Assembly: GCA_043811375.1 (NCBI GenBank)
Contig: JBDRNJ010000004.1
Location: forward strand, 32,001-96,000
Direction of reading: 5' to 3'
Source: a bacterium
GTDB taxonomy: Bacteria > Zixibacteria > MSB-5A5 > GN15 > FEB-12
DNA: 64,000 nt
The notes under the pieces are model-generated. The model ran no database searches and was not told the origin of the DNA. It saw nothing but the letters and a program-made list of their open reading frames with translations. Position 1 is the first letter of the stretch. Each line of letters starts with the position of its first letter. Position numbers and translations under genes: made by a program. Below are positions 1 to 64,000 of this stretch, piece after piece.

Positions 1-1
1 G

Positions 2-3000
2 GCACGTAATTTCAAGAGCGCCATCGCACGCGGCAAGAATTTCCAGCAGCCAATCGCTTTTGAAGGTGGCGTGGCCGCCAATCCCGGCATGACACGCGCC
101 TTTACCGAACTACTGAATCTGCAACCGGGCGAGTTGATAATCCCCCGTCACTATAACGTCATGGGAGCGCTGGGGGCCGCCCTGCTGGCAGAAGAAGAAA
201 AAACTCTGATTGAGAACTTCGATCCTGAGAAGATCACCAGCTATCTCAAATACCTGACCGTCGCTGCCTCCGGTCGGGATGCTCTGTCATTCGATCACCC
301 CGACTCCAAGCATTACAGCACCACTTTGTCACAACGTCCCGGCGACATCGACGGCCTTGAAGTATACCTGGGTATCGACGTCGGCTCGCTGTCGACCAAT
401 GTGGTGCTGATCGATGCCGACCATCGAGTGATCGCCCGTCGCTACCTGATGACCGAAGGTCGGCCGATTGAAGCCGTTCGCCGGGGTCTCAAAGAAATTG
501 GCGATGAAGTCGGTGATCGTGTTGTGGTAATGGCAACCGGTACTACCGGTTCCGGCCGGTACCTGACCGGTGACTTCGTGGGCGCCGACATTGTCCGTAA
601 CGAGATTACAGCCCAGGCCACGGCAGCTATCGACATCGACCCCGAAGTTGACACCATCTTCGAAATCGGTGGCCAGGATTCCAAGTACATCTCGATCGAT
701 AAGCGAGCAGTCGTTGATTTCGAGATGAACAAAGCCTGCGCCGCCGGCACCGGCTCATTCCTGCAGGAACAGGCCGAGAAATTAAGCATCAGGATAGAAA
801 CCGAATTCGGTGAAAAAGCGCTGCGAGCCCAGTGCCCGGTAGGGTGCGGGGAACGCTGCACCGTCTTCATGGAATCGGACTTGGTCGCCCACCAGCGCAG
901 CGGCGCCGGCAAAGATGACCTGGTTGCCGGGCTGGCCTACTCCATCGTCAGCAACTACCTGACTAAAGTGGTCGGCGACCGTCGGATCGGAAAGCACATC
1001 TTTTTTCAGGGTGGCGTCGCCTGGAACAAGGCCGTGGTCGCAGCCTTTGAAAAGCTCATCGGCAAAACCGTAACCGTACCGCCGCATCACGATGTGACCG
1101 GCGCTATCGGAGCAGCTATCCTGGCTCAGGAAGCGACGGCTCAGACGAACTTTGAGACAACCTTCAGGGGATTCGATCTGTATAAGCGGCGCTACCATAT
1201 CGACACCTTTACCTGCGAGGATTGCACCAACCATTGTGAAATACACAAGGTGGATGTTGAAGGTGAAGAGCCGCTGTACTATGGCTCCCGGTGTGAGAAA
1301 TACGATGTGGAGCGGCACTCCGATAAAACCCTGCCGCCCGACTATGTTAAACTGCGTCAAAAACTGCTGTTTAGAAGATATATAAAATTCCCTCGTCCGA
1401 AAAAGGTCAGGGGACGTATCGGTATCCCGCTGGCTCTGCATTTCCTGGATCACTACCCGTTCTGGCGGGCATTCCTGGAGTCGCTTGATTACCAGGTAGT
1501 CAATTCCTCTGTCTCCAATCAGCGGATTGTCGAGGAAGCGCTGGAATTGTTTGTCGCCGAGACCTGCTTCCCTATCAAAATAACCTACGGCCATATCGCC
1601 AACCTGCTGCGCAAAAAAGTGGATGCTATATTCCTGCCGGCTCTTATCAAGGTGAGTGAAGAATCGGATGACAACGAGGACGGCACCTACATCTGTCCCT
1701 ACGTGCAGAGCGTCGGGTCGGCAATAAAAACCGCTTTTGATTTTGAGAAAGCAGGAGTGAAATTCATCAATCCCCCGGTATCCCTGGGGGGCAGCGTAGC
1801 GGATATTAAGCACAAACTCAAGCAACTGGCACCCCATTTCGGACTGTCCGATCGGGAATTGAATCGAGCTGTCGAGGCCGGTCAGAAGGCGTTTGAGGCC
1901 TACAAGACCAGCCTGCGGGAAGAAGGACAGCGGATTCTTGATGACCTGGGTCCCGACGAGAAAGCAGTTGTAATCATCAGCCGACCTTACAACGGCTACG
2001 ACCGCCGACTGTCTCTGGAACTGCCGGCCAAAATACGCCGACTGGGGTTCAAGGCAATCCCGCTTGACTTTCTGCCGCTGGACAATTGCAACGGTGATTT
2101 CTCCTATATGTACTGGCGCTACGGCAAAACGATTCTAACGGCCGGCGACTATATCCGCACGCATCCCAACTTGTTTGCCGTCTATATCACATCTTTTGGT
2201 TGTGGACCGGATTCGTTTATCACCCACTTCTTCCGTAAACGGATGGCGGGCAAACCATATCTGCAACTGGAACTTGATGAGCATTCGGCCGATGCCGGGC
2301 TGATAACCAGATGTGAGGCGTTTTTCGATTCCCTGCGCTTCTATCGTTACCAGCCGCCCGTCAGCAGCTTCAACATAAGTTGCGACGATTTCAGGCCTTT
2401 TGAGAAGACTATCTACATCCCCAATATGTGCGATCATGCCTATGTGCTGCGAGCGGCCTTTGAGCGATTCGGACTGACGGCCAGGGTCCTCGACGAACCG
2501 GATGAAACAACGCTGGATATCGGCAAGAAATTCACCTCCGGTAAGGAATGTTTCCCCTGCGTTATAACAACCGGCGACATGATCAAGAAAATTCGCTCAT
2601 CCGACTGTGATCCCTCTCAGACGGTTTTCTTCATGCCCGGCGCCGACGGTCCCTGTCGATTCGGCCTGTACAGTCAGTTCCACCGCATTATCCTGGATGA
2701 TCTCGGCTACCAACAGACACCGATCTTCTCGCCTAACTCAAAAGATGGCTATTCCGGATTCGGTCTGGAGGGAACAGCCTTCAGAAAACTGGCATGGCAG
2801 GGAATGGTCTTCCTGGACTGCCTGGCCAAACTGCTGCACCGGGTCCGACCTTACGAGATCAACATCGGTGAGACGGAAAAAGCCTACCTGCATTTTCTGC
2901 AGAGGCTGGATCGGACATTAGTCAAAGATGAGTCCCTGAAAACCCTGGCGGAGCAAGCTGCCACTACCTTTGCGAAGATACCGACCCGGCCGGAACGCTT

Positions 3001-3604
3001 CCCCCTGGTAGGTGTGGTGGGCGAGATATTCCTGCGACATAACCGCTATTCCAACAACCACTTGATTGAGAAACTCGAGAAACTGGGCCTGGAAGTTTGG
3101 CTGGCCACGTTCTGCGAATGGCCCATGTACACTTCCCTGGATTATCGCCGTGATGCTTTTCTGAAGCGGAACTGGTCGGAGTTGCTGGAAAGCACGATCC
3201 AGGTATTTTCCCAGAAGCGTCAGGAGCACAAGATCGTCCATGGTTTTGAGCGACATATTGATCTCGTCCACGACTACCCGGTTGAGAAGATGATTCGTCT
3301 GGCTAACCCCTACCTGCCGATTGATTTCAAGGGTGAGGCGATACTGTCGGTGGGCAAAGCTATCGAAATGACTCAGCAGGGTTCTTCCGGAATCGTCAAC
3401 GCCATGCCTTTCAATTGCATGCCCGGCACGGTGGTCTGCTCCCTGTCAAAGAAAATCTCTGACGACCTCAATGGAGTGCCATGGCTGAACATCAGCTATG
3501 AGGGTTTACGCGATTCCGGCGAGGACACGCGGCTGGAAGCGTTTGCCGAACAGGTAAGGGCGTTTGCCCGACAGGAAGGGGCACGCTCGAAGGTCACCCG
3601 GTGA
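2..3604 (+). CDS. CoA-substrate-specific enzyme activase (BadF/BadG/BcrA/BcrD ATPase domains + DUF2229-like region), 5'-truncated by window edge
   Basis: Frame is open from position 2; ASKHA motifs GIDVGSLSTN, EIGGQDSK, CAAGTGSFL and FQGGVA; C-terminal GCGPD and PFNCMP motifs. Confidence 0.9.
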   Translation, partial: ARNFKSAIARGKNFQQPIAFEGGVAANPGMTRAFTELLNLQPGELIIPRHYNVMGALGAALLAEEEKTLIENFDPEKITSYLKYLTVAASGRDALSFDHPDSKHYSTTLSQRPGDIDGLEVYLGIDVGSLSTNVVLIDADHRVIARRYLMTEGRPIEAVRRGLKEIGDEVGDRVVVMATGTTGSGRYLTGDFVGADIVRNEITAQATAAIDIDPEVDTIFEIGGQDSKYISIDKRAVVDFEMNKACAAGTGSFLQEQAEKLSIRIETEFGEKALRAQCPVGCGERCTVFMESDLVAHQRSGAGKDDLVAGLAYSIVSNYLTKVVGDRRIGKHIFFQGGVAWNKAVVAAFEKLIGKTVTVPPHHDVTGAIGAAILAQEATAQTNFETTFRGFDLYKRRYHIDTFTCEDCTNHCEIHKVDVEGEEPLYYGSRCEKYDVERHSDKTLPPDYVKLRQKLLFRRYIKFPRPKKVRGRIGIPLALHFLDHYPFWRAFLESLDYQVVNSSVSNQRIVEEALELFVAETCFPIKITYGHIANLLRKKVDAIFLPALIKVSEESDDNEDGTYICPYVQSVGSAIKTAFDFEKAGVKFINPPVSLGGSVADIKHKLKQLAPHFGLSDRELNRAVEAGQKAFEAYKTSLREEGQRILDDLGPDEKAVVIISRPYNGYDRRLSLELPAKIRRLGFKAIPLDFLPLDNCNGDFSYMYWRYGKTILTAGDYIRTHPNLFAVYITSFGCGPDSFITHFFRKRMAGKPYLQLELDEHSADAGLITRCEAFFDSLRFYRYQPPVSSFNISCDDFRPFEKTIYIPNMCDHAYVLRAAFERFGLTARVLDEPDETTLDIGKKFTSGKECFPCVITTGDMIKKIRSSDCDPSQTVFFMPGADGPCRFGLYSQFHRIILDDLGYQQTPIFSPNSKDGYSGFGLEGTAFRKLAWQGMVFLDCLAKLLHRVRPYEINIGETEKAYLHFLQRLDRTLVKDESLKTLAEQAATTFAKIPTRPERFPLVGVVGEIFLRHNRYSNNHLIEKLEKLGLEVWLATFCEWPMYTSLDYRRDAFLKRNWSELLESTIQVFSQKRQEHKIVHGFERHIDLVHDYPVEKMIRLANPYLPIDFKGEAILSVGKAIEMTQQGSSGIVNAMPFNCMPGTVVCSLSKKISDDLNGVPWLNISYEGLRDSGEDTRLEAFAEQVRAFARQEGARSKVTR

Positions 3605-3743
3605 CACTGACAGCTTACCCTCCGCAGACAATTTGAAAGCTTCATCCTTGTAATAACGAGCGGTAATTGTTATCTTTGGAACCGGCACAGAAATGTGCTG
3701 TTACAAGGTAAAGGAAAGATTGAGATACCAAGCGGAGGAACAA

Positions 3744-4070
3744 ATGAGCAAGCCGATTCATGTCACTGATGATACCTTCGAAGCCGAAGTGGTACAATCG
3801 GACAAAACTGTCATAGTCGATTTCTGGGCCGCCTGGTGTGGCCCCTGTAAAATGATTGCACCCATCCTGGAAGAAGTGGCCGGTGAATACGGTGACCGCG
3901 TGAAGGTTACCAAGGTGGATGTGGACGCTAATAGTGTCGTGGCCGGCAAGTTCGGCATTATGTCGATCCCTTCGTTGCTGTTCTTCAAGAACGGTGAGGA
4001 AGTTGACCGGGTCATCGGCGCCATACCCAAGGCGCAACTGACCTCTCGGCTGGAAAAAGTCCTGGGTTGA
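3744..4070 (+). CDS. trxA: thioredoxin
   Basis: WCGPC active site; ATG at 3744 follows a GGAGG SD. Confidence 0.97.
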
Positions 4071-4292
4071 ATCCGTACCGGAAGTCACCATAACCGGCTT
4101 CGGAAGTTCGGGGTGATCACAAACCGGAGACTGTTATGTCGCGGGGTCGGACGAAATGGCGGCCGCAGAATCGGTGGTACTCTACCTTTTTTTACCGGGT
4201 ACGGTCGGTATGGCAGACCTCAGACCTGTTTCAGCAGACACCGGCATACGGTTCAAATGGCTTGATTTTAAGACGAAAACCTGGGATTATGT

Positions 4293-4463
4293 ATGGGTGA
4301 GTATAGTCTGATTTGGCTGTTGGTGTTTCTGGCGGTCTGGTACCTGCTGCTGAGGAAAGTGCTGCCGCGTTTCGGAATCGGCACCTGACTGTCGAAACCA
4401 TGTGATCTTCTGGAGGAAGACAGACCGATCAAAAACAATGACGGCCCGGCCAAAGGTGAATAA
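4293..4463 (+). CDS. candidate small membrane-anchored selenoprotein (in-frame TGA 4386-4388; UxxxxC)
   Basis: Manual translation MGEYSLIWLLVFLAVWYLLLRKVLPRFGIGT-TGA-LSKPCDLLEEDRPIKNNDGPAKGE-TAA; hairpin TCTTC-TGGAG-GAAGA at 4406-4420. Confidence 0.6.
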
Positions 4464-4519
4464 CTGCCGTTAGATGGTTGTACTTAAATGATTTGGGCCA
4501 ACAACCGATAATACTACCG

Positions 4520-5350
4520 ATGAGGTATTTTCGCTCCAACCGCGAGCCAGCCAGAGGTGGCGTCACTTTCGGCCCGGGTATATTACCGCCTTTTATTAAG
4601 GTGATGATAATCGCCAATGTCATCATCTTCATAATACAGAAATTCTACCCACCATTGATGCTGCACCTGGGACTGGTCCCGGCCAGATTCTTCGCTGAGT
4701 TCCCCAATCTCATCTATCAACCGCTGACCTACATGTTCCTGCACGGCAGCCTGGGACATATCTTCTTTAATATGTTTGCCCTGTGGATGTTCGGTTCCGA
4801 GATCGAACATGGCTGGGGTGCCCGGGTTTTTGGCCGTTTCTATCTTCTGGCCGGGTTGGCCGGAGCACTCTTGTGTCTGATATTTAATGCCTCACAGCCT
4901 TATCCCATCATCGGCGCCTCGGCCGCCATATACGGGATTCTGGCTGCCTACTGGGTGATGTTTCCCAATCGCAAACTCTATCTCTACTTCCTGTTCCCGG
5001 TGAAAGTAAAATGGGCCATCCCGGGCATGATGTTGCTGGGTTTCTTGTTTTCCGCCGGCAACATTGCCCACTTCGCGCACTTGGGGGGTGCTCTGTTCGG
5101 ACTTGCCTATATCAAAACCGACCGGCGCTGGAATTTTCTTTCGGGGTGGTTCAACCGGCGACATCACCGGCGGCAGGAGGTCAAACTGGACCGCAATCGG
5201 CAACAGGCAGAAGACATTATGAAACGGATTGACTCCATTCTGGACAAGATCAACGAAGTCGGCATAGAGAACATCAGTAAGAGCGATCGAAAATTCCTGG
5301 AGGAAGCTTCATCCGAACTGTCCAGAAAAGATTCAGCTAAAGGCAGGTAG
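4520..5350 (+). CDS. rhomboid-family intramembrane serine protease with soluble C-terminal extension
   Basis: YMFLH..HIFFNM, GASA catalytic Ser and AHLGG catalytic His; C-terminal IDSILDKI motif. Confidence 0.92.
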   Translation: MRYFRSNREPARGGVTFGPGILPPFIKVMIIANVIIFIIQKFYPPLMLHLGLVPARFFAEFPNLIYQPLTYMFLHGSLGHIFFNMFALWMFGSEIEHGWGARVFGRFYLLAGLAGALLCLIFNASQPYPIIGASAAIYGILAAYWVMFPNRKLYLYFLFPVKVKWAIPGMMLLGFLFSAGNIAHFAHLGGALFGLAYIKTDRRWNFLSGWFNRRHHRRQEVKLDRNRQQAEDIMKRIDSILDKINEVGIENISKSDRKFLEEASSELSRKDSAKGR

Positions 5351-5356
5351 AAGGCT

Positions 5357-6607
5357 ATGCGTAAGAGGGTATTGCTGGCAGAACAATCGGACGCCATACG
5401 TGGTGTGGCTGAGACGGCATTACGACAAAGTGGCTTTGAGGTGATTTCGGTGGCCACCGCAGAAAAGGCTCTGGAGGTATTGAAGTTCTCCCGACCTGAC
5501 CTGATGATTCTGGGCGGTGAGTTGCAGACCGCCGATCAGAAACCGTTGTATGAAAAGATTCGCACCAATCCGCGGGCCGGGCAGATTTCTATGCTGCTGT
5601 TTGACGACTCGGGGAGTCTGCCGTTCCCGCCGGAGTCAATCATATCGAGACCCTTTGATGCGACACAATTCCTTCAGAAAGTGATGTTGCTCGCCAGCCA
5701 GGCACCAAATACCACGGATAAGCCGGTGATCACTAACCCGCTGGAAGAAGCCAATCTCGATGATGATCTTCTCGATGCTGCCCTCGGCATTGACCAGATT
5801 GACGTTACGGCATCGGAAGTAATGGACAAGACAACCGGAACCAAAAGAAAAGAGCCGAAACCGGCCCACAAGTTTGTGGGCCTGGAACACACCGAGGGTC
5901 AGTACGGAGATGTTAAAGATAGCGGAAAAGTCGAGTCGCTGATGATACGCGATGCCGAGGCTACCGATATACGCAGCAACTCCCGGCCGGATAAGAAAAT
6001 ACTCGCTCCGTCGGCCAGCGGAAAGCTGGACATACTTTCGGATCAGTTTATGATAACTGACCCCAATGCCGTCGACCGGTCGTCGGAAGACCGGTCACAC
6101 GACTACGAATGGTTTATCGACGAGATGCGCAAGGAAGTGAGTGGTTCTTCTGAAACCTCACCCGCCGAGAAAAAACCGGATACTTCGCCGGATTTGAACT
6201 TTTCAGAACCGTCCGCTATGGTCGATCCGGTAACACCGCCGCCGGAGACTCCGGTGAAAGAAACAGCCTCTTCGATCACGGATGGTGGTGTCGACAAGTT
6301 CATCGACGATTTCAAGAAAGAGGTTGAGAAAATCCAGGAAGAGAATCCGCCCGCTGTCAACGTCCCGGCATCTGAACCTCTGAAGACCGAACCGGCACCG
6401 ATCTCGCACCGGCAGCCTGATCGCGTCCTGACTTTAGAGCCGGAACAGGTGGCAGTGTTTACACAACAACTGTGCCGTGAACTGGCCGAAAAGATCGCTG
6501 AAAAGATAGTGGCCCGTATAGATCCGGTTGCGTTGGCCGACTCACTGAAGGAGGAGATTCTCTCCTGCATCAAGCACAACTCACCGGAAGAAGCTTCCAG
6601 GTCCTGA
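5357..6607 (+). CDS. atypical receiver-domain protein with long acidic/Pro-rich linker
   Basis: N-terminal CheY-like pattern (VLLAE...PDLMIL) lacking the canonical phospho-Asp; low-complexity middle; helical C-terminus. Confidence 0.7.
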   Translation: MRKRVLLAEQSDAIRGVAETALRQSGFEVISVATAEKALEVLKFSRPDLMILGGELQTADQKPLYEKIRTNPRAGQISMLLFDDSGSLPFPPESIISRPFDATQFLQKVMLLASQAPNTTDKPVITNPLEEANLDDDLLDAALGIDQIDVTASEVMDKTTGTKRKEPKPAHKFVGLEHTEGQYGDVKDSGKVESLMIRDAEATDIRSNSRPDKKILAPSASGKLDILSDQFMITDPNAVDRSSEDRSHDYEWFIDEMRKEVSGSSETSPAEKKPDTSPDLNFSEPSAMVDPVTPPPETPVKETASSITDGGVDKFIDDFKKEVEKIQEENPPAVNVPASEPLKTEPAPISHRQPDRVLTLEPEQVAVFTQQLCRELAEKIAEKIVARIDPVALADSLKEEILSCIKHNSPEEASRS

Positions 6608-6613
6608 TAATTA

Positions 6614-6789
6614 GAGGTTGTCCCAAAAGTCAACATTGGGTATATTGAACATTGCATCTAACAGATCATCATTCGCTAAACCCGCGTAGCGGCGGGCTTT
6701 ATGTCCGCCGCCGGCATCGCCACTTTTATTGGCGGGAGACAAGCCCCCTCCCTGCGCGCGTCAGAATAATCACCTTTTGAGACAGACTC
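6614..6789. mobile_element. non-autonomous MITE-like element (16-bp imperfect TIRs, AATTA target duplication, internal REP pair)
   Basis: Left end GAGGTTGTCCCAAAAG (6614-6629) vs reverse complement of right end GAGTCTGTCTCAAAAG (6774-6789), 13/16 match; AATTA at 6609-6613 and 6790-6794. Confidence 0.75.
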
Positions 6790-6863
6790 AATTACTCTTG
6801 CCCACCCTGTCCCTAAAAGTTATTCTTGGTCATCGTAAAACTGTTGTGAATGTATAAACCCTG

Positions 6864-8798
6864 ATGTCTATGCAAATAAACGACTCATACTCGTACCGGC
6901 GGTTGCTGACGACTCTGGCTCCGGCAGCTTTTTTGGCACTGCTGGTCTGCCTGCCGGCGGCGCTGGTTGTCCCAACCGCCTGCGCTCAGATTGAATTACC
7001 TTCGCCCGGTGAAACACCGGAAGTGACGATAGTCGAAGTAACGGCGCTGTTCTCCCGCTCGTCGGCACAAATGGGCAAAACCTACGATGCCGCCGTGGTT
7101 GTCTCCGTGAAATCCGGATGGCATATCAATTCGGTCGAACCATACCAGGACTGGCTGATCCCGGCCGATCTGGCTTTTGATCCGATTACCGAATTGATAA
7201 TCGACAGTATTATTTTCCCCGACAGCTATGATGCCCTGTTGACCGGAGAGACTTTTTCAGTTTATGGCGGGCGAAGCGTAATCCGTTTTTCGGTAACTGT
7301 CGCTGCCGATGCACAACCCGGCACCTACCAGCTGCCGATCCGATTCACATACCAGGCCTGCAATGACCGCGAGTGTCGACCGCCGGAAACAATCGAGATG
7401 CAGTTATCCGTTACGGTAGGAACTGAGGGCGCTCCGGTCCACGGCGACGTTTTCGACGCTACCGTCGAAAGCCTGCCTGGAGATGTCGTCGCGGAATCGG
7501 GCACCACCGAAGAAAACTACCTGCAGAGGTTGATTACCGAGCACGGTTTCCTGGGTTACCTGATTGCCCTGGGGATCGCCTTTCTTTCGGGGCTGCTGTT
7601 GTCCTTCTCGCCGTGCACTTACCCGATGATTCCCATCACGGTCAGTATCTTCGCCGGACAGAAACGCGGCATCGGTCGCGGCTTCATGTTGTCCCTGCTG
7701 TATGTCGGTACTATGGCGGTGGTGTACGGCATCATGGGATTGATTGTCTCGCTGGTGGGAGGGGTCTTTGGCGCCTGGCTGGCCAGCACCCCGGTGGTCA
7801 TCGGTATTTCCATTATCTTTGTTATCTTTGCACTATCGATGTTTGGTCTGTACGAACTGCAGGTGCCGTCCTCCATTCGCCAGAAGCTGGGCACGGTGTC
7901 CCGGGGCGGCGGCGTGATGAGTTCGATAGTCCTGGGGTTCGTGGCGGCACTGGTGGTCTCGCCCTGCGTGGGACCATTTGTGGCCGGTATTCTGTTGTAC
8001 GTAGCCACCAGCGGATCACCGCTGGTCGGTTTTTTGGTTCTGTTTGTTTTCGCCATCGGTCTGGGGACGTTATATCTAATCATTGGAACGTTTTCGTCTG
8101 CGATCAGCAATCTGCCCGGAGCCGGCGGGTGGATGGAATCCATCAAGAAGTTCTTTGGGTTTGTCCTATTGCTGATGGCCCTCTATTTCATCCGCACCAT
8201 CATTCCACCCAACATGGTCGCGGTTCTGGCAGGCTTGCTGCTGGTCGCCTTCGGTGTCTTTGGCGGCGGCCTTGATCGATTGACACCGGAATCCGGCTTC
8301 TTCCTGCGGCTGAAGAAGCTCCTGGGTTTGCTGGCCCTGTTGATGGGGGTTTACCTGCTGACGGGTACGCTGATCCGTCAGGGTGTGATTCTGCCACCGG
8401 CATCTCAATGGTTGGCGGTCGGCGAGAACTCCGGCGCCCGGACGGAACTGATCGAGTGGGAAACTGACCTTGAGGCCGGGCTGGCCCGTGCCATGGCTGA
8501 AGGCAAACCGGTAATGATCGACACCTGGGCCACCTGGTGTGTCAACTGCCGCGTGCTGGACACCAAAACCTTCGGTAATCCCGACGTTGCCGGAGAGGCA
8601 ACCCGATTCATCTGTATCAAGGTCCAATTGGAAAAAGCCGACACACCAATATCAAAAAAATTCATGGCTCGCTTCGGTCTTAAACATTACTCGCTGCCGA
8701 CGACACTGTTACTCGATTCGCAGGGGCGGGTGCATCGCACCATCAAGGGCGTCATCGGACCTCGGGAGATGATCGCCGAGATGCGCCGGGTGTCATAG
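6864..8798 (+). CDS. dsbD: DsbD-like thiol:disulfide interchange / cytochrome c biogenesis protein
   Basis: N-terminal Ig-like domain with QACNDREC; TM domain with SPCTYPMIP and SPCVGP; C-terminal thioredoxin WCVNC. Confidence 0.88.
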   Translation: MSMQINDSYSYRRLLTTLAPAAFLALLVCLPAALVVPTACAQIELPSPGETPEVTIVEVTALFSRSSAQMGKTYDAAVVVSVKSGWHINSVEPYQDWLIPADLAFDPITELIIDSIIFPDSYDALLTGETFSVYGGRSVIRFSVTVAADAQPGTYQLPIRFTYQACNDRECRPPETIEMQLSVTVGTEGAPVHGDVFDATVESLPGDVVAESGTTEENYLQRLITEHGFLGYLIALGIAFLSGLLLSFSPCTYPMIPITVSIFAGQKRGIGRGFMLSLLYVGTMAVVYGIMGLIVSLVGGVFGAWLASTPVVIGISIIFVIFALSMFGLYELQVPSSIRQKLGTVSRGGGVMSSIVLGFVAALVVSPCVGPFVAGILLYVATSGSPLVGFLVLFVFAIGLGTLYLIIGTFSSAISNLPGAGGWMESIKKFFGFVLLLMALYFIRTIIPPNMVAVLAGLLLVAFGVFGGGLDRLTPESGFFLRLKKLLGLLALLMGVYLLTGTLIRQGVILPPASQWLAVGENSGARTELIEWETDLEAGLARAMAEGKPVMIDTWATWCVNCRVLDTKTFGNPDVAGEATRFICIKVQLEKADTPISKKFMARFGLKHYSLPTTLLLDSQGRVHRTIKGVIGPREMIAEMRRVS

Positions 8799-8838
8799 GC
8801 TCCGACGGCAATTTTGGCAATTTTGTCCTTGCCCTCGC

Positions 8839-8867
8839 TTGACTGCCCCGAAGTGCAATCCTATATT
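8839..8867 (+). promoter_or_regulatory. sigma70-type promoter (TTGACT-17-TATATT)
   Basis: Consensus match upstream of the 8903 ORF. Confidence 0.55.
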
Positions 8868-8902
8868 GTCTTCGAAATAACCACATCTCGCATGAAGAGA
8901 GT

Positions 8903-9649
8903 ATGCCGCCGAAACGACAGAACAAAGCCGTCATTGCCATTTGCATTCAGGAACCGTTCGAAGATGGATCCAGTATGGACTTCGGCCTCATCCAGGGCGA
9001 CAGCCTGCGATTCCTGCATCAGGCCTTCATAACCGACACGATTACTCATTCGCTCAGTATCAATAAGGTCGACGTACGACTTTACTATATCGACAATCCG
9101 GAGCGCAAACACCTGGTGAAGATCATCACCGACTATCTTAAGAAGAAACTCACCGGCGGCCTGGCAAAAGCTTTTGCCTGCCAGTTCCACTCGACGGAAC
9201 TGCAGCACGATCGCTGGGGTGTTCGTATCGACAAGGTCTTCCGCGAATGTTTTGCGGCCGGCTACAAGCATGTTCTGGTCATCGGCAGCCGCACTCCCAC
9301 TATCCGGGCATCCATGATCGAGCGAGCTCTCAATCAGTTGGTGGAGGGTGATGCCGTTTTCGGTCCCACACCAGAGGGCAGATACTACGTGATCGGCATG
9401 TCGGGAGCTTACCAGATCAACCTGGCGGATTTCGACTGGAAGTCACCGTCCATATACTCTGAGGTAGCCGAGGCATTTACCGACAAGTCGCTGGCCTGGT
9501 CGGAACTGGAGATATGGTACGCTGTGGAAACATCGGAGGAACTGGAGATCATGGTGCGCGATATCAATCAGTTCCGTTATGAAGGTGACGAAACCTCATC
9601 CCGTGAGACGGAACTGGTCATGGAACGCATCCTGTCCAAGCTGGGATAA
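8903..9649 (+). CDS. DUF2064-like (GT-A/CofC-like) protein, divergent
   Basis: VLVIGSRTP and AVFGPTPEGRYYVIG resemble the family motifs IGxDxP and GPAxDGGYYLIG. Confidence 0.7.
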   Translation: MPPKRQNKAVIAICIQEPFEDGSSMDFGLIQGDSLRFLHQAFITDTITHSLSINKVDVRLYYIDNPERKHLVKIITDYLKKKLTGGLAKAFACQFHSTELQHDRWGVRIDKVFRECFAAGYKHVLVIGSRTPTIRASMIERALNQLVEGDAVFGPTPEGRYYVIGMSGAYQINLADFDWKSPSIYSEVAEAFTDKSLAWSELEIWYAVETSEELEIMVRDINQFRYEGDETSSRETELVMERILSKLG

Positions 9650-9652
9650 GTT

Positions 9653-10387
9653 ATGGAGCGGCAACTACAGAGACTGAACTGGCTTACTGTCAGGGAGTTG
9701 GTTCCTTCAAAATCAGACACGGTTATTCTGCCGGTGGGAACGGTGGAGGCCCACGGTCCCACCTGTTTAGGAACCGACAATTTCATTCCGGAAGCGATCG
9801 CCACGGCCATTGCCGACCGGCTGGAGGCACTGGTGGCGCCGACTCTCAACTACGGCATAACGAAATCGCTCTACCGTTATCCGGGCGGCATCAGTATCAA
9901 GCCGGAAACGTTTGGCCTGTTCCTGCACGACATCCTCAATTCCCTGGTCGACACCCGTTTCAAAAATATTATTGTCATGAACGGCCATGGCGGCAACAAC
10001 GCCGTCCTCAAAGATGTCGCCCATGATTTCCACCGTCGGCACCGGGTCAATATCGCCGTCATTCACTGGTTTGAATTGTGTCGTGAGTTGACGGCCGAGT
10101 TCTTCGGTCATGCCGGAGGACACGGCGGCACCGACGAAACCGCCATGGTGCAGGCTATCGATACCGACCTAGTGGACGAATCGAGCTATTCCCGCGACCA
10201 GGTCTACCAGTTCCGCAGCGGCGCCGATATTTACCCGGTCCCCGGTTGTGTTCTCCTCTATCAGGAGGACGAAGGTTATCCGGAATTTGACGAGGCCCGC
10301 TCCCGGGAGTACTTCGACCGGGTGATAACGGCCGTCGGTGATTTTACCGAGCAGGTTGTTTCCCGGTGGCGCCGGTTGGGCCTGTAG
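9653..10387 (+). CDS. creatininase-family amidohydrolase
   Basis: LPVGTVEAHG...GTD, NGHGGN and HGGTDET motifs. Confidence 0.92.
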   Translation: MERQLQRLNWLTVRELVPSKSDTVILPVGTVEAHGPTCLGTDNFIPEAIATAIADRLEALVAPTLNYGITKSLYRYPGGISIKPETFGLFLHDILNSLVDTRFKNIIVMNGHGGNNAVLKDVAHDFHRRHRVNIAVIHWFELCRELTAEFFGHAGGHGGTDETAMVQAIDTDLVDESSYSRDQVYQFRSGADIYPVPGCVLLYQEDEGYPEFDEARSREYFDRVITAVGDFTEQVVSRWRRLGL

Positions 10388-10521
10388 TTGTCCTTCGCGA
10401 GACCTGAAACAATTTTCTCCTCGACAGCAGAACCGGGCTGTTTACAATCGGTCGATCGCTTGACAAGCGGCTGCCGCTTCCTCTTATATGCAAATGTTGC
10501 CGAGGACCCGTAACACTACCG

Positions 10522-11184
10522 ATGAAAGAAACTTACTTCACAACTGAGTCCATCGAACGGAAAGCAACCGAACTGCTGCGCCGGACGCAACATATCAGTC
10601 GCGGCAGTATTGACAATCTCCGGCCACGCCGGTCGGCACTGCTGATCATGGACATGCAGAAGTATTTCCTTAAGCCCGATTCCCACGCCTTTATCCCCAG
10701 CGCCGGAGCCATTCTCCCCGGCCTGACGGAACTCCTCCGGGAATACCACCAGCGGTCCCTGCCGGTCTTTCTGACACGGCATACCAACACTGCCGCCAAT
10801 GCCGGACGCATGGCCGACTGGTGGCAGGAGTTGATCTGTCCGGATGATCCGCTGAGTGAACTAAACAATGAATTGACAGCGGTCGGTGGGGTCATTTTGG
10901 AAAAGAATCAGTACGATGCCTTTCATGGAACCCGGCTGGAGGAAACGTTGCGGACACGGCAGGTCACCCAGATCGTTATCGGCGGTTTAATGACCCATCT
11001 ATGCTGTGAGACAACGGCCCGTTCGGCGTTTTGCCGCGGATTCGAGGTCTTTTTCACAGTTGACGGAACCGCCACGTACAACGAACAGTTCCACCGGGCA
11101 TCCCTGCAAAACCTGGCCCACGGTTTCGCCACGATGGTATCAGTGCCACAACTGTTGGCGGTCCTGAGGAATCATGCCGATTGA
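10522..11184 (+). CDS. isochorismatase-family cysteine hydrolase
   Basis: DMQKYF, K(NQ)YDAF and HLCCETTAR provide the Asp-Lys-Cys triad. Confidence 0.92.
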   Translation: MKETYFTTESIERKATELLRRTQHISRGSIDNLRPRRSALLIMDMQKYFLKPDSHAFIPSAGAILPGLTELLREYHQRSLPVFLTRHTNTAANAGRMADWWQELICPDDPLSELNNELTAVGGVILEKNQYDAFHGTRLEETLRTRQVTQIVIGGLMTHLCCETTARSAFCRGFEVFFTVDGTATYNEQFHRASLQNLAHGFATMVSVPQLLAVLRNHAD

Positions 11185-12064
11185 AGACGTCATCATAGTC
11201 GGCGCCGGACCGGCCGGTATCGCTGCTGCCATCCAGTTACGTCGTCAGGGTCTCGATCCGGTCATCATTGAGAAAAACAAAATTGGAGGGCTGCTGCATA
11301 ATGCCGGTCTCGTGGAAAACTACCCGGGCTTTCCCGACAGCATCACCGGCCCAAACCTGGTTGTCCAACTCGAAAAGCAGTTAACTCAATACAAGCCCCG
11401 TCTCGTTTTCGAGGAAGTCTGGTCAGTCAACTTCGACAATAGCCGGTTCGCCGTCTCGACACCCCGGCAGACGATTCTGTCGCGCACCCTGCTGGTCGCT
11501 TCCGGCACCAGCGCTCGATTGTTTACCGATATAAAGGTCCCCGCCGAGTGCCGGAATCGCATTTTGTACGAAGTCTGGCCCATTCGAGAAGTTGAGGGCA
11601 AGGATATCGCCATTGTGGGTTCCGGGGATGCCGCCTTTGACTACGCCCTCAGCCTGGTACCCCGCAATCGAGTGACGATCCTCAATCGCAGTGTCGTTAC
11701 ACGATGTCTGCCTCTGCTTAAGGATCGTGTCCAACAATCAGCCTATGCCACTTACCGTCCCGATACTCGCCTGACCGAAATCAAGAGCGAGGGGTCCGAA
11801 AAGCTGCGCCTGGAGTGCCGAAATCGGGGTGAGGTCGAGACCCTTGTCGTTGACTACCTGTTGCCGGCTGTGGGTCGAAAGCCCCAACTCGGTTTTCTCG
11901 CCCCGCAATTGACGGGGTGTCAGGAAGAGTTGATCCGGGAGGGACTTCTTTACTTTGCCGGAGATGTGAAAAACGGTACTTTCCGCCAAACCGGAATCGC
12001 TGTCGGCGACGGAATAATGTCGGCTATGAAAATAGCTCGTAAGGTCGGGAGAGAAGCACCATGA
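11174..12064 (+). CDS. TrxB-like NAD(P)/FAD-dependent oxidoreductase lacking the redox CxxC
   Basis: GAGPAG, VENYPGF, GSGDAA and FAGD motifs; no CxxC before the NAD(P) site. Confidence 0.85.
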   Translation: MPIEDVIIVGAGPAGIAAAIQLRRQGLDPVIIEKNKIGGLLHNAGLVENYPGFPDSITGPNLVVQLEKQLTQYKPRLVFEEVWSVNFDNSRFAVSTPRQTILSRTLLVASGTSARLFTDIKVPAECRNRILYEVWPIREVEGKDIAIVGSGDAAFDYALSLVPRNRVTILNRSVVTRCLPLLKDRVQQSAYATYRPDTRLTEIKSEGSEKLRLECRNRGEVETLVVDYLLPAVGRKPQLGFLAPQLTGCQEELIREGLLYFAGDVKNGTFRQTGIAVGDGIMSAMKIARKVGREAP

Positions 12065-13014
12065 AAGTCCGGGCATGTGCGGGCCGGGATGATATCGCTA
12101 CTGTCTACATCGCGGAAATGTCCGGAGGCAAAGTTGTGGAGTTTCTCGAATCGGTGCAGCCGCCTCTACCCCGCGAGAAGAAATGGGTATTGATTATTTC
12201 CTCCCTCTTCGGCTGTCCGGTGCGGTGTCCCATCTGCGATGCCGGCGGTGATTACCGGGGAAAGCTGTCGGTTGACGAAATCCTGGCCCAAACCGACTTT
12301 CTGGTCTACCGCCGGTTCGCCGACGGCCATGTCCCTGTGGAGAAGTTCAAGATTCAGTTCGCCCGGATGGGTGACCCGGCTCTTAACGGCGCCGTCCCGG
12401 ACGCCCTTGAGGCTCTCTCCCGACGCTACCGGGCGCCGGGACTGATGCCGTGCCTGTCGACGGTAGCCCCGGCCGGATGCGAACAATTCTTCGAGCGACT
12501 GCTTGACATCAGGAATCGCTGCTACCCCGGTCGCTTTCAACTGCAATTCTCTATCCACACGACCGACCAGGCAGCCCGAGACCGACTGATACCGATAGAG
12601 AAATGGGACCTGGCAGCTATCGCCCGCTACGGGGAACGTTTCCACCGGACCGGTGATCGTAAAATCACGCTGAATTTTGCATTGGTCGCCGGTACACCGG
12701 TTGATCCGGCGGTATTGCTTGACCAGTTCGATCCGAACCGTTTTCTGATCAAGATTACGCCGCTGAATCCGACCTGTCGGACAATAGCCAATGGGCTGGA
12801 CTCCTACGTGGTTCCAGACCGCCCGGACGACAGTTACCCGGTGGTGCAGGCTTTGCGTAACGCTGACTACGAAGTGATCGTCAGCATCGGCGAACTTACC
12901 GAGAACAACATCGGCAGCAACTGCGGTCAGTACGTATCCGCTTATCTGAAAGAAAAAGCCGCTTTGGGTGAGACCTATTCATTCCCGGTGAATGAGTATG
13001 CCGGCACACAGTGA
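12061..13014 (+). CDS. radical SAM protein, RlmN/Cfr-like (short form)
   Basis: CPVRCPIC cluster motif, MGDP, FSIH and C-terminal SNCGQ. Confidence 0.88.
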   Translation: MKVRACAGRDDIATVYIAEMSGGKVVEFLESVQPPLPREKKWVLIISSLFGCPVRCPICDAGGDYRGKLSVDEILAQTDFLVYRRFADGHVPVEKFKIQFARMGDPALNGAVPDALEALSRRYRAPGLMPCLSTVAPAGCEQFFERLLDIRNRCYPGRFQLQFSIHTTDQAARDRLIPIEKWDLAAIARYGERFHRTGDRKITLNFALVAGTPVDPAVLLDQFDPNRFLIKITPLNPTCRTIANGLDSYVVPDRPDDSYPVVQALRNADYEVIVSIGELTENNIGSNCGQYVSAYLKEKAALGETYSFPVNEYAGTQ

Positions 13015-13032
13015 CGGCCGGGCTATAGCGCC

Positions 13033-13593
13033 ATGAGTGTACCTGCCAAATCGACGGACATCATAGTCAATGGTGACCGCATCGTCCTGCGCAAGGTAAC
13101 AAGAGCGGATGCTCAAACCATATTCGAAAACGTCCGTGACCGTGAAATCAGCCGCTACACGTTCATACCTCATCCTTACCGGCTCCGGGATGCCCTGCAC
13201 TTTATACGCTTTGCACAGCTACAGATGAAAAAGGGACTGGAATATCATTTAGGTATCGAACTGAAGAGCAGTGAGCGGATTATCGGTATGATCGGCCTGA
13301 TGCGGGTCGATCTCCGAAACCGTAACGCCGAGATCGGCTACTGGCTGAGCAAAAGTTACTGGGGGCAGGGCCTGGCCGGTGACGCTCTGCACCTGATGCT
13401 ACACTTTGCCTTCCGGGAACTGAAGCTGGTCCGTGTCTATGCTCACGTGATGCACCCCAACCATGCCTCGGCGCGCATGCTGGAAAGGGCCGGTTTCACA
13501 CGGGAAGGTTGCCTCCGCAAGCATTTGCTGCGTAGTGGCCGCAGACTTGATCTGCTTTACTACGGCCTGCTCAAACAGGAATACCGACCCTGA
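13033..13593 (+). CDS. GNAT acetyltransferase (RimJ/RimL type)
   Basis: AEIGYWL...WGQGLA and NHASARMLERAGFTREG motifs. Confidence 0.92.
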   Translation: MSVPAKSTDIIVNGDRIVLRKVTRADAQTIFENVRDREISRYTFIPHPYRLRDALHFIRFAQLQMKKGLEYHLGIELKSSERIIGMIGLMRVDLRNRNAEIGYWLSKSYWGQGLAGDALHLMLHFAFRELKLVRVYAHVMHPNHASARMLERAGFTREGCLRKHLLRSGRRLDLLYYGLLKQEYRP

Positions 13594-13610
13594 TTGCTCA
13601 TTCCCGGCAT

Positions 13611-13641
13611 AAAAAAAGCCGGAACCAAAGCTCCGGCTTTT
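13611..13641. terminator. bidirectional intrinsic terminator
   Basis: AAAAAAAGCCGGA-loop-TCCGGCTTTT between convergent genes. Confidence 0.8.
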
Positions 13642-13658
13642 ATCTGCTGTGCTGTTTC

Positions 13659-14249
13659 TTAGAAGAATTTCAATCCGAGTGTAATCGGGATAAAGGCGGT
13701 ACCCTCGCCTTCGGTGGCAACGTTGACATACCGGCCCTGGACGAACAGATTCATTGTCGGTCCGACCTTCATTTCCACACCGGCACCAAAGTTGTAATAC
13801 ATCTTGTTCAGGCTTTCTGTGGATGTCGGTGTAAAACCGGCCGCCAAAAGCAGATTGCCGCCAAAGGACGACTGCTGGATATTGGCTAACCCGGCTCCGG
13901 CGAAAGCGAACGGCTTAATCGAGGCCGTCGGCAGACCAAATGCAAAGCGGCCGTCGCCACCAAACATCAGCATCCGGCTGTCGCCGCCGTCAAGACCGGT
14001 GATACCGCCAAAATCGAAGGCGAACTTGTGGTACTCAGCCTTACCGACCACTTGGAAAGCGGGTCCGAATTTGTAGCCCAGTCCGGCCAGACCATGGTAA
14101 CCGGTCTTGTAGCCGTCTTTGAAGCCATCGGGGGCAGTGGGTAGACTGAGCGCCCCACCGGCATACAGACTGAACGGCGTCGGCACCTGGGCGGATACGC
14201 CGAGCGCCAGTGCGATCACGCATACCGCCGTCAATAACAACTTCTTCAT
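13659..14249 (-). CDS. outer-membrane beta-barrel protein (8-stranded OmpA/OmpW-like)
   Basis: Signal peptide MKKLLL..SA after GGAGG; alternating beta pattern; C-terminal Phe. Confidence 0.8.
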   Translation of the reverse strand: MKKLLLTAVCVIALALGVSAQVPTPFSLYAGGALSLPTAPDGFKDGYKTGYHGLAGLGYKFGPAFQVVGKAEYHKFAFDFGGITGLDGGDSRMLMFGGDGRFAFGLPTASIKPFAFAGAGLANIQQSSFGGNLLLAAGFTPTSTESLNKMYYNFGAGVEMKVGPTMNLFVQGRYVNVATEGEGTAFIPITLGLKFF

Positions 14250-14428
14250 TTGCAGCTCCTCCAATAAGGTTTGTCTGTCACTCTATTGTCGGTTGGAGCA
14301 TCTCCGGTCTTTAGCTTAACAAGACTAATTTTGTTTCCCTTCCCATTTCATTAGCGTACCAGTCACTTGGTTGGCGAGACGGCCTTTACCCGCGACCGAC
14401 TCCGTACATCGACCTTTCTTAACACCAA

Positions 14429-14459
14429 GAAAAAAGGCCGGAGTTTGAATCCCGGCCTT
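14429..14459 (-). terminator. intrinsic terminator
   Basis: AAGGCCGG hairpin followed by a U-run on the minus strand. Confidence 0.7.
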
Positions 14460-14479
14460 AGTGCTGTTTCGGTCTGTTA

Positions 14480-15091
14480 TCAGAACCTGAGTCCGACCGT
14501 CAACGGCATGAAACCTGTTGACTCACCGGAAGTAGCAACGCTTACAACAGTACCCTGAATGAAAACCTTCATTGTCGATCCGGTCTTAATCTCCACTCCC
14601 CCACCGAGATTGATGTACAGCTTAGTTTCCTCAAACCCCAGCGGAATATGTATGCCCGGAGCGCTGATATCAGAAAACGAGAGGTTAGCTACTCCGAGTC
14701 CGGCAAAGAACACGCCGTTGGCGGATGCTGAAGAGGAGCCGAATACAAACCGCGCGTCGCCACCCACCATGAACGCCCTCAACGCCGCACCACTCACTCC
14801 GGTCACTCCGAATGTACCCCAGCTAAACGGCATACTGTGATATTCGGTCTTGCCGACGATGTAGAGGGTGCGAGTCACCTTTAGACCGACTCCGATCGTT
14901 CCGTGAAAGCCGACCGACCAGAAGTCCTGGAACTCGTCAGGGGATACCGGTATTGATGCACCGGCACCAATGTAGACAGCGGTCGATTTGGCTGGCACCT
15001 GCTCCATTGCTGACCCTGTTGCCGCCAGACAGATCACAATACCGACCACCAGTGTTGTGCGAGCAGCCTTCTGCAGTAGTGATTTGCTCAT
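14480..15091 (-). CDS. outer-membrane beta-barrel protein, paralog of the neighbouring gene
   Basis: Shares motifs with 13659-14249 (VGKxEYH, GGDxRF, GxGVExK, VAT.GE.T.F.P.T.GL.F). Confidence 0.8.
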   Translation of the reverse strand: MSKSLLQKAARTTLVVGIVICLAATGSAMEQVPAKSTAVYIGAGASIPVSPDEFQDFWSVGFHGTIGVGLKVTRTLYIVGKTEYHSMPFSWGTFGVTGVSGAALRAFMVGGDARFVFGSSSASANGVFFAGLGVANLSFSDISAPGIHIPLGFEETKLYINLGGGVEIKTGSTMKVFIQGTVVSVATSGESTGFMPLTVGLRF

Positions 15092-15412
15092 CCCGTTCCT
15101 CCTTCAGATTAGTTGCAATTGGCCCTGATTGTCGTGTACACTTCTCATCCAAATACAAGCCCTTCAATCAACAATTTACGAACAACGGGGAAACTGAGTC
15201 AAGGGAAAAATCCCCGGCAGCTTACTCCAACCAGAAAAAGCTATGTGACTCCGGTGCTGCTTATGAATCAGGAGGGAATAAGATTGGATTACAAGTAACT
15301 CCCGCGTTCGCCCGCCGGGACATTTGTGAGCACCTTCACTTGCTTCGCCCCACCCTTTTGTATATATAGTCTCATTGACAACAATTTGGCTATAATTCAG
15401 GAGGAAAACGAT

Positions 15413-16603
15413 ATGGCAGACAGACCTAACGCCTACATTGTCTCAGCCTGTCGCAGCGCTATCGGGGTGCTGCACGGCGGATTGGGCACATTGACCGCCC
15501 CCCAACTGGGCGCACTAGCGGTAAAAGAGGCAGTCAAACGGGCCGGTATCGACCCGGCTGACGTGGAAGAAGTGATCATGGGCCAGGTGGTCCAGGGTGG
15601 ATCGGGGCAGGCTCCCGCCCGCCAGGCGGCCATACACGGCGGAGTGCCGCCGGAAGCCGGTGCTATGACGATCAACAAGGTATGTGGTTCGGGGCTGAAA
15701 GCAGTTATGCTGGCGGCTCAGTCAATCCGGGCCGGGGACCAGGATGTGTTTATCGCCGGTGGCATGGAGTCGATGTCAAAGACGCCACTGGCCCTGCACG
15801 GCGCCAAGACCGGTTACAAATTCGGCCACCAGAAGCTGATCGACCTGATGATCAGCGACGGTTTGTGGGACAGCTTCAACAATTTCCACATGGGCAACGC
15901 CGCCGAACTGACCCGGGAAAAAGTCGGTATCACCCGCGAGGAGCAGGACGAGTTTGCCTGCAACTCGCACAAAAAGGCTGTAGCGGCCCAGGAAGCCGGC
16001 AAGTTCAAAGAGGAAATCTTTGACGTCAGCATCCCGCAGCGCAAGGGCGATCCCGTTATCTTCAACAAGGATGAAGGCCCGCGGCCAGGTCTTTCGGTTG
16101 AGAAACTGGCCCGACTGCGCCCGGCTTTTGTCAAGGACGGCACCGTCACCGCCGGCAACTCACCCGGCCTCAATGACGGCAGCGCCGCCACGGTGGTCGT
16201 TTCGGAGAAGTATTTGAAAGAAAAGGGCCTCAAGCCCCTGGCCAGAGTGGTCGAGTACGCAGTAGCCGGAACCGCTCCGGTTGACCTGTTTTTCTCACCC
16301 ATCTACGCCGTGCGCAAGCTGATGGAGAAGATGAAAGTCGATATCAACCACTTCGACCTTATCGAAGCCAACGAGGCTTTTTCGGCGCAGGCATTGGCTG
16401 ACGGCAAGGAACTCAAGTGGGACTGGGATCGTGTCAACGTTCACGGTGGTGCTGTGGCGCTGGGGCACCCCATTGGAGCTTCCGGCACGCGGGTGCTGGT
16501 AACATTAATATACGCGCTTAAGGACCGGGGACTCAAGACCGGCCTGGCGACATTGTGCCTCGGCGGCGGCAACGCCGTGGCGATGGCTATTGAAATCTGT
16601 TGA
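15413..16603 (+). CDS. acetyl-CoA C-acetyltransferase (thiolase)
   Basis: [19 protein letters not shown] and LCLGGG motifs; AGGAGG SD. Confidence 0.96.
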
Positions 16604-16623
16604 GCAACTCAGGGAGATTGAAA

Positions 16624-17487
16624 ATGAAAGCGGATGATATCAAACAAATTGCGGTTATCGGTAGCGGCACTATGGGCAACGGTATCGCCCAGGTGTGCGC
16701 CATGACCGGCTATGACGTCACTTTGATCGACATCAAGCAGGAGTTTCTTGACCGGGCTGTTAAGACAATCACCAAGAGCTTCGATCGCCTGCTCAAGAAA
16801 GAGAAGATTACCGAGGACGACAAAAAGGCCGCCCTGGGACACATCAGCACCACTACCGAACTACCGGCTGCCAAAGATGCGCAACTGGTCATCGAAGCGG
16901 TCAATGAAGATCTGGCTGTCAAGCTCGACATCTTCACCAAACTGGAAAATGTCTGTGGGCCGGATACGATCTTCGCCTCCAACACCTCGTCGCTGCCCAT
17001 CACTCAGTTGGCGGCAGCAACCAAACGGCCGGAGAAGTTCATCGGTATGCACTTCATGAACCCGGTACCGATGATGAAACTGATCGAGGTCATTCGCGGC
17101 ATCGCAACTTCGGACGACACCTACAACCTGGTGAGCGACGTCTCCAAGAAACTGGGCAAGATCCCGGTGGAAGTAAACGACTTCCCCGGTTTCGTCGCCA
17201 ACCGCATTCTGCTGCCGATGATCAACGAGGCCATCTACGCCCACATGGAGGGCGTGGCTACGGTTGAAGCTATCGACTCCGTTATGAAACTGGGCATGGC
17301 GCACCCGATGGGTCCGCTGACGCTGGCCGATTTCATCGGTCTTGATGTCTGCCTGGCGATACTGGAAGTTATGCATGAGGGACTGGGCGATCCCAAGTAT
17401 CGGCCCTGCCCGTTGTTGAGGAAGATGGTGCAGGCCGGTTATCTTGGTCGCAAGTCCGGTCGCGGCTTTTATGACTACAGTTCTTAG
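16624..17487 (+). CDS. hbd: 3-hydroxybutyryl-CoA dehydrogenase
   Basis: GSGTMG, SNTSS, GMHFMNP and HPMGP motifs. Confidence 0.95.
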
Positions 17488-17498
17488 AGAGAGATGAG

Positions 17499-18641
17499 AT
17501 GGATTTTAAGTTATCCGAAGAGGACCTTGATCTGAAAGATATGGCGCGCGATTTCGCGGAAAAACGCCTCTACCCCCACGCCGAAGAGTTCGATGAAAAG
17601 GCAGCAACACCACCGGAACTTATCAAAGAATGCGCCGAGCTCGGTTATTTTGGCTTCATGGTCCCCGAAGAGTACGGCGGTGCCGGACTGAGCACGGTCA
17701 CCTTTATGGGTGTCCTGGAGGAAATCAGTGCCGCCTGCGCCGGTTTTGGCATCCTGCTGTCAGTGCACAATTCACTCTGCTGTGAAATCGTCAAATGTTT
17801 CGGTACTGACGCGCTAAAGAAAAAGTACCTGCCGGCGATGGCGGCCGGTGAGAAAATCGGCGCCTACTGTGTCACCGAACCGAACGCCGGTACCGACCTC
17901 GCTTCTATCTCCTGCTCCGCCACCGATAAAGGAGACCACTACCTGCTTGACGGTACCAAAACCTTTGTCACCAATGCCGCCCATGCCGGTGTCCTGATCG
18001 TCTTCGTCAAGACCGATCCCGATGCCGGCCACAAGGGACTCAGTTGCTTTGTCGTGGACAAAGACAGCGACGGCATCACGCTGGGCAAGAATGAGCACAA
18101 ATGCGGCCTTAAAGCATCCGATCTGCGTGAGATCAGTTTTGCCGATGTCAGGGTACCCAAAGACAACCTGCTGGGCAATCTCGGCGACGGGTTCCGCATG
18201 GCCGTTACCATTCTCAATTCCGGTCGCATCGGAGTTTCGTTTCAGGCAACCGGTATGGCGCGCTCGGCACTGACTGAGTCCATCAAGTATTCCAAGGAAC
18301 GCAAACAGTTCGGTCAGCCGATTGCCAATTTCCAGGCCATTCAGTTTAAGCTGGCCGACATGGCTACCCGTATCGACGCCGGACGACTGCTGGGTTACCG
18401 GGCAGCCATGCTCAAAGACGCCGGTGTCCCGTGCCATCGGGAATCGTCGATGGCCAAGCTGTTCTGCTCGCAGACGGCCAACTTCGTATGCAACGAAGCG
18501 GTACAGATTCACGGCGGTTACGGCTACATGAAAGAGTACGCCGTCGAGCGTTATTTCCGCGACGCCCGCGTTACCGAGATTTACGAAGGCACCACCGAGG
18601 CCCAGAAGATGGTCATCTCCCGTGACCTGCTGAAGGAGTAG
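17499..18641 (+). CDS. acyl-CoA dehydrogenase (short-chain type)
   Basis: TEPNAGTD, RKQFG, QIHGGYGY and IYEGT motifs. Confidence 0.95.
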   Translation: MDFKLSEEDLDLKDMARDFAEKRLYPHAEEFDEKAATPPELIKECAELGYFGFMVPEEYGGAGLSTVTFMGVLEEISAACAGFGILLSVHNSLCCEIVKCFGTDALKKKYLPAMAAGEKIGAYCVTEPNAGTDLASISCSATDKGDHYLLDGTKTFVTNAAHAGVLIVFVKTDPDAGHKGLSCFVVDKDSDGITLGKNEHKCGLKASDLREISFADVRVPKDNLLGNLGDGFRMAVTILNSGRIGVSFQATGMARSALTESIKYSKERKQFGQPIANFQAIQFKLADMATRIDAGRLLGYRAAMLKDAGVPCHRESSMAKLFCSQTANFVCNEAVQIHGGYGYMKEYAVERYFRDARVTEIYEGTTEAQKMVISRDLLKE

Positions 18642-18644
18642 GCT

Positions 18645-19790
18645 GTGCTGGAGAAGAAACACCTCGAGTTCCGGGAGAAAGTTCGCGCCTTTGCGCTTGA
18701 GCAGATCGAACCGGCTGCGACCCGGCTGGACCTCGAACAGAAATTCCTGGCCGAACATATTCAGCCGATGGCCGACCTTGGCCTGATGAGTATGCTCATC
18801 CCCGAAGAGTACGGCGGAGCAAAGGTTGACACTATCTGTTATTCGATCGCCGTGGAAGAACTGTCGCGTGTCTGTGGTTCGACCGGCATCACCATCGCCG
18901 CCCACAACTCGCTGGGAACCTACCCGGTGATCGCTTTCGGAACCGAAGAACAGAAAAAGAAGTACCTGCCGCGCGCCGCTGCGGGCGGACTGATGGCATT
19001 CGGTTTGACCGAGCCGGATGCCGGTTCCGATGCCGGCGGCACCCGCTCCTACGCCCGCAAGGAGGGCGATCACTGGATTATCAATGGCACCAAGTGCTTT
19101 ATCACGTCGGCTTCGCACTCCTTCGCTTCCGTCAACACCGCCAAGACCACCGATGACCCCAAAGACACCGCCATCACTTCCTTCATTATGGAGAAGGACT
19201 GGGACGGCTACAGTATTGGTAAGAAAGAAAACAAACTCGGCCTGCGCGCCTCGGATACGGCCTCGATGCACTTCGATGATGTCAAGGTCCCGGTGGAGAA
19301 CCAGTTGGGTGAAGTCGGGCACGGGTTCAAGCAGATGCTCAACACGCTCGATGGCGGGCGCATTTCTATCGGCGCTATGGCTGTGGGCCTGGCACAGGGA
19401 GCGCTTGACTGCGCTCTTAAGTACGCCTCCCAGCGAGTGCAGTTCGGTAAACCGATCGGGTATCATCAGGCTGTCGGTCACACTCTGGCCGACATGGCTA
19501 CCGAGATCGAAGCCGCCCGGCTGATTGTCTACGAGGCATCGCGGATGAAAGATATGGGCGGACGTTTCAGCCGCCACTCGGCGATGTGCAAGCTGTTTGC
19601 CTCCGAGGTCGGCACTCGCTGCGCCTTCAAAGCAATCGGTGTTTTAGGCGGTGTCGGCTGTCTGACCGGTGCTTACCCGGCCGAACGCATCTGGCGCGAC
19701 GTCAAGCTCTGCGAAATCGGTGAAGGCACATCCGAGATTCAGCGGTTGGTGATTGCACGGGATTTGCTCCAGTCGGTGAAGGGGAAATAG
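18645..19790 (+). CDS. acyl-CoA dehydrogenase
   Basis: LTEPDAGSD, RVQFG and EIGEGTSEIQ motifs. Confidence 0.95.
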   Translation: MLEKKHLEFREKVRAFALEQIEPAATRLDLEQKFLAEHIQPMADLGLMSMLIPEEYGGAKVDTICYSIAVEELSRVCGSTGITIAAHNSLGTYPVIAFGTEEQKKKYLPRAAAGGLMAFGLTEPDAGSDAGGTRSYARKEGDHWIINGTKCFITSASHSFASVNTAKTTDDPKDTAITSFIMEKDWDGYSIGKKENKLGLRASDTASMHFDDVKVPVENQLGEVGHGFKQMLNTLDGGRISIGAMAVGLAQGALDCALKYASQRVQFGKPIGYHQAVGHTLADMATEIEAARLIVYEASRMKDMGGRFSRHSAMCKLFASEVGTRCAFKAIGVLGGVGCLTGAYPAERIWRDVKLCEIGEGTSEIQRLVIARDLLQSVKGK

Positions 19791-19914
19791 GTCAGTAAAA
19801 GACGTCGGAACCACAGGGGGGGCCGACCTGCGAATCTGAAGACATATCTGCAGGGAGAATACTTTTCAAAGGTTAATGCAACACTTGATTTGAAGCCAGG
19901 TCATGGTTCATTGA

Positions 19915-21978
19915 TTGAGTGTAGATAAACCGTCAGAAATGTGTGACACAAAAACCAGTGTAATGCAGAAAATATCAAAGGGACATGTAGTCGCAGCTGT
20001 TTTACTGCTACTGTTGATTCTGAAGTTTGTACAACTCGACAAAGACCCTCCTTTGTTCCACTTAGGATATAGTAACGCACTACTCACTGACCCATATCAT
20101 CTGACGTTCTTCGCAAGAAACGCCGTTCTCTATGGCGACTGGAATCCTTTCGACTCGCATCGTTGGGACTACAAAATAAACTCCCTTATTTCAGGTGTTT
20201 CATACCTGTTCTTCTTAGGTTTTAACGTGTCAAGAGTGACAGCTAATTTGGCGGCAGTGATACTGCAGTGTGGAGGATTTCTTTTTTTCATCCTTGGAAT
20301 CTATCGATTCCGCGGTTTGCGTGAAGTTGGTCTGGCTGCGTTACTCCTGCTTATCAACAGCTCGCTCTTTTTTTATGGGCGTCTGCCATTCCTGGAAAAT
20401 GGACTGATTTTTATTAGCGGTTTGACGTTTCTTATTTTTGTCAGATATCATAACCGATACTGGGGTCAATTCCTGTCGGGAGTACTTATCGCACTGGCAG
20501 CTTTAAGCGGTAAGCTTTTTGGCTTTATCTTGCTCGGACCTGTGCTCATCTCTTTGTTTTATATGTACCGTAAGCGAGTAGTTGTTCCGGTCGTGGTTAC
20601 AGTGGGTGGTTTGTTGATCGGTACGGCTACTTACATTCTAGCTTTCTACGGTAGACATGTATCGGCACTGGTGAGCTATTACAATCAACAATCGGTGGGG
20701 ACGTATGGTCTGCCTCCTGGATTTTCATCAATTGAGAATTTCTTTGTAATGCTGGTTACATATGGTAGTGAATCCGGCATCTGGCAGCACATGCCGTTCC
20801 TGCTCTTCTTGACCGCGGTAAGTTTTATATTAGTAACTATGGTTATTCCGTATACCGGAAAGCCCAAGATCGAATACCTGCCGGTGATTTTCTGTGCTGC
20901 GTGGCTTGCCAGCGGAATTCTCGGTCTTATGCCGTTTAATTATAGACCCTTGCGATACACATTGTTTCTCTATCTGCCGATTTCTGCAATTTGTGCATTC
21001 GGCATGCGGTTAATTATGGAAAAGAGAATGAAGCTTGGACTTCATTCTAAATGGATTTCTCTGACATCCGTATTTCTCGTGTGTTGGTATACAACTTTTC
21101 AAATCACCATATTGTTATGCTCGAGAGGCCGTAAGTTCTATGCGGGAACTGAGTACATTCTAGCTATGATGATAATCGCTATTGTGATCACGTTACTAAC
21201 GCTGATATGGCTTCGAAAAGACCATAAAGTGATTTCTAATCGTTTTTTGCAGATACCGTTTGGTGTGATATTTCTTTGGGTCATTGTCAATCAAGGGATC
21301 TATCTTTTTGATGGTCTTACAAAACCTGGGAGATACTTAGAACGGTACAATACAGAGCTTAGCCAGATCGTGAGTAAGAACGCTGTTATCACCGGACCTT
21401 TTACCCCGGCCCTCACAATAGACAATCGATTACAGGGGATTATCTATATGTTCGGCTTTTCAAATGTCGAGTACGGATTGTTTGAACGATTCCCGATATC
21501 GCACGTAGTCAGCGATCGTTCCAACTGGACTCGAGCATTGAAGGATTTCCCATTTTTGAAAACTGCTACGAAAATCGCTCAGATGGTGGTCAAGAATGAT
21601 GCAATAGACCTATATCGATTACCCCATACGGATGTCCCTTTGACTGATTTTGAGCAAGGGGTGATTTTGCTGGAAGGTGAATATCCGGAATCATCACTTG
21701 TCTATTTTGAGCGCTTCAGTGAAAAATACCCTGAGAATTTGCTGGGGAATATGCACTTGACTATGGCTCTCTATGTAAGTGATTCTACGGATAAAGCTAT
21801 TGTAATTCTCAATGAGTTGATAGACAGGCATCCTAATAACTACATGCTCCATGGCTTCTGCAAAGGATTTTACTACCGACTTTACAGAGATACTGAAGAT
21901 TCAAAATACCTTCAACTTTCACAGAGTCATGAACGTAAAGTGCGACAATTAAACCCCGATGTTCCTGGAGCACACTAA
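19915..21978 (+). CDS. GT-C fold (ArnT/PMT-like) polytopic membrane glycosyltransferase with TPR-like C-terminus; AT-richer; start uncertain (19963 possible)
   Basis: About 12 hydrophobic segments; N-terminal loop DPP...TDPY..FARN; helical C-terminus. Confidence 0.6.
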   Translation: MSVDKPSEMCDTKTSVMQKISKGHVVAAVLLLLLILKFVQLDKDPPLFHLGYSNALLTDPYHLTFFARNAVLYGDWNPFDSHRWDYKINSLISGVSYLFFLGFNVSRVTANLAAVILQCGGFLFFILGIYRFRGLREVGLAALLLLINSSLFFYGRLPFLENGLIFISGLTFLIFVRYHNRYWGQFLSGVLIALAALSGKLFGFILLGPVLISLFYMYRKRVVVPVVVTVGGLLIGTATYILAFYGRHVSALVSYYNQQSVGTYGLPPGFSSIENFFVMLVTYGSESGIWQHMPFLLFLTAVSFILVTMVIPYTGKPKIEYLPVIFCAAWLASGILGLMPFNYRPLRYTLFLYLPISAICAFGMRLIMEKRMKLGLHSKWISLTSVFLVCWYTTFQITILLCSRGRKFYAGTEYILAMMIIAIVITLLTLIWLRKDHKVISNRFLQIPFGVIFLWVIVNQGIYLFDGLTKPGRYLERYNTELSQIVSKNAVITGPFTPALTIDNRLQGIIYMFGFSNVEYGLFERFPISHVVSDRSNWTRALKDFPFLKTATKIAQMVVKNDAIDLYRLPHTDVPLTDFEQGVILLEGEYPESSLVYFERFSEKYPENLLGNMHLTMALYVSDSTDKAIVILNELIDRHPNNYMLHGFCKGFYYRLYRDTEDSKYLQLSQSHERKVRQLNPDVPGAH

Positions 21979-21991
21979 AATGGACGGGTGA

Positions 21992-22075
21992 CGGGTGGCT
22001 CGCGGTGAGTTTCTGTTCCATTTTATACTCAGGTTATAGTAGGAACTGTAAACGCACCTCAAGAGGTGCGTCACC
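21992..22075. repeat. REP doublet, copy 1 (second copy at 40074-40164)
   Basis: Shares GCGGTGAGTTTCT and AGGAACTGTAAACGCACCTCAAGAGGTGCG with the 40-kb copy. Confidence 0.8.
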
Positions 22076-22338
22076 TGATTTGTCGGGTTTCTTGTCCCGC
22101 TGCGCGCGACCGCGGACCTACAAGACTTACACCCGGCAGAGACAATAGATGTGCCCTCGGCACCCGCTACGCGATTAAGGCGGCTTGCCGCTCGGAACTG
22201 CAGGGATCCCGATCTACGAATCTACCGGATATACCATAGTAACTACAACGCCCGCCACTTATCCCTTGATTAAACGCATCTCTGCCGTTTTCTTTGCGTA
22301 CCAAGACACAACCGATAGACCCTGACACCGAGGAATGA

Positions 22339-24642
22339 ATGAAAAAGTGGCCGGTCATTATCACCGCACTCCTGCTGCTCACGCCCGGCGCAGCGCTCTC
22401 GCAGACACCGGCCAAAGACACTCTGCGCGGAACGATCAAAGGCAGCGTCATCGATGCCGTGACGAAATCACCGATCATCGGGGCCAGTGTGCTGGTGGTC
22501 GGCAGCCAGCGGGGCGCCGCCACCGACGAACAGGGTGCGTTTACTATTTCCCGGGTGCCTGTCGGCAGCTACTCACTGACCGTGCGCAGCCTGGCCTATC
22601 ATCCACTTACCAAAACGGACATTATCGTCAGGCCCAGGAGAACCGCTTTCGTGACGGCGGAACTTCAGCACACTACGTTGGAAGTGGAAGGAGTCGAGGT
22701 GCGTGGCGGTTATTTCACCGAGTCGCCATCGCAACCGACCGGCGTGACCGGGTTTTCAGCGGAGGAAGTGCGACGCTCACCCGGCTCGGCCGGTGATGTC
22801 AGCCGGATTATTCGCATCCTGCCCTGCGCCGCCAAAGTCAACGACCAACTCAACAGCCTTGTAATCAGAGGCGGCAGTCCGGTAGAGAACGGCTTCTACC
22901 TGGACAATATCGAGATACCCAATATCAATCATTATCCCGTACAGGGATCATCCGGCGGTCCGATCGGGTTGCTGAATGTGGACTTTATCCAGGATGTTAC
23001 TTTCTCCGCCGGTGGTTTCTCGGCCATCTACGGCGACCGACTGTCATCCATCATGGACCTGAAGTTCCGCGAAGGCAACCGCGACGAGTTTGACGGTCAG
23101 TTGGATATCCACTTTGCCGGTTTCGGTCTGGCCGCCGAGGCGCCGATCGCAGGAGGGCGAGGTTCTTGGCTGTTTTCGGCCCGACGTAGTTTTCTGGATT
23201 TGCTGGTGGATGCTATCGGCACCGGCGTTGCTCCGCGCTACAGCGACTACCAGGGCAAGCTGGTGTATGATATTTCCCCTCAGAACAAGATTACGGTGCT
23301 GGGCGTCCTGGGCGTTGACTTCATTGAGTTTGAGAAAGAGCAGTCCGAAGAAGACGGCAACATAATCTACGGCAAGTGGGACGGCAACGAGTGGGCGGCC
23401 GGCATGAACTGGCGTTATCTCTGGGGCTCTCAGGGATACTCCAGTACGTCGCTGTCGTTTCTATCCACAACCTATAAGGGAATGATTTTCGAGACCAAGT
23501 CCGATCAGATATTGACCGGCGAAGACGCCGTCGAACAATCCGTTCAACTCAGAAACGTCAATGTCTATCAGATTAACGAAACCAACTACCTGGAATTTGG
23601 CGCCGAGGGTAAGATTATTACAAACGACTACGATCTCCTGGTTGGTAAATACACCAACGCTTTCGGCGATACTGTATCGGCTCTGATCCTCCACGAGCGG
23701 GTGGAGTCGCCCAAGGCCGGACTGTTTGCCAGTTACACGTTGCAGCCGATGAACCGGCTCAGCACCAGCCTGGGACTGCGCTACGATTATTTTGAGTACA
23801 ATAACCGCACCCACATTTCGCCCCGGTTTTCTTTTTCATATCAAGTTTCCCCGCGCTGGTCATTAAATGGTGCCAGTGGCATTTATAATCAGAACCTGCC
23901 GACCAGCCTGCTGGTACTACGAGAACGAAACCGGCAACTGAAAGACCCGATTGCCCGGCATTACATTCTGGGCGTCACCCATTTGCTGACCGAAGATACC
24001 AAGCTCACCCTGGAGGGTTATTATAAGGAGTACGATAACTTCCCGCTCGACACCAATCAGTCGGAGCTGTTCATAGCCGACGAAGTTTTCTACCGTGGCT
24101 TTTTTGGCACCTATGACGGGCTGGTCGACGAAGGCCGGGCGCGAGCCTGGGGCATTGAAGTGACTCTCCAGAAGAAGCTGGTGCGGGGGATGTACGGAAT
24201 GGTCAGCGGTTCGTATTTCAAATCTCGTTACCGCGACCTGGATGGAATCTGGCGTGATCGGGTGATCGACAATCGCTTTGTGTTCGGTGTCGAGGGCGGT
24301 TATAAACCGAACAACCGCTGGGAGTTCAGCGTACGCTGGATACTGGCCGGCGGTCCCCCGTATACGCCTCTTGATCTCGTTGCTTCCAGCGTCATCAACC
24401 GCTCTATTCTGGATAGCACCCGGGTCAACCAGGAACGGTATCCCGACTACCATTCGATGAACCTTCGGACCGACCGCCGTTTCCATTTCAGCGGCTCCAA
24501 CCTGATACTTTATTTCTCGGTCTGGAACATCTACAACCGCCGGAACGTCTCGACCTACTACTGGAATGAGATTGAGCAGAAACAGGACGCCCTTTACCAG
24601 TGGAGCCTGCTGCCGGTTCTGGGAATGGAATTCGAGTTTTAG
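22339..24642 (+). CDS. TonB-dependent receptor with N-terminal carboxypeptidase-regulatory-like domain
   Basis: Signal peptide; plug motifs IRGGSPVEN and GGFSAIYGDRLSS; barrel ending in Phe. Confidence 0.92.
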   Translation: MKKWPVIITALLLLTPGAALSQTPAKDTLRGTIKGSVIDAVTKSPIIGASVLVVGSQRGAATDEQGAFTISRVPVGSYSLTVRSLAYHPLTKTDIIVRPRRTAFVTAELQHTTLEVEGVEVRGGYFTESPSQPTGVTGFSAEEVRRSPGSAGDVSRIIRILPCAAKVNDQLNSLVIRGGSPVENGFYLDNIEIPNINHYPVQGSSGGPIGLLNVDFIQDVTFSAGGFSAIYGDRLSSIMDLKFREGNRDEFDGQLDIHFAGFGLAAEAPIAGGRGSWLFSARRSFLDLLVDAIGTGVAPRYSDYQGKLVYDISPQNKITVLGVLGVDFIEFEKEQSEEDGNIIYGKWDGNEWAAGMNWRYLWGSQGYSSTSLSFLSTTYKGMIFETKSDQILTGEDAVEQSVQLRNVNVYQINETNYLEFGAEGKIITNDYDLLVGKYTNAFGDTVSALILHERVESPKAGLFASYTLQPMNRLSTSLGLRYDYFEYNNRTHISPRFSFSYQVSPRWSLNGASGIYNQNLPTSLLVLRERNRQLKDPIARHYILGVTHLLTEDTKLTLEGYYKEYDNFPLDTNQSELFIADEVFYRGFFGTYDGLVDEGRARAWGIEVTLQKKLVRGMYGMVSGSYFKSRYRDLDGIWRDRVIDNRFVFGVEGGYKPNNRWEFSVRWILAGGPPYTPLDLVASSVINRSILDSTRVNQERYPDYHSMNLRTDRRFHFSGSNLILYFSVWNIYNRRNVSTYYWNEIEQKQDALYQWSLLPVLGMEFEF

Positions 24643-24716
24643 ACGAGGCACCAACGAGCATTTGACTATCCCCCGGTTGCTGCGTATATTCGGTTCCATG
24701 CTTAAGGAGTAGGGCA

Positions 24717-26369
24717 ATGAAACCGAAGAGTGTCAAGGCCGCCCACGGCACGAAATTATCTTGTAAGGGATGGCACCAGGAAGCCGCCCTGCGAATGCTC
24801 AACAACAACCTCGACCAGGAAGTGGCCGAGAAACCAGAGGAGTTGATCGTCTACGGCGGCTCCGGTAAAGCGGCCCGCAACTGGGACGCCTACCAGGCCA
24901 TCGTCAAAGCGCTCAAGTCGCTGAAGAACGATGAAACTCTTTTAGTACAATCAGGTAAACCGGTCGGGATATTCCAAACTCACGACTATGCCCCACGGGT
25001 ACTGATCGCCAATTCCCACCTGGTACCGGCCTGGGCTACCTGGGAAAAGTTCAGGCAACTGGAAAAGCTGGGCCTGATCATGTACGGCCAGATGACGGCC
25101 GGAAGCTGGATTTATATCGGCACCCAGGGGATTATCCAGGGGACCTACGAGACGTTTGCCGCTGCCGGTGTTCAGCATTTTGGCGGCGACCTGGCCGGCC
25201 GGTGGATTCTCACCGGCGGCATGGGCGGCATGGGCGGCGCTCAACCGCTGGCGGCCACGATGGCCGGTGCCTCGGTGTTGGTGGTTGAGGTCGATGAAGC
25301 CCGTATAAACCGCCGTATCAAGACCGTTTTCTGTGACGTCAAGGTCAAGCGGCTGGACAAAGCCCTGAGCCTTATCAAGGAACACCAGAAATCCAAAGAG
25401 CCGATATCGATCGGACTGGTCGGCAACTGCGCCGAGATTTTCCCGGAAATCTTCAGACGCGGCATCGTCCCCGACATGGTCACCGACCAGACCTCGGCCC
25501 ATGACGAACTGAACGGATATATTCCCGAGGGCCTGACCGTCACCGAGTCCGACCGCCTGCGCAAAAAGGACCCGCGCAGCTATATCGAACGGTCCTATGA
25601 ATCGATGGTCAAGCATTGTGCGGCGATGCTGAAATTTCAGAAAGCCGGTTCTATCGTTTTTGACTACGGTAACAACCTGCGTGGGCAGGCCAAATCGGCC
25701 GGTCTGAAAAACGCCTTCGACTATCCCGGTTTTGTGCCGGCCTATGTCCGTCCACTTTTCTGTGAAGGTAAGGGCCCCTTCCGTTGGGTGGCGCTGTCAG
25801 GTGACCCCAGGGATATTGACGTCACCGATCAGATTATCCTGAAGCATTTCGCACACAACAAGTCGCTGGTGCGCTGGATTGAAATGGCACGGGAAAAGAT
25901 TCCCTTCCAGGGTCTGCCGGCACGCATCTGCTGGCTGGGTTACGGCGAGCGAGCCAAGTTCGGCGATATCATCAATGACCTGATTAAAAAGGGCCGAATC
26001 TCGGCACCAATCGTCATCGGTCGCGATCATCTCGACGGCGGCAGTGTCGCCTCCCCCAATCGTGAAACGGAAGCCATGCTCGATGGTTCCGATGCCATTG
26101 CCGACTGGCCGCTGCTTAATGGTCTGCTCAATGCCGTCTCCGGAGCCAGTTGGGTTTCTATCCACCATGGCGGCGGGGTGGGGATCGGCAATGCCATCCA
26201 CGCCGGACTGGTGATTGTCGCCGACGGAACCAAAGAGATGGCGGTTCGCCTTAACCGGGTTTTGACCAATGATCCCGGCACCGGAGTCATGCGGCATGTC
26301 GATGCCGGTTACAAAGATGCAACCGGTTTTGCCCGGAAGCACAAGATCAAGATCCCCACAATGAAGTGA
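24717..26369 (+). CDS. hutU: urocanate hydratase
   Basis: [21 protein letters not shown] and HHGGGVG motifs. Confidence 0.98.
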
Positions 26370-26509
26370 GGGACCAACGATCGACACCGGAGAAGATCAC
26401 ATCCGACACCAGCCGCATATCCCGGATACAAACGCAATTCCAGCGGGACCGCTGTACACCGGGGTTAAAATTGCGTTGATCGGTCCAACCCAACAACTAT
26501 ATTGATATA

Positions 26510-27778
26510 ATGTTACCGGAAAAACGCGCTACACTGTTAGTCAAAAACATAGGTCAGTTGATTACCATGGCTGGTCCCGTTCCTCGCCGCGGCGACCAGA
26601 TGCAAGACCTTGGTCTGATCGAAAATGGCGGAGTGGCTCTCGCCGGGGAAGAAATCCTCGCGGTGGGCAGGTCCGATGATGTGGAGGGCCGCGTGCCTCT
26701 GGCCGAGGGCTGCACGGTTATCGATGCCGCCGGAGCCGTTGTAACACCCGGTCTGATTGATCCGCACACCCACCCCGTCTTCTCCATGACCCGCGAGAAA
26801 GAATTCGAGATGCGGACCCAGGGGAAATCTTACATGGAGATCGCCCAATCCGGCGGCGGCATCCGCTCATCGGTACGCGACTTAAGAACTACATCGACCA
26901 CAGTTCTCCGGGAGCAAACCAGGAAACACCTCGACCGCCTGCTTCGCCACGGTGTTACCACCATTGAGGCCAAGTCCGGCTATGGCTTGTCCACGGAATC
27001 TGAGATCAAACAGCTCGAAATCATCCGTGAGATGAACCGTTCACATCCACTTGACCTGGTACCCACCTTCCTGGGAGCACACGAGGTGCCGGATGAGTAT
27101 CGCGACCGGCGCCAGGACTATGTTGACCTGGTAGTGAACGAAATGATTCCGGCAGTTGTTCTGGAGGGTCTGGCGGAATTCTCGGATGTTTTTTGCGAAG
27201 AAGGTGTTTTCGACATCGAGCAATCGCACCGCATCCAGCAGGCTGCTGCCAGAGCCGGTCTGAAACTCAAGTTCCACGCTGATGAACTGAAATCGACCGG
27301 AGGAGCCGAACTGGCGGCTTCTCTCAATGCCGTTTCGGCCGACCACCTGGTGCACATTTCGGATAACGGTATCAGCGCTCTGGCCCAATCAGGTACGGTG
27401 GCGGTTTTGCTGCCGGGTACCACTTTCTCTCTGGGCGGCAGGCGGTATGCTCCGGCTCGCAAGTTAATTGAAGCCGGAGTTGTGGTGGCTCTTTCTACCG
27501 ACTGCAATCCCGGCTCCAGTTTCACCGAATCGCTGCCATTTATTCTGTCCCTGGCAGCTGTTCAGATGAAACTCACTGCCGCCGAAGCATTGACAGCCGT
27601 AACGGTCAATGCCGCCTGCGCCATTGACCGGGGTGGTGCTGTCGGTCAATTGGTGGAGGGTCTGCCGAGCGACCTGGTAATCTGGGATATGGCCGACTAC
27701 CGCGAATTGCCCTACCATTACGCGGTCAACCTGGCGCTGACGGTCATCAAAAGAGGTAAAGTGGTTGCGAACAACTGA
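26510..27778 (+). CDS. hutI: imidazolonepropionase
   Basis: DPHTHPVF, EAKSGYGL, HADEL, SADHL and TDCNPGSS motifs. Confidence 0.96.
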   Translation: MLPEKRATLLVKNIGQLITMAGPVPRRGDQMQDLGLIENGGVALAGEEILAVGRSDDVEGRVPLAEGCTVIDAAGAVVTPGLIDPHTHPVFSMTREKEFEMRTQGKSYMEIAQSGGGIRSSVRDLRTTSTTVLREQTRKHLDRLLRHGVTTIEAKSGYGLSTESEIKQLEIIREMNRSHPLDLVPTFLGAHEVPDEYRDRRQDYVDLVVNEMIPAVVLEGLAEFSDVFCEEGVFDIEQSHRIQQAAARAGLKLKFHADELKSTGGAELAASLNAVSADHLVHISDNGISALAQSGTVAVLLPGTTFSLGGRRYAPARKLIEAGVVVALSTDCNPGSSFTESLPFILSLAAVQMKLTAAEALTAVTVNAACAIDRGGAVGQLVEGLPSDLVIWDMADYRELPYHYAVNLALTVIKRGKVVANN

Positions 27779-27811
27779 CCATGTCGGACGTTTAAGAAGA
27801 GGATAATAATT

Positions 27812-28303
27812 ATGCCGGCGCGATACCTGCTACCACCGCTGAGTCTGTTGTTGCTGTTGGTCGGTGCCTGTGGCGTCTATACCTTCAATCCGAAAGGTAA
27901 ATCTACCGTCAGCAACATTGCAATCGAGAGGTTCGAGAACCGGACTACGGAATTCGGCCTGGCCGACCAGATGACTGATGTCGTGATCGACGCCCTTATT
28001 GCCGATGGGAACCTGAAGGTGGTTTCCTCCGACAACGCCGACGCCGTTCTGACCGGAGTGCTGGTCCAATACGAACGAAAACCGTACGAGTATGACCAGA
28101 ATGACGTCGTCGAAAGCTACTATATCGAAATGGAGTTTGAAATAGCTCTGAAGAATCCGCGTGCTGAGTCCGAAATCTGGAAAGAGAAGATGAGTCAGCG
28201 AGGAATATACCAGGTGGCGACTGAAACGGAAGAGGACGGTCGGCAGAAAGCGATCGAACTGCTGGTTGAAGCCATCATCAACAAAACTACCAAAAGCTGG
28301 TAG
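27812..28303 (+). CDS. lptE: LptE-family lipoprotein
   Basis: Lipobox VGAC followed by GVYTF; size and FENRT...ADAVLTG pattern. Confidence 0.75.
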   Translation: MPARYLLPPLSLLLLLVGACGVYTFNPKGKSTVSNIAIERFENRTTEFGLADQMTDVVIDALIADGNLKVVSSDNADAVLTGVLVQYERKPYEYDQNDVVESYYIEMEFEIALKNPRAESEIWKEKMSQRGIYQVATETEEDGRQKAIELLVEAIINKTTKSW

Positions 28304-28367
28304 GCAAATCAACTACGGTACGAGTTAACAAATGCTCCGGCGAACCAGGAACGGTAAATGATTGACA

Positions 28368-28396
28368 TTGACAGACAACACCCGGGTTGCTATCAT
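28368..28396 (+). promoter_or_regulatory. sigma70-type promoter (TTGACA-17-TATCAT)
   Basis: Consensus match 20 nt before the 28417 ATG. Confidence 0.6.
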
Positions 28397-28416
28397 CCAA
28401 CCGGCAGTAACTGAAG

Positions 28417-29358
28417 ATGAGACATTATATTCACAGCACCGTCCTACTGGCACTACTGGCTCTGTGCCTGCCTATATCGGCTCGGGAAACCAACTCCCGA
28501 GTCGGAACCAGTTCCTTTCCCTTCCTGAAAATCAATGTCAGTGCCAGGGCCGTTGGTATGGGTGGCGCCTTTACCGGGCTGGCCGACGATGCCTCGGCTC
28601 TTTATTACAATCCGGCCGGCATCGCTTCTTACTCGGACAAACAATTTGTAGCCGGTTATCATAATTACTTCGTGGATATTCAGTCCGGTTTTGTAGCCTA
28701 CACCACACCCGTGACCGAACGCCTGTACATCGGGGCCTGGGCAAGTTACCTCAATTTCGGCGAGTTCATCGAAACTAATATAAGCGGTGACATAATTGAT
28801 AACTTCTCCGGCGGCGACCTGATGACAGCTTTTACGGTAGCCTTAAAACATAACCGCAGTTTCAGTTACGGCGGCACTGTCAAGGCTATCTACGAAAAAG
28901 TTCACGATTTCTCTGCCTCCGGGATCGCAGTTGATCTGGCCGTCAAGTATTCCAGTGATCGAGATCGTTACAGCGCCGGTTTGATGGTACAGAACCTGGG
29001 CCGGCAGCTTTCAGCCCTGGGAACAGAAAAATACCGACTGCCACTGATGGTGAGAGCCGGCGGCGCCATGCGGCCCCGGTCGATTCCCGTTGTGGTCGCC
29101 GCCGATGGTATCTTCATGGTGGACAACAACCCGGTTGTCGCACTGGGAATCGAGTATTTCGAGTTCCAACCGTTCTACGCCAGGATGGGATGGAACAGTT
29201 TTGGCTCTAATTATCGTGGTGCTGATTCCGACGACGTCTGGGCCGGTTTCTCAATGGGGGTGGGATTCGATCACAATCAACTGCACATAGCCTATGCCTA
29301 CTCCCCGGCCGCTGATTTGGGTGCCAGCCACCGGGCAACTGTGACATGGAGCAGATGA
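28417..29358 (+). CDS. PorV/PorQ-family outer-membrane barrel
   Basis: FLKINVSARAVGMGGAFTGLADDASALYYNPAG signature. Confidence 0.85.
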   Translation: MRHYIHSTVLLALLALCLPISARETNSRVGTSSFPFLKINVSARAVGMGGAFTGLADDASALYYNPAGIASYSDKQFVAGYHNYFVDIQSGFVAYTTPVTERLYIGAWASYLNFGEFIETNISGDIIDNFSGGDLMTAFTVALKHNRSFSYGGTVKAIYEKVHDFSASGIAVDLAVKYSSDRDRYSAGLMVQNLGRQLSALGTEKYRLPLMVRAGGAMRPRSIPVVVAADGIFMVDNNPVVALGIEYFEFQPFYARMGWNSFGSNYRGADSDDVWAGFSMGVGFDHNQLHIAYAYSPAADLGASHRATVTWSR

Positions 29359-29359
29359 C

Positions 29360-29827
29360 ATGAAAAGCCGGATATTAAGAACCTGGCGGCCCCTGCTGGT
29401 GGTGGCCTGCCTACCGTTGCTGACGGCATGTTCCTCATCCAGCCTTTCCGACCCCAGGTCGGTGGTGATTGCTATGTTTGGCGCCATGGAAAAGGATGAT
29501 AAGCCGGCCCTGGTGCATCTTCTTGACCTGCCGGAGTTGATGCGCTTTTATAATGAAGACTACGCGCTTCAGACAAACACCCCCCGCGTTTTCCACAACC
29601 CCGAAGAAATCCTCTACGACCTGACGGGAGAAGGCGAAACTAAACGCCGCTGGTTCTCACTGCAGAGAATCATCAATAAGGTCGATATCTCAGGCGAAAC
29701 GGCCACGGTTGAGGTCACCTTCGTCGACCAGGACAAGTCCCAGGGGTACCGGACCAAATTCGGTGTGCATGTCGTCAACGGCAAGTGGAAAATATATAGC
29801 TTCAAAACAGTACGCAGCAGCCATTGA
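29360..29827 (+). CDS. hypothetical lipoprotein
   Basis: Lipobox LTAC; starts 1 nt after the upstream stop. Confidence 0.7.
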   Translation: MKSRILRTWRPLLVVACLPLLTACSSSSLSDPRSVVIAMFGAMEKDDKPALVHLLDLPELMRFYNEDYALQTNTPRVFHNPEEILYDLTGEGETKRRWFSLQRIINKVDISGETATVEVTFVDQDKSQGYRTKFGVHVVNGKWKIYSFKTVRSSH

Positions 29828-30044
29828 ACCTGGCCAGAATGCCCGAGCGCTCACCCTCCACCGGAAACAATCCTTAAACAGCAATAGCTATTGTCATAGA
29901 TATTGTCTGTTTGGGCGTGAAGCTGAATTCGTCATCCAACCCACTGTTGGCGGGGTGCGGTCGGGCTGATACTCTACAACAAACTATGCACACACTGTGT
30001 CATTTCTGAGAGCACACGTCAAGAGTGTATTTGATCGAGTTCCT

Positions 30045-30183
30045 GTAGGTCGGTGTTCCCAGGGAGGTGGCGAAGCCACTTTCACAGACCGCGATACCCG
30101 ACAATTGCCTGATAAAACCCACCCCACCGGGAAGATGTCGGGTTTCTCACAAGAGTGGCGATGCCACCGGAACGCCGACCTAC
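30045..30183. repeat. REPIN-like inverted REP pair (GTAGGTCGG...CCGACCTAC)
   Basis: 15-bp inverted ends with 14/15 match; two internal GTGGCGAWGCCAC hairpins. Confidence 0.75.
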
Positions 30184-30354
30184 CGGACCCCAGCTTTCGC
30201 TGGTGTAGCCGCCGTGGGCGACAGCTCTTGCAGACTTTAATCGGAAAGTTATTCTGACAACTGCTATAGCCTGACTGGTGCACTTGCGGTAAGAAAAACT
30301 GACGACCGGTGCAATACGGCAGTTGACAGAAAGCTATTACGGATAACCATATAC

Positions 30355-30438
30355 AAAAAAAGAGAAGCTCACCTACGGTTTCTGCCAGAGGCAGAGGGGG
30401 GAACCTCTGACTGAATTGCCATCGGCAAACTTCTCGCC
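30355..30438 (-). ncRNA. putative ~84-nt hairpin sRNA
   Basis: Promoter TTGACA-16-TATATT immediately upstream; 5' GAGAAGUUUGCC pairs with 3' GGUGAGCUUCUC; ends in U7. Confidence 0.55.
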
Positions 30439-30444
30439 GTCAGC

Positions 30445-30472
30445 AATATAGGTTTTGTCCTGAAAATGTCAA
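30445..30472 (-). promoter_or_regulatory. sigma70-type promoter of the putative sRNA
   Basis: TTGACA (30472-30467), 16-nt spacer, TATATT (30450-30445). Confidence 0.6.
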
Positions 30473-30903
30473 TCAAAAACGGACCAATACGACCCGTGAT
30501 AGTGAGACCTTCTGGATAAACTTGTCGTCATTTCTGATTTTGACGTGGGGCCGGGACCTCTCTCTATTGAACAAAGTATGTCGCTGTACAACATGCGCTT
30601 AAGGCGTTTCATCGGCGGCGGCGCGTTGCGCAGATAACCTGTGAGACCCGCCCGTTCAGCATATTTTTTCGTTTGTGACCACAGGTTACCGGATAGAACG
30701 AATAACGGAGAAACCCCGGTCTCAGAACTGTCGCTGCTGATTGGCGTTGTCTTACATAGCCATTCCATAATCGATTAAACGGAAACTACCGCCGGCGCGT
30801 CTAAATAATAGGTTGGGATAAGTTATTTGGGGTTGTGTATAACAGCCAGTGTATATATATTTATTGGTATGATTTGGCAAAGGTCCCAAGAGGAGATTTG
30901 AGG

Positions 30904-31377
30904 ATGAAAAGATTGGCATTGCTTCTTATTTCTGGGGTGCTGGTAGTTATAGCTCTCAGTTGTGCTTCGGACATTTATCTAGAAGACCCTTTTTCGCTCA
31001 AAGGCAACTACGACGGCTGGTATATCATCACTGTGTTGTCCGAACCACAAGTGGTAGACAGCCAGAGGATTATCTTCCGGTTTGGCGAAACGGACTACAA
31101 TTTATGGATCGACTCCACACATGAGGAGGTCGACAGTTCCCTTTGTATCTGCCACTCCTATGGTACCTGGAAGTTGAAAAACCGGGTTGAGTTGACTCAG
31201 TCCGGTGCTGTTGGGCACTGGGCGAGGGAAGGAAAATGCATGACCTGTTTGCAGGATTGGAGTCCTCAGGGTGCATTCGCTCTAAGAACACCCGGAGACA
31301 CGGTCGAACTAACCCGGACAAACACCGATTTAGATCCGGACCTGTTTATGAGGTTACTGCTGTTGCCAAAGAGATAA
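30904..31377 (+). CDS. hypothetical lipoprotein
   Basis: MKRLALLL...ALSC lipobox; AGGAG SD. Confidence 0.75.
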   Translation: MKRLALLLISGVLVVIALSCASDIYLEDPFSLKGNYDGWYIITVLSEPQVVDSQRIIFRFGETDYNLWIDSTHEEVDSSLCICHSYGTWKLKNRVELTQSGAVGHWAREGKCMTCLQDWSPQGAFALRTPGDTVELTRTNTDLDPDLFMRLLLLPKR

Positions 31378-31463
31378 TGACAGGACGTGCCTCCCGGTCG
31401 TGACAGTCTGACCATCTGTCTCCTCTGGAGAATCCGTTCGCCATCTTCTTTTAAGACACTACC

Positions 31464-31493
31464 AGACAGGGTGTGACCACCCTGTCTTTTTTT
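31464..31493 (+). terminator. intrinsic terminator
   Basis: AGACAGGGTG-loop-CACCCTGTCT followed by a T-run. Confidence 0.8.
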
Positions 31494-31558
31494 ACTGGCC
31501 TACTCGAAGCCTGCATCGGGATAACGCCGGTGTTGGCGCGAACCCTTCAATCACAGCA

Positions 31559-32131
31559 TCAGAACCTGCGGCTGCCTCGTTTAGTAAGCTCCATTCCGCG
31601 GGCGCATAGCGGACATTCATCAGGTTCCCAACTGTCGGCCCGTACCGAGGCCAGGGCTATGAAGGGATAGTCAAAGCTGACCGTGCCGTTGGAGCGTTCC
31701 AGCATTTCGCAGATACAAACGATTTCGGCTCCATACGATTCGACCAGCGTGACCACTTCCCGCACTGACCGGCCGGTGGTAAGCACGTCATCGACAATTA
31801 TCACTTTTTGGTTGCGATCCAGAGAGAAACCACGTTTGAACACCCGACCATCCTGGCCCGGTTCGGCATAGAGTGCCTGTACACCCAGGTATCGAGCGAC
31901 ATCATAGGCGATTATAATACCGCCGGTTGTCGGGCCGACGATGGTATCGGCGTGATAAGGTTCCAGCCGGGTAGCCATTTCCCGACAAATCAGCGTGCAG
32001 GTATCCGGTTGCTTCAGCAGCGTGAATTTCTCATAGTAAACATCGCTGTGGCGCCCGGAACTGAGTTTGAAATGGCCATCCAGCAGGGCGCCGGAATCCT
32101 TAAACATCCTGATTAGTTCGCCCTGGTTCAT
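31559..32131 (-). CDS. pyrE: orotate phosphoribosyltransferase
   Basis: GHFKLSSGRHS and PRPP motif IVDDVLTTG. Confidence 0.93.
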   Translation of the reverse strand: MNQGELIRMFKDSGALLDGHFKLSSGRHSDVYYEKFTLLKQPDTCTLICREMATRLEPYHADTIVGPTTGGIIIAYDVARYLGVQALYAEPGQDGRVFKRGFSLDRNQKVIIVDDVLTTGRSVREVVTLVESYGAEIVCICEMLERSNGTVSFDYPFIALASVRADSWEPDECPLCARGMELTKRGSRRF

Positions 32132-32502
32132 TCTCCCTCCGTAAAAATGGCAACCGCCACGGCATAGTTTTTTTCATGAGACAACGACAGGAGACAGGTC
32201 ACCGGTCCAAGCTGCTGTTGAATACTCAACGGCAGACAAAGCTCAGGGACGCCGGTGGAACCTCCGACAATCTCAATGGCCCGAAACGGTGGACGGGTCT
32301 CAAGAAACGGAGCCAGTCCCTTGATTACCGCTTCCTTGGCAGCCAGTCGCCCGGCCAGAAACGCCTCCTTATCCCGGCGCCGGTCGAACAGGGATTGCTC
32401 CTGCGCTCCGAGGAGGCGGTGGACAAAGCGATCACCGAAACGGGTAATATCCCGTTCGATTCTCGAAATATCGACGATATCCAGTCCAACCGAACGAATC
32501 AA
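32128..32502 (-). CDS. acpS: holo-ACP synthase (TTG start inferred)
   Basis: VGLDIV, LAGRLAAKEAVIK and LSLSHE motifs. Confidence 0.92.
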   Translation of the reverse strand: MIRSVGLDIVDISRIERDITRFGDRFVHRLLGAQEQSLFDRRRDKEAFLAGRLAAKEAVIKGLAPFLETRPPFRAIEIVGGSTGVPELCLPLSIQQQLGPVTCLLSLSHEKNYAVAVAIFTEGE

Positions 32503-32626
32503 AGGTGTCTCCCCTTCGTAAGAATGTATACGGGCATATGATAACAAACGCTGCCTGATGCAGCAACAGAATGTAAATAATTGTTGCGTAATTATTGATT
32601 TGGTATATCTTTATAACAAGAAATAC

Positions 32627-32807
32627 GGAGAGAGGTGGTCATTTGAAATTCTCTTACACCTGACTAATGAAGGTTGTCTCTTCACCGTTGAGTAAACGCC
32701 GTGATCCGTCATGGAGATGGTAGCGAATACGAAATGCGGGAGGTGGCTGTAAAAACCCTTTACCGTACTTAAGAGGTGAGCTCTTTCAAATTACACGTCT
32801 CTCTCCT
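32627..32807 (+). ncRNA. putative ~180-nt rod-shaped RNA (6S/SsrS-like)
   Basis: End pairing GGAGAGAG/CUCUCUCC, AUUUGAAA/UUUCAAAU and CUCUUA/UAAGAG; followed by a plus-strand terminator although both flanking genes are on the minus strand. Confidence 0.5.
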
Positions 32808-32817
32808 AAAATGACCA

Positions 32818-32849
32818 GGAGCCTGTCCATCGGGACAGGCTCTTTTTTT
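32818..32849 (+). terminator. intrinsic terminator
   Basis: GAGCCTGTCC-ATCG-GGACAGGCTC followed by T7. Confidence 0.85.
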
Positions 32850-32875
32850 CAGCCTTGAAATGCCCTCGGAATCGA

Positions 32876-33556
32876 TCAGGAACCGGCATTCTCTGGTAAA
32901 TCAGACCTCTGCCCCGTTCTGGAATCGAAGAACGGATCCGGTTCAATCAGCAGGTGCTTGAGTATCTTTTCGTAATCGGTACTCTCCCCGGTCGGAGCAA
33001 AAGAAACGAAACAGCAATCTTTGCCTGTCGAGACAAAATATAGTCGGCCGGTTTCTATTTCGCAGACTCCCTCCTGCCGGGTATCTGTCTGCCCGGGTGT
33101 AATGGGAAATATGTCGACAATATCCGACAGGTTGGCGTAGACGGTACCAAACTCCCGTTTGAACTGCTCGGTGGTGTTGGTGCCGGCAAAGATACCCTCG
33201 ACAGTCAGGCGATAAACATGCTTGAATCCCGGGATCGATGCCAGCTTGTCATAGACTGACTGATCCTGATGTTGACGATCCGGCACCGTCTCGGCAGTGG
33301 ACACAGCCTGTATCAGGTTCAGGGTTTCCTGATGCTGCCGGGCAATTGCGGCCTCCACCTCCTGCTGGGCCGTCAACGAAGTCACCACCTGCTTGAGCTT
33401 ACGATCAATCTTGTGAACCACCTGGCCGTTATTGAGGACTGTAGTCGTCAGACGTGGATATGGTCGTGACGCATATTCGGTTTGCACCTGCATAGCGACA
33501 GTCCCCTTCTTGACCAGGGAGGTCCGACCAACTGGTATGAACGTATCGTCTGTCAT
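32876..33556 (-). CDS. hypothetical protein
   Basis: 226-aa ORF filling the gap between non-overlapping genes; no motif recognised with confidence. Confidence 0.7.
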   Translation of the reverse strand: MTDDTFIPVGRTSLVKKGTVAMQVQTEYASRPYPRLTTTVLNNGQVVHKIDRKLKQVVTSLTAQQEVEAAIARQHQETLNLIQAVSTAETVPDRQHQDQSVYDKLASIPGFKHVYRLTVEGIFAGTNTTEQFKREFGTVYANLSDIVDIFPITPGQTDTRQEGVCEIETGRLYFVSTGKDCCFVSFAPTGESTDYEKILKHLLIEPDPFFDSRTGQRSDLPENAGS

Positions 33557-33703
33557 ATTTCTACATCATCTGTTCTGCCGGTCGCCGTAGTCTCGCCGGA
33601 TCAACAGATTGCGTGACGGCAGCGATCGGAATGAAGATAACCGATAGGCTCCGGATATCCTCATCGGGCATAAATTGTCTTCATTACCAATATATCGGAC
33701 AGA

Positions 33704-35947
33704 TCAGCAGTTTGAATAACCACAGGCAGGGCAGGTGAAACAGCCACTATCAAAGATCATAGCTCCGGAACATTCAGGACAGATTTCACCGGCATTCACT
33801 GCCGGGGATTCTTCTTCCCCGGGTAACCCGAAATGTCGGTGCAGCACCTGGACTATGGCGTCAGGAATTGAAAACACCCTGGCCCCGCCGGAAAACACCT
33901 GGCTGGAGCCGCCAATCCCGCGCAACTGGCGAATAATATCGGTGACCGGCACTCCCGCCCGCAAGGCCAGTGATATTAATCGGCAGATAGCCTCGGTATC
34001 GGCCATAGTGGTATAACCGGACTTACCGATCTGGGCAAACACCTCAAACGGTTGCCCGCCCTGGGAATTGACGGTGACATACAGGTTTCCATACCCGGTA
34101 CGGACTTTCTCGGTAAAGCCGTTTAGCCGATCGGGCCGTCGCTTGATGTGAGTCGCCCGGTCTCCGGCAGTTGAGCGATACCCCGCCGAAAGAACCTGAG
34201 TCGGCCGTGAGTTGTCTCGGTAGACAGTAACTCCTTTGCAGCCCAGCCGGTAAGCTAACTCAAACGCCCGGCTGATCTCCTTCCGGTCAGCCGATTCCGG
34301 GAAGTTTACCGTTTTGGAAACGGAAGCATCGCAGTGTTTTTGAAAAGCCGCCTGCATACGGATATGATCTTCCGGAGAAATATCGACGGCCGTACGAAAC
34401 AGCTCCCTAACCGACTCGGGGATTCCCTCTATTTCGCGAAGTGATCGCTTACCGGCCAACTGCTCTGTCAGCTTCTCACTGAAAAATCCTTCACGCCGGG
34501 CAATCTGTTCAAACAATGGGTTCAACTCAACCAGCCTGGTGCCATCAAGCACGTTACGCTCAAACATGACGGCAAAATACGGTTCAATACCACAACTGCA
34601 GCCGGCAATGATCGATATCGACCCGGTGGGTGCAATAGTCGTCAGGGCAGCGTTATGCATAACGATATTTTGTTGCCGGTAGACGGAGCCTTCCCAATTG
34701 GGGAATCTTCCGCGACTTTTTGCCAATTCCGAGGAATGCTTGTGGGCTTCATTCTCGATAAAAGCCATAACCCTGTCAGCCAGCCCCAGTGCCTCCTCGC
34801 AGTTATAGGGCAGACCCAGCTTCACCAGCATATCCGCCCAGCCCATGACACCCAGACCGATACGACGATTTCTCCTGGTCTGAGTCTCGATGGCTTTGAT
34901 GGGATAGTGGTTACAGTCGATGACATTGTCCAGGAAATGTACCGCCCGGCGCACCACTGTCCCCAGGCGTTCCCAGTCAACACCACGCTCGGCGTCGGTG
35001 ATAATGTAGTCCGCCGGTAAAGGGTCGAGAACCATCTTACACAGGTTGATCGAGCCGAGATTGCATGAGTCATAGGCCGGCAGCGGCTGCTCGCCGCAGG
35101 GATTGGTAGACTCGATATTCTCCGACGGGCTGGTTGGATTAAGCCGATTCATACGGTCGATGAAAACCACTCCCGGTTCACCACTGCGCCAGGCATGTTC
35201 AACAATGGCGTCAAACACTTCCCCGGCGTCAAGACAGACATCCCGCCCATCCACCTGATGTGTGCGACCGGTATGCGGGTTATGCAGCGGATAGGAAGCA
35301 CCTTTCTCGACAGCCGTCATAAAGTTGTCGGTCACGGCCACCGAAATGTTGAAGTTCGTGATCTCACCGGGTTCGTCCTTGCAGGCGATGAACTCCATGA
35401 TGTCAGGGTGATCCACTCTCAGCACGGCCATGTTGGCTCCCCGCCGGGTACCGCCCTGCCTGACCGCTTCGGTAGCGGCATTAAAAACCTTCATAAATGA
35501 GATCGGTCCCGAGGCGATGCCCTGAGTGGAGGCCACTATGGAATTGCGCGGTCGCAATCTGGAAAAAGAAAATCCTGTCCCGCCCCCGGACTTGTGAATC
35601 AACGCGGCATATTTGTTGGCCTGGAAGATTTCCTCCATGGAATCGCCCACCGGAAGAACAAAACAGGCCGACAACTGCCCCAGGGGACGTCCGGCATTCA
35701 TCAGGGTCGGTGAGTTGGGGAGAAACTCCAGACCGGCCATGATGTCAAAGAATCGCTCACCGGTAGCCGTCACTTCCTCATCGCCGGCGCCATAGTTGCG
35801 ATCGGCCTCGGCGACGAAGTGAGCCACCCGCAGAAACATCTGGTCAGGGTTTTCGACAACGTGTCCCGCCTCATCCCTGGCCAGGTAGCGCCGCCGCAAT
35901 ACCACCAGCGCGTTGTCGGAGATTTTGACTTCCTTGCGAATACTCAT
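33704..35947 (-). CDS. nrdJ: adenosylcobalamin-dependent (class II) ribonucleotide reductase
   Basis: PNSPTLMNAG, SACFV, TNPCGEQPL and TIAPTG motifs; C-terminal TSCPD-like domain and CPEC..CPAC ribbon. Confidence 0.95.
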   Translation of the reverse strand: MSIRKEVKISDNALVVLRRRYLARDEAGHVVENPDQMFLRVAHFVAEADRNYGAGDEEVTATGERFFDIMAGLEFLPNSPTLMNAGRPLGQLSACFVLPVGDSMEEIFQANKYAALIHKSGGGTGFSFSRLRPRNSIVASTQGIASGPISFMKVFNAATEAVRQGGTRRGANMAVLRVDHPDIMEFIACKDEPGEITNFNISVAVTDNFMTAVEKGASYPLHNPHTGRTHQVDGRDVCLDAGEVFDAIVEHAWRSGEPGVVFIDRMNRLNPTSPSENIESTNPCGEQPLPAYDSCNLGSINLCKMVLDPLPADYIITDAERGVDWERLGTVVRRAVHFLDNVIDCNHYPIKAIETQTRRNRRIGLGVMGWADMLVKLGLPYNCEEALGLADRVMAFIENEAHKHSSELAKSRGRFPNWEGSVYRQQNIVMHNAALTTIAPTGSISIIAGCSCGIEPYFAVMFERNVLDGTRLVELNPLFEQIARREGFFSEKLTEQLAGKRSLREIEGIPESVRELFRTAVDISPEDHIRMQAAFQKHCDASVSKTVNFPESADRKEISRAFELAYRLGCKGVTVYRDNSRPTQVLSAGYRSTAGDRATHIKRRPDRLNGFTEKVRTGYGNLYVTVNSQGGQPFEVFAQIGKSGYTTMADTEAICRLISLALRAGVPVTDIIRQLRGIGGSSQVFSGGARVFSIPDAIVQVLHRHFGLPGEEESPAVNAGEICPECSGAMIFDSGCFTCPACGYSNC

Positions 35948-36197
35948 CGGATACACTTCTTCGGTACCGAGCCGCCGGAGCGGCCCCAATAACCTCTCTT
36001 ATTATTATAACGTCATATTCACCAAAAGCGATCACATATTCATGATGGCAAAATCCGGTAGGTCGAAGACCCTACCTGCCCTGGGCTTGACGAAGGGTGG
36101 TTTCGAGTGGCAAGCCACCTTTAATCGTGTAACGGCAGGGCTTGTCTCTGCCGGGGGCAGGTCGGGTGGGGTACAAGCTGCTTTCAAGCCCCGTTGC

Positions 36198-37841
36198 TCA
36201 TTTGAGTAGCAGCATCTTCTTGCTGGTGGTGAAGTTGTCGGCTTTGAGTCTATAGAGGTATACTCCGCTTGAGACCGGGTGGCCGTGCTCGTCAGTACCA
36301 TTCCAGGTGGCGGTGTGAGTTCCTGCCTGTCTTGGCTCATTCACAAGCGTTCTGACTGTCTGTCCCAGCAGGTTGTGGACCACCAGTTTGACATGCGAGC
36401 GGATCGGCAGGCTATACTCGATCTGAGTAACCGGGTTGAACGGGTTGGGATAGTTCTGGTGCAACTCGAAATCCTGCGGAAGTTCGGAGTCGGCATCATC
36501 GTTTGCCGCCAGATAGAAGTTTTTGAACGCGTATAGTTTGCCCTCATGAGTGGAAACGTAGAGCTGGCCGTTGCCGACAGTGACAAAACCTGATATGGGG
36601 TAACTCCAGTCCGATTTCTGTGTAGCCATATTTACAGCATAGACTCTCTCAGAAGAACTGATATAGAAGTGCTCATTTGACACTACCGGAGGATAGTCTA
36701 CTGTGAACCGGCAATTCCCATCAAACCGCCACAACTCTTCACCGGTCAGGGCGTCCAGCACCTGTACACAAAACGGTCTGTAGCGGGCTAGCAGCTTGCC
36801 GTCATAGAGAGCCGGTGTTACGCGGTAGTAGCTGTTTCGGCGAGACCAGATCATTTCGCGCGTTTTTATATCAACCGCGTATATGGCGGCGTCCTGAGTG
36901 AGGTACAGTATTCCAGTAGTTGTGTCCAGAACAGGGGCATTGCCCTGGTCGCCAAAATGCTTACCGCCGGTGACTGTATCATCCTCCGGGCGGTATGACC
37001 AAAGCATCTCGCCCGTCGACACATCACGAAAGAACAAATACCCACCGAAGTACATGTATACAACATCCTGGTAAACGGCAGGTGTCCATTCGTATTTCAT
37101 GGCACCTCCGCATTTCCACAGAAACTCACCCGTAATCCCGTCAAATGTATGTGCGCCGCCATAGTAATTGCCGCAGATAAAGGCTCTCCCTTGGTATACC
37201 GTCGGTGCCAATGCCTCAATACCCTGAACACGGTATTCGGAAGCCCAAACCGCCTCACCCGTCTCGAGATCCAGCGCCCAAAGCAGGTCTGGAGAGGGAT
37301 CACCGACCAGCTGAACATACACCAAGCTGTTGGCATAGCTGCACGGTGACATCCCTGAAACCTCAGGGAAAAAACCATACCAAAGAACGCTCCCGCTTGC
37401 AGATTCGAGACACCATATTTCGGCCTGAATGCCGTAATAGCCGACTTTCCATGCTGCCGCCATAACTCGTCCTCCCACAATGGTGACCTGATACAGTGGT
37501 CCGTCGCACAACTGTTGTGACCAGCTGTAGATCAGCGGCGGCGCTAGCCAGTCTTTCTCATTATAACCGATATGCTGAGCATTGCATTGAAACATCGGCC
37601 AGTCAGCCAAGCCCTCGCTGGCAGAGACTCTGCTTGCGGTCTGTGGTGAGACCCATCGGATGTACGTCCCCCCATTGAGAACAGTAGTGTCGCAAATCCA
37701 GTCCTGTGATTCGAACACGAAGGATGGGAGCCTTGTGTCCTCTAGTGGGGCAGAAACCCGGATCGAGTCTATCGGCTGGTCATCAGCCCACAAGGCCGGT
37801 GCCAATAGTATCAGCAGAACTGTAATAACTAACTGTCGCAC
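36198..37841 (-). CDS. secreted PQQ-like beta-propeller protein with FlgD-Ig/T9SS-type C-terminal domain (GTG start inferred)
   Basis: Repeated ALDxxTGExxW blades; C-terminus QNYPNPFNP...SGVYLYRL..KKMLLLK; GGAGG SD before GTG 37841. Confidence 0.85.
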   Translation of the reverse strand: MRQLVITVLLILLAPALWADDQPIDSIRVSAPLEDTRLPSFVFESQDWICDTTVLNGGTYIRWVSPQTASRVSASEGLADWPMFQCNAQHIGYNEKDWLAPPLIYSWSQQLCDGPLYQVTIVGGRVMAAAWKVGYYGIQAEIWCLESASGSVLWYGFFPEVSGMSPCSYANSLVYVQLVGDPSPDLLWALDLETGEAVWASEYRVQGIEALAPTVYQGRAFICGNYYGGAHTFDGITGEFLWKCGGAMKYEWTPAVYQDVVYMYFGGYLFFRDVSTGEMLWSYRPEDDTVTGGKHFGDQGNAPVLDTTTGILYLTQDAAIYAVDIKTREMIWSRRNSYYRVTPALYDGKLLARYRPFCVQVLDALTGEELWRFDGNCRFTVDYPPVVSNEHFYISSSERVYAVNMATQKSDWSYPISGFVTVGNGQLYVSTHEGKLYAFKNFYLAANDDADSELPQDFELHQNYPNPFNPVTQIEYSLPIRSHVKLVVHNLLGQTVRTLVNEPRQAGTHTATWNGTDEHGHPVSSGVYLYRLKADNFTTSKKMLLLK

Positions 37842-37923
37842 AAATGGTGCCTCCGACAGTGCCCCGACATCCTCGTAACTGACAATTCCTGGCCAATGAT
37901 GGTGCCAAAGCTCCAATCAGGTA

Positions 37924-37990
37924 GCCAGGGATTGTCGCTCCCCTGTAATATAAGCACTATGCGTAGTTTTCCAAGCGGTATCTTGACTCG
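37924..37990 (-). repeat. 67-bp direct repeat, copy 1 (promoter-like TTGGAA-16-TATATT)
   Basis: 64/67 identical to 39982-40048. Confidence 0.9.
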
Positions 37991-38066
37991 GTACCAGTGT
38001 ACTCAGCCAAGAAGATGTCCACAACACTGCTGTACACCTCACATGTGCACCAAACCTGTCTTGTCT

Positions 38067-38615
38067 TTAGTCAGCGAAAATCCAGTACCTGTCGTGATAT
38101 CGTTTCAGCACGAAGATGAATTCCTGTCGTTGCAATGCAGTACCAGTAATTCTATCATGGAGAACCACAACAAAGCTTACGCCTATGTCTTCATCCTCAC
38201 GGTAGATTCTAACATCGTTTTCGGTCCCGAAGTGTGGACCATGCCACTTACCACCATAGTACGACAATCGATCTGCCCGAGAACCCAGTCCGAAGGCAGG
38301 ACAAGTTGTCCGGGCAGAGTTGTATAACTGTATACAGAAAGAATCGATCGAGATCAGTGGGATGGAGTCCAACATCAGTGTATCCGGGACCGGTTGCTGG
38401 TAGAAAGTGTCAAACCCGACCGTAACCTTATACAGTAGCTTGGGGCCTGTCGCCCGGTCCCAGTTGTAATCTCTCATCTCCAACTCAATCCTGTATCCTC
38501 CGAACTCCACACTTGGGTTTGACTTGTCTGGCAGCCAGTAGTTCCACGTATGGCGCGGTGCAAAACAAGCTAGCAGAGCCAGAGGAAAAACCACAATCGT
38601 CAGAACAGGGATCAC
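38067..38615 (-). CDS. hypothetical lipoprotein, candidate Rhs immunity protein (GTG start inferred)
   Basis: Lipobox LLAC; lies directly downstream of the Rhs ORF. Confidence 0.6.
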   Translation of the reverse strand: MIPVLTIVVFPLALLACFAPRHTWNYWLPDKSNPSVEFGGYRIELEMRDYNWDRATGPKLLYKVTVGFDTFYQQPVPDTLMLDSIPLISIDSFCIQLYNSARTTCPAFGLGSRADRLSYYGGKWHGPHFGTENDVRIYREDEDIGVSFVVVLHDRITGTALQRQEFIFVLKRYHDRYWIFAD

Positions 38616-38637
38616 AACCTTGGAGCGGATAAGTATG

Positions 38638-39978
38638 TTAGTATGTGTATGGTGAATAATAGCTCCTTCCCATGGCATACAGCGGGTCACGTAATCCCGG
38701 GAAGAGCACCTCCCAGGCGTTGTGGCTCAGACAGTTCAAGGGTCCATAAACAGAGTCGTAGAGGTCATAGTGATACCAACCTGTGAGCTTACCGATTTTC
38801 TCTCCTCCCCAGTGCAGGCCGCCGTAGTATCTGAACTGTTGTCGTCCATGCGTGCGAGCATTAAACCACCGATCCAAAAGAGTCAAAGGTCCATGCCAGA
38901 GTATGTCAGCTGGATTTGTGTGCTTCCACCACTGGCGCTTCAGTGTATGCTCATACATCGCGTGCACAGTTGGCGCACCGGGCTTGGCTCCCTCCAGTTG
39001 TTCCATAATCTCGTCATAGGTCGGACCTCCTTCCATCATCGGTTCTGGGTCACCCCACACAAATCTGTCAACAGGGGCCATAACTTTGGAATAGTCCTCC
39101 GAAAAGGCCATCCAGCCGGTAACGGTATTGATATCCTCCAATGTGTTCCCGCTGAAATCAGCCATGTCCAAGCTACTATTATCAACATTCCACTGTGCAA
39201 ATCCAAGGTTGATAGTGAAATCGCTTTTGCCCATTGTCATCATCTTCCAGCCCCACGAATTTGCATACGACCCGGCCGCCAGACCTGCCACCGCAGAACC
39301 CGTGCCGGCTACTGCACCAAAATATCCGCTGAAACCGCCGATCATGGCGCCGCCAAGCATGCACAGAAAAACATTGTTCCCGGTTTCTTGGGCATACAGG
39401 ATTCCGGCAGCAGCACCCATATAGGCTCCGATGATGATAGGAATCCAGAAGAAGTTCCCATCCGGATCAACGCCGATGATGGGGTTATTCCAGCCGTAAT
39501 TGTAGCCGCTGGGGAATTGGGCGGCTTTGTCGATCGACGTGAAGGTGCCGATCCGGGGATCGAAGTACCGTGCACCAAAGTAGTAGTATTCAAAGGTGGA
39601 GTGGTCATCGTATTCCTTGGCAGTGAATCGCCGGGTACCCTGCTTGTAATGTCCCCACAACGTTCGAAAATCGATAATTTTTTCTGGGTGCTCTGCCAGT
39701 AACTTGGGAATCTTGAACTTCTTCACATCACTATACTCAGAAGCCTTACCCCACAAGCTCCACGCATCACCGTCTTCAGGTAACGATTTCACCTTAATAT
39801 ACGGAACGCCACCCTCATCGACGTAAACGTCTGGATTGTTCGGGTCGTTAACTTGGTCAAGGTCCTGTTCTCCTCGTCCTTTCCCGCTGTTCCAGCCTCG
39901 CTGCACTCTGAATGCGTCATCCATTACTGTTACCCAATTCATGACTGAAGCAAAGGCGGGTGGCAAAGCCCAAATCAT
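38638..39978 (-). CDS. orphan Rhs repeat-associated core + variable C-terminal (toxin-like) region; lacks the YD-repeat shell
   Basis: RFTAKEYD...YYYFGARYFDPRIGTFTSID...YNYGWNNPIIGVDPDG core, then a Gly/Ala-rich hydrophobic segment. Confidence 0.85.
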   Translation of the reverse strand: MIWALPPAFASVMNWVTVMDDAFRVQRGWNSGKGRGEQDLDQVNDPNNPDVYVDEGGVPYIKVKSLPEDGDAWSLWGKASEYSDVKKFKIPKLLAEHPEKIIDFRTLWGHYKQGTRRFTAKEYDDHSTFEYYYFGARYFDPRIGTFTSIDKAAQFPSGYNYGWNNPIIGVDPDGNFFWIPIIIGAYMGAAAGILYAQETGNNVFLCMLGGAMIGGFSGYFGAVAGTGSAVAGLAAGSYANSWGWKMMTMGKSDFTINLGFAQWNVDNSSLDMADFSGNTLEDINTVTGWMAFSEDYSKVMAPVDRFVWGDPEPMMEGGPTYDEIMEQLEGAKPGAPTVHAMYEHTLKRQWWKHTNPADILWHGPLTLLDRWFNARTHGRQQFRYYGGLHWGGEKIGKLTGWYHYDLYDSVYGPLNCLSHNAWEVLFPGLRDPLYAMGRSYYSPYTY

Positions 39979-39981
39979 GCG

Positions 39982-40048
39982 GCCAGGGATTGTCGCTCCC
40001 CTGTAATATAAGCACTATGCTTAGTTTTCCAAGTGGTATCTTGAATCG
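39982..40048 (-). repeat. 67-bp direct repeat, copy 2
   Basis: 64/67 identical to 37924-37990. Confidence 0.9.
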
Positions 40049-40073
40049 TCACCCACGCGCTCAGCTAAGATGG

Positions 40074-40164
40074 CGGGTGGCTCACCGCTTGCGGTGAGTT
40101 TCTATTCCTTCTTATACACTGGTTGAAGAGGAACTGTAAACGCACCTCAAGAGGTGCGCCACCC
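40074..40164. repeat. REP doublet, copy 2 (intact inverted pair)
   Basis: GGGTGGCTCACCGCTTGCGGTGAGTTT ... AAACGCACCTCAAGAGGTGCGCCACCC. Confidence 0.8.
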
Positions 40165-40265
40165 AGCCTATAGTTGTGGCGATGCCTGTTGTTGTGGTGA
40201 AGCCACCAAGTCCTTTTACTCCTTGCCTTTTGGGTCGCCAATCATCATTATGTAATGAGGTTCCG

Positions 40266-41147
40266 ATGACAGAACAAACAATCACCAGGCCGGATGAGAT
40301 CAAGCGAGTGATTAAGCTGATGGGTTCGCGTCAACTACCGCTGTCACGGCCACTTATAATGGGCGTGCTTAATGTGACGCCCGATTCTTTTTCCGATGGC
40401 GGCCGTTTTCTTTCCGTATCCGATGCCGTGAATCGAGGTCTGCAAATGGCCGCCGAGGGTGCGGATATCATTGATATCGGCGGTGAATCCAGCCGACCGG
40501 GCGCCCAACCGGTCACTGCCAAAGAAGAACAGCGGCGCGTTTTGCCGGTAATCGAGAACCTGCGCCGGGAAACCGACCTGCCGATATCCATTGATACCTA
40601 CCACGCTGCGACAGCCGAGGCGGCTCTTGATACCGGGGCTGATATCGTCAACGACATCTCGGCGCTGCGTTTTGACACACAAATGGCCCCCCTGGTGGCC
40701 GAGCGAAAAGTACCCCTGGTGCTGATGCACATGTTAGGCACACCGCGTGATATGCAGAACGATCCCCATTACGACAACTGTGTTGACGAGATTGTCCAAT
40801 TCTTTGAGGAACGCATCAGCTTTTGTCGTCAGAACGGTATCGATAAGTCGAAACTGATTCTGGATCCGGGCATCGGCTTCGGCAAGCGACTGGGCGACAA
40901 CCTCCTGATCCTGTCGAGTTTGGGCGAATTCAAGCGGTTTTCTCTGCCCCTGCTGGTGGGCACGTCGCGCAAGTCATTCATTGGCATGATTAACGCCATC
41001 GACAGCCCCGCCGACCAACGGCTGGGCGGTTCGCTGGCGGCGGCGGTGGTTGCGGTAATCAACGGAGCTAATATCGTCCGGGTACATGACCTGGCTGAGA
41101 CGGTCGAGGCCATTAAAGTGATCCAGGCTATCAGGAAAACGGTATGA
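40266..41147 (+). CDS. folP: dihydropteroate synthase
   Basis: MGVLNVTPDSFSDGG, DPGIGFGK, GTSRKSF and VRVHD motifs. Confidence 0.97.
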   Translation: MTEQTITRPDEIKRVIKLMGSRQLPLSRPLIMGVLNVTPDSFSDGGRFLSVSDAVNRGLQMAAEGADIIDIGGESSRPGAQPVTAKEEQRRVLPVIENLRRETDLPISIDTYHAATAEAALDTGADIVNDISALRFDTQMAPLVAERKVPLVLMHMLGTPRDMQNDPHYDNCVDEIVQFFEERISFCRQNGIDKSKLILDPGIGFGKRLGDNLLILSSLGEFKRFSLPLLVGTSRKSFIGMINAIDSPADQRLGGSLAAAVVAVINGANIVRVHDLAETVEAIKVIQAIRKTV

Positions 41148-41905
41148 CTCTTTTTCAGTACGATTTTATCCACTTCGGGCTAAAGGATCTGCTCGATGTA
41201 CTGCTGGTTTCATTTATCATCTACCAGGTACTCAAACTGATGAAAGGCACCCGATCGGCGCAGATTATTATCGGCCTGTTTCTCATATTCGGCGTCGCGT
41301 TTATTGCCTACTGGTTTCAACTGGAAGGCCTGACCTGGCTGTTTTCCAACCTGGCTACTTTCGGGTTGATTGTCCTGGTAGTGGTTTTCCAGCCGGAACT
41401 TCGGGGGGTTCTGGCTCAACTTGGCCAGAGCCGGCTGTTGAGACGGTTCGTCAGGCTGGAACACCGCAAGTCGCTGGAGGAGGTTTCCCGGGCTACAATA
41501 CGGCTGGCGGAGTTGAGTTATGGAGGTCTGATCGTAATTGAGGGCCGTACCGGACTGCGTAATTTCACTGAGTCCGGCAAGGAAATGAACTCCGAACTTT
41601 CCTGGGAAGTACTCGTCACCCTTTTTACACCCTACACACCGCTCCATGATGGCGCCGCCATTATTTCCGGAGACTTTATCACCGCCGCAGCGGCGTCGTT
41701 ACCGCTGACGACCAATCTGCGTTACCGCAAGCTCTACGGTATGCGCCACAAAGCGGCCATAGGCGTTTCGGAGGTATCCGACGCGGTAGTGGTGGTGATT
41801 TCTGAAGAAACCGGCAAAATTTCAATCGCCTATGAAGGTGTTCTTGATTCGGATATCCCCCCATCGGAGTTCAAGGAGAAGCTGGCCAGGTACCTGGCGA
41901 AGTGA
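41144..41905 (+). CDS. cdaA: diadenylate cyclase CdaA/DacA
   Basis: Three N-terminal TM helices; FQPELR, PLHDGA, GMRHKAA and SEETG motifs. Confidence 0.93.
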   Translation: MTLFQYDFIHFGLKDLLDVLLVSFIIYQVLKLMKGTRSAQIIIGLFLIFGVAFIAYWFQLEGLTWLFSNLATFGLIVLVVVFQPELRGVLAQLGQSRLLRRFVRLEHRKSLEEVSRATIRLAELSYGGLIVIEGRTGLRNFTESGKEMNSELSWEVLVTLFTPYTPLHDGAAIISGDFITAAAASLPLTTNLRYRKLYGMRHKAAIGVSEVSDAVVVVISEETGKISIAYEGVLDSDIPPSEFKEKLARYLAK

Positions 41906-42096
41906 CCTCGTAATCTGAAATCCGTTCTGCCCCCCCCCGCAGAAAAGACTTGTAAATGGTATCAAATCATCCTATTTTTATTAGCAGGATGTGTAAAATA
42001 CAACGTAATCAAGCAGGCAATAGCCGTCGGGGCACCCCTCAACTCAGACGGCATCTCCGATTTTCACTGTAACCTCAGACAACCAGATTGAGTAAC

Positions 42097-44034
42097 ATGA
42101 CAGACAAATCATCAAATGTAGTTCTTTTATTGATTTTGGCCGGGATCATAGTCGGCGTAGCGTTAGGGTACTTTCTACCTGGTGTGATGTTAGCTACAGC
42201 CTTTATTGGTGGGCTCTTTTTGAGCGCTCTGCAATTAGTCGCTATTCCTCTGGCGGCGGCAGCCATCATCGCCGCTATCGGCTCGATGAGCCAGGTCCGT
42301 CAGGTAGGTCGTCCTCTGGCAGCGGCATTCATATACTTTCTGGGTACTTCAGTCATTGCGGCCGGTATCGGAATAGTGCTGTCGCTCGTATTACAGCCCG
42401 GCTGGGGGGCCAACGCCGCCAACGCCGTGACACCCAGGGCGGTCTTCGACATGACGGGCGTAGGTATCTCGGATTTTCTGATGCCACTGGTGCCGACCAG
42501 CTTCCCAGGAGCTTTTGTCGAGGGACATTACCTGGGCATTATCATTTTTTCATTCTTATTCGGGGGCATTCTGGCCACTCTGGGCAGGCAGGGAAAAGTA
42601 GTACAGGACATTGTCATCGTTGTCAGAGATATTCTCATCCGGTTGGTCTATTTGCTGCTTTATGCCGCGCCGATCGGACTCCTGTCGGTGGTGGGTGTCG
42701 CCATAGCGCTGAACCCGCAATCTCTGCCCCGACTTTCAGGCGACCTGGCCTACTACGTTCTGGCTGTGGGCGGTGGCATGCTGTTACTCCTGGTGATCGT
42801 GTTGCCGTTGGTGTTGTGGCTGGTAACCAAACGATCACCGCTGACGTACTTTGTCAACCTGGTGCCGGCGCTCGGTACCGCCCTGGCTACCGGTTCTTCG
42901 GTGGCGGCTTTCCCGGCGACCTACACCGGAGTAGTTGAAAAAAACAAGGTTGACAGCCGGGCCGGTGCGATAGCCCTGCCGCTGGGCATGGTACTCAACC
43001 TCAACGGCATGGCTCTGGGACTTGTAGTGGGCGCCTTTTTTGTGGCTCAGGTCTTTGGGATGAGCCTGTCAGCCGTCCAGATATTGATTGTCGCCGCTAC
43101 GGCGGTTTTGGTTTCGTTCGGTTCGGCCTCGATTCCACACGCCGGTATTTTGTTATTGGTAGTAGTGCTGCGTGCCGCCGGTTTTCCGCCGGAGGCGTAC
43201 ACCGCAATCGGACTGATAGTGCTTGTCGACTGGCTGTTGAGCCGGTTTCGCGCCGTTATCAACGTCTGGGGTGACGCCGTCGGAGCCGCCGTGACGGCAT
43301 CAATCATGGCACCACCGAAAGCCGTCCGGAAAAGCCCGGTGCGTTCACCATCACGCAAAGCTCCGGCTGCTCGCTCCGATACCAGGAGAACTCAACCGAC
43401 ACCGCAGAGAAGTCACTCCGGATCATTCGACAGAAGGGACCGCCCTCCGCGCGGGCGCAGTTCGGATACCAGGGATAGTGAAAGGTCTCGGCATCAAAGA
43501 CCATCAGACCGCGGCGAACAGCGCCGGCCGGGTGGATCGCGGCCACAGTCTCCCGCTAAAAGAGAACAGAGGCCATCGGCTCCTGTCCGAAACGGCGCGG
43601 CTGCAGGAAGTACGTCGGACAGAGACAAAAAGACATCGCCGACACCAATTGCCGGCAATCATCAGCCGAGTCCGGCCGTCGCCGAACAACCTCCACGGTT
43701 CTCTTCGTCGGAGGTAACCGGATTGCCGGCCGATATCAGCCCCAACAACCACTCGGACACCCGGGACCGCAACTCGAAGGTTGACGACCACGCCCCGGAT
43801 ACAACAGCCACTCAGGAACCGGTCGCGATGTCTGTCGATAAGGAGGCTGATAGTCCTGCAGAATCGCCAACTCCGAAGTTCGGGCGTCTCAAAGCGCGCC
43901 GTGGCCGGGCGGTTAAGAATTCCTCCGACCCCACGACCACTTCTGAGGACAGCAGCTCTGACAATGGAGTCCGGGAAGAATTTTCTTCTGAAGACATAAC
44001 ATTCGGACGCCAGAAGAAAAAGCGGACACGGTAG
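42097..44034 (+). CDS. dicarboxylate/amino acid:cation symporter with long disordered C-terminal tail
   Basis: ATGSSVAAFP, LNLNG and RAVINVWGD DAACS motifs. Confidence 0.88.
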   Translation: MTDKSSNVVLLLILAGIIVGVALGYFLPGVMLATAFIGGLFLSALQLVAIPLAAAAIIAAIGSMSQVRQVGRPLAAAFIYFLGTSVIAAGIGIVLSLVLQPGWGANAANAVTPRAVFDMTGVGISDFLMPLVPTSFPGAFVEGHYLGIIIFSFLFGGILATLGRQGKVVQDIVIVVRDILIRLVYLLLYAAPIGLLSVVGVAIALNPQSLPRLSGDLAYYVLAVGGGMLLLLVIVLPLVLWLVTKRSPLTYFVNLVPALGTALATGSSVAAFPATYTGVVEKNKVDSRAGAIALPLGMVLNLNGMALGLVVGAFFVAQVFGMSLSAVQILIVAATAVLVSFGSASIPHAGILLLVVVLRAAGFPPEAYTAIGLIVLVDWLLSRFRAVINVWGDAVGAAVTASIMAPPKAVRKSPVRSPSRKAPAARSDTRRTQPTPQRSHSGSFDRRDRPPRGRSSDTRDSERSRHQRPSDRGEQRRPGGSRPQSPAKREQRPSAPVRNGAAAGSTSDRDKKTSPTPIAGNHQPSPAVAEQPPRFSSSEVTGLPADISPNNHSDTRDRNSKVDDHAPDTTATQEPVAMSVDKEADSPAESPTPKFGRLKARRGRAVKNSSDPTTTSEDSSSDNGVREEFSSEDITFGRQKKKRTR

Positions 44035-44286
44035 GCCAATCAGGCATATCGTTTTGTAACCGGCCCCCACCTACTCATCCGGTCGCATGGGGCACCGGAC
44101 AACTTCCATGAGGGAACTTTCCATCGGGCGTTACGATATACACTATATATGCAGACAAAAACTGTTGACCGATCAACGGACCGCGCCTTAACTTTCCTGT
44201 GCTTAGGCTGAGCGGGAAATGTTGCTTCACCTGACAGCTGGACGCACCGTCAGCAACTGAATGATAGTATTGAGGCGGATGAAAGA

Positions 44287-45153
44287 ATGAACAGTTTCAA
44301 AGTTTTCGGTCTGATGCTGGCCCTGATGCTTGTTTTCGCCTGGGTCGGCTATGCTTTTGCCGGGCAAAACGGCATGGTGACGGCCCTGGTGCTGGCCTGC
44401 GTGATGAATTTCTTCTCCTACTGGTTTTCGGACAGATTAGTACTGAAGATGTATCGCGCCCGTAAAATTAGCGAGAGCGATCATCCCCGGCTGTACCGGG
44501 TTGTAAGTCGGATTACCTCACAGGCAATGATCCCCATGCCCGGTGTGTATATCGTACCGAATAAAGCCCCCAACGCTTTTGCCACCGGTCGCAATGTGGA
44601 ACATGCCGCGGTGGCCGTCACCGAAGGACTTCTGGAGATACTTACCGAGGAAGAACTGGAGGGCGTTATCGGACATGAAATAGCCCACATCCTGAACAAG
44701 GACATGTTGATCGGCACAGTGGCGGCGACCCTCGCCGGAGCCATCGGAATCCTGGCCGCCATCGCCCGCTGGGGCGCGCTCCTGGGCGGATACGGTCGCG
44801 ATAACAGCCGCGGCGGTGGGATCGGGTTGTTGGTGGCGGCTATAGTCGCACCATTGGTGGCAATTGTCATCCAGACGGCTATATCCCGACAACGTGAGTA
44901 CAAAGCTGACGCCGAAGGAGGGCGTTTGACTGGCAAATATCACCAACTGGCATCGGCACTGACAAAACTTCACCGATCCCCGGTTCGTCTCAACCTTGAC
45001 AGAAAACCGGCCACGGCCCACTTGATGATAGCCAATCCGCTGTCGGGTAGAGGCTTGTCATCGCTGTTTTCAACCCACCCACCGGTGGAAAAACGGATCA
45101 AGAATCTGCACCGACTGGCCCAACAATCCATCTATGGCGATTATGATCAATAA
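44287..45153 (+). CDS. htpX: zinc metalloprotease HtpX
   Basis: PNAFATGR, HEIAH, SRQREYKAD and FSTHPP motifs. Confidence 0.95.
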   Translation: MNSFKVFGLMLALMLVFAWVGYAFAGQNGMVTALVLACVMNFFSYWFSDRLVLKMYRARKISESDHPRLYRVVSRITSQAMIPMPGVYIVPNKAPNAFATGRNVEHAAVAVTEGLLEILTEEELEGVIGHEIAHILNKDMLIGTVAATLAGAIGILAAIARWGALLGGYGRDNSRGGGIGLLVAAIVAPLVAIVIQTAISRQREYKADAEGGRLTGKYHQLASALTKLHRSPVRLNLDRKPATAHLMIANPLSGRGLSSLFSTHPPVEKRIKNLHRLAQQSIYGDYDQ

Positions 45154-45207
45154 CAGTCTCGACCGACGATCGATCTCACCATGATGCCGTCAGAGATGCC
45201 ATAGTAT

Positions 45208-46527
45208 ATGGACTCGCGACTACTGCTGGAACTGCTGGCGATTCTGTTGCTGATTATCGCCAATGGATTTTTCGCTCTGAGTGAATTCTCTGTTATTGCC
45301 AGCCGCAAGAGCCGCCTGCGACAGAAGGTGTCTCAGGGAAAACTGGGCGCGGCCCGAGCCGCAAAGTTGCATGATCAACCAGACAAGTTTCTGGCCACGA
45401 TCCAGGTAGGAATCACCCTGTTCGGTACCGTGGCGGGAGTACTGGGCGGCGCTACAATTGTCGACCGGCTGACGCCGATTATTGAGCGGGTCCCTCTTGA
45501 ATTTATGTCCCGCGTAGCCTCGCTGTTGGCCGTCGCGCTGGTAGCCGTGGTGATCACTATAGTCGCGGTAATTATCGGTGAACTGGTTCCAAAATACCTG
45601 GCCTTGTCGAACCCGGAGAAATTTGCCCGGCTAACAGCCGTGCCCATCACAGTCTTCATCCGGCTGACATCTTCGATCACCTGGTTGCTCAGTGGTGCCG
45701 CACGTCTGGTGCTGAGGTTCTTCGGTGTCGCTCGTTCTTCCGCCCAATCACTGATCACGGAAGAAGAGATCAACCTGATGATCGATGACGGCCGCAAGAA
45801 AGGGGTTTTTGATGATATCGAGGAGAAACTGATCAAATCCGTCTTTGACTTTGCCGACTCCACGGTGCGTCGCGCCATGACTCCTCGAACAGACATTATC
45901 GGTATCCGTATGGATACGCCCCCGGATAAAATCATCGACATTATCATCGAGCACGGCCATGGCCGGTACCCGGTATATACCGAGAGTATCGACTACGTCA
46001 GTGGCGTGCTGTTCACCAAGGACCTTATCATCCACCAGAAGTTGAATCCACAACAGATTATTCTGAAGGATATTCTGCGGCCGGCGGTGTTCGTACCGGA
46101 CTCGATGCCGCTGGCCCGACTGTTGCGTGATTTCCAGCGCAAGAAAAACCAGTTGGCGATAGTACTCGACGAATTCGGCGGCACGGAAGGTATCGTGACT
46201 CTGGAGGATATACTGGAGGAACTGGTGGGAGAAATCCAGGATGAAGACGAAGCCGGGTTGACTCCACTGGTGAAACACTCCGAAACGATTGCCTTTGCCG
46301 ACGGCACCGTGTGGCCGGGAGCGGTAAACGAACTGATGGACAGCCAACTGCCGGAAAACAGGGCCGAAACTCTGGCGGGTCTGGTAATTGACCAACTCGG
46401 CCGTCTACCGGAAAAGAATGAAACGGTGGTCATAGCCGATATGCAGATAAGAATACTGGAACGCCAACACCACCGGATAACGCGACTGAAGCTTGAGAAA
46501 ATCACTCGCGAGGACCATCAGCATTGA
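45208..46527 (+). CDS. CNNM/hemolysin-family CBS-domain protein (TlyC-like)
   Basis: NGFFALSE, GELVPK, MTPR and DEFGGTEGIVTLEDILEELVGEI motifs. Confidence 0.93.
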   Translation: MDSRLLLELLAILLLIIANGFFALSEFSVIASRKSRLRQKVSQGKLGAARAAKLHDQPDKFLATIQVGITLFGTVAGVLGGATIVDRLTPIIERVPLEFMSRVASLLAVALVAVVITIVAVIIGELVPKYLALSNPEKFARLTAVPITVFIRLTSSITWLLSGAARLVLRFFGVARSSAQSLITEEEINLMIDDGRKKGVFDDIEEKLIKSVFDFADSTVRRAMTPRTDIIGIRMDTPPDKIIDIIIEHGHGRYPVYTESIDYVSGVLFTKDLIIHQKLNPQQIILKDILRPAVFVPDSMPLARLLRDFQRKKNQLAIVLDEFGGTEGIVTLEDILEELVGEIQDEDEAGLTPLVKHSETIAFADGTVWPGAVNELMDSQLPENRAETLAGLVIDQLGRLPEKNETVVIADMQIRILERQHHRITRLKLEKITREDHQH

Positions 46528-46564
46528 CCGGTCTTGCCGACGTTTCAGGATAAAGGACAAGGTT

Positions 46565-47245
46565 TTGCAGATACTGTCATTCATCCGGCAGGTAGTCGAG
46601 ACACCCCTGGGCTGGACCCGTCAACTTTACGACTGGGTACTCAAATGGGGAGAATCGCGCCACGGTGCCACGGCTTTGTTTTTTCTCTCAATGGCTGAAG
46701 CATCCTTTTTCCCGGTGCCGCCGGACGCGCTGTTGATCGCTCTTTGTATGGGTGCCTGGCGGAAGTGGTTCCGCTTCGCCCTGGTCTGTTCGCTGGGATC
46801 GATTGTGGGCGGTGTACTGGGTTACCTGATCGGTCACTGGGCTTTCGACCTGGTCGGCGAGAAAATCCTCTCCCTGATTGCTTCACTATCCGGCAGTGAT
46901 CCCCAGCAACTGCTGGCCCAGGCCGAGTACTGGTTCAACGACAAGCAGGTGTGGGGAATGAAGATCGGCGCCTGGGCGGTCGGTATCGCCGGCTTCACAC
47001 CAATTCCGTACAAGGTATTTACAATCGCGGCCGGTTTTTTCCATATGAGTTTTGCCGTCTTCCTGGCAGCCTCTGCCATAAGCCGTTCACTTCGTTTTTT
47101 CCTGGTGGCCGGGCTGATCGGTTTGCTCTACAAGCGGTTCGGAGACAGGATACAGGAAACCATCGACCGCTATTTCAACATTCTTGCCGTAGCCTTTGTG
47201 ATCCTGCTGCTGGCCGGATTCTGGACAATCGGTCAAATCAAGTGA
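46565..47245 (+). CDS. YqaA/DedA-family membrane protein (TTG start inferred)
   Basis: AEASFFPVPPD and FTPIPYKVFTI motifs. Confidence 0.9.
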   Translation: MQILSFIRQVVETPLGWTRQLYDWVLKWGESRHGATALFFLSMAEASFFPVPPDALLIALCMGAWRKWFRFALVCSLGSIVGGVLGYLIGHWAFDLVGEKILSLIASLSGSDPQQLLAQAEYWFNDKQVWGMKIGAWAVGIAGFTPIPYKVFTIAAGFFHMSFAVFLAASAISRSLRFFLVAGLIGLLYKRFGDRIQETIDRYFNILAVAFVILLLAGFWTIGQIK

Positions 47246-47363
47246 CACTGAGGACAAACTTGACCCTGCAAATGCAGAAGATTACCGTACAGTTGACGAA
47301 TCTTTGTTCCGAGAATCACTGTTATGTAGATATGCGCGGAAACAGAATTTGGTGTTAACAACT

Positions 47364-48281
47364 ATGGCTGATGCTCACAAATACAACAGAGTTTCCGGTC
47401 GTCGCCTGTTCTGGGTGATCCTGTTCAACCTCGGAATCACTGCGGCCGAGGTGATCGGCGGCCTGCTTTCCGGATACCTGGCCCTGCTGGCCGACGCGAT
47501 TCACAATTTAGCCGATGTAGCCGCTTTAGGGCTAGCCTGGCTGGGAGTAAAGGGTTCCGAGAAACCGGCCACCAAGAAATCCACCTACGGCTTCAAACGG
47601 GTCGAAGTGATGACGGCCCTAATATCAGCCGTAGCCCTGGTTGTGATAGCTATTTTTATCCTCATTGAAGCCTACCATCGGTTGCGGAATCCCGTTCCCA
47701 TCACCGCGCCGGTCCTGTTTTTGTCGGTGGCCGTAATCGGTCTGTTGGGCAACATCCTGTCAATCGTGTTCCTGTACTCCGAGAAAGGTAAGTCGCTTAA
47801 CATGAAGACGGCTTTCCTCCACATGGCCTATGATGCCACCTCCTCGGTAATAGTCATCCTGGGCGGGCTGGTCATTCTTTTCACCGGCTGGTACACTATA
47901 GACGTCATTCTGTCGGCTGCCATCGCCCTGATGATTTTCTGGTCCTCCTATCTGGTGATTAAGGAAGCGGTGATGATCTTCCTGGAGGCGGTACCACGGG
48001 GTGTTGATTTCGATGCCGTCCTGGGAGCCATCATGGAAGTGCCGAAGGTGCACGACGTGCATGACCTGCATATCTGGTCGCTGTCATCTAATGAGATAGC
48101 ACTATCCTGTCACGTTGCTATCGAACAGAAAGATTTTGACACGGGACCCGCCATTATCGTAGCTATTAACCAAATGTTGAAGGAGCGGTTTCATATCGGG
48201 CATCCCACGATACAGATCGAGCACCATGACTGCAATCGACCGGACCTGCTGTGTCGATACAAGGATCATCGATGGGAGTGA
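47364..48281 (+). CDS. cation diffusion facilitator (CzcD/ZitB-like)
   Basis: LLADAIHNLAD, TYGFKRVE, AFLHMAYD and VHDLHIW motifs. Confidence 0.94.
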   Translation: MADAHKYNRVSGRRLFWVILFNLGITAAEVIGGLLSGYLALLADAIHNLADVAALGLAWLGVKGSEKPATKKSTYGFKRVEVMTALISAVALVVIAIFILIEAYHRLRNPVPITAPVLFLSVAVIGLLGNILSIVFLYSEKGKSLNMKTAFLHMAYDATSSVIVILGGLVILFTGWYTIDVILSAAIALMIFWSSYLVIKEAVMIFLEAVPRGVDFDAVLGAIMEVPKVHDVHDLHIWSLSSNEIALSCHVAIEQKDFDTGPAIIVAINQMLKERFHIGHPTIQIEHHDCNRPDLLCRYKDHRWE

Positions 48282-49639
48282 GTGTGGACGGCAAACTGAT
48301 CGAACTGGAGATTGTCGATCTGGCTTTTGACGGCAAAGCGGTCGCCCACCTGGACGGGAAAGTTGTCTTTTTGCGAGGCGGCCTGCCCGGTGAAACGGTG
48401 CTGGCTGAAATCACCCGCTCCCGTTCCCGTTACAGTGACGGCATCGTGCGACAGATTCTCAAACCTTCGCCATGCCGGGTTGAGGCAGTGTGTTCACATT
48501 TCCGGCAGTGCGGCGGCTGCACCTGGCAGGACCTGGCCTATCCGGATCAACTGGGGTTCAAGAAAAAGCAGGTAGTCGACTGCCTGAAGCGTATCGGTAA
48601 ACTGGAAGACGTCACGGTTCATGACGTGGTCGGCTCGGTGGAGTTGTTTTATTACCGCAACAAGATGGAGTTTTCGTTCCACACCGTCGACCCCGATCAT
48701 TTTCACCTGGGTCTGCATTCGCGCGGCCGCTATGACGACATCTTTGATCTGAAACAATGTTACCTGCAGTCACCGGAATGTAATGAGATAGTACGATGGC
48801 TACGGGAATTTGTCGCATGCAAAAAGATATCAGTATATGACGTCAGGCAGCACACCGGTTACATGCGGTTTCTGATGATCCGTCAGGCCAAAAGACAACC
48901 GCATCTGCTGGTCAATATCGTCACCAACTATGGTGAGATACCGGCTCGCGATGAACTGGTGCGGGGTCTGACAGCAGCCTGTCCTGAGGTTACTACCATT
49001 GTCCACAACCAGAACGGAAAGCGGGCGAATATCGCCACCGGGGAAATCGAATCCGTTCTGCTGGGAAGCGGTTACATTGAGGAAAAGATGTTCAGCAGCA
49101 TATTTCGCATCCGGGCCAATTCCTTTTTTCAAACCAACTCCATCCAAACCGAAACTCTGTATCGTACCGCGTTTGACGTTCTCAACCCTGACCCCAGGGA
49201 CCGCGTACTGGACCTCTATTGCGGCACCGGCTCTATCGGTATTCTTATCGCACCGTATGTCCAGCAGGTGGTGGGAGTCGAACTGGTGGGCGAAGCGGTT
49301 GAGACGGCCCGCGAAAACGCCGCCCTGAACAAGATAACCAACATCACTTTCGAACAGAGTACCGTCAGGGATTTCCTGAAGAACCTGCCGGCCGGACCCG
49401 ATAGCTTTGACATCGTCATTGTCGATCCACCGCGAGCCGGCCTGCACCCCAAGGCGCTGCCACGTATTCTGAAATTGAAACCGAAAAAGATACTGTACAT
49501 TTCCTGCAATCCGGCAACTTTCGCCCGCGACGCGCGGTCGCTTGTCAACCAGGGCTATCGGTTACCGGACGTAAGACCGATTGACATGTTTCCACACACC
49601 ATGCACATCGAACTGGTGGGGGTTTTTTATGCTGATTAG
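48272..49639 (+). CDS. rlmD: 23S rRNA (uracil-C5)-methyltransferase RlmD/RumA
   Basis: TRAM domain, CSHFRQCGGC, SFFQTN, DLYCGTG, DPPRAG and DMFPHT motifs. Confidence 0.95.
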   Translation: MGVSVDGKLIELEIVDLAFDGKAVAHLDGKVVFLRGGLPGETVLAEITRSRSRYSDGIVRQILKPSPCRVEAVCSHFRQCGGCTWQDLAYPDQLGFKKKQVVDCLKRIGKLEDVTVHDVVGSVELFYYRNKMEFSFHTVDPDHFHLGLHSRGRYDDIFDLKQCYLQSPECNEIVRWLREFVACKKISVYDVRQHTGYMRFLMIRQAKRQPHLLVNIVTNYGEIPARDELVRGLTAACPEVTTIVHNQNGKRANIATGEIESVLLGSGYIEEKMFSSIFRIRANSFFQTNSIQTETLYRTAFDVLNPDPRDRVLDLYCGTGSIGILIAPYVQQVVGVELVGEAVETARENAALNKITNITFEQSTVRDFLKNLPAGPDSFDIVIVDPPRAGLHPKALPRILKLKPKKILYISCNPATFARDARSLVNQGYRLPDVRPIDMFPHTMHIELVGVFYAD

Positions 49640-49700
49640 CGGGCCGGTTACCGCCCTCAGGCGAAAAACCAACTACCGGATGACCCGGGGAGGAATAACA

Positions 49701-51425
49701 ATGATTCGCAAACGACTAACAGGCCTCCTTATCCTGTTACTGGCAGTGCTGACCGCCGCCAGCGTTTCGGCTGCCAAAAAGAAAAACTTTGGCGATCTCA
49801 GTCTTCAGATTCTGGAAGATATTCAGTCCTTCTATCCCGTCCGATCAACCGAAATGGGTATTCACGCCTATGATCATCGGCTGGCAGACTACTCATCGGC
49901 ATCCGTGAAGAAAATGATCAAGAAGATGCAGGACCACGAAAAACAGCTTCACCGCTATAAATCGTCCGACCTGTCAGACTATAACCGCATCAACTATCGG
50001 CTCATCAAGTCCAATACCGATATTGCTCTTCTGGATCTCAAAGGCATTGCCTGGCACCGGAAATCGCCCCAGTTGTACGTGCGTGAAGCGGTCGACGGAA
50101 TCTACTTCCTGATGCTTTCCCGGCACGCACCTTTGTCGGAGAAGGTGGTGCCGCTTGTCGCTCGAATGCGAGCAGTCCCCCAACTGTTTGAGACTGCCCG
50201 GCAAAACCTTAAGGAACCACCACCCATCTACATCGAGGCGGCGCTTGAGTCACTGGAATCAGGTATGCAGTTTTACCAACAGGTGGCCGGCGAACTGATG
50301 AATCAGCTTCCCGATCGTGCCGATGAGATTCTGGCGGTGTCCACTCAGGCCAGGGAAGCAATGAATGACTTCGCGACCTGGCTGTCGCAGTTACCAACCG
50401 GACCGCAGGCCGCTTTTGCCATCGGCAAAAACAATTTCGACTACAAACTGTCCCACGAGTACTTCCTGACAATAGATGCCGACTCTCTGCTGAGAATCGG
50501 TGAGGCGCTGCTGGCTGAAGCTCAACGAGCGTATCACGATTACGAGACCTATATTGAAACCAGCCACCAGAACGGTCGCGACTCTGTTTTTGTCCCCGCC
50601 GCCTTTACCAAAAACGACATCATCGACTACTACAACTGGGAAACCGGGCAGGTGAAGATATTTCTTCAGGAGAATGATATCCTGACGGTTCCTGAAGATA
50701 TGGCGCCGGTGACGGTAATAGAGACACCCTCCTTCCTGAGCGGTATGGTCAGTGGTATAGCCTATCAACCGGCCGGGCCGTTCGACAGCCTGCAGCAGGG
50801 CTATTTCTATGTCCGGCCCATTCCGGATGACCTTGAACGCAGGCAACTGGAAGCCCGCTACCGTTATATTCACCGACGGGGTTTCCGGGGCTCGGTAGTC
50901 CATGAGGCTTACCCGGGGCACCACCTGCAGTTTCAGATCGCCGGTATGAACGATGATCCGGTGCGCAAGTGGCAACTCAACAACATGATGATCGAAGGCT
51001 GGGCCTTGTACTGCGAAGAGATGATGTACCACGTCGGCCTGTACGGTGATGAAAACCCACCGCAGTGGCTGGCGATACTCGGAGGCATTCGTTTCCGGGC
51101 GGCCCGTATCGTGGCCGACGTCAAGCTGCACACCGGACAGTTTACATACGATGAGTGCGTCGCCTGGATGAACGACGTGCTGGAAATCTCCAGTGAATCG
51201 GGTCGGGAATATATCCGTAAGGAAGTACGCCGCTACACTATCAGCCCCACTTACCAGATGTCCTACCTGATGGGCAAGAGTGAGATCATGGCGCTGCGCC
51301 TGGCGGCGGAAAAACGTGACGGCGACCGGTTCTTTCCCAAAGCCTTCCATGACGCGTTATTGGCCGAAGGCACGATACCACCGATCCTGATGTGGGAGAT
51401 TTTAGGACTGAGTAACCAGCAGTAA
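49701..51425 (+). CDS. DUF885-family secreted protein
   Basis: Signal peptide; HEAYPGHHLQ, EGWALYCE and EVRRY motifs. Confidence 0.9.
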   Translation: MIRKRLTGLLILLLAVLTAASVSAAKKKNFGDLSLQILEDIQSFYPVRSTEMGIHAYDHRLADYSSASVKKMIKKMQDHEKQLHRYKSSDLSDYNRINYRLIKSNTDIALLDLKGIAWHRKSPQLYVREAVDGIYFLMLSRHAPLSEKVVPLVARMRAVPQLFETARQNLKEPPPIYIEAALESLESGMQFYQQVAGELMNQLPDRADEILAVSTQAREAMNDFATWLSQLPTGPQAAFAIGKNNFDYKLSHEYFLTIDADSLLRIGEALLAEAQRAYHDYETYIETSHQNGRDSVFVPAAFTKNDIIDYYNWETGQVKIFLQENDILTVPEDMAPVTVIETPSFLSGMVSGIAYQPAGPFDSLQQGYFYVRPIPDDLERRQLEARYRYIHRRGFRGSVVHEAYPGHHLQFQIAGMNDDPVRKWQLNNMMIEGWALYCEEMMYHVGLYGDENPPQWLAILGGIRFRAARIVADVKLHTGQFTYDECVAWMNDVLEISSESGREYIRKEVRRYTISPTYQMSYLMGKSEIMALRLAAEKRDGDRFFPKAFHDALLAEGTIPPILMWEILGLSNQQ

Positions 51426-51449
51426 CGGTAGTACCAGCACCGACCACGG

Positions 51450-53060
51450 TCACACCCGTTCAGGCAAAGCGATCATTCGCTCCAGTTCCTGCGGAACCTC
51501 GTCCTGTCCGAGTTGTCGTACTGAGATAGTCGTTTCATCGCCCCGGGTAGTAGTCTTCTCGGCTACATAGTGATTATCGGCCAGACGTGCGATCTGGTGC
51601 AGGTGAGTGATAACCAGCACCTGGCAATCGCGAGAGAGCTTCTTGAGTTTGCGGGCAACCCGGGTAGCTGTCTTTCCACCGATACCGGCATCGACTTCGT
51701 CGAAAACCAGAAGCGACTGAGACAATCGTTGGTGTTGTCGCTCGGCTGACTTCAGCGCCAGCAGGACACGAGAAATTTCCCCACCCGATGCGGTTTTCAC
51801 CAGCGATTTCAGAGGTGCCCCGGGATTGGCCGAAAACAGGAAGCAGCCGTTTTCCAGACCGTGCGGAAACGGTTTGACCGACCGCCCCTCGAAGGTAACC
51901 CCGTCAGTCTCACCATCTTCGTAGATAAACTCGATTTCAAAACCACAATTGTCGATGGCCAGTTCCCCCAGCTCCCCGACGACCAACCGCTGCAACTGCC
52001 GGGCGGCTTTCCGACGAGCCTGCGACAGCTCCGCCGCTTGCTCACAATAGGACCGGTACAAGGTCTCGTGTTCCTGTTCGAGACTGCCAATCACACTATC
52101 AATGTCCGGTCGATCCCGGAGTCTTTCGTTTATCTGATCGAGCGTTGTCAATATGGCTTCTTCGGATCCGCCGTACTTCTTTTTCAGGTTGTATATCTCG
52201 TCCAGGCGCAGGTTGATTTCCTCCAGACGATGGGGATCGTCCTCAAGCGATGAACCATACTGCTGCATGAAACGCCGCATCTCCTCTATCTGGAATTCGA
52301 CCTCAGTAAAAGTGTTAAGCTGTTCCTGCAACGAGGTATCGATCGTTGACATACTCTCAAGTTCGCGGCGAACCTGTCCCAGTAGCTGGGTAACCGAATT
52401 GTCGTCGTCGTCAAGAGTCTGCCCGATGGCCGCCGCCGATGCCATCAGGTTGCGGGCCGAGTCGAGTATTTTCCGCTCCCTGATGAGCTGCTCTTCTTCA
52501 CCCGGTCGGAGTTGCGCCTTTTCAATCTCATCCTTCTGAAAGAGCAGCAATTCACGGTCGCGCTTCAGCTTTTCTCGCTGATTGCGGGTTTGACGCAACT
52601 CCCCGGCAATGCATTGCCAGCGTGTGTATGTCTGAGTCAACTCGTCGCGCAACGTCAACAAAGAAGCGAAGCGGTCCAGAAACAGCAGGTGGTTGTCCTC
52701 ATTCATCAACATCTGATTGGCGTGCTGTCCGACGATCTCGGCCAGCTCCGAGGTAGCCTGCCGCAATTGCGTCAGCGTTGCCGTGCGACCGTTGATTCTT
52801 GCCCGGGAAGCTCCGGTCGATGAAATTTCCCGGCAGATTTCCATCATCTCCGGCTCGAAACCGGCCGTCACCGTTGCGCGGTCAGCGCCGTGGCGAACGA
52901 ACTCCCGATCACCGCGCTCGCCCAGCGACAGCGCCAGCGCCGTCACTATAACCGATTTCCCGGCGCCCGTCTCCCCCGTCAGGACCGACAGGCCGGGTTT
53001 CAACGTCAGTTCCGTTCGCCTGACCAGGGCGATATTTTCAATGACCAGTCTGGTCAACAT
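51450..53060 (-). CDS. recN: DNA repair protein RecN
   Basis: GETGAGKS, ASGGEISR, FDEVDAG and ITHL motifs. Confidence 0.95.
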   Translation of the reverse strand: MLTRLVIENIALVRRTELTLKPGLSVLTGETGAGKSVIVTALALSLGERGDREFVRHGADRATVTAGFEPEMMEICREISSTGASRARINGRTATLTQLRQATSELAEIVGQHANQMLMNEDNHLLFLDRFASLLTLRDELTQTYTRWQCIAGELRQTRNQREKLKRDRELLLFQKDEIEKAQLRPGEEEQLIRERKILDSARNLMASAAAIGQTLDDDDNSVTQLLGQVRRELESMSTIDTSLQEQLNTFTEVEFQIEEMRRFMQQYGSSLEDDPHRLEEINLRLDEIYNLKKKYGGSEEAILTTLDQINERLRDRPDIDSVIGSLEQEHETLYRSYCEQAAELSQARRKAARQLQRLVVGELGELAIDNCGFEIEFIYEDGETDGVTFEGRSVKPFPHGLENGCFLFSANPGAPLKSLVKTASGGEISRVLLALKSAERQHQRLSQSLLVFDEVDAGIGGKTATRVARKLKKLSRDCQVLVITHLHQIARLADNHYVAEKTTTRGDETTISVRQLGQDEVPQELERMIALPERV

Positions 53061-54789
53061 CGAGACCGTGTTCTTTCATCTGCCGGATAATCTCGTCGGC
53101 TCGCTGGTGGTCGCTATCAGCTTCCGCATGAGCCAGCTCCTGCATCAGACGAGCGATAATCCGTTTCTGTTTTTGTTCGATCAACATATGGGCTAATTTG
53201 CGGGTTTCGCCGTTAATTTGCGAGGAATCCCATTCAACCGAGGCAATCTCTGTCACCAATGAGACAAACTCAGTGTCCTGGGCGTTGTCAATCAGGGCTT
53301 TGGCATCTATCATGCTCCGGGATCGGTACTGTTCGATCATGGCTGCGTACAGCCGCGATAACTCGCCGGACTCAAAATCTTCCACCGTAATACTGTCGAA
53401 GACAGCGTCGATAGAACCGGGATTATTGAACAAAAGCGAAAGTAACTGGACCTCGACGGCGTTGTGTTTCTTCCTGGCGCTTTGATCAGACGGCGGTGTC
53501 TCCCGATCGGGTGAGGGAATTTTCTGGAGAAGTTGAACGTCGATTCCGAGCTTTTCGGCCGCTTCGGCTAAAAACAAATTGCGTCGGGTAGGGTCACTTA
53601 TCCGGTTGCCCAGAGCACCCATCTCCTTGACCAGCAGTTCCTTGCCGATTATGCCGGTCTGAGCGATGTCAAGGTCACGGGTACGAAAGGGGATGTATCC
53701 GATGGCATCCTGTTTGAGTTGTTCGATAGCTTCCGCTCCCTCCCGGGCGGCAATTGAATCCGGATCCTCACCTGACGGCGGCACCATCACCTTAACTTCC
53801 AGGCCAGCTTCGAACAACGAATCCACCGAGCGCAGGGCAGCTTTCTGGCCGGCACTGTCGGCATCGAAGAACAGGTAGACCTCCTGGGCAAAACGGGCCA
53901 GCAGCCGCGCCTGTTGCAGCGTGAAGGCGGTACCGGAGGAGGCCACGACGTTTTTGATCCCGGCTTGCCAGAGTGATATAACGTCGAAATATCCCTCCAC
54001 CACCAGCACCGAGGCAGGCGAGGCCTGCCTGATATGATCCCGCGAGAGGTTGAGTCCGTACAGAACGTTACCCTTCACATAAAGTGCCGTTTCGGGAGAA
54101 TTGACATATTTGGCCACCTCACCTTTCTTGAGTGTGCGGCCCCCGAATGCGATCGGCTTTTGACTGAGGTTGAAAATCGGTATCATCAGCCGGTGTCGGA
54201 AGCGGTCGAAGTAATTGCCCCTCTTTTCAGAGCGCAGCGCCAAACCGGCTTTCTCCAAATCCTGCGGACTGAGTCCTTTGCCGGCGGCATATCCTGTCAG
54301 GCCATCCCACTGCTCCCCGGCCAGACCGAGCTGGAAGTGAGTGATCGTTTCTTCCTCTATCTGCCGTTTGCCTTTGAGGTAACTCTGGAGCACCTCCCGG
54401 TACTTGGGTTGATAGAGCAGGTCGTGGAAATAGTCCAGCGCCACCTGGTTGCAGTAGGCTATCTTTTCACGCCACTCACGTCGAGCTTCGGAACCCTTGT
54501 CTTCGCGGATAACGATATTGGCTCGCTGGGCCAGGTGCTTCACCGCCTCGACAAAAGACATCTTCTCATGTTCTATCAGGAACGTAAAAACCGTACCTCC
54601 CTTGCCGCAGCCGAAGCAATAGAACAATTGCTTGTCGGGAGATACCGAAAACGACGGTGTCTTCTCGGTGTGAAAAGGACAGACCGCCAGGAAACGCCTC
54701 CCTCTCTTCTTCAACCGGACAAACTCACCGATGACCTGGACAATATCGGTGGCCTGCCGTACCTGCTCGATAACATCGGGAGCTATCAT
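53038..54789 (-). CDS. dnaG: DNA primase
   Basis: CPFHTEKTPSF zinc finger, KYVNSPET, VEGYFD, FDAD and DPD motifs. Confidence 0.97.
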   Translation of the reverse strand: MIAPDVIEQVRQATDIVQVIGEFVRLKKRGRRFLAVCPFHTEKTPSFSVSPDKQLFYCFGCGKGGTVFTFLIEHEKMSFVEAVKHLAQRANIVIREDKGSEARREWREKIAYCNQVALDYFHDLLYQPKYREVLQSYLKGKRQIEEETITHFQLGLAGEQWDGLTGYAAGKGLSPQDLEKAGLALRSEKRGNYFDRFRHRLMIPIFNLSQKPIAFGGRTLKKGEVAKYVNSPETALYVKGNVLYGLNLSRDHIRQASPASVLVVEGYFDVISLWQAGIKNVVASSGTAFTLQQARLLARFAQEVYLFFDADSAGQKAALRSVDSLFEAGLEVKVMVPPSGEDPDSIAAREGAEAIEQLKQDAIGYIPFRTRDLDIAQTGIIGKELLVKEMGALGNRISDPTRRNLFLAEAAEKLGIDVQLLQKIPSPDRETPPSDQSARKKHNAVEVQLLSLLFNNPGSIDAVFDSITVEDFESGELSRLYAAMIEQYRSRSMIDAKALIDNAQDTEFVSLVTEIASVEWDSSQINGETRKLAHMLIEQKQKRIIARLMQELAHAEADSDHQRADEIIRQMKEHGLDVDQTGH

Positions 54790-54790
54790 C

Positions 54791-57148
54791 TCATTCCTTC
54801 AGCCTGGCGATAGTCACTCCGGCGCCACCCTCGTTCCAGTCTCCCAACCGCAGAGACGCTACCTCCGGGTGGTTCTTCAGATAGTCGGTGACTGTCCGTC
54901 GCAGAGCTCCCGTCCCCTTTCCATGCACAATATAGACCTGTGACAACCCCGCCATCACGGCGTTATCGAGAAACTTATCGAGACTCTCCAGCGCCTCATC
55001 ACCGGTCATGCCACGCAGGTGGATTTCCGGCCGGACCGGTTCGGTAACTGAGAAACTTCCGGCATTCCGGGCACCGGGTTTTGGGGAAGAAACCGATATC
55101 TTGCGCAGGTTGCGCAATTCCACCACCATCAGGACACTACCGACCCTGACACGAACCCGATCACTGCCGAGCAGTTCTTCGATCTCTCCCCGCTGACTCA
55201 GGCTGAGGATCTCGACTGAGTCGCCGGGATTAAACGCGGCTTGATCGGCTGCCTGTCGGTCCATTGAGGCCTGCCTGTGCTTCGTCTGGTTGTGCCGCTG
55301 CTGTAGATGACGATGGAAATCTTTGACCGACTTCTGTGTGGCCTGTGATTTCCGAATATCGGCTACCAGTTTCTCCATTTCCCGTCGAGTCTGATCGAGA
55401 AATTCCCGCGTCTCGGCCAGGGCAGATTTCTTTTCCTGGTTGATCTCTTTGTCCAATTGTTCCGACCTGAGGCGGTAGTCGGTTTCCAGTCGTCGGGTCT
55501 CGGCCAGCCGGTCGGATAATTCCGTACGGTCTTCTTTGAGTTTAGCCAGCTCCGTTTCCAGCGAGGCAATCAACTGCTCCAGCTCTTTCTCACCACTGCC
55601 GACCAGGGACGACGCCCGTTTACAGATTTCCGACGGCAACCCCAGACGACTGGCGACCTCAACAGCATACGAGGAACCGGGGATGCCCAGGTGAAGGCGG
55701 TAAGTGGGAGCCAGGGTTTGTCGGTCAAACTCCAGGGATGCATTCTCGATCTCGGCATGTTCGGTGGCCAGCGTCTTCAGTTGTGAGTAGTGGGTTGTAG
55801 CCAGCAGCCGGGCTCCCTGCTCGACACCGTAGAGAATGATCGACTCGGCCAGAGCGGCACCCTCTTTGGGGTCGGTACCGGCGCCGATCTCATCGAAGAG
55901 TAACAGCGATCTCTCGGAGGCTCCCTTGAGGCCCCGAACTATGTTTCCCATGTGCGAAGAGAATGTCGACAAAGACAGTTCAATCGATTGTTCATCGCCA
56001 ATATCGGCAAACAGGTTGTTGAAAATACCCACGGTTGACTTGTCACTGGCGGCGATATGCAGGCCGGATTGCGCCATCAGGACTGATAAACCGACCGTCT
56101 TGAGAGTGATCGTTTTACCCCCGGTGTTGGGGCCGGTCACCAGTACTGCCCGCTGCTCGTCACTCAGACCGATACTGGTGGGAACTACTTTCTCAACACT
56201 CCCAAACTGAATCACCAGCAGGGGGTGGTAAGCATCGACCAAATCGAAAGCCGGCTGATCGATAATAGCCGGCTGTTGCCCGCCGACCTGGTTGGAGAAG
56301 GCGGCACAGGCATAGATAGCGTCAAGACAACCGATCAGGCGGGTGTTTTCCAGCAGGGCTTGACGGCAATCGGCGATCTCAGCAGTTAATGCTCGCAGGA
56401 TACGGTCCAACTCCAGCCGCTGCTCCTGCATCAGCAGGTTGACCCGGTTGTTAAGCTCGACCGTCTGTTCCGGTTCGACATAGAGGGTTGCCCCGGACTG
56501 GCTGCGATCGTGCAAAATGCCGCTGCCGCTGCGGTACTGGCTGGTCGGGATGGGTATTACATAACGACCGTTGCGCATGGTGATAACGTCGTCCTGCCAA
56601 CCGGCCTGTTTGTTTTGATCGGCCATGATTCGCTCCAGGCGGGCGGTTATCTTGCGTCGGCTTTCGGCCAATTCCAGCCTGATGCTCCTCAGTTTGGAGG
56701 AAGCGCTGTCTTTGATCTCACCTTCCTCGTCGATAATCCGGCGGATCTCTTTTTTCAACTCCGGATACGCCCGCACCTGCGTCAGGTATTCTGTAATAGT
56801 GGGGAACTTCTCCCGCCCCTCACGATCGTAGCCGCTGAGGTCGATAGAAACCTCAACCAGTTCCAGGATTAAAAGAATCTCGGTGGGCTCCAGGAATATC
56901 CCGGCCACCTGTGTCTTTTCAAGCAACTCCCGGCAATCCTCAAGGCGACACAAGGGAAAGGCCAATCCGAATTTGATGATATCTTTCATCTGGGAGATTT
57001 CAGTCAGCCGCCTTTCGATCTCAGCTCGATCAAAGAGGGGCTGGATTCGGTCGACCTCAGCGTGCCCATAAGGAGTACGGCACTTCCCGTCGATTAGTGA
57101 CATGATCTTGGGGAATTCCAATGTCTTGATAGTGTGTTTATCAATCAT
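54791..57148 (-). CDS. mutS2: endonuclease MutS2
   Basis: GPNTGGKT, QSIELSLSTFSSH, DEIGAGTDP and Smr domain HGKGTG. Confidence 0.96.
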   Translation of the reverse strand: MIDKHTIKTLEFPKIMSLIDGKCRTPYGHAEVDRIQPLFDRAEIERRLTEISQMKDIIKFGLAFPLCRLEDCRELLEKTQVAGIFLEPTEILLILELVEVSIDLSGYDREGREKFPTITEYLTQVRAYPELKKEIRRIIDEEGEIKDSASSKLRSIRLELAESRRKITARLERIMADQNKQAGWQDDVITMRNGRYVIPIPTSQYRSGSGILHDRSQSGATLYVEPEQTVELNNRVNLLMQEQRLELDRILRALTAEIADCRQALLENTRLIGCLDAIYACAAFSNQVGGQQPAIIDQPAFDLVDAYHPLLVIQFGSVEKVVPTSIGLSDEQRAVLVTGPNTGGKTITLKTVGLSVLMAQSGLHIAASDKSTVGIFNNLFADIGDEQSIELSLSTFSSHMGNIVRGLKGASERSLLLFDEIGAGTDPKEGAALAESIILYGVEQGARLLATTHYSQLKTLATEHAEIENASLEFDRQTLAPTYRLHLGIPGSSYAVEVASRLGLPSEICKRASSLVGSGEKELEQLIASLETELAKLKEDRTELSDRLAETRRLETDYRLRSEQLDKEINQEKKSALAETREFLDQTRREMEKLVADIRKSQATQKSVKDFHRHLQQRHNQTKHRQASMDRQAADQAAFNPGDSVEILSLSQRGEIEELLGSDRVRVRVGSVLMVVELRNLRKISVSSPKPGARNAGSFSVTEPVRPEIHLRGMTGDEALESLDKFLDNAVMAGLSQVYIVHGKGTGALRRTVTDYLKNHPEVASLRLGDWNEGGAGVTIARLKE

Positions 57149-57177
57149 GGCAGTGTCAGGCTTGCTGGTTCGGCATT

Positions 57178-57200
57178 AAAAAAGCCGACCGAAGTCGGCT
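57178..57200 (-). terminator. intrinsic terminator after cvpA
   Basis: AGCCGAC-TTCG-GTCGGCT followed by a U-run on the minus strand. Confidence 0.7.
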
Positions 57201-57236
57201 CAAATATACACATAACGAGCCTTATTCAAAACGAAT

Positions 57237-57863
57237 TTAGTCGCCCAGCCCGGTGTTAAAGAACTGTCGCATCTGCTGCAGCACCTGGTAAACCTCGATA
57301 CGGTCCTCATCGGCGACACCACCGGAACTGCCCTGAGCTACCAACAGGGCACGTTCGATCTTGTTCATGAAATCGGGACTCTTGGGATGGACGGTGGCGG
57401 TTCCCTCAAACATCAGCGGCACTGTCTTGGCCACCGCCGGGCCAAAGAATGACGACTCGAAAGAAACATAAAACTGGTTGGGTAACGGCAGGAGAAATAC
57501 CAAAAACGCCAGGAAGCCGATTGCCATCCAGCCTCGCAGAAAACCGATCAGCGCTCCTCCCAACTGGTCCTTTCGGCCGGTACGTTTCAGATCCGCCACC
57601 TTGTAGAAGAGTAAGCCGATCAGTTTGAACCCGGCATAACTGATGGCCAGCAAAATCACAAAGGACAGAAAAGCCGAAACCAGCGGCGAGCCGCCCAGCT
57701 GCTCATGGACCCAGACGGCAAAATTATCTATGTAGGTAACAGAGAAGATTATGGCTACAAAGAAAACCACAAACGCCATCAGTTCCCGGATCAGTCCCTT
57801 CTTCGATCCGACAATCACCGAGGCGAGGAGCAGTACCAGCAAAACACCATCAATCCAATTCAT
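57237..57863 (-). CDS. cvpA: CvpA-family membrane protein
   Basis: MNWIDG...GSKKGLIRE and DQLGGALIGFLRG; context next to mutS2. Confidence 0.85.
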   Translation of the reverse strand: MNWIDGVLLVLLLASVIVGSKKGLIRELMAFVVFFVAIIFSVTYIDNFAVWVHEQLGGSPLVSAFLSFVILLAISYAGFKLIGLLFYKVADLKRTGRKDQLGGALIGFLRGWMAIGFLAFLVFLLPLPNQFYVSFESSFFGPAVAKTVPLMFEGTATVHPKSPDFMNKIERALLVAQGSSGGVADEDRIEVYQVLQQMRQFFNTGLGD

Positions 57864-57914
57864 ACCATCTTACTCCCGTTCGGTAGTGGTTTAACTGGTG
57901 AAATATAGAAAGTT

Positions 57915-58196
57915 TCAAACTTCTTTGGCAAGTATTTCCATGGCCAGTTTATTAACCGGTTTGCCGTCGGCCTGACCCTTGATTTTGGGCATTACGGCCT
58001 TCATCACCATACCGATCTTCCGAGGCGAATCGGCCCCGGTCTCGCTGATAGCATCCTCAACAGTCAACTCCACCCCCTTGTCAATCTGCTTGTATTTCAG
58101 ATCAGACTAAAGGCCCCGAAGCACGGAGGTTTTCACTTTCTCTCCGGCCTTCAGGGCCTTTATCATATCCTGATTGATCTTCTCAAAGAGCGATAT
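57915..58196 (-). pseudogene. yqeY: GatB/YqeY-domain pseudogene
   Basis: ATA in place of ATG, in-frame TAG at 58109-58107, central part missing; retains DMIKALKAGEK and IGMVMKAVMPKIKGQADGK. Confidence 0.88.
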
Positions 58197-58396
58197 CAAT
58201 CATCACCGAATTTGTCCTTCAAGCGCCGTTCTTTCCGTCGGGCGGCGGCCAGTTTGCGTTTGCGAGAGTCGGACGGTTTTTCAAAATGCTGATGCTTCTT
58301 GATATCCGTCAGGATCCCCGTCTTTTCGCAAAACTTATTAAAACGGCGCAGGGCTTTTTCAAACGATTCATCGTCACGTACTCTTACCCCTGTCAA
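58196..58396 (-). CDS. rpsU: 30S ribosomal protein S21
   Basis: ESFEKALRRF...HFEKPS...RK signature. Confidence 0.96.
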   Translation of the reverse strand: MTGVRVRDDESFEKALRRFNKFCEKTGILTDIKKHQHFEKPSDSRKRKLAAARRKERRLKDKFGDD

Positions 58397-58455
58397 CCTG
58401 TCACACCCCCCTTCAACGCCTGATCTGTTTTGGACACACTACTCATATTACTCCA

Positions 58456-58484
58456 ATTATACCCATTAATCGGCCGCTTGTCAA
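58456..58484 (-). promoter_or_regulatory. perfect-consensus sigma70 promoter of rpsU (TTGACA-17-TATAAT)
   Basis: Exact consensus on the minus strand. Confidence 0.8.
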
Positions 58485-58532
58485 TAGATATCGGTAGCTG
58501 TAAACCGCTCACTAAGAAAAACGTGAGAATTA

Positions 58533-58561
58533 TTGACAAACCGAGGAGATTCTTGCATAAT
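58533..58561 (+). promoter_or_regulatory. sigma70-type promoter (TTGACA-17-CATAAT)
   Basis: Divergent from the rpsU promoter, upstream of the 58670 ORF. Confidence 0.6.
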
Positions 58562-58669
58562 CAAAATACTGAAAGGGATAAACCGTGTTTTTGAACCTTC
58601 ATAGGGGAAATCTCGGTTAAATCTACGTACTCATTCCCACGATAAGCCAAAAGATATTGAGGTATCAGT

Positions 58670-59431
58670 ATGCAGAACACAATTCAACCAATAACGAGGT
58701 TCTTTCTGCTGGTCTCGGTGGTTTGTCTTTGCAATTGTGGCGGCCCAAGAGTTGAAGGTCTTTTCAGAGAGCCGGAGTTCACTGCAGACGCTATCAGAAA
58801 CAGGTCGATAATCATTGGTGGCGTTACCTCTGCTCTTGGCAACGAAGAAATCGATACCTTGTGTAATGTATGGGCCAACCTGCTCAGGGAGCAACTTGTT
58901 GAGAAGCTCGAGGGTGTCAACGTTGTTCCACTCAATTATACCAAGTCAACTCTCCGCGAGGATCAATATGGGGAAATGCTGGTGTCATTTAACAACATCG
59001 GTGACCTAAACAGCGAAGTTCTGGAAAAGCTGGGGGGTGCGTTTGAAGAGCCACGACCATATCTTGTCATGTGCCGTCTGGAAACAGACGCTCGTGACAC
59101 GAGCAAGGGGAAGAACAAAGACAGCACTGGGGCCGTCATCAACGTTTATTACCTCGCACATCGGAAGGTCTGTGCCAGCTTCAAAGTCTGGGATGTGGCA
59201 GCGCGCAAATTGGTTTGGAGCGGCCGAATAACCGGCAAAGCAACGGCAACCAACAGCTACGATCAGGCTCCCGTTACGGATGACGATGGCGGCAGTCTAT
59301 TAACGGATTTGCTTGATGTGTTCCTTAGTGACGGCGAACCTGAAAAATATGAGTACCCCGAAACCCCAAGCTTCACCTGGGTTGCACGAACCGTTTTTGG
59401 TGATTTCGCCAAAGCCCTCACCCACGACTGA
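58670..59431 (+). CDS. hypothetical lipoprotein
   Basis: Hydrophobic leader ending LCNC; VWDVAARKLVW strand pattern; GAGG SD. Confidence 0.7.
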   Translation: MQNTIQPITRFFLLVSVVCLCNCGGPRVEGLFREPEFTADAIRNRSIIIGGVTSALGNEEIDTLCNVWANLLREQLVEKLEGVNVVPLNYTKSTLREDQYGEMLVSFNNIGDLNSEVLEKLGGAFEEPRPYLVMCRLETDARDTSKGKNKDSTGAVINVYYLAHRKVCASFKVWDVAARKLVWSGRITGKATATNSYDQAPVTDDDGGSLLTDLLDVFLSDGEPEKYEYPETPSFTWVARTVFGDFAKALTHD

Positions 59432-59495
59432 AAATCAAGAACGGTCCGCCCCGCGCCGGGTGGCCCCTTCAAACTTGTTTGGCAGCAAGCCGCTC

Positions 59496-59828
59496 TTATT
59501 CCTTGATATACCGCAGCCTGTCCGCACCCCGATCCGAGAGAAAATGATAATGAAGATGGTCGATCTCCTGGCAATAGCCATTATTGATAATGACCCGAAA
59601 ATGATCGGTGATCCCCAGTTTCTCGGCAATCAATCTGACATAACGGTCCAGCATCGCCAGCGTCTCCGGCGGTGTCTCGTAATAGTTTCTGGTGACCACC
59701 TTGGGGATTATCAGCAAATGCACCTGAGCGCGGGGATAGTGGTCGGCAATGACTATGACATTGTCATCCTCGAAGAATATCTTAGCCGGCAACTCCCGGC
59801 TGATTATGCGCTCAAAAATGGTCGGCAT
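59496..59828 (-). CDS. HIT-family (histidine triad) protein
   Basis: TIFERII...HLLIIPK...HLHYH. Confidence 0.93.
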   Translation of the reverse strand: MPTIFERIISRELPAKIFFEDDNVIVIADHYPRAQVHLLIIPKVVTRNYYETPPETLAMLDRYVRLIAEKLGITDHFRVIINNGYCQEIDHLHYHFLSDRGADRLRYIKE

Positions 59829-59973
59829 GGAGAGAGTATAACAAACTCCGGAAGGCCGGACAAATTGATTTCGCTCTCCCGTCCCCCTTGCCAATCCGTC
59901 CCGTTTTTCTTAGCTTAAGGGACGGAGTTGGTTGAACAATAATATCTATTAGAAAATAGAGGAGACTTGCCTC

Positions 59974-60723
59974 ATGTCGGGTCATTCAAAATGGGCGACA
60001 ATCAAGAGGAAGAAGGGTAAGGCCGATGCCGAGCGCGGTCGGCAGTTTACCCGGCATATCAAGGAAATAACGATAGCCGCCCGTGAGGGCGGCGGCGACC
60101 CGGACGGCAACCCGCGTCTGCGGACCGCTGTCGCGGCGGCCAAAGCGGCCAATATGCCGGCCGACAACATCAAGCGGGCGATCCAGAAAGGGACCGGGGA
60201 CCTGCCGGGTGTTACCTACGAGTCAGTGGTCTACGAGGGCTATGGCCCGGCCGGGGTGGCGCTGTATATGGAAGTGCTGACCGACAACAGGAATCGTATC
60301 GTGGCCACAATACGCCATATCCTCACCAAGTACGGCGGCAACCTGGGGTCCAACGGCTGTGTCGCCTGGATGTTTGACAAGAAGGGGGTAATCACTATTG
60401 AACTCGACGCCGTAGACGAAGACACCCTGATGGAAGTCGCCACCGAGGCGGGCGCGGAGGATATTACCACCGAGGCAGGTTCCTACGAGGTTATCACGCT
60501 GCCGGAAGACATCGACACGGTGCGCATGGCTATCGAAGGCAAGGGGATTTCGATGGTTTCCGCCGAGGTAACTATGCAACCCCAGAACTCGGTCAAGCTG
60601 GAGAAGGAATCGCAGGCCAACTCAATGCTGAAAATGTACGAGTTGCTGGAAGAGTGCGACGACGTCCAGAAAATCTACGCCAATTTCGATATCGACGAGG
60701 CCCTGCTGGAAAAACTGGCGTAG
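59974..60723 (+). CDS. yebC: YebC/PmpR-family protein
   Basis: [20 protein letters not shown] and TDNRNR motifs. Confidence 0.97.
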
Positions 60724-60807
60724 TCTGACAGGTCGGAATTGACCTTGCCCCAATAAAGTGGACACTTAACGAAGGTCGTATGAGATTGACCTGAGGAGGT
60801 GTTTTTG

Positions 60808-62457
60808 ATGTCATGGCGCACTTTCAGTGAGGCTCGTGTCTTTGCGAGAGGATTAGGTCTCCGGAGAACCAGGGACTGGCATAAATACTGCAATGGAGGT
60901 TTTCCCGATCTGCCACCGCTTCCTGCTGATATACCTCTGCACCCGTACCATGCCTATAGAAAAAGTGATTGGCAGGGAATGCGAGACTGGCTTGGGGGGG
61001 CATGGCGACCATATGAGAAAGCAAGGACATTTGTACATGCTTTGAACTTAAGACATTGGCAGGATTGGAAAGACTATGTTGATGGTAAGCGTCATGATCT
61101 CCCGCATCTGCCATCCGATATACCTAAGACTCCCCGAAGCGCCTACAAAGATGATGGCTGGCTGGGAACGCGAGATTGGCTGGGTTCCTCATGGCGTCCA
61201 TATGAGAAAGCAAGGACATTTGTACATGCTTTGAACTTGAGGCATTGGCAGGATTGGAAAGACTATGTTGATGGTAAGCGTCAAGATCTCCCGCATCTGC
61301 CATCTGATATACCTAAGACTCCCCGAAGCGTCTACGAAGATGATGGCTGGCTGGGACCGCGAGATTGGTTGGGAGCTAAATGGAAAGAATACTCCGAGGC
61401 CAGAGAATTTGTGAGAAGTTTGGGACTCAAGAGGCAAGAGGATTGGCTGGACTACACTCTTGATAAGCGACCTGGTTTATTGCCTCGTCCAGAAAGTATT
61501 CCAAGGTCGCCTGACACCGTTTATGAAGGTAAGGGTTGGAAGGGCTGGGCCGATTGGCTTGGCACTGACATTAGAGGACTAAAGAAACGCGTCAAGCGTG
61601 CAGGAAAAGCTTGGAAACGTAAATCAGAGTATCTCCCATTCGATGAGGCGCGTAATTATGTAAGAAGCTTGGGTCTTAAATCAAGCCATGAGTGGAATCT
61701 GTTCTGCGGGGGGCAAAGACCACATTTGGGTCACCTCCCTGAGAACATTCCTTCAAGCCCACATCGTACATACCGGATGGACGACTGGATTGGCTATCGT
61801 GATTGGCTGGGTTTATCAGGTTCTGAGCAGCGTTGGAGGCAATGGCGTTCTTTTGACAAAGCCCGCGAGTTTGCACGCTCTTTGGGTTTGAAAACTTGGC
61901 GTGATTGGAGGGAATACTGCAGGGGCGATCATCCGAGTTTGCCAGAACTTCCTGAGGACGTCCCAAAGGCCCCTAGTGTTGTTTATAGGAAGTCCGGCTG
62001 GATCGGAATTTCAGATTGGCTAGGGCACGTTAGATGGAGGGAATACGAAGAGGCCAGAGTGTTCTCCAGAGAGTTGAAACTAGGTTCAGTAGATGACTGG
62101 CGATCTTTCTGCAAGGGCGAGCTACCAGAAGTACCTTCAAAACCACACGATATTCCGACAAGCCCAGCTCAGGTTTACAGAGGGAAAGGTTGGAAGGGAT
62201 GGTCTGATTGGTTGGGAAATCAGGTTCGTGGCAGACCCTGGTCAGGCTGGCGAGACTTCACTAATGCACGCGAGTTTGCACGACTGCTCGGTCTCCGATC
62301 ATACAAAGAATGGGCTAAGTATTGTCAAGGCAAGATCCCAAGTCTGCCATTGCTTCCCGAAGACATCCCTGTTCAAGCCTCGAGAGTATACAGGAATGAT
62401 GGGTGGATTTCATGGCCTAACTGGCTTGGATACACAAGAAGGAAACGGTGTACGTAG
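60808..62457 (+). CDS. protein of eight Trp-rich ~63-aa repeats (resembles the phage-integrase repeat unit family)
   Basis: Unit WRx(F/Y)xxARxFxRxLGLxxxxDWxxY...PxDIPxxPxxVYxxxGWxGxxDWLG repeated 8 times; GAGGAGG SD. Confidence 0.8.
   Translation: MSWRTFSEARVFARGLGLRRTRDWHKYCNGGFPDLPPLPADIPLHPYHAYRKSDWQGMRDWLGGAWRPYEKARTFVHALNLRHWQDWKDYVDGKRHDLPHLPSDIPKTPRSAYKDDGWLGTRDWLGSSWRPYEKARTFVHALNLRHWQDWKDYVDGKRQDLPHLPSDIPKTPRSVYEDDGWLGPRDWLGAKWKEYSEAREFVRSLGLKRQEDWLDYTLDKRPGLLPRPESIPRSPDTVYEGKGWKGWADWLGTDIRGLKKRVKRAGKAWKRKSEYLPFDEARNYVRSLGLKSSHEWNLFCGGQRPHLGHLPENIPSSPHRTYRMDDWIGYRDWLGLSGSEQRWRQWRSFDKAREFARSLGLKTWRDWREYCRGDHPSLPELPEDVPKAPSVVYRKSGWIGISDWLGHVRWREYEEARVFSRELKLGSVDDWRSFCKGELPEVPSKPHDIPTSPAQVYRGKGWKGWSDWLGNQVRGRPWSGWRDFTNAREFARLLGLRSYKEWAKYCQGKIPSLPLLPEDIPVQASRVYRNDGWISWPNWLGYTRRKRCT
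61001..61375 (+). repeat. near-identical 189-bp tandem duplication inside the repeat protein
   Basis: CATGGCGWCCATATGAGAAAGCAAGGACATTTGTACATG begins at 61001 and at 61190. Confidence 0.92.
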
Positions 62458-62484
62458 TCTTGTCGGAACCGCAGGGTTTCCGAC

Positions 62485-63129
62485 CTACTTTGGATAAACC
62501 TCCGCCGACGGGCATAACTTCGCCAAAAAACATCTGCCGCATTGCGGCCGGCGGGCGGTGCAGATAGCTCGTCCGTGACAAATCAGCAGGTGTGACCAGG
62601 CTATCCAGTCATCTTTCGGGATTAGCTGTATCAACTCCCGTTCGATCTTGACCGGGTCGTTCTCTTTCGTGAGTTCCAACCGCCGACTGATACGGCCGAC
62701 ATGAGTATCAACCACGATCCCCTCGGCAATATCAAATCCGGCGCCCAGAATCACGGACGCCGTCTTGCGCCCGACTCCCGGCAGCTTCACCAGTTCGTCC
62801 AACCGTCGAGGGATGCGACCACCATAATCGTCACGCAACTGTCGAGCGGAGTTTTTGATAGCTTTCGCTTTATTGTTGTGAAAACCGGTGGCGAAAATGT
62901 CGCGGCCGAGCTCTTTCAGATTGGCATCGGCAAAGGCCCGTAACGAACGGTACTTCCTGAAGAGTGATTTCGTCACCCGGTTAACGCGCTCATCGGTGCA
63001 CTGCGCCGACAGGATTGTAGCCACCATAAGCTGGTGTACGGTTCGGAAATCAAGAGTACATTTGGCGTCAGGATAATGCCGTTTCAACAGACGGATAGCT
63101 CTCCTGGCTCGCGCTGCCGGCGATGGCAT
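62485..63129 (-). CDS. nth: endonuclease III
   Basis: ILSAQCTD, LPGVGRKTA, VDTHV and C-x6-C-x2-C-x5-C cluster. Confidence 0.97.
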   Translation of the reverse strand: MPSPAARARRAIRLLKRHYPDAKCTLDFRTVHQLMVATILSAQCTDERVNRVTKSLFRKYRSLRAFADANLKELGRDIFATGFHNNKAKAIKNSARQLRDDYGGRIPRRLDELVKLPGVGRKTASVILGAGFDIAEGIVVDTHVGRISRRLELTKENDPVKIERELIQLIPKDDWIAWSHLLICHGRAICTARRPQCGRCFLAKLCPSAEVYPK

Positions 63130-63133
63130 TGCC

Positions 63134-64000
63134 TCAGTCACGTCCGTTACAGCCCAGGGCAACTACCCGGTCGATATCATTGAGGTCTCTGAGAATGACG
63201 ATTGACCGGTAACGATCATCCGTCTCAGTCAGCTTCACAACTCGGTCGGCCTGCCGGTAGCCGATCTCGAACATGATAAGTCCATCTTCAGCCAGATAAT
63301 CGGGAGCGTCGCGCAGGATTACGCGAATGGCGTCCAGTCCGTCTTCCCCGGCCAATAGAGCTGTTTTCGGGTCAGCCAGCACTTCCGGCGGCAGGGATTC
63401 GTATTCGCTGTCGGAGATGTACGGGGGATTGGACAGTATCAGGTTGAACTTTTCGTCGGGGTGGATTTCTGCGAAGAAATCAGACTGGCGAAACTCGATC
63501 TTATCCCCTACGCCCAGTTCCTCGGCGTTGTGATGGGTGATATCGATAGCATCCGGCGAACAGTCGATTGCCAGCACCTCACACTCATCCAGTTCCGCCG
63601 CCACCGTAACGGCAATCACTCCCGAGCCAACACCGACATCCAGCACCCGCGGTTGGGGCAGCCCTTTCTCGTGGACGAAACCAATGGCAGTTTCACACAG
63701 AAGTTCTGTTTCGGGGGTGGGGACCATTACCGCCGGGCTCACGTGAAATTTCCGGCCGTAGAACCATGATTCGCCCAGGATGTATTGCAGGGGGTATCGT
63801 TCGGCCCGTCGTTTGATAATTCCCTGGAGTTGTCCGAGGATGTCCTCGGTCAGCGCTGCCTCGCCGCGTAAATACAGGTCGAGTCGATCAACACCGAGAA
63901 TGTGGCACAGAATGAGTTCAACTTCACTTTTTGCCCGGTCGATCCCGGCGTCAACCAGGACCGCAGCGGCGCGTGAGATGACGGCGGCAAGTCGGTCGGC
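63134..64000 (-). CDS. prmC: release factor glutamine methyltransferase, 5'-truncated by window edge
   Basis: Frame open to 64000; YPLQYILG, PETE, DVGVGSG and SNPPY motifs. Confidence 0.95.
   Translation of the reverse strand, partial: ADRLAAVISRAAAVLVDAGIDRAKSEVELILCHILGVDRLDLYLRGEAALTEDILGQLQGIIKRRAERYPLQYILGESWFYGRKFHVSPAVMVPTPETELLCETAIGFVHEKGLPQPRVLDVGVGSGVIAVTVAAELDECEVLAIDCSPDAIDITHHNAEELGVGDKIEFRQSDFFAEIHPDEKFNLILSNPPYISDSEYESLPPEVLADPKTALLAGEDGLDAIRVILRDAPDYLAEDGLIMFEIGYRQADRVVKLTETDDRYRSIVILRDLNDIDRVVALGCNGRD

Follow-up and report, generated by a model that had tools for sequence, protein, structure and literature searches.

A small reading frame between trxA and a rhomboid gene

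The window, the whole 64,000-nucleotide stretch of DNA analysed here, carries a thioredoxin gene followed on the same strand by a rhomboid protease gene, and the interval between them holds a short reading frame that starts at ATG 4293, runs for 31 codons to an in-frame TGA at 4386–4388, continues through 24 further sense codons and closes with a TAA ending at 4463. With the TGA read as selenocysteine (U) the product has 56 residues. A preliminary description of this DNA had pointed to the reading frame, to a Cys codon five codons past the TGA and to a helix with a basic end; all three were recovered, the Cys codon as TGT 4401–4403 and the helix as a hydrophobic stretch that is predicted to be a membrane anchor. 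The features of the locus are as follows.

3744–4070, + strand: trxA, thioredoxin (WCGPC), the upstream neighbour in 55 of 60 own-phylum loci
4173–4193, + strand: terminator-like hairpin with a T run in the interval between trxA and the gene, a chance-level feature (2 found, 1.9 expected)
4293–4463, + strand: candidate selenoprotein gene, 56 residues, ATG to TAA with an in-frame TGA as codon 32
4302–4364, + strand: predicted hydrophobic helix, residues ~4–24, with core Y4–L20, invariant W16 and basic R21/K22 (alignment, AF2 model, charge bias)
4362–4385, + strand: L-P-x-x-G-x-x-T turn ahead of the Sec site, P25 invariant and G28 in at least 90% (alignments)
4386–4388, + strand: TGA, likely selenocysteine 32; a Cys codon in other members (family alignment)
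4401–4403, + strand: Cys37 of UxxxxC (TGT codon), present in 50 of 60 own-phylum copies
4404–4460, + strand: charged low-complexity tail, little conserved and predicted to be disordered (alignment, AF2 model)
4406–4420, + strand: bSECIS-type hairpin, stem 4406–4411/4415–4420, loop GGA 4412–4414 (consensus model of PMC13188914)
4520–5350, + strand: rhomboid protease with a DUF6576 tail and intact catalytic Ser and His motifs, the downstream neighbour in 51 of 60 own-phylum loci

Judged in this genome alone, the reading frame, TGA and hairpin are weak evidence. Many TGA stops are followed by an open tail, with at least 15 further sense codons after 441 of the 773 long TGA-ended reading frames of the genome; fewer of them, 17 of 773, have a Cys at +5. 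The finding stands above chance because of the family evidence given below, and 4293–4463 is a real gene. No conserved promoter or Shine–Dalgarno motif was found upstream of the gene. The numbers of promoters and terminators counted did not exceed those expected by chance.

The family and the codon at the probable selenocysteine site

A single-sequence protein search with the reading frame gave no candidate. We built a family profile from an alignment of 29 close relatives, and with it 154 of the 285 genomes in the phylum of the source genome gave a match; an in-frame TGA is present in 149 of 150 own-phylum matches among the matches listed. The single exception (L050; G153:C32, ~6570–6710, − strand) lacks an in-frame start, has an altered motif and TGG at the Sec site, and still carries a hairpin-like stretch; it is likely a decaying gene. 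For closer analysis we assembled 60 non-redundant own-phylum loci from the best matches and hand-picked weaker ones, leaving out 17 duplicate loci, the degenerate L050, a weak non-match (L068) and L049, a spurious locus from the metagenome scan that was discarded. Among these 60 extracted copies the codon at the aligned site was TGA in every one, and TAA or TAG, which the preliminary description had named as evidence against a selenoprotein, occurred in none. Conservation also extends past the TGA, as that description had proposed to check: Cys is present at +5 in 50 of the 60 copies versus 17 of 773 after true TGA stops, the query used for ranking having itself borne the Cys, and a stop codon is reached 15–43 codons after the TGA.

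The family reaches well beyond this phylum. Relatives were found in 66 of 151 sampled Desulfobacterota by a profile search that did not demand the second Cys, with an in-frame TGA in 64 of the 67 listed matches (the three weakest being without it), and in 9 of 121 Planctomycetota genomes, as eight TGA forms and the Cys-form centre genome. A scan of a genome collection with a degenerate DNA pattern gave an estimated 1,600 matching stretches; the pattern required Cys at +5 and allowed only TGA, TGC or TGT at the site, and is thus blind to TAA, TAG and downstream conservation. Of this estimated total, 120 pattern loci were retrieved, 110 with TGA and 10 with TGC or TGT, all with a hydrophobic stretch upstream, from records assigned to Desulfobacterota, Planctomycetota, Acidobacteriota, KSB1, Spirochaetes, Anaerolineales, Armatimonadota, Obscuribacterales and others. 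Cultured carriers include Pelotalea chapellei DSM 13688, Geobacter sp. OR-1 and Thermodesulfatator autotrophicus S606.

A protein search of 1.84 billion representatives returned 304 matches at E ≤ 0.001. Among 165 stored proteins, 77 besides the query have Cys at the site, 21 have W and 4 have G, 8 have another residue or could not be placed, and 54 end there; the W and G residues are probably TGA translated under other codes. Together with the 10 pattern loci, the 77 proteins supply the homologs with Cys aligned to the TGA that the preliminary description had suggested looking for, and in a comparison of two alignments (A1 against A2) that tested the alignment of Cys homologs to the UGA the probability was 99.7. 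The expectation that gene callers would miss the gene held in part: 54 of the 165 stored proteins stop exactly before the TGA position, mostly at 31 residues, so that the databases carry the family as a truncated 31-residue hypothetical protein. These short entries, and the frequency of open tails after TGA stops in the genome, speak for a true stop, the product then being a 31-residue membrane peptide; the Cys interchange, the uniform absence of TAA and TAG and the excess of Cys at +5 all argue against such a stop.

Members of the family are ~45–70 residues long and share one layout: a hydrophobic helix, LPxxGxxT, the TGA, four residues and Cys. W16, P25 and the Sec/Cys site do not vary across the 29 close relatives aligned, and the aligned Cys forms, which often have extra Cys residues beyond the motif, all share P, G and both Cys. 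The AF2 model of a Cys homolog is a single helix (residues 2–25) with a low-confidence tail. A thioredoxin-like fold with UxxC or CxxU is absent, since there is one helix only and the spacing is UxxxxC; the PDB gave no match by fold comparison and none by profile, where the best hit (E 0.067) was an unrelated receptor helix. A weak search for longer, fused family forms found none.

Net charge is −1.3 before the helix and +1.9 after it, and the C side of the helix is the more positive in 56 of 60 own-phylum copies and 104 of 109 other TGA copies. By the positive-inside rule, the positively charged flank is expected on the cytoplasmic side. The helix is therefore predicted to lie N-out/C-in, and is likely a membrane anchor with the Sec/Cys pair facing the cytoplasm. 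Because the hydrophobic core is short (~17 residues), it could also be a peripheral helix in place of a membrane-spanning one. The tail, with its little conserved sequence, likely exists partly as a carrier of the SECIS element.

The downstream hairpin and probable selenocysteine decoding

As set out in PMC13188914, a bSECIS element has a loop of 3–9 nt with G in one of its first two positions, on a stem of 4–16 bp, 16–37 nt after the UGA. We applied the loop, stem and spacing rules of that source with a looser energy limit (stem ≤ −3 kcal/mol), the published limit being −7.5 kcal/mol. The hairpin of the preliminary description, TCTTC-TGGAG-GAAGA, is present at 4406–4420 with its loop 22 nt past the TGA, but the register that most relatives use, TCTTCT-GGA-GGAAGA, describes it better; this has a 6-bp stem and a loop 23 nt after the TGA, the commonest loop start in the family. 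The proposed extension of the stem by flanking CTG/CAG was not borne out: it is absent from the predicted folds, and pairing outside the 7-bp upper stem occurs in only 10 of 60 relatives. The 55-nt region after the TGA reaches −8.9 kcal/mol, although in another fold, and the hairpin alone −3.5 kcal/mol; the region is no more stable than its shuffles (z −0.23). Rfam gave no match over 3600–4700, a further point in favour of a true stop.

The comparison across the family was far more telling than folding of the single sequence. A hairpin follows the TGA in 57 of 60 own-phylum copies, when 7.4 are expected under synonymous recoding, and in 102 of 109 other TGA copies (21.4 expected); among Cys copies it occurs in 2 of 10, when 1.8 are expected. 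One locus ended by a contig end (L170) was left out of the hairpin and tail counts. Stem letters vary on both sides, pair 21–29 being TA in 27, CG in 16 and TG in 3 of 60 copies. With the register held fixed, pair counts at several positions were not clearly higher than in slid controls, since the stems consist of purine/pyrimidine runs and are not always in the same register; our SECIS inference is based on the per-sequence hairpin test and not on these counts.

One contig assembled from groundwater RNA (library X1; 495 nt, depth 3.45) covers 3977–4471 with one difference, a C at 4411, which restores both the closing C–G pair commonest in the family and the consensus Pro; at such depth the difference may be an error, and the contig, which shows neither strand nor level, does not prove transcription. 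In two other RNA runs (X2 and X3) the gene was not covered.

The genome encodes selA, selB, selD and tRNA-Sec, all above curated cut-offs, and selD itself has one in-frame TGA; the set of selA, selB, selC and selD that the preliminary description had proposed to look for is thus complete. Within the phylum selA is near-universal (258 of 285 genomes), so that a contrast by Sec trait is not possible there, and the selenoproteome of this little-studied phylum may hold more unannotated genes. We examined selB at 50 of the 120 pattern loci, comprising all 10 Cys forms and 40 chosen TGA forms. Of the 40 TGA-form genomes 36 gave a selB match, versus 4 of 10 Cys-form genomes (Fisher p 0.002, from genomes that are incomplete and, where related, not independent), leaving as exceptions four TGA-form genomes with no selB match and four Cys-form genomes with one. 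A metagenome-assembled record labelled Flavobacterium psychrophilum (L172), possibly misbinned or mislabelled, holds a TGA form beside a CoA-disulfide reductase–rhodanese gene, and selB was not found in it.

The interchange of TGA and Cys, the hairpin tied to the TGA form, the bias in selB and the presence of the machinery together make decoding of the internal TGA as selenocysteine very likely; the selenoprotein proposed in the preliminary description is thereby supported, none of the findings it had listed as contrary having emerged. A true stop, against which the hairpin and the selB bias now also weigh, is correspondingly most improbable. Scarcely easier to credit is a selenium-sensing leader, in which a ribosome at the UGA would tune the downstream gene and the peptide would matter little: the reading frame is very short, its tail is unconserved and a same-strand downstream gene often lies within ~100 nt, yet the protein sequence is under strong selection, the hairpin-less Cys forms retain the same protein motif, and the downstream gene varies by lineage and is often on the opposite strand.

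Neighbouring genes, related systems and possible function

The order trxA–gene–rhomboid is found in 51 of the 60 own-phylum loci. In other families of the order (L024, L026, L028, L035, L038–L040 and related loci) trxA and the small gene are separated by a CoA_binding_2 gene. Farther out in the window, a protein at 5357–6607 (+), with a receiver-like domain and then ~300 residues without a family match, follows the rhomboid at 48 of the 60 own-phylum loci, and an 1177-residue protein of acyl-CoA dehydratase activase type (71–3604, +) lies directly before trxA, as it does in many relatives.

Outside the phylum no single neighbour family is widely shared. We analysed the neighbours of 80 pattern-scan loci with long flanks, where a thioredoxin gene lies within 3 kb in 3 and a rhomboid gene in none. 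Of 138 adjacent same-strand reading frames in pattern-scan loci, 69 had a Pfam match, and 25 of these 69 were of thiol-redox or sulfane-sulfur types: YgaP-like TM and ArsR (5 each), thioredoxin and Pyr_redox_2 (3 each), redoxin/AhpC (2), and DsbD_TM, OsmC, DsrE, TauE, MBL-rhodanese, BLH phosphatase-like and C_GCAxxG (1 each). The same types made up 1 of 34 in the rest of the window (p 2e-4), a crude control given that the category was drawn after the list had been seen and that the background is one window from another phylum. Twice the family domain runs in frame into a thioredoxin, once as a TGA form (L117:2935–3453, +, a Pirellulales record) and once as a Cys form (protein P0099). The thioredoxin of L117 retains its own Met and that of P0099 seems to carry a frameshift at its end; in either case two adjacent genes may have lost the stop between them by chance.

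The widespread one-helix family appears to be unnamed, in agreement with the preliminary description, which had recognised no named family. Across the member sets examined (29, 40 and 25 members for NCBIfam), the family domain matched no Pfam model and no NCBIfam model (June 2026), P0099 matching NCBIfam only through its thioredoxin part, and the models for TsoA, TsoB, KCU-star, the hypothetical DG, DW and DF proteins and other NCBIfam selenoproteins likewise gave no match to the domain. The ESM Atlas held one unnamed cluster of 123 members, most commonly from Planctomycetota, and no named cluster. FeoB-associated Cys-rich membrane proteins (PF12669) resemble the family in being small, with one N-terminal helix followed by cysteines, but membership was rejected: 3 of 29 members touch the model, far below cut-off (best E 0.28), there is no feoB among the identified neighbours and the motif differs. 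In the literature searched we found no description, and candidate lists, supplements and the contents of BSepDB could hold the family. Among the 119 bacterial selenoprotein families in Table 1 of a 2026 review (PMC13188914) a lone helix with UxxxxC was not recognisable, and the available text of PMC12013277 and of PMC13326102 contained no such family. With the bSECIS selenoproteins of the 2026 review the family shares the in-frame UGA, the pairs of Sec and Cys homologs, a G-led apical loop 16–37 nt downstream and selA/B/C/D, whereas most of the families listed there are thioredoxin-like or otherwise globular. Unusual Sec spacing is also known from TsoA (LULAxC, NF045695) and TsoB (UxxxxU, NF045694), the latter with the same four-residue gap; going by the table and the library entry, however, TsoB is a 572-position rhodanese/DsbD fusion, and neither model matches a member of the family.

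What the protein does can be approached through its company. The neighbours in Planctomycetota, Desulfobacterota and other groups include gene types of the sulfane-sulfur clusters, which comprise persulfide dioxygenase, rhodanese, DUF442, YgaP, TauE and ArsR-type regulators (PMC9163753); rhodaneses, DUF442 and persulfide dioxygenase act in sulfane-sulfur handling, with thioredoxin as a sulfane acceptor (PMC9163753). The family differs from such clusters in having no rhodanese fold, and the available text of PMC9163753 mentions no small Sec protein. Taken with these roles, the neighbour types lead us to favour a membrane-tethered Sec/Cys redox relay recharged by thioredoxin, a function to which we give about an even chance. 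SelB would decode the TGA as selenocysteine at the hairpin ~23 nt downstream, and the helix would insert N-out/C-in, placing Sec32 just beyond the Pro-Gly turn at the cytoplasmic face. There its selenolate could attack a disulfide, persulfide or polysulfide at or in the membrane, or possibly a peroxide; Cys37 would resolve the adduct into a selenenyl-sulfide ring, and cytoplasmic TrxA would reduce the ring. Cys37 would be optional in this scheme, since 10 of 60 copies lack it. The partnership with thioredoxin suggested in the preliminary description thus draws on synteny (trxA at 55 of 60 own-phylum loci) and the two in-frame fusions, whereas a choice between its redox and metal-binding functions can be argued by inference only.

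The ArsR regulators, found in 14 pattern-scan loci, fit metal sensing equally well, and the Sec/Cys pair might instead bind a soft metal, a metalloid or an Fe–S centre, alone or as a dimer, acting as a membrane-side chaperone or as the sensor of a transporter. Scattered NikR, FUR, cation-efflux and CusB-like neighbours, the additional Cys after the motif in many Cys forms and the faint PF12669 similarity (E 0.28 or worse) would suit such a role. We nevertheless regard it as unlikely: thiol and sulfur genes outnumber metal transport genes among the neighbours, FeoB or a metal ATPase is found in none of those identified, and a second Cys missing from 10 of 60 TGA copies is a poor match to a fixed two-ligand site; its loss fits an optional resolving residue better.

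The adjoining rhomboid gene, with its intact Ser and His motifs, suggests a further role by analogy: the protein might serve a membrane quality-control complex, for instance the rhomboid, as its redox-switched subunit, adaptor or substrate, much as eukaryotic SELENOK or SELENOS serves Derlin. Derlins are members of the rhomboid superfamily. SELENOK, which binds derlin (10.1101/2021.05.15.444318), and SELENOS are laid out like the family, with a short N-terminal segment, a single hydrophobic helix and then a charged, disordered cytosolic tail that bears Sec (here by prediction), and the invariant W16 and P25 suggest a packing surface; the tie to a rhomboid is here one of synteny in one phylum. 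However, Sec lies at the extreme C-terminus of SELENOK (U92 of 94) and SELENOS (U188 of 189; 10.1101/2021.05.15.444318), whereas here it sits beside the helix, ~8 residues past its end, with at least 15 codons after the TGA in all complete copies, in a protein of about half their size or less. The SelK and SelS models show no sequence similarity (neither turns up among the Pfam matches with E ≤ 1), and membership of either family was rejected on Sec position and sequence. With no rhomboid within 3 kb at any of the 80 pattern-scan loci, the link may be plain synteny of one lineage, and we consider the quality-control role unlikely. Equally speculative is a combined scheme in which a minimal membrane selenopeptide would couple cytoplasmic thioredoxin to membrane sulfur or disulfide chemistry and, in its own phylum, form a redox-gated quality-control module with the rhomboid.

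Whichever function applies, a selenoprotein family widespread in Desulfobacterota and in the phylum of the source genome seems to be missing from current inventories. If the selenocysteine reading is correct, it would be one of the more widespread bacterial selenoprotein families, as yet unnamed, among the smallest of bacterial selenoproteins and without a globular domain, a counterpart in design of SELENOK and SELENOS. The role of Sec in such a tail is still open for human SELENOK (10.1101/2021.05.15.444318), and a protein that can be synthesised, has natural Cys variants and occurs in cultured carriers would allow a direct test of what Sec does in an unstructured, membrane-bound tail. The family also offers ~170 SECIS hairpins from nature, for which the Cys forms are a matched control.

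Several neighbouring genes deserve mention in their own right. A small FmdB-type zinc-ribbon gene lies upstream at six Desulfobacterota loci (L099, L112, L143, L145, L155 and L176), and this zinc-ribbon family is itself listed as a selenoprotein family (PMC13188914). Five planctomycete Cys forms (L102, L104, L116, L167 and L175) are preceded by a zf-HC2 (anti-sigma-type zinc finger) reading frame and followed by a YgaP-like TM reading frame. In the window, a DsbD-like protein-disulfide reductase (6864–8798, +) is encoded on the same strand 2.4 kb downstream of the gene, and a TrxB-like flavoprotein lies at 11174–12064.
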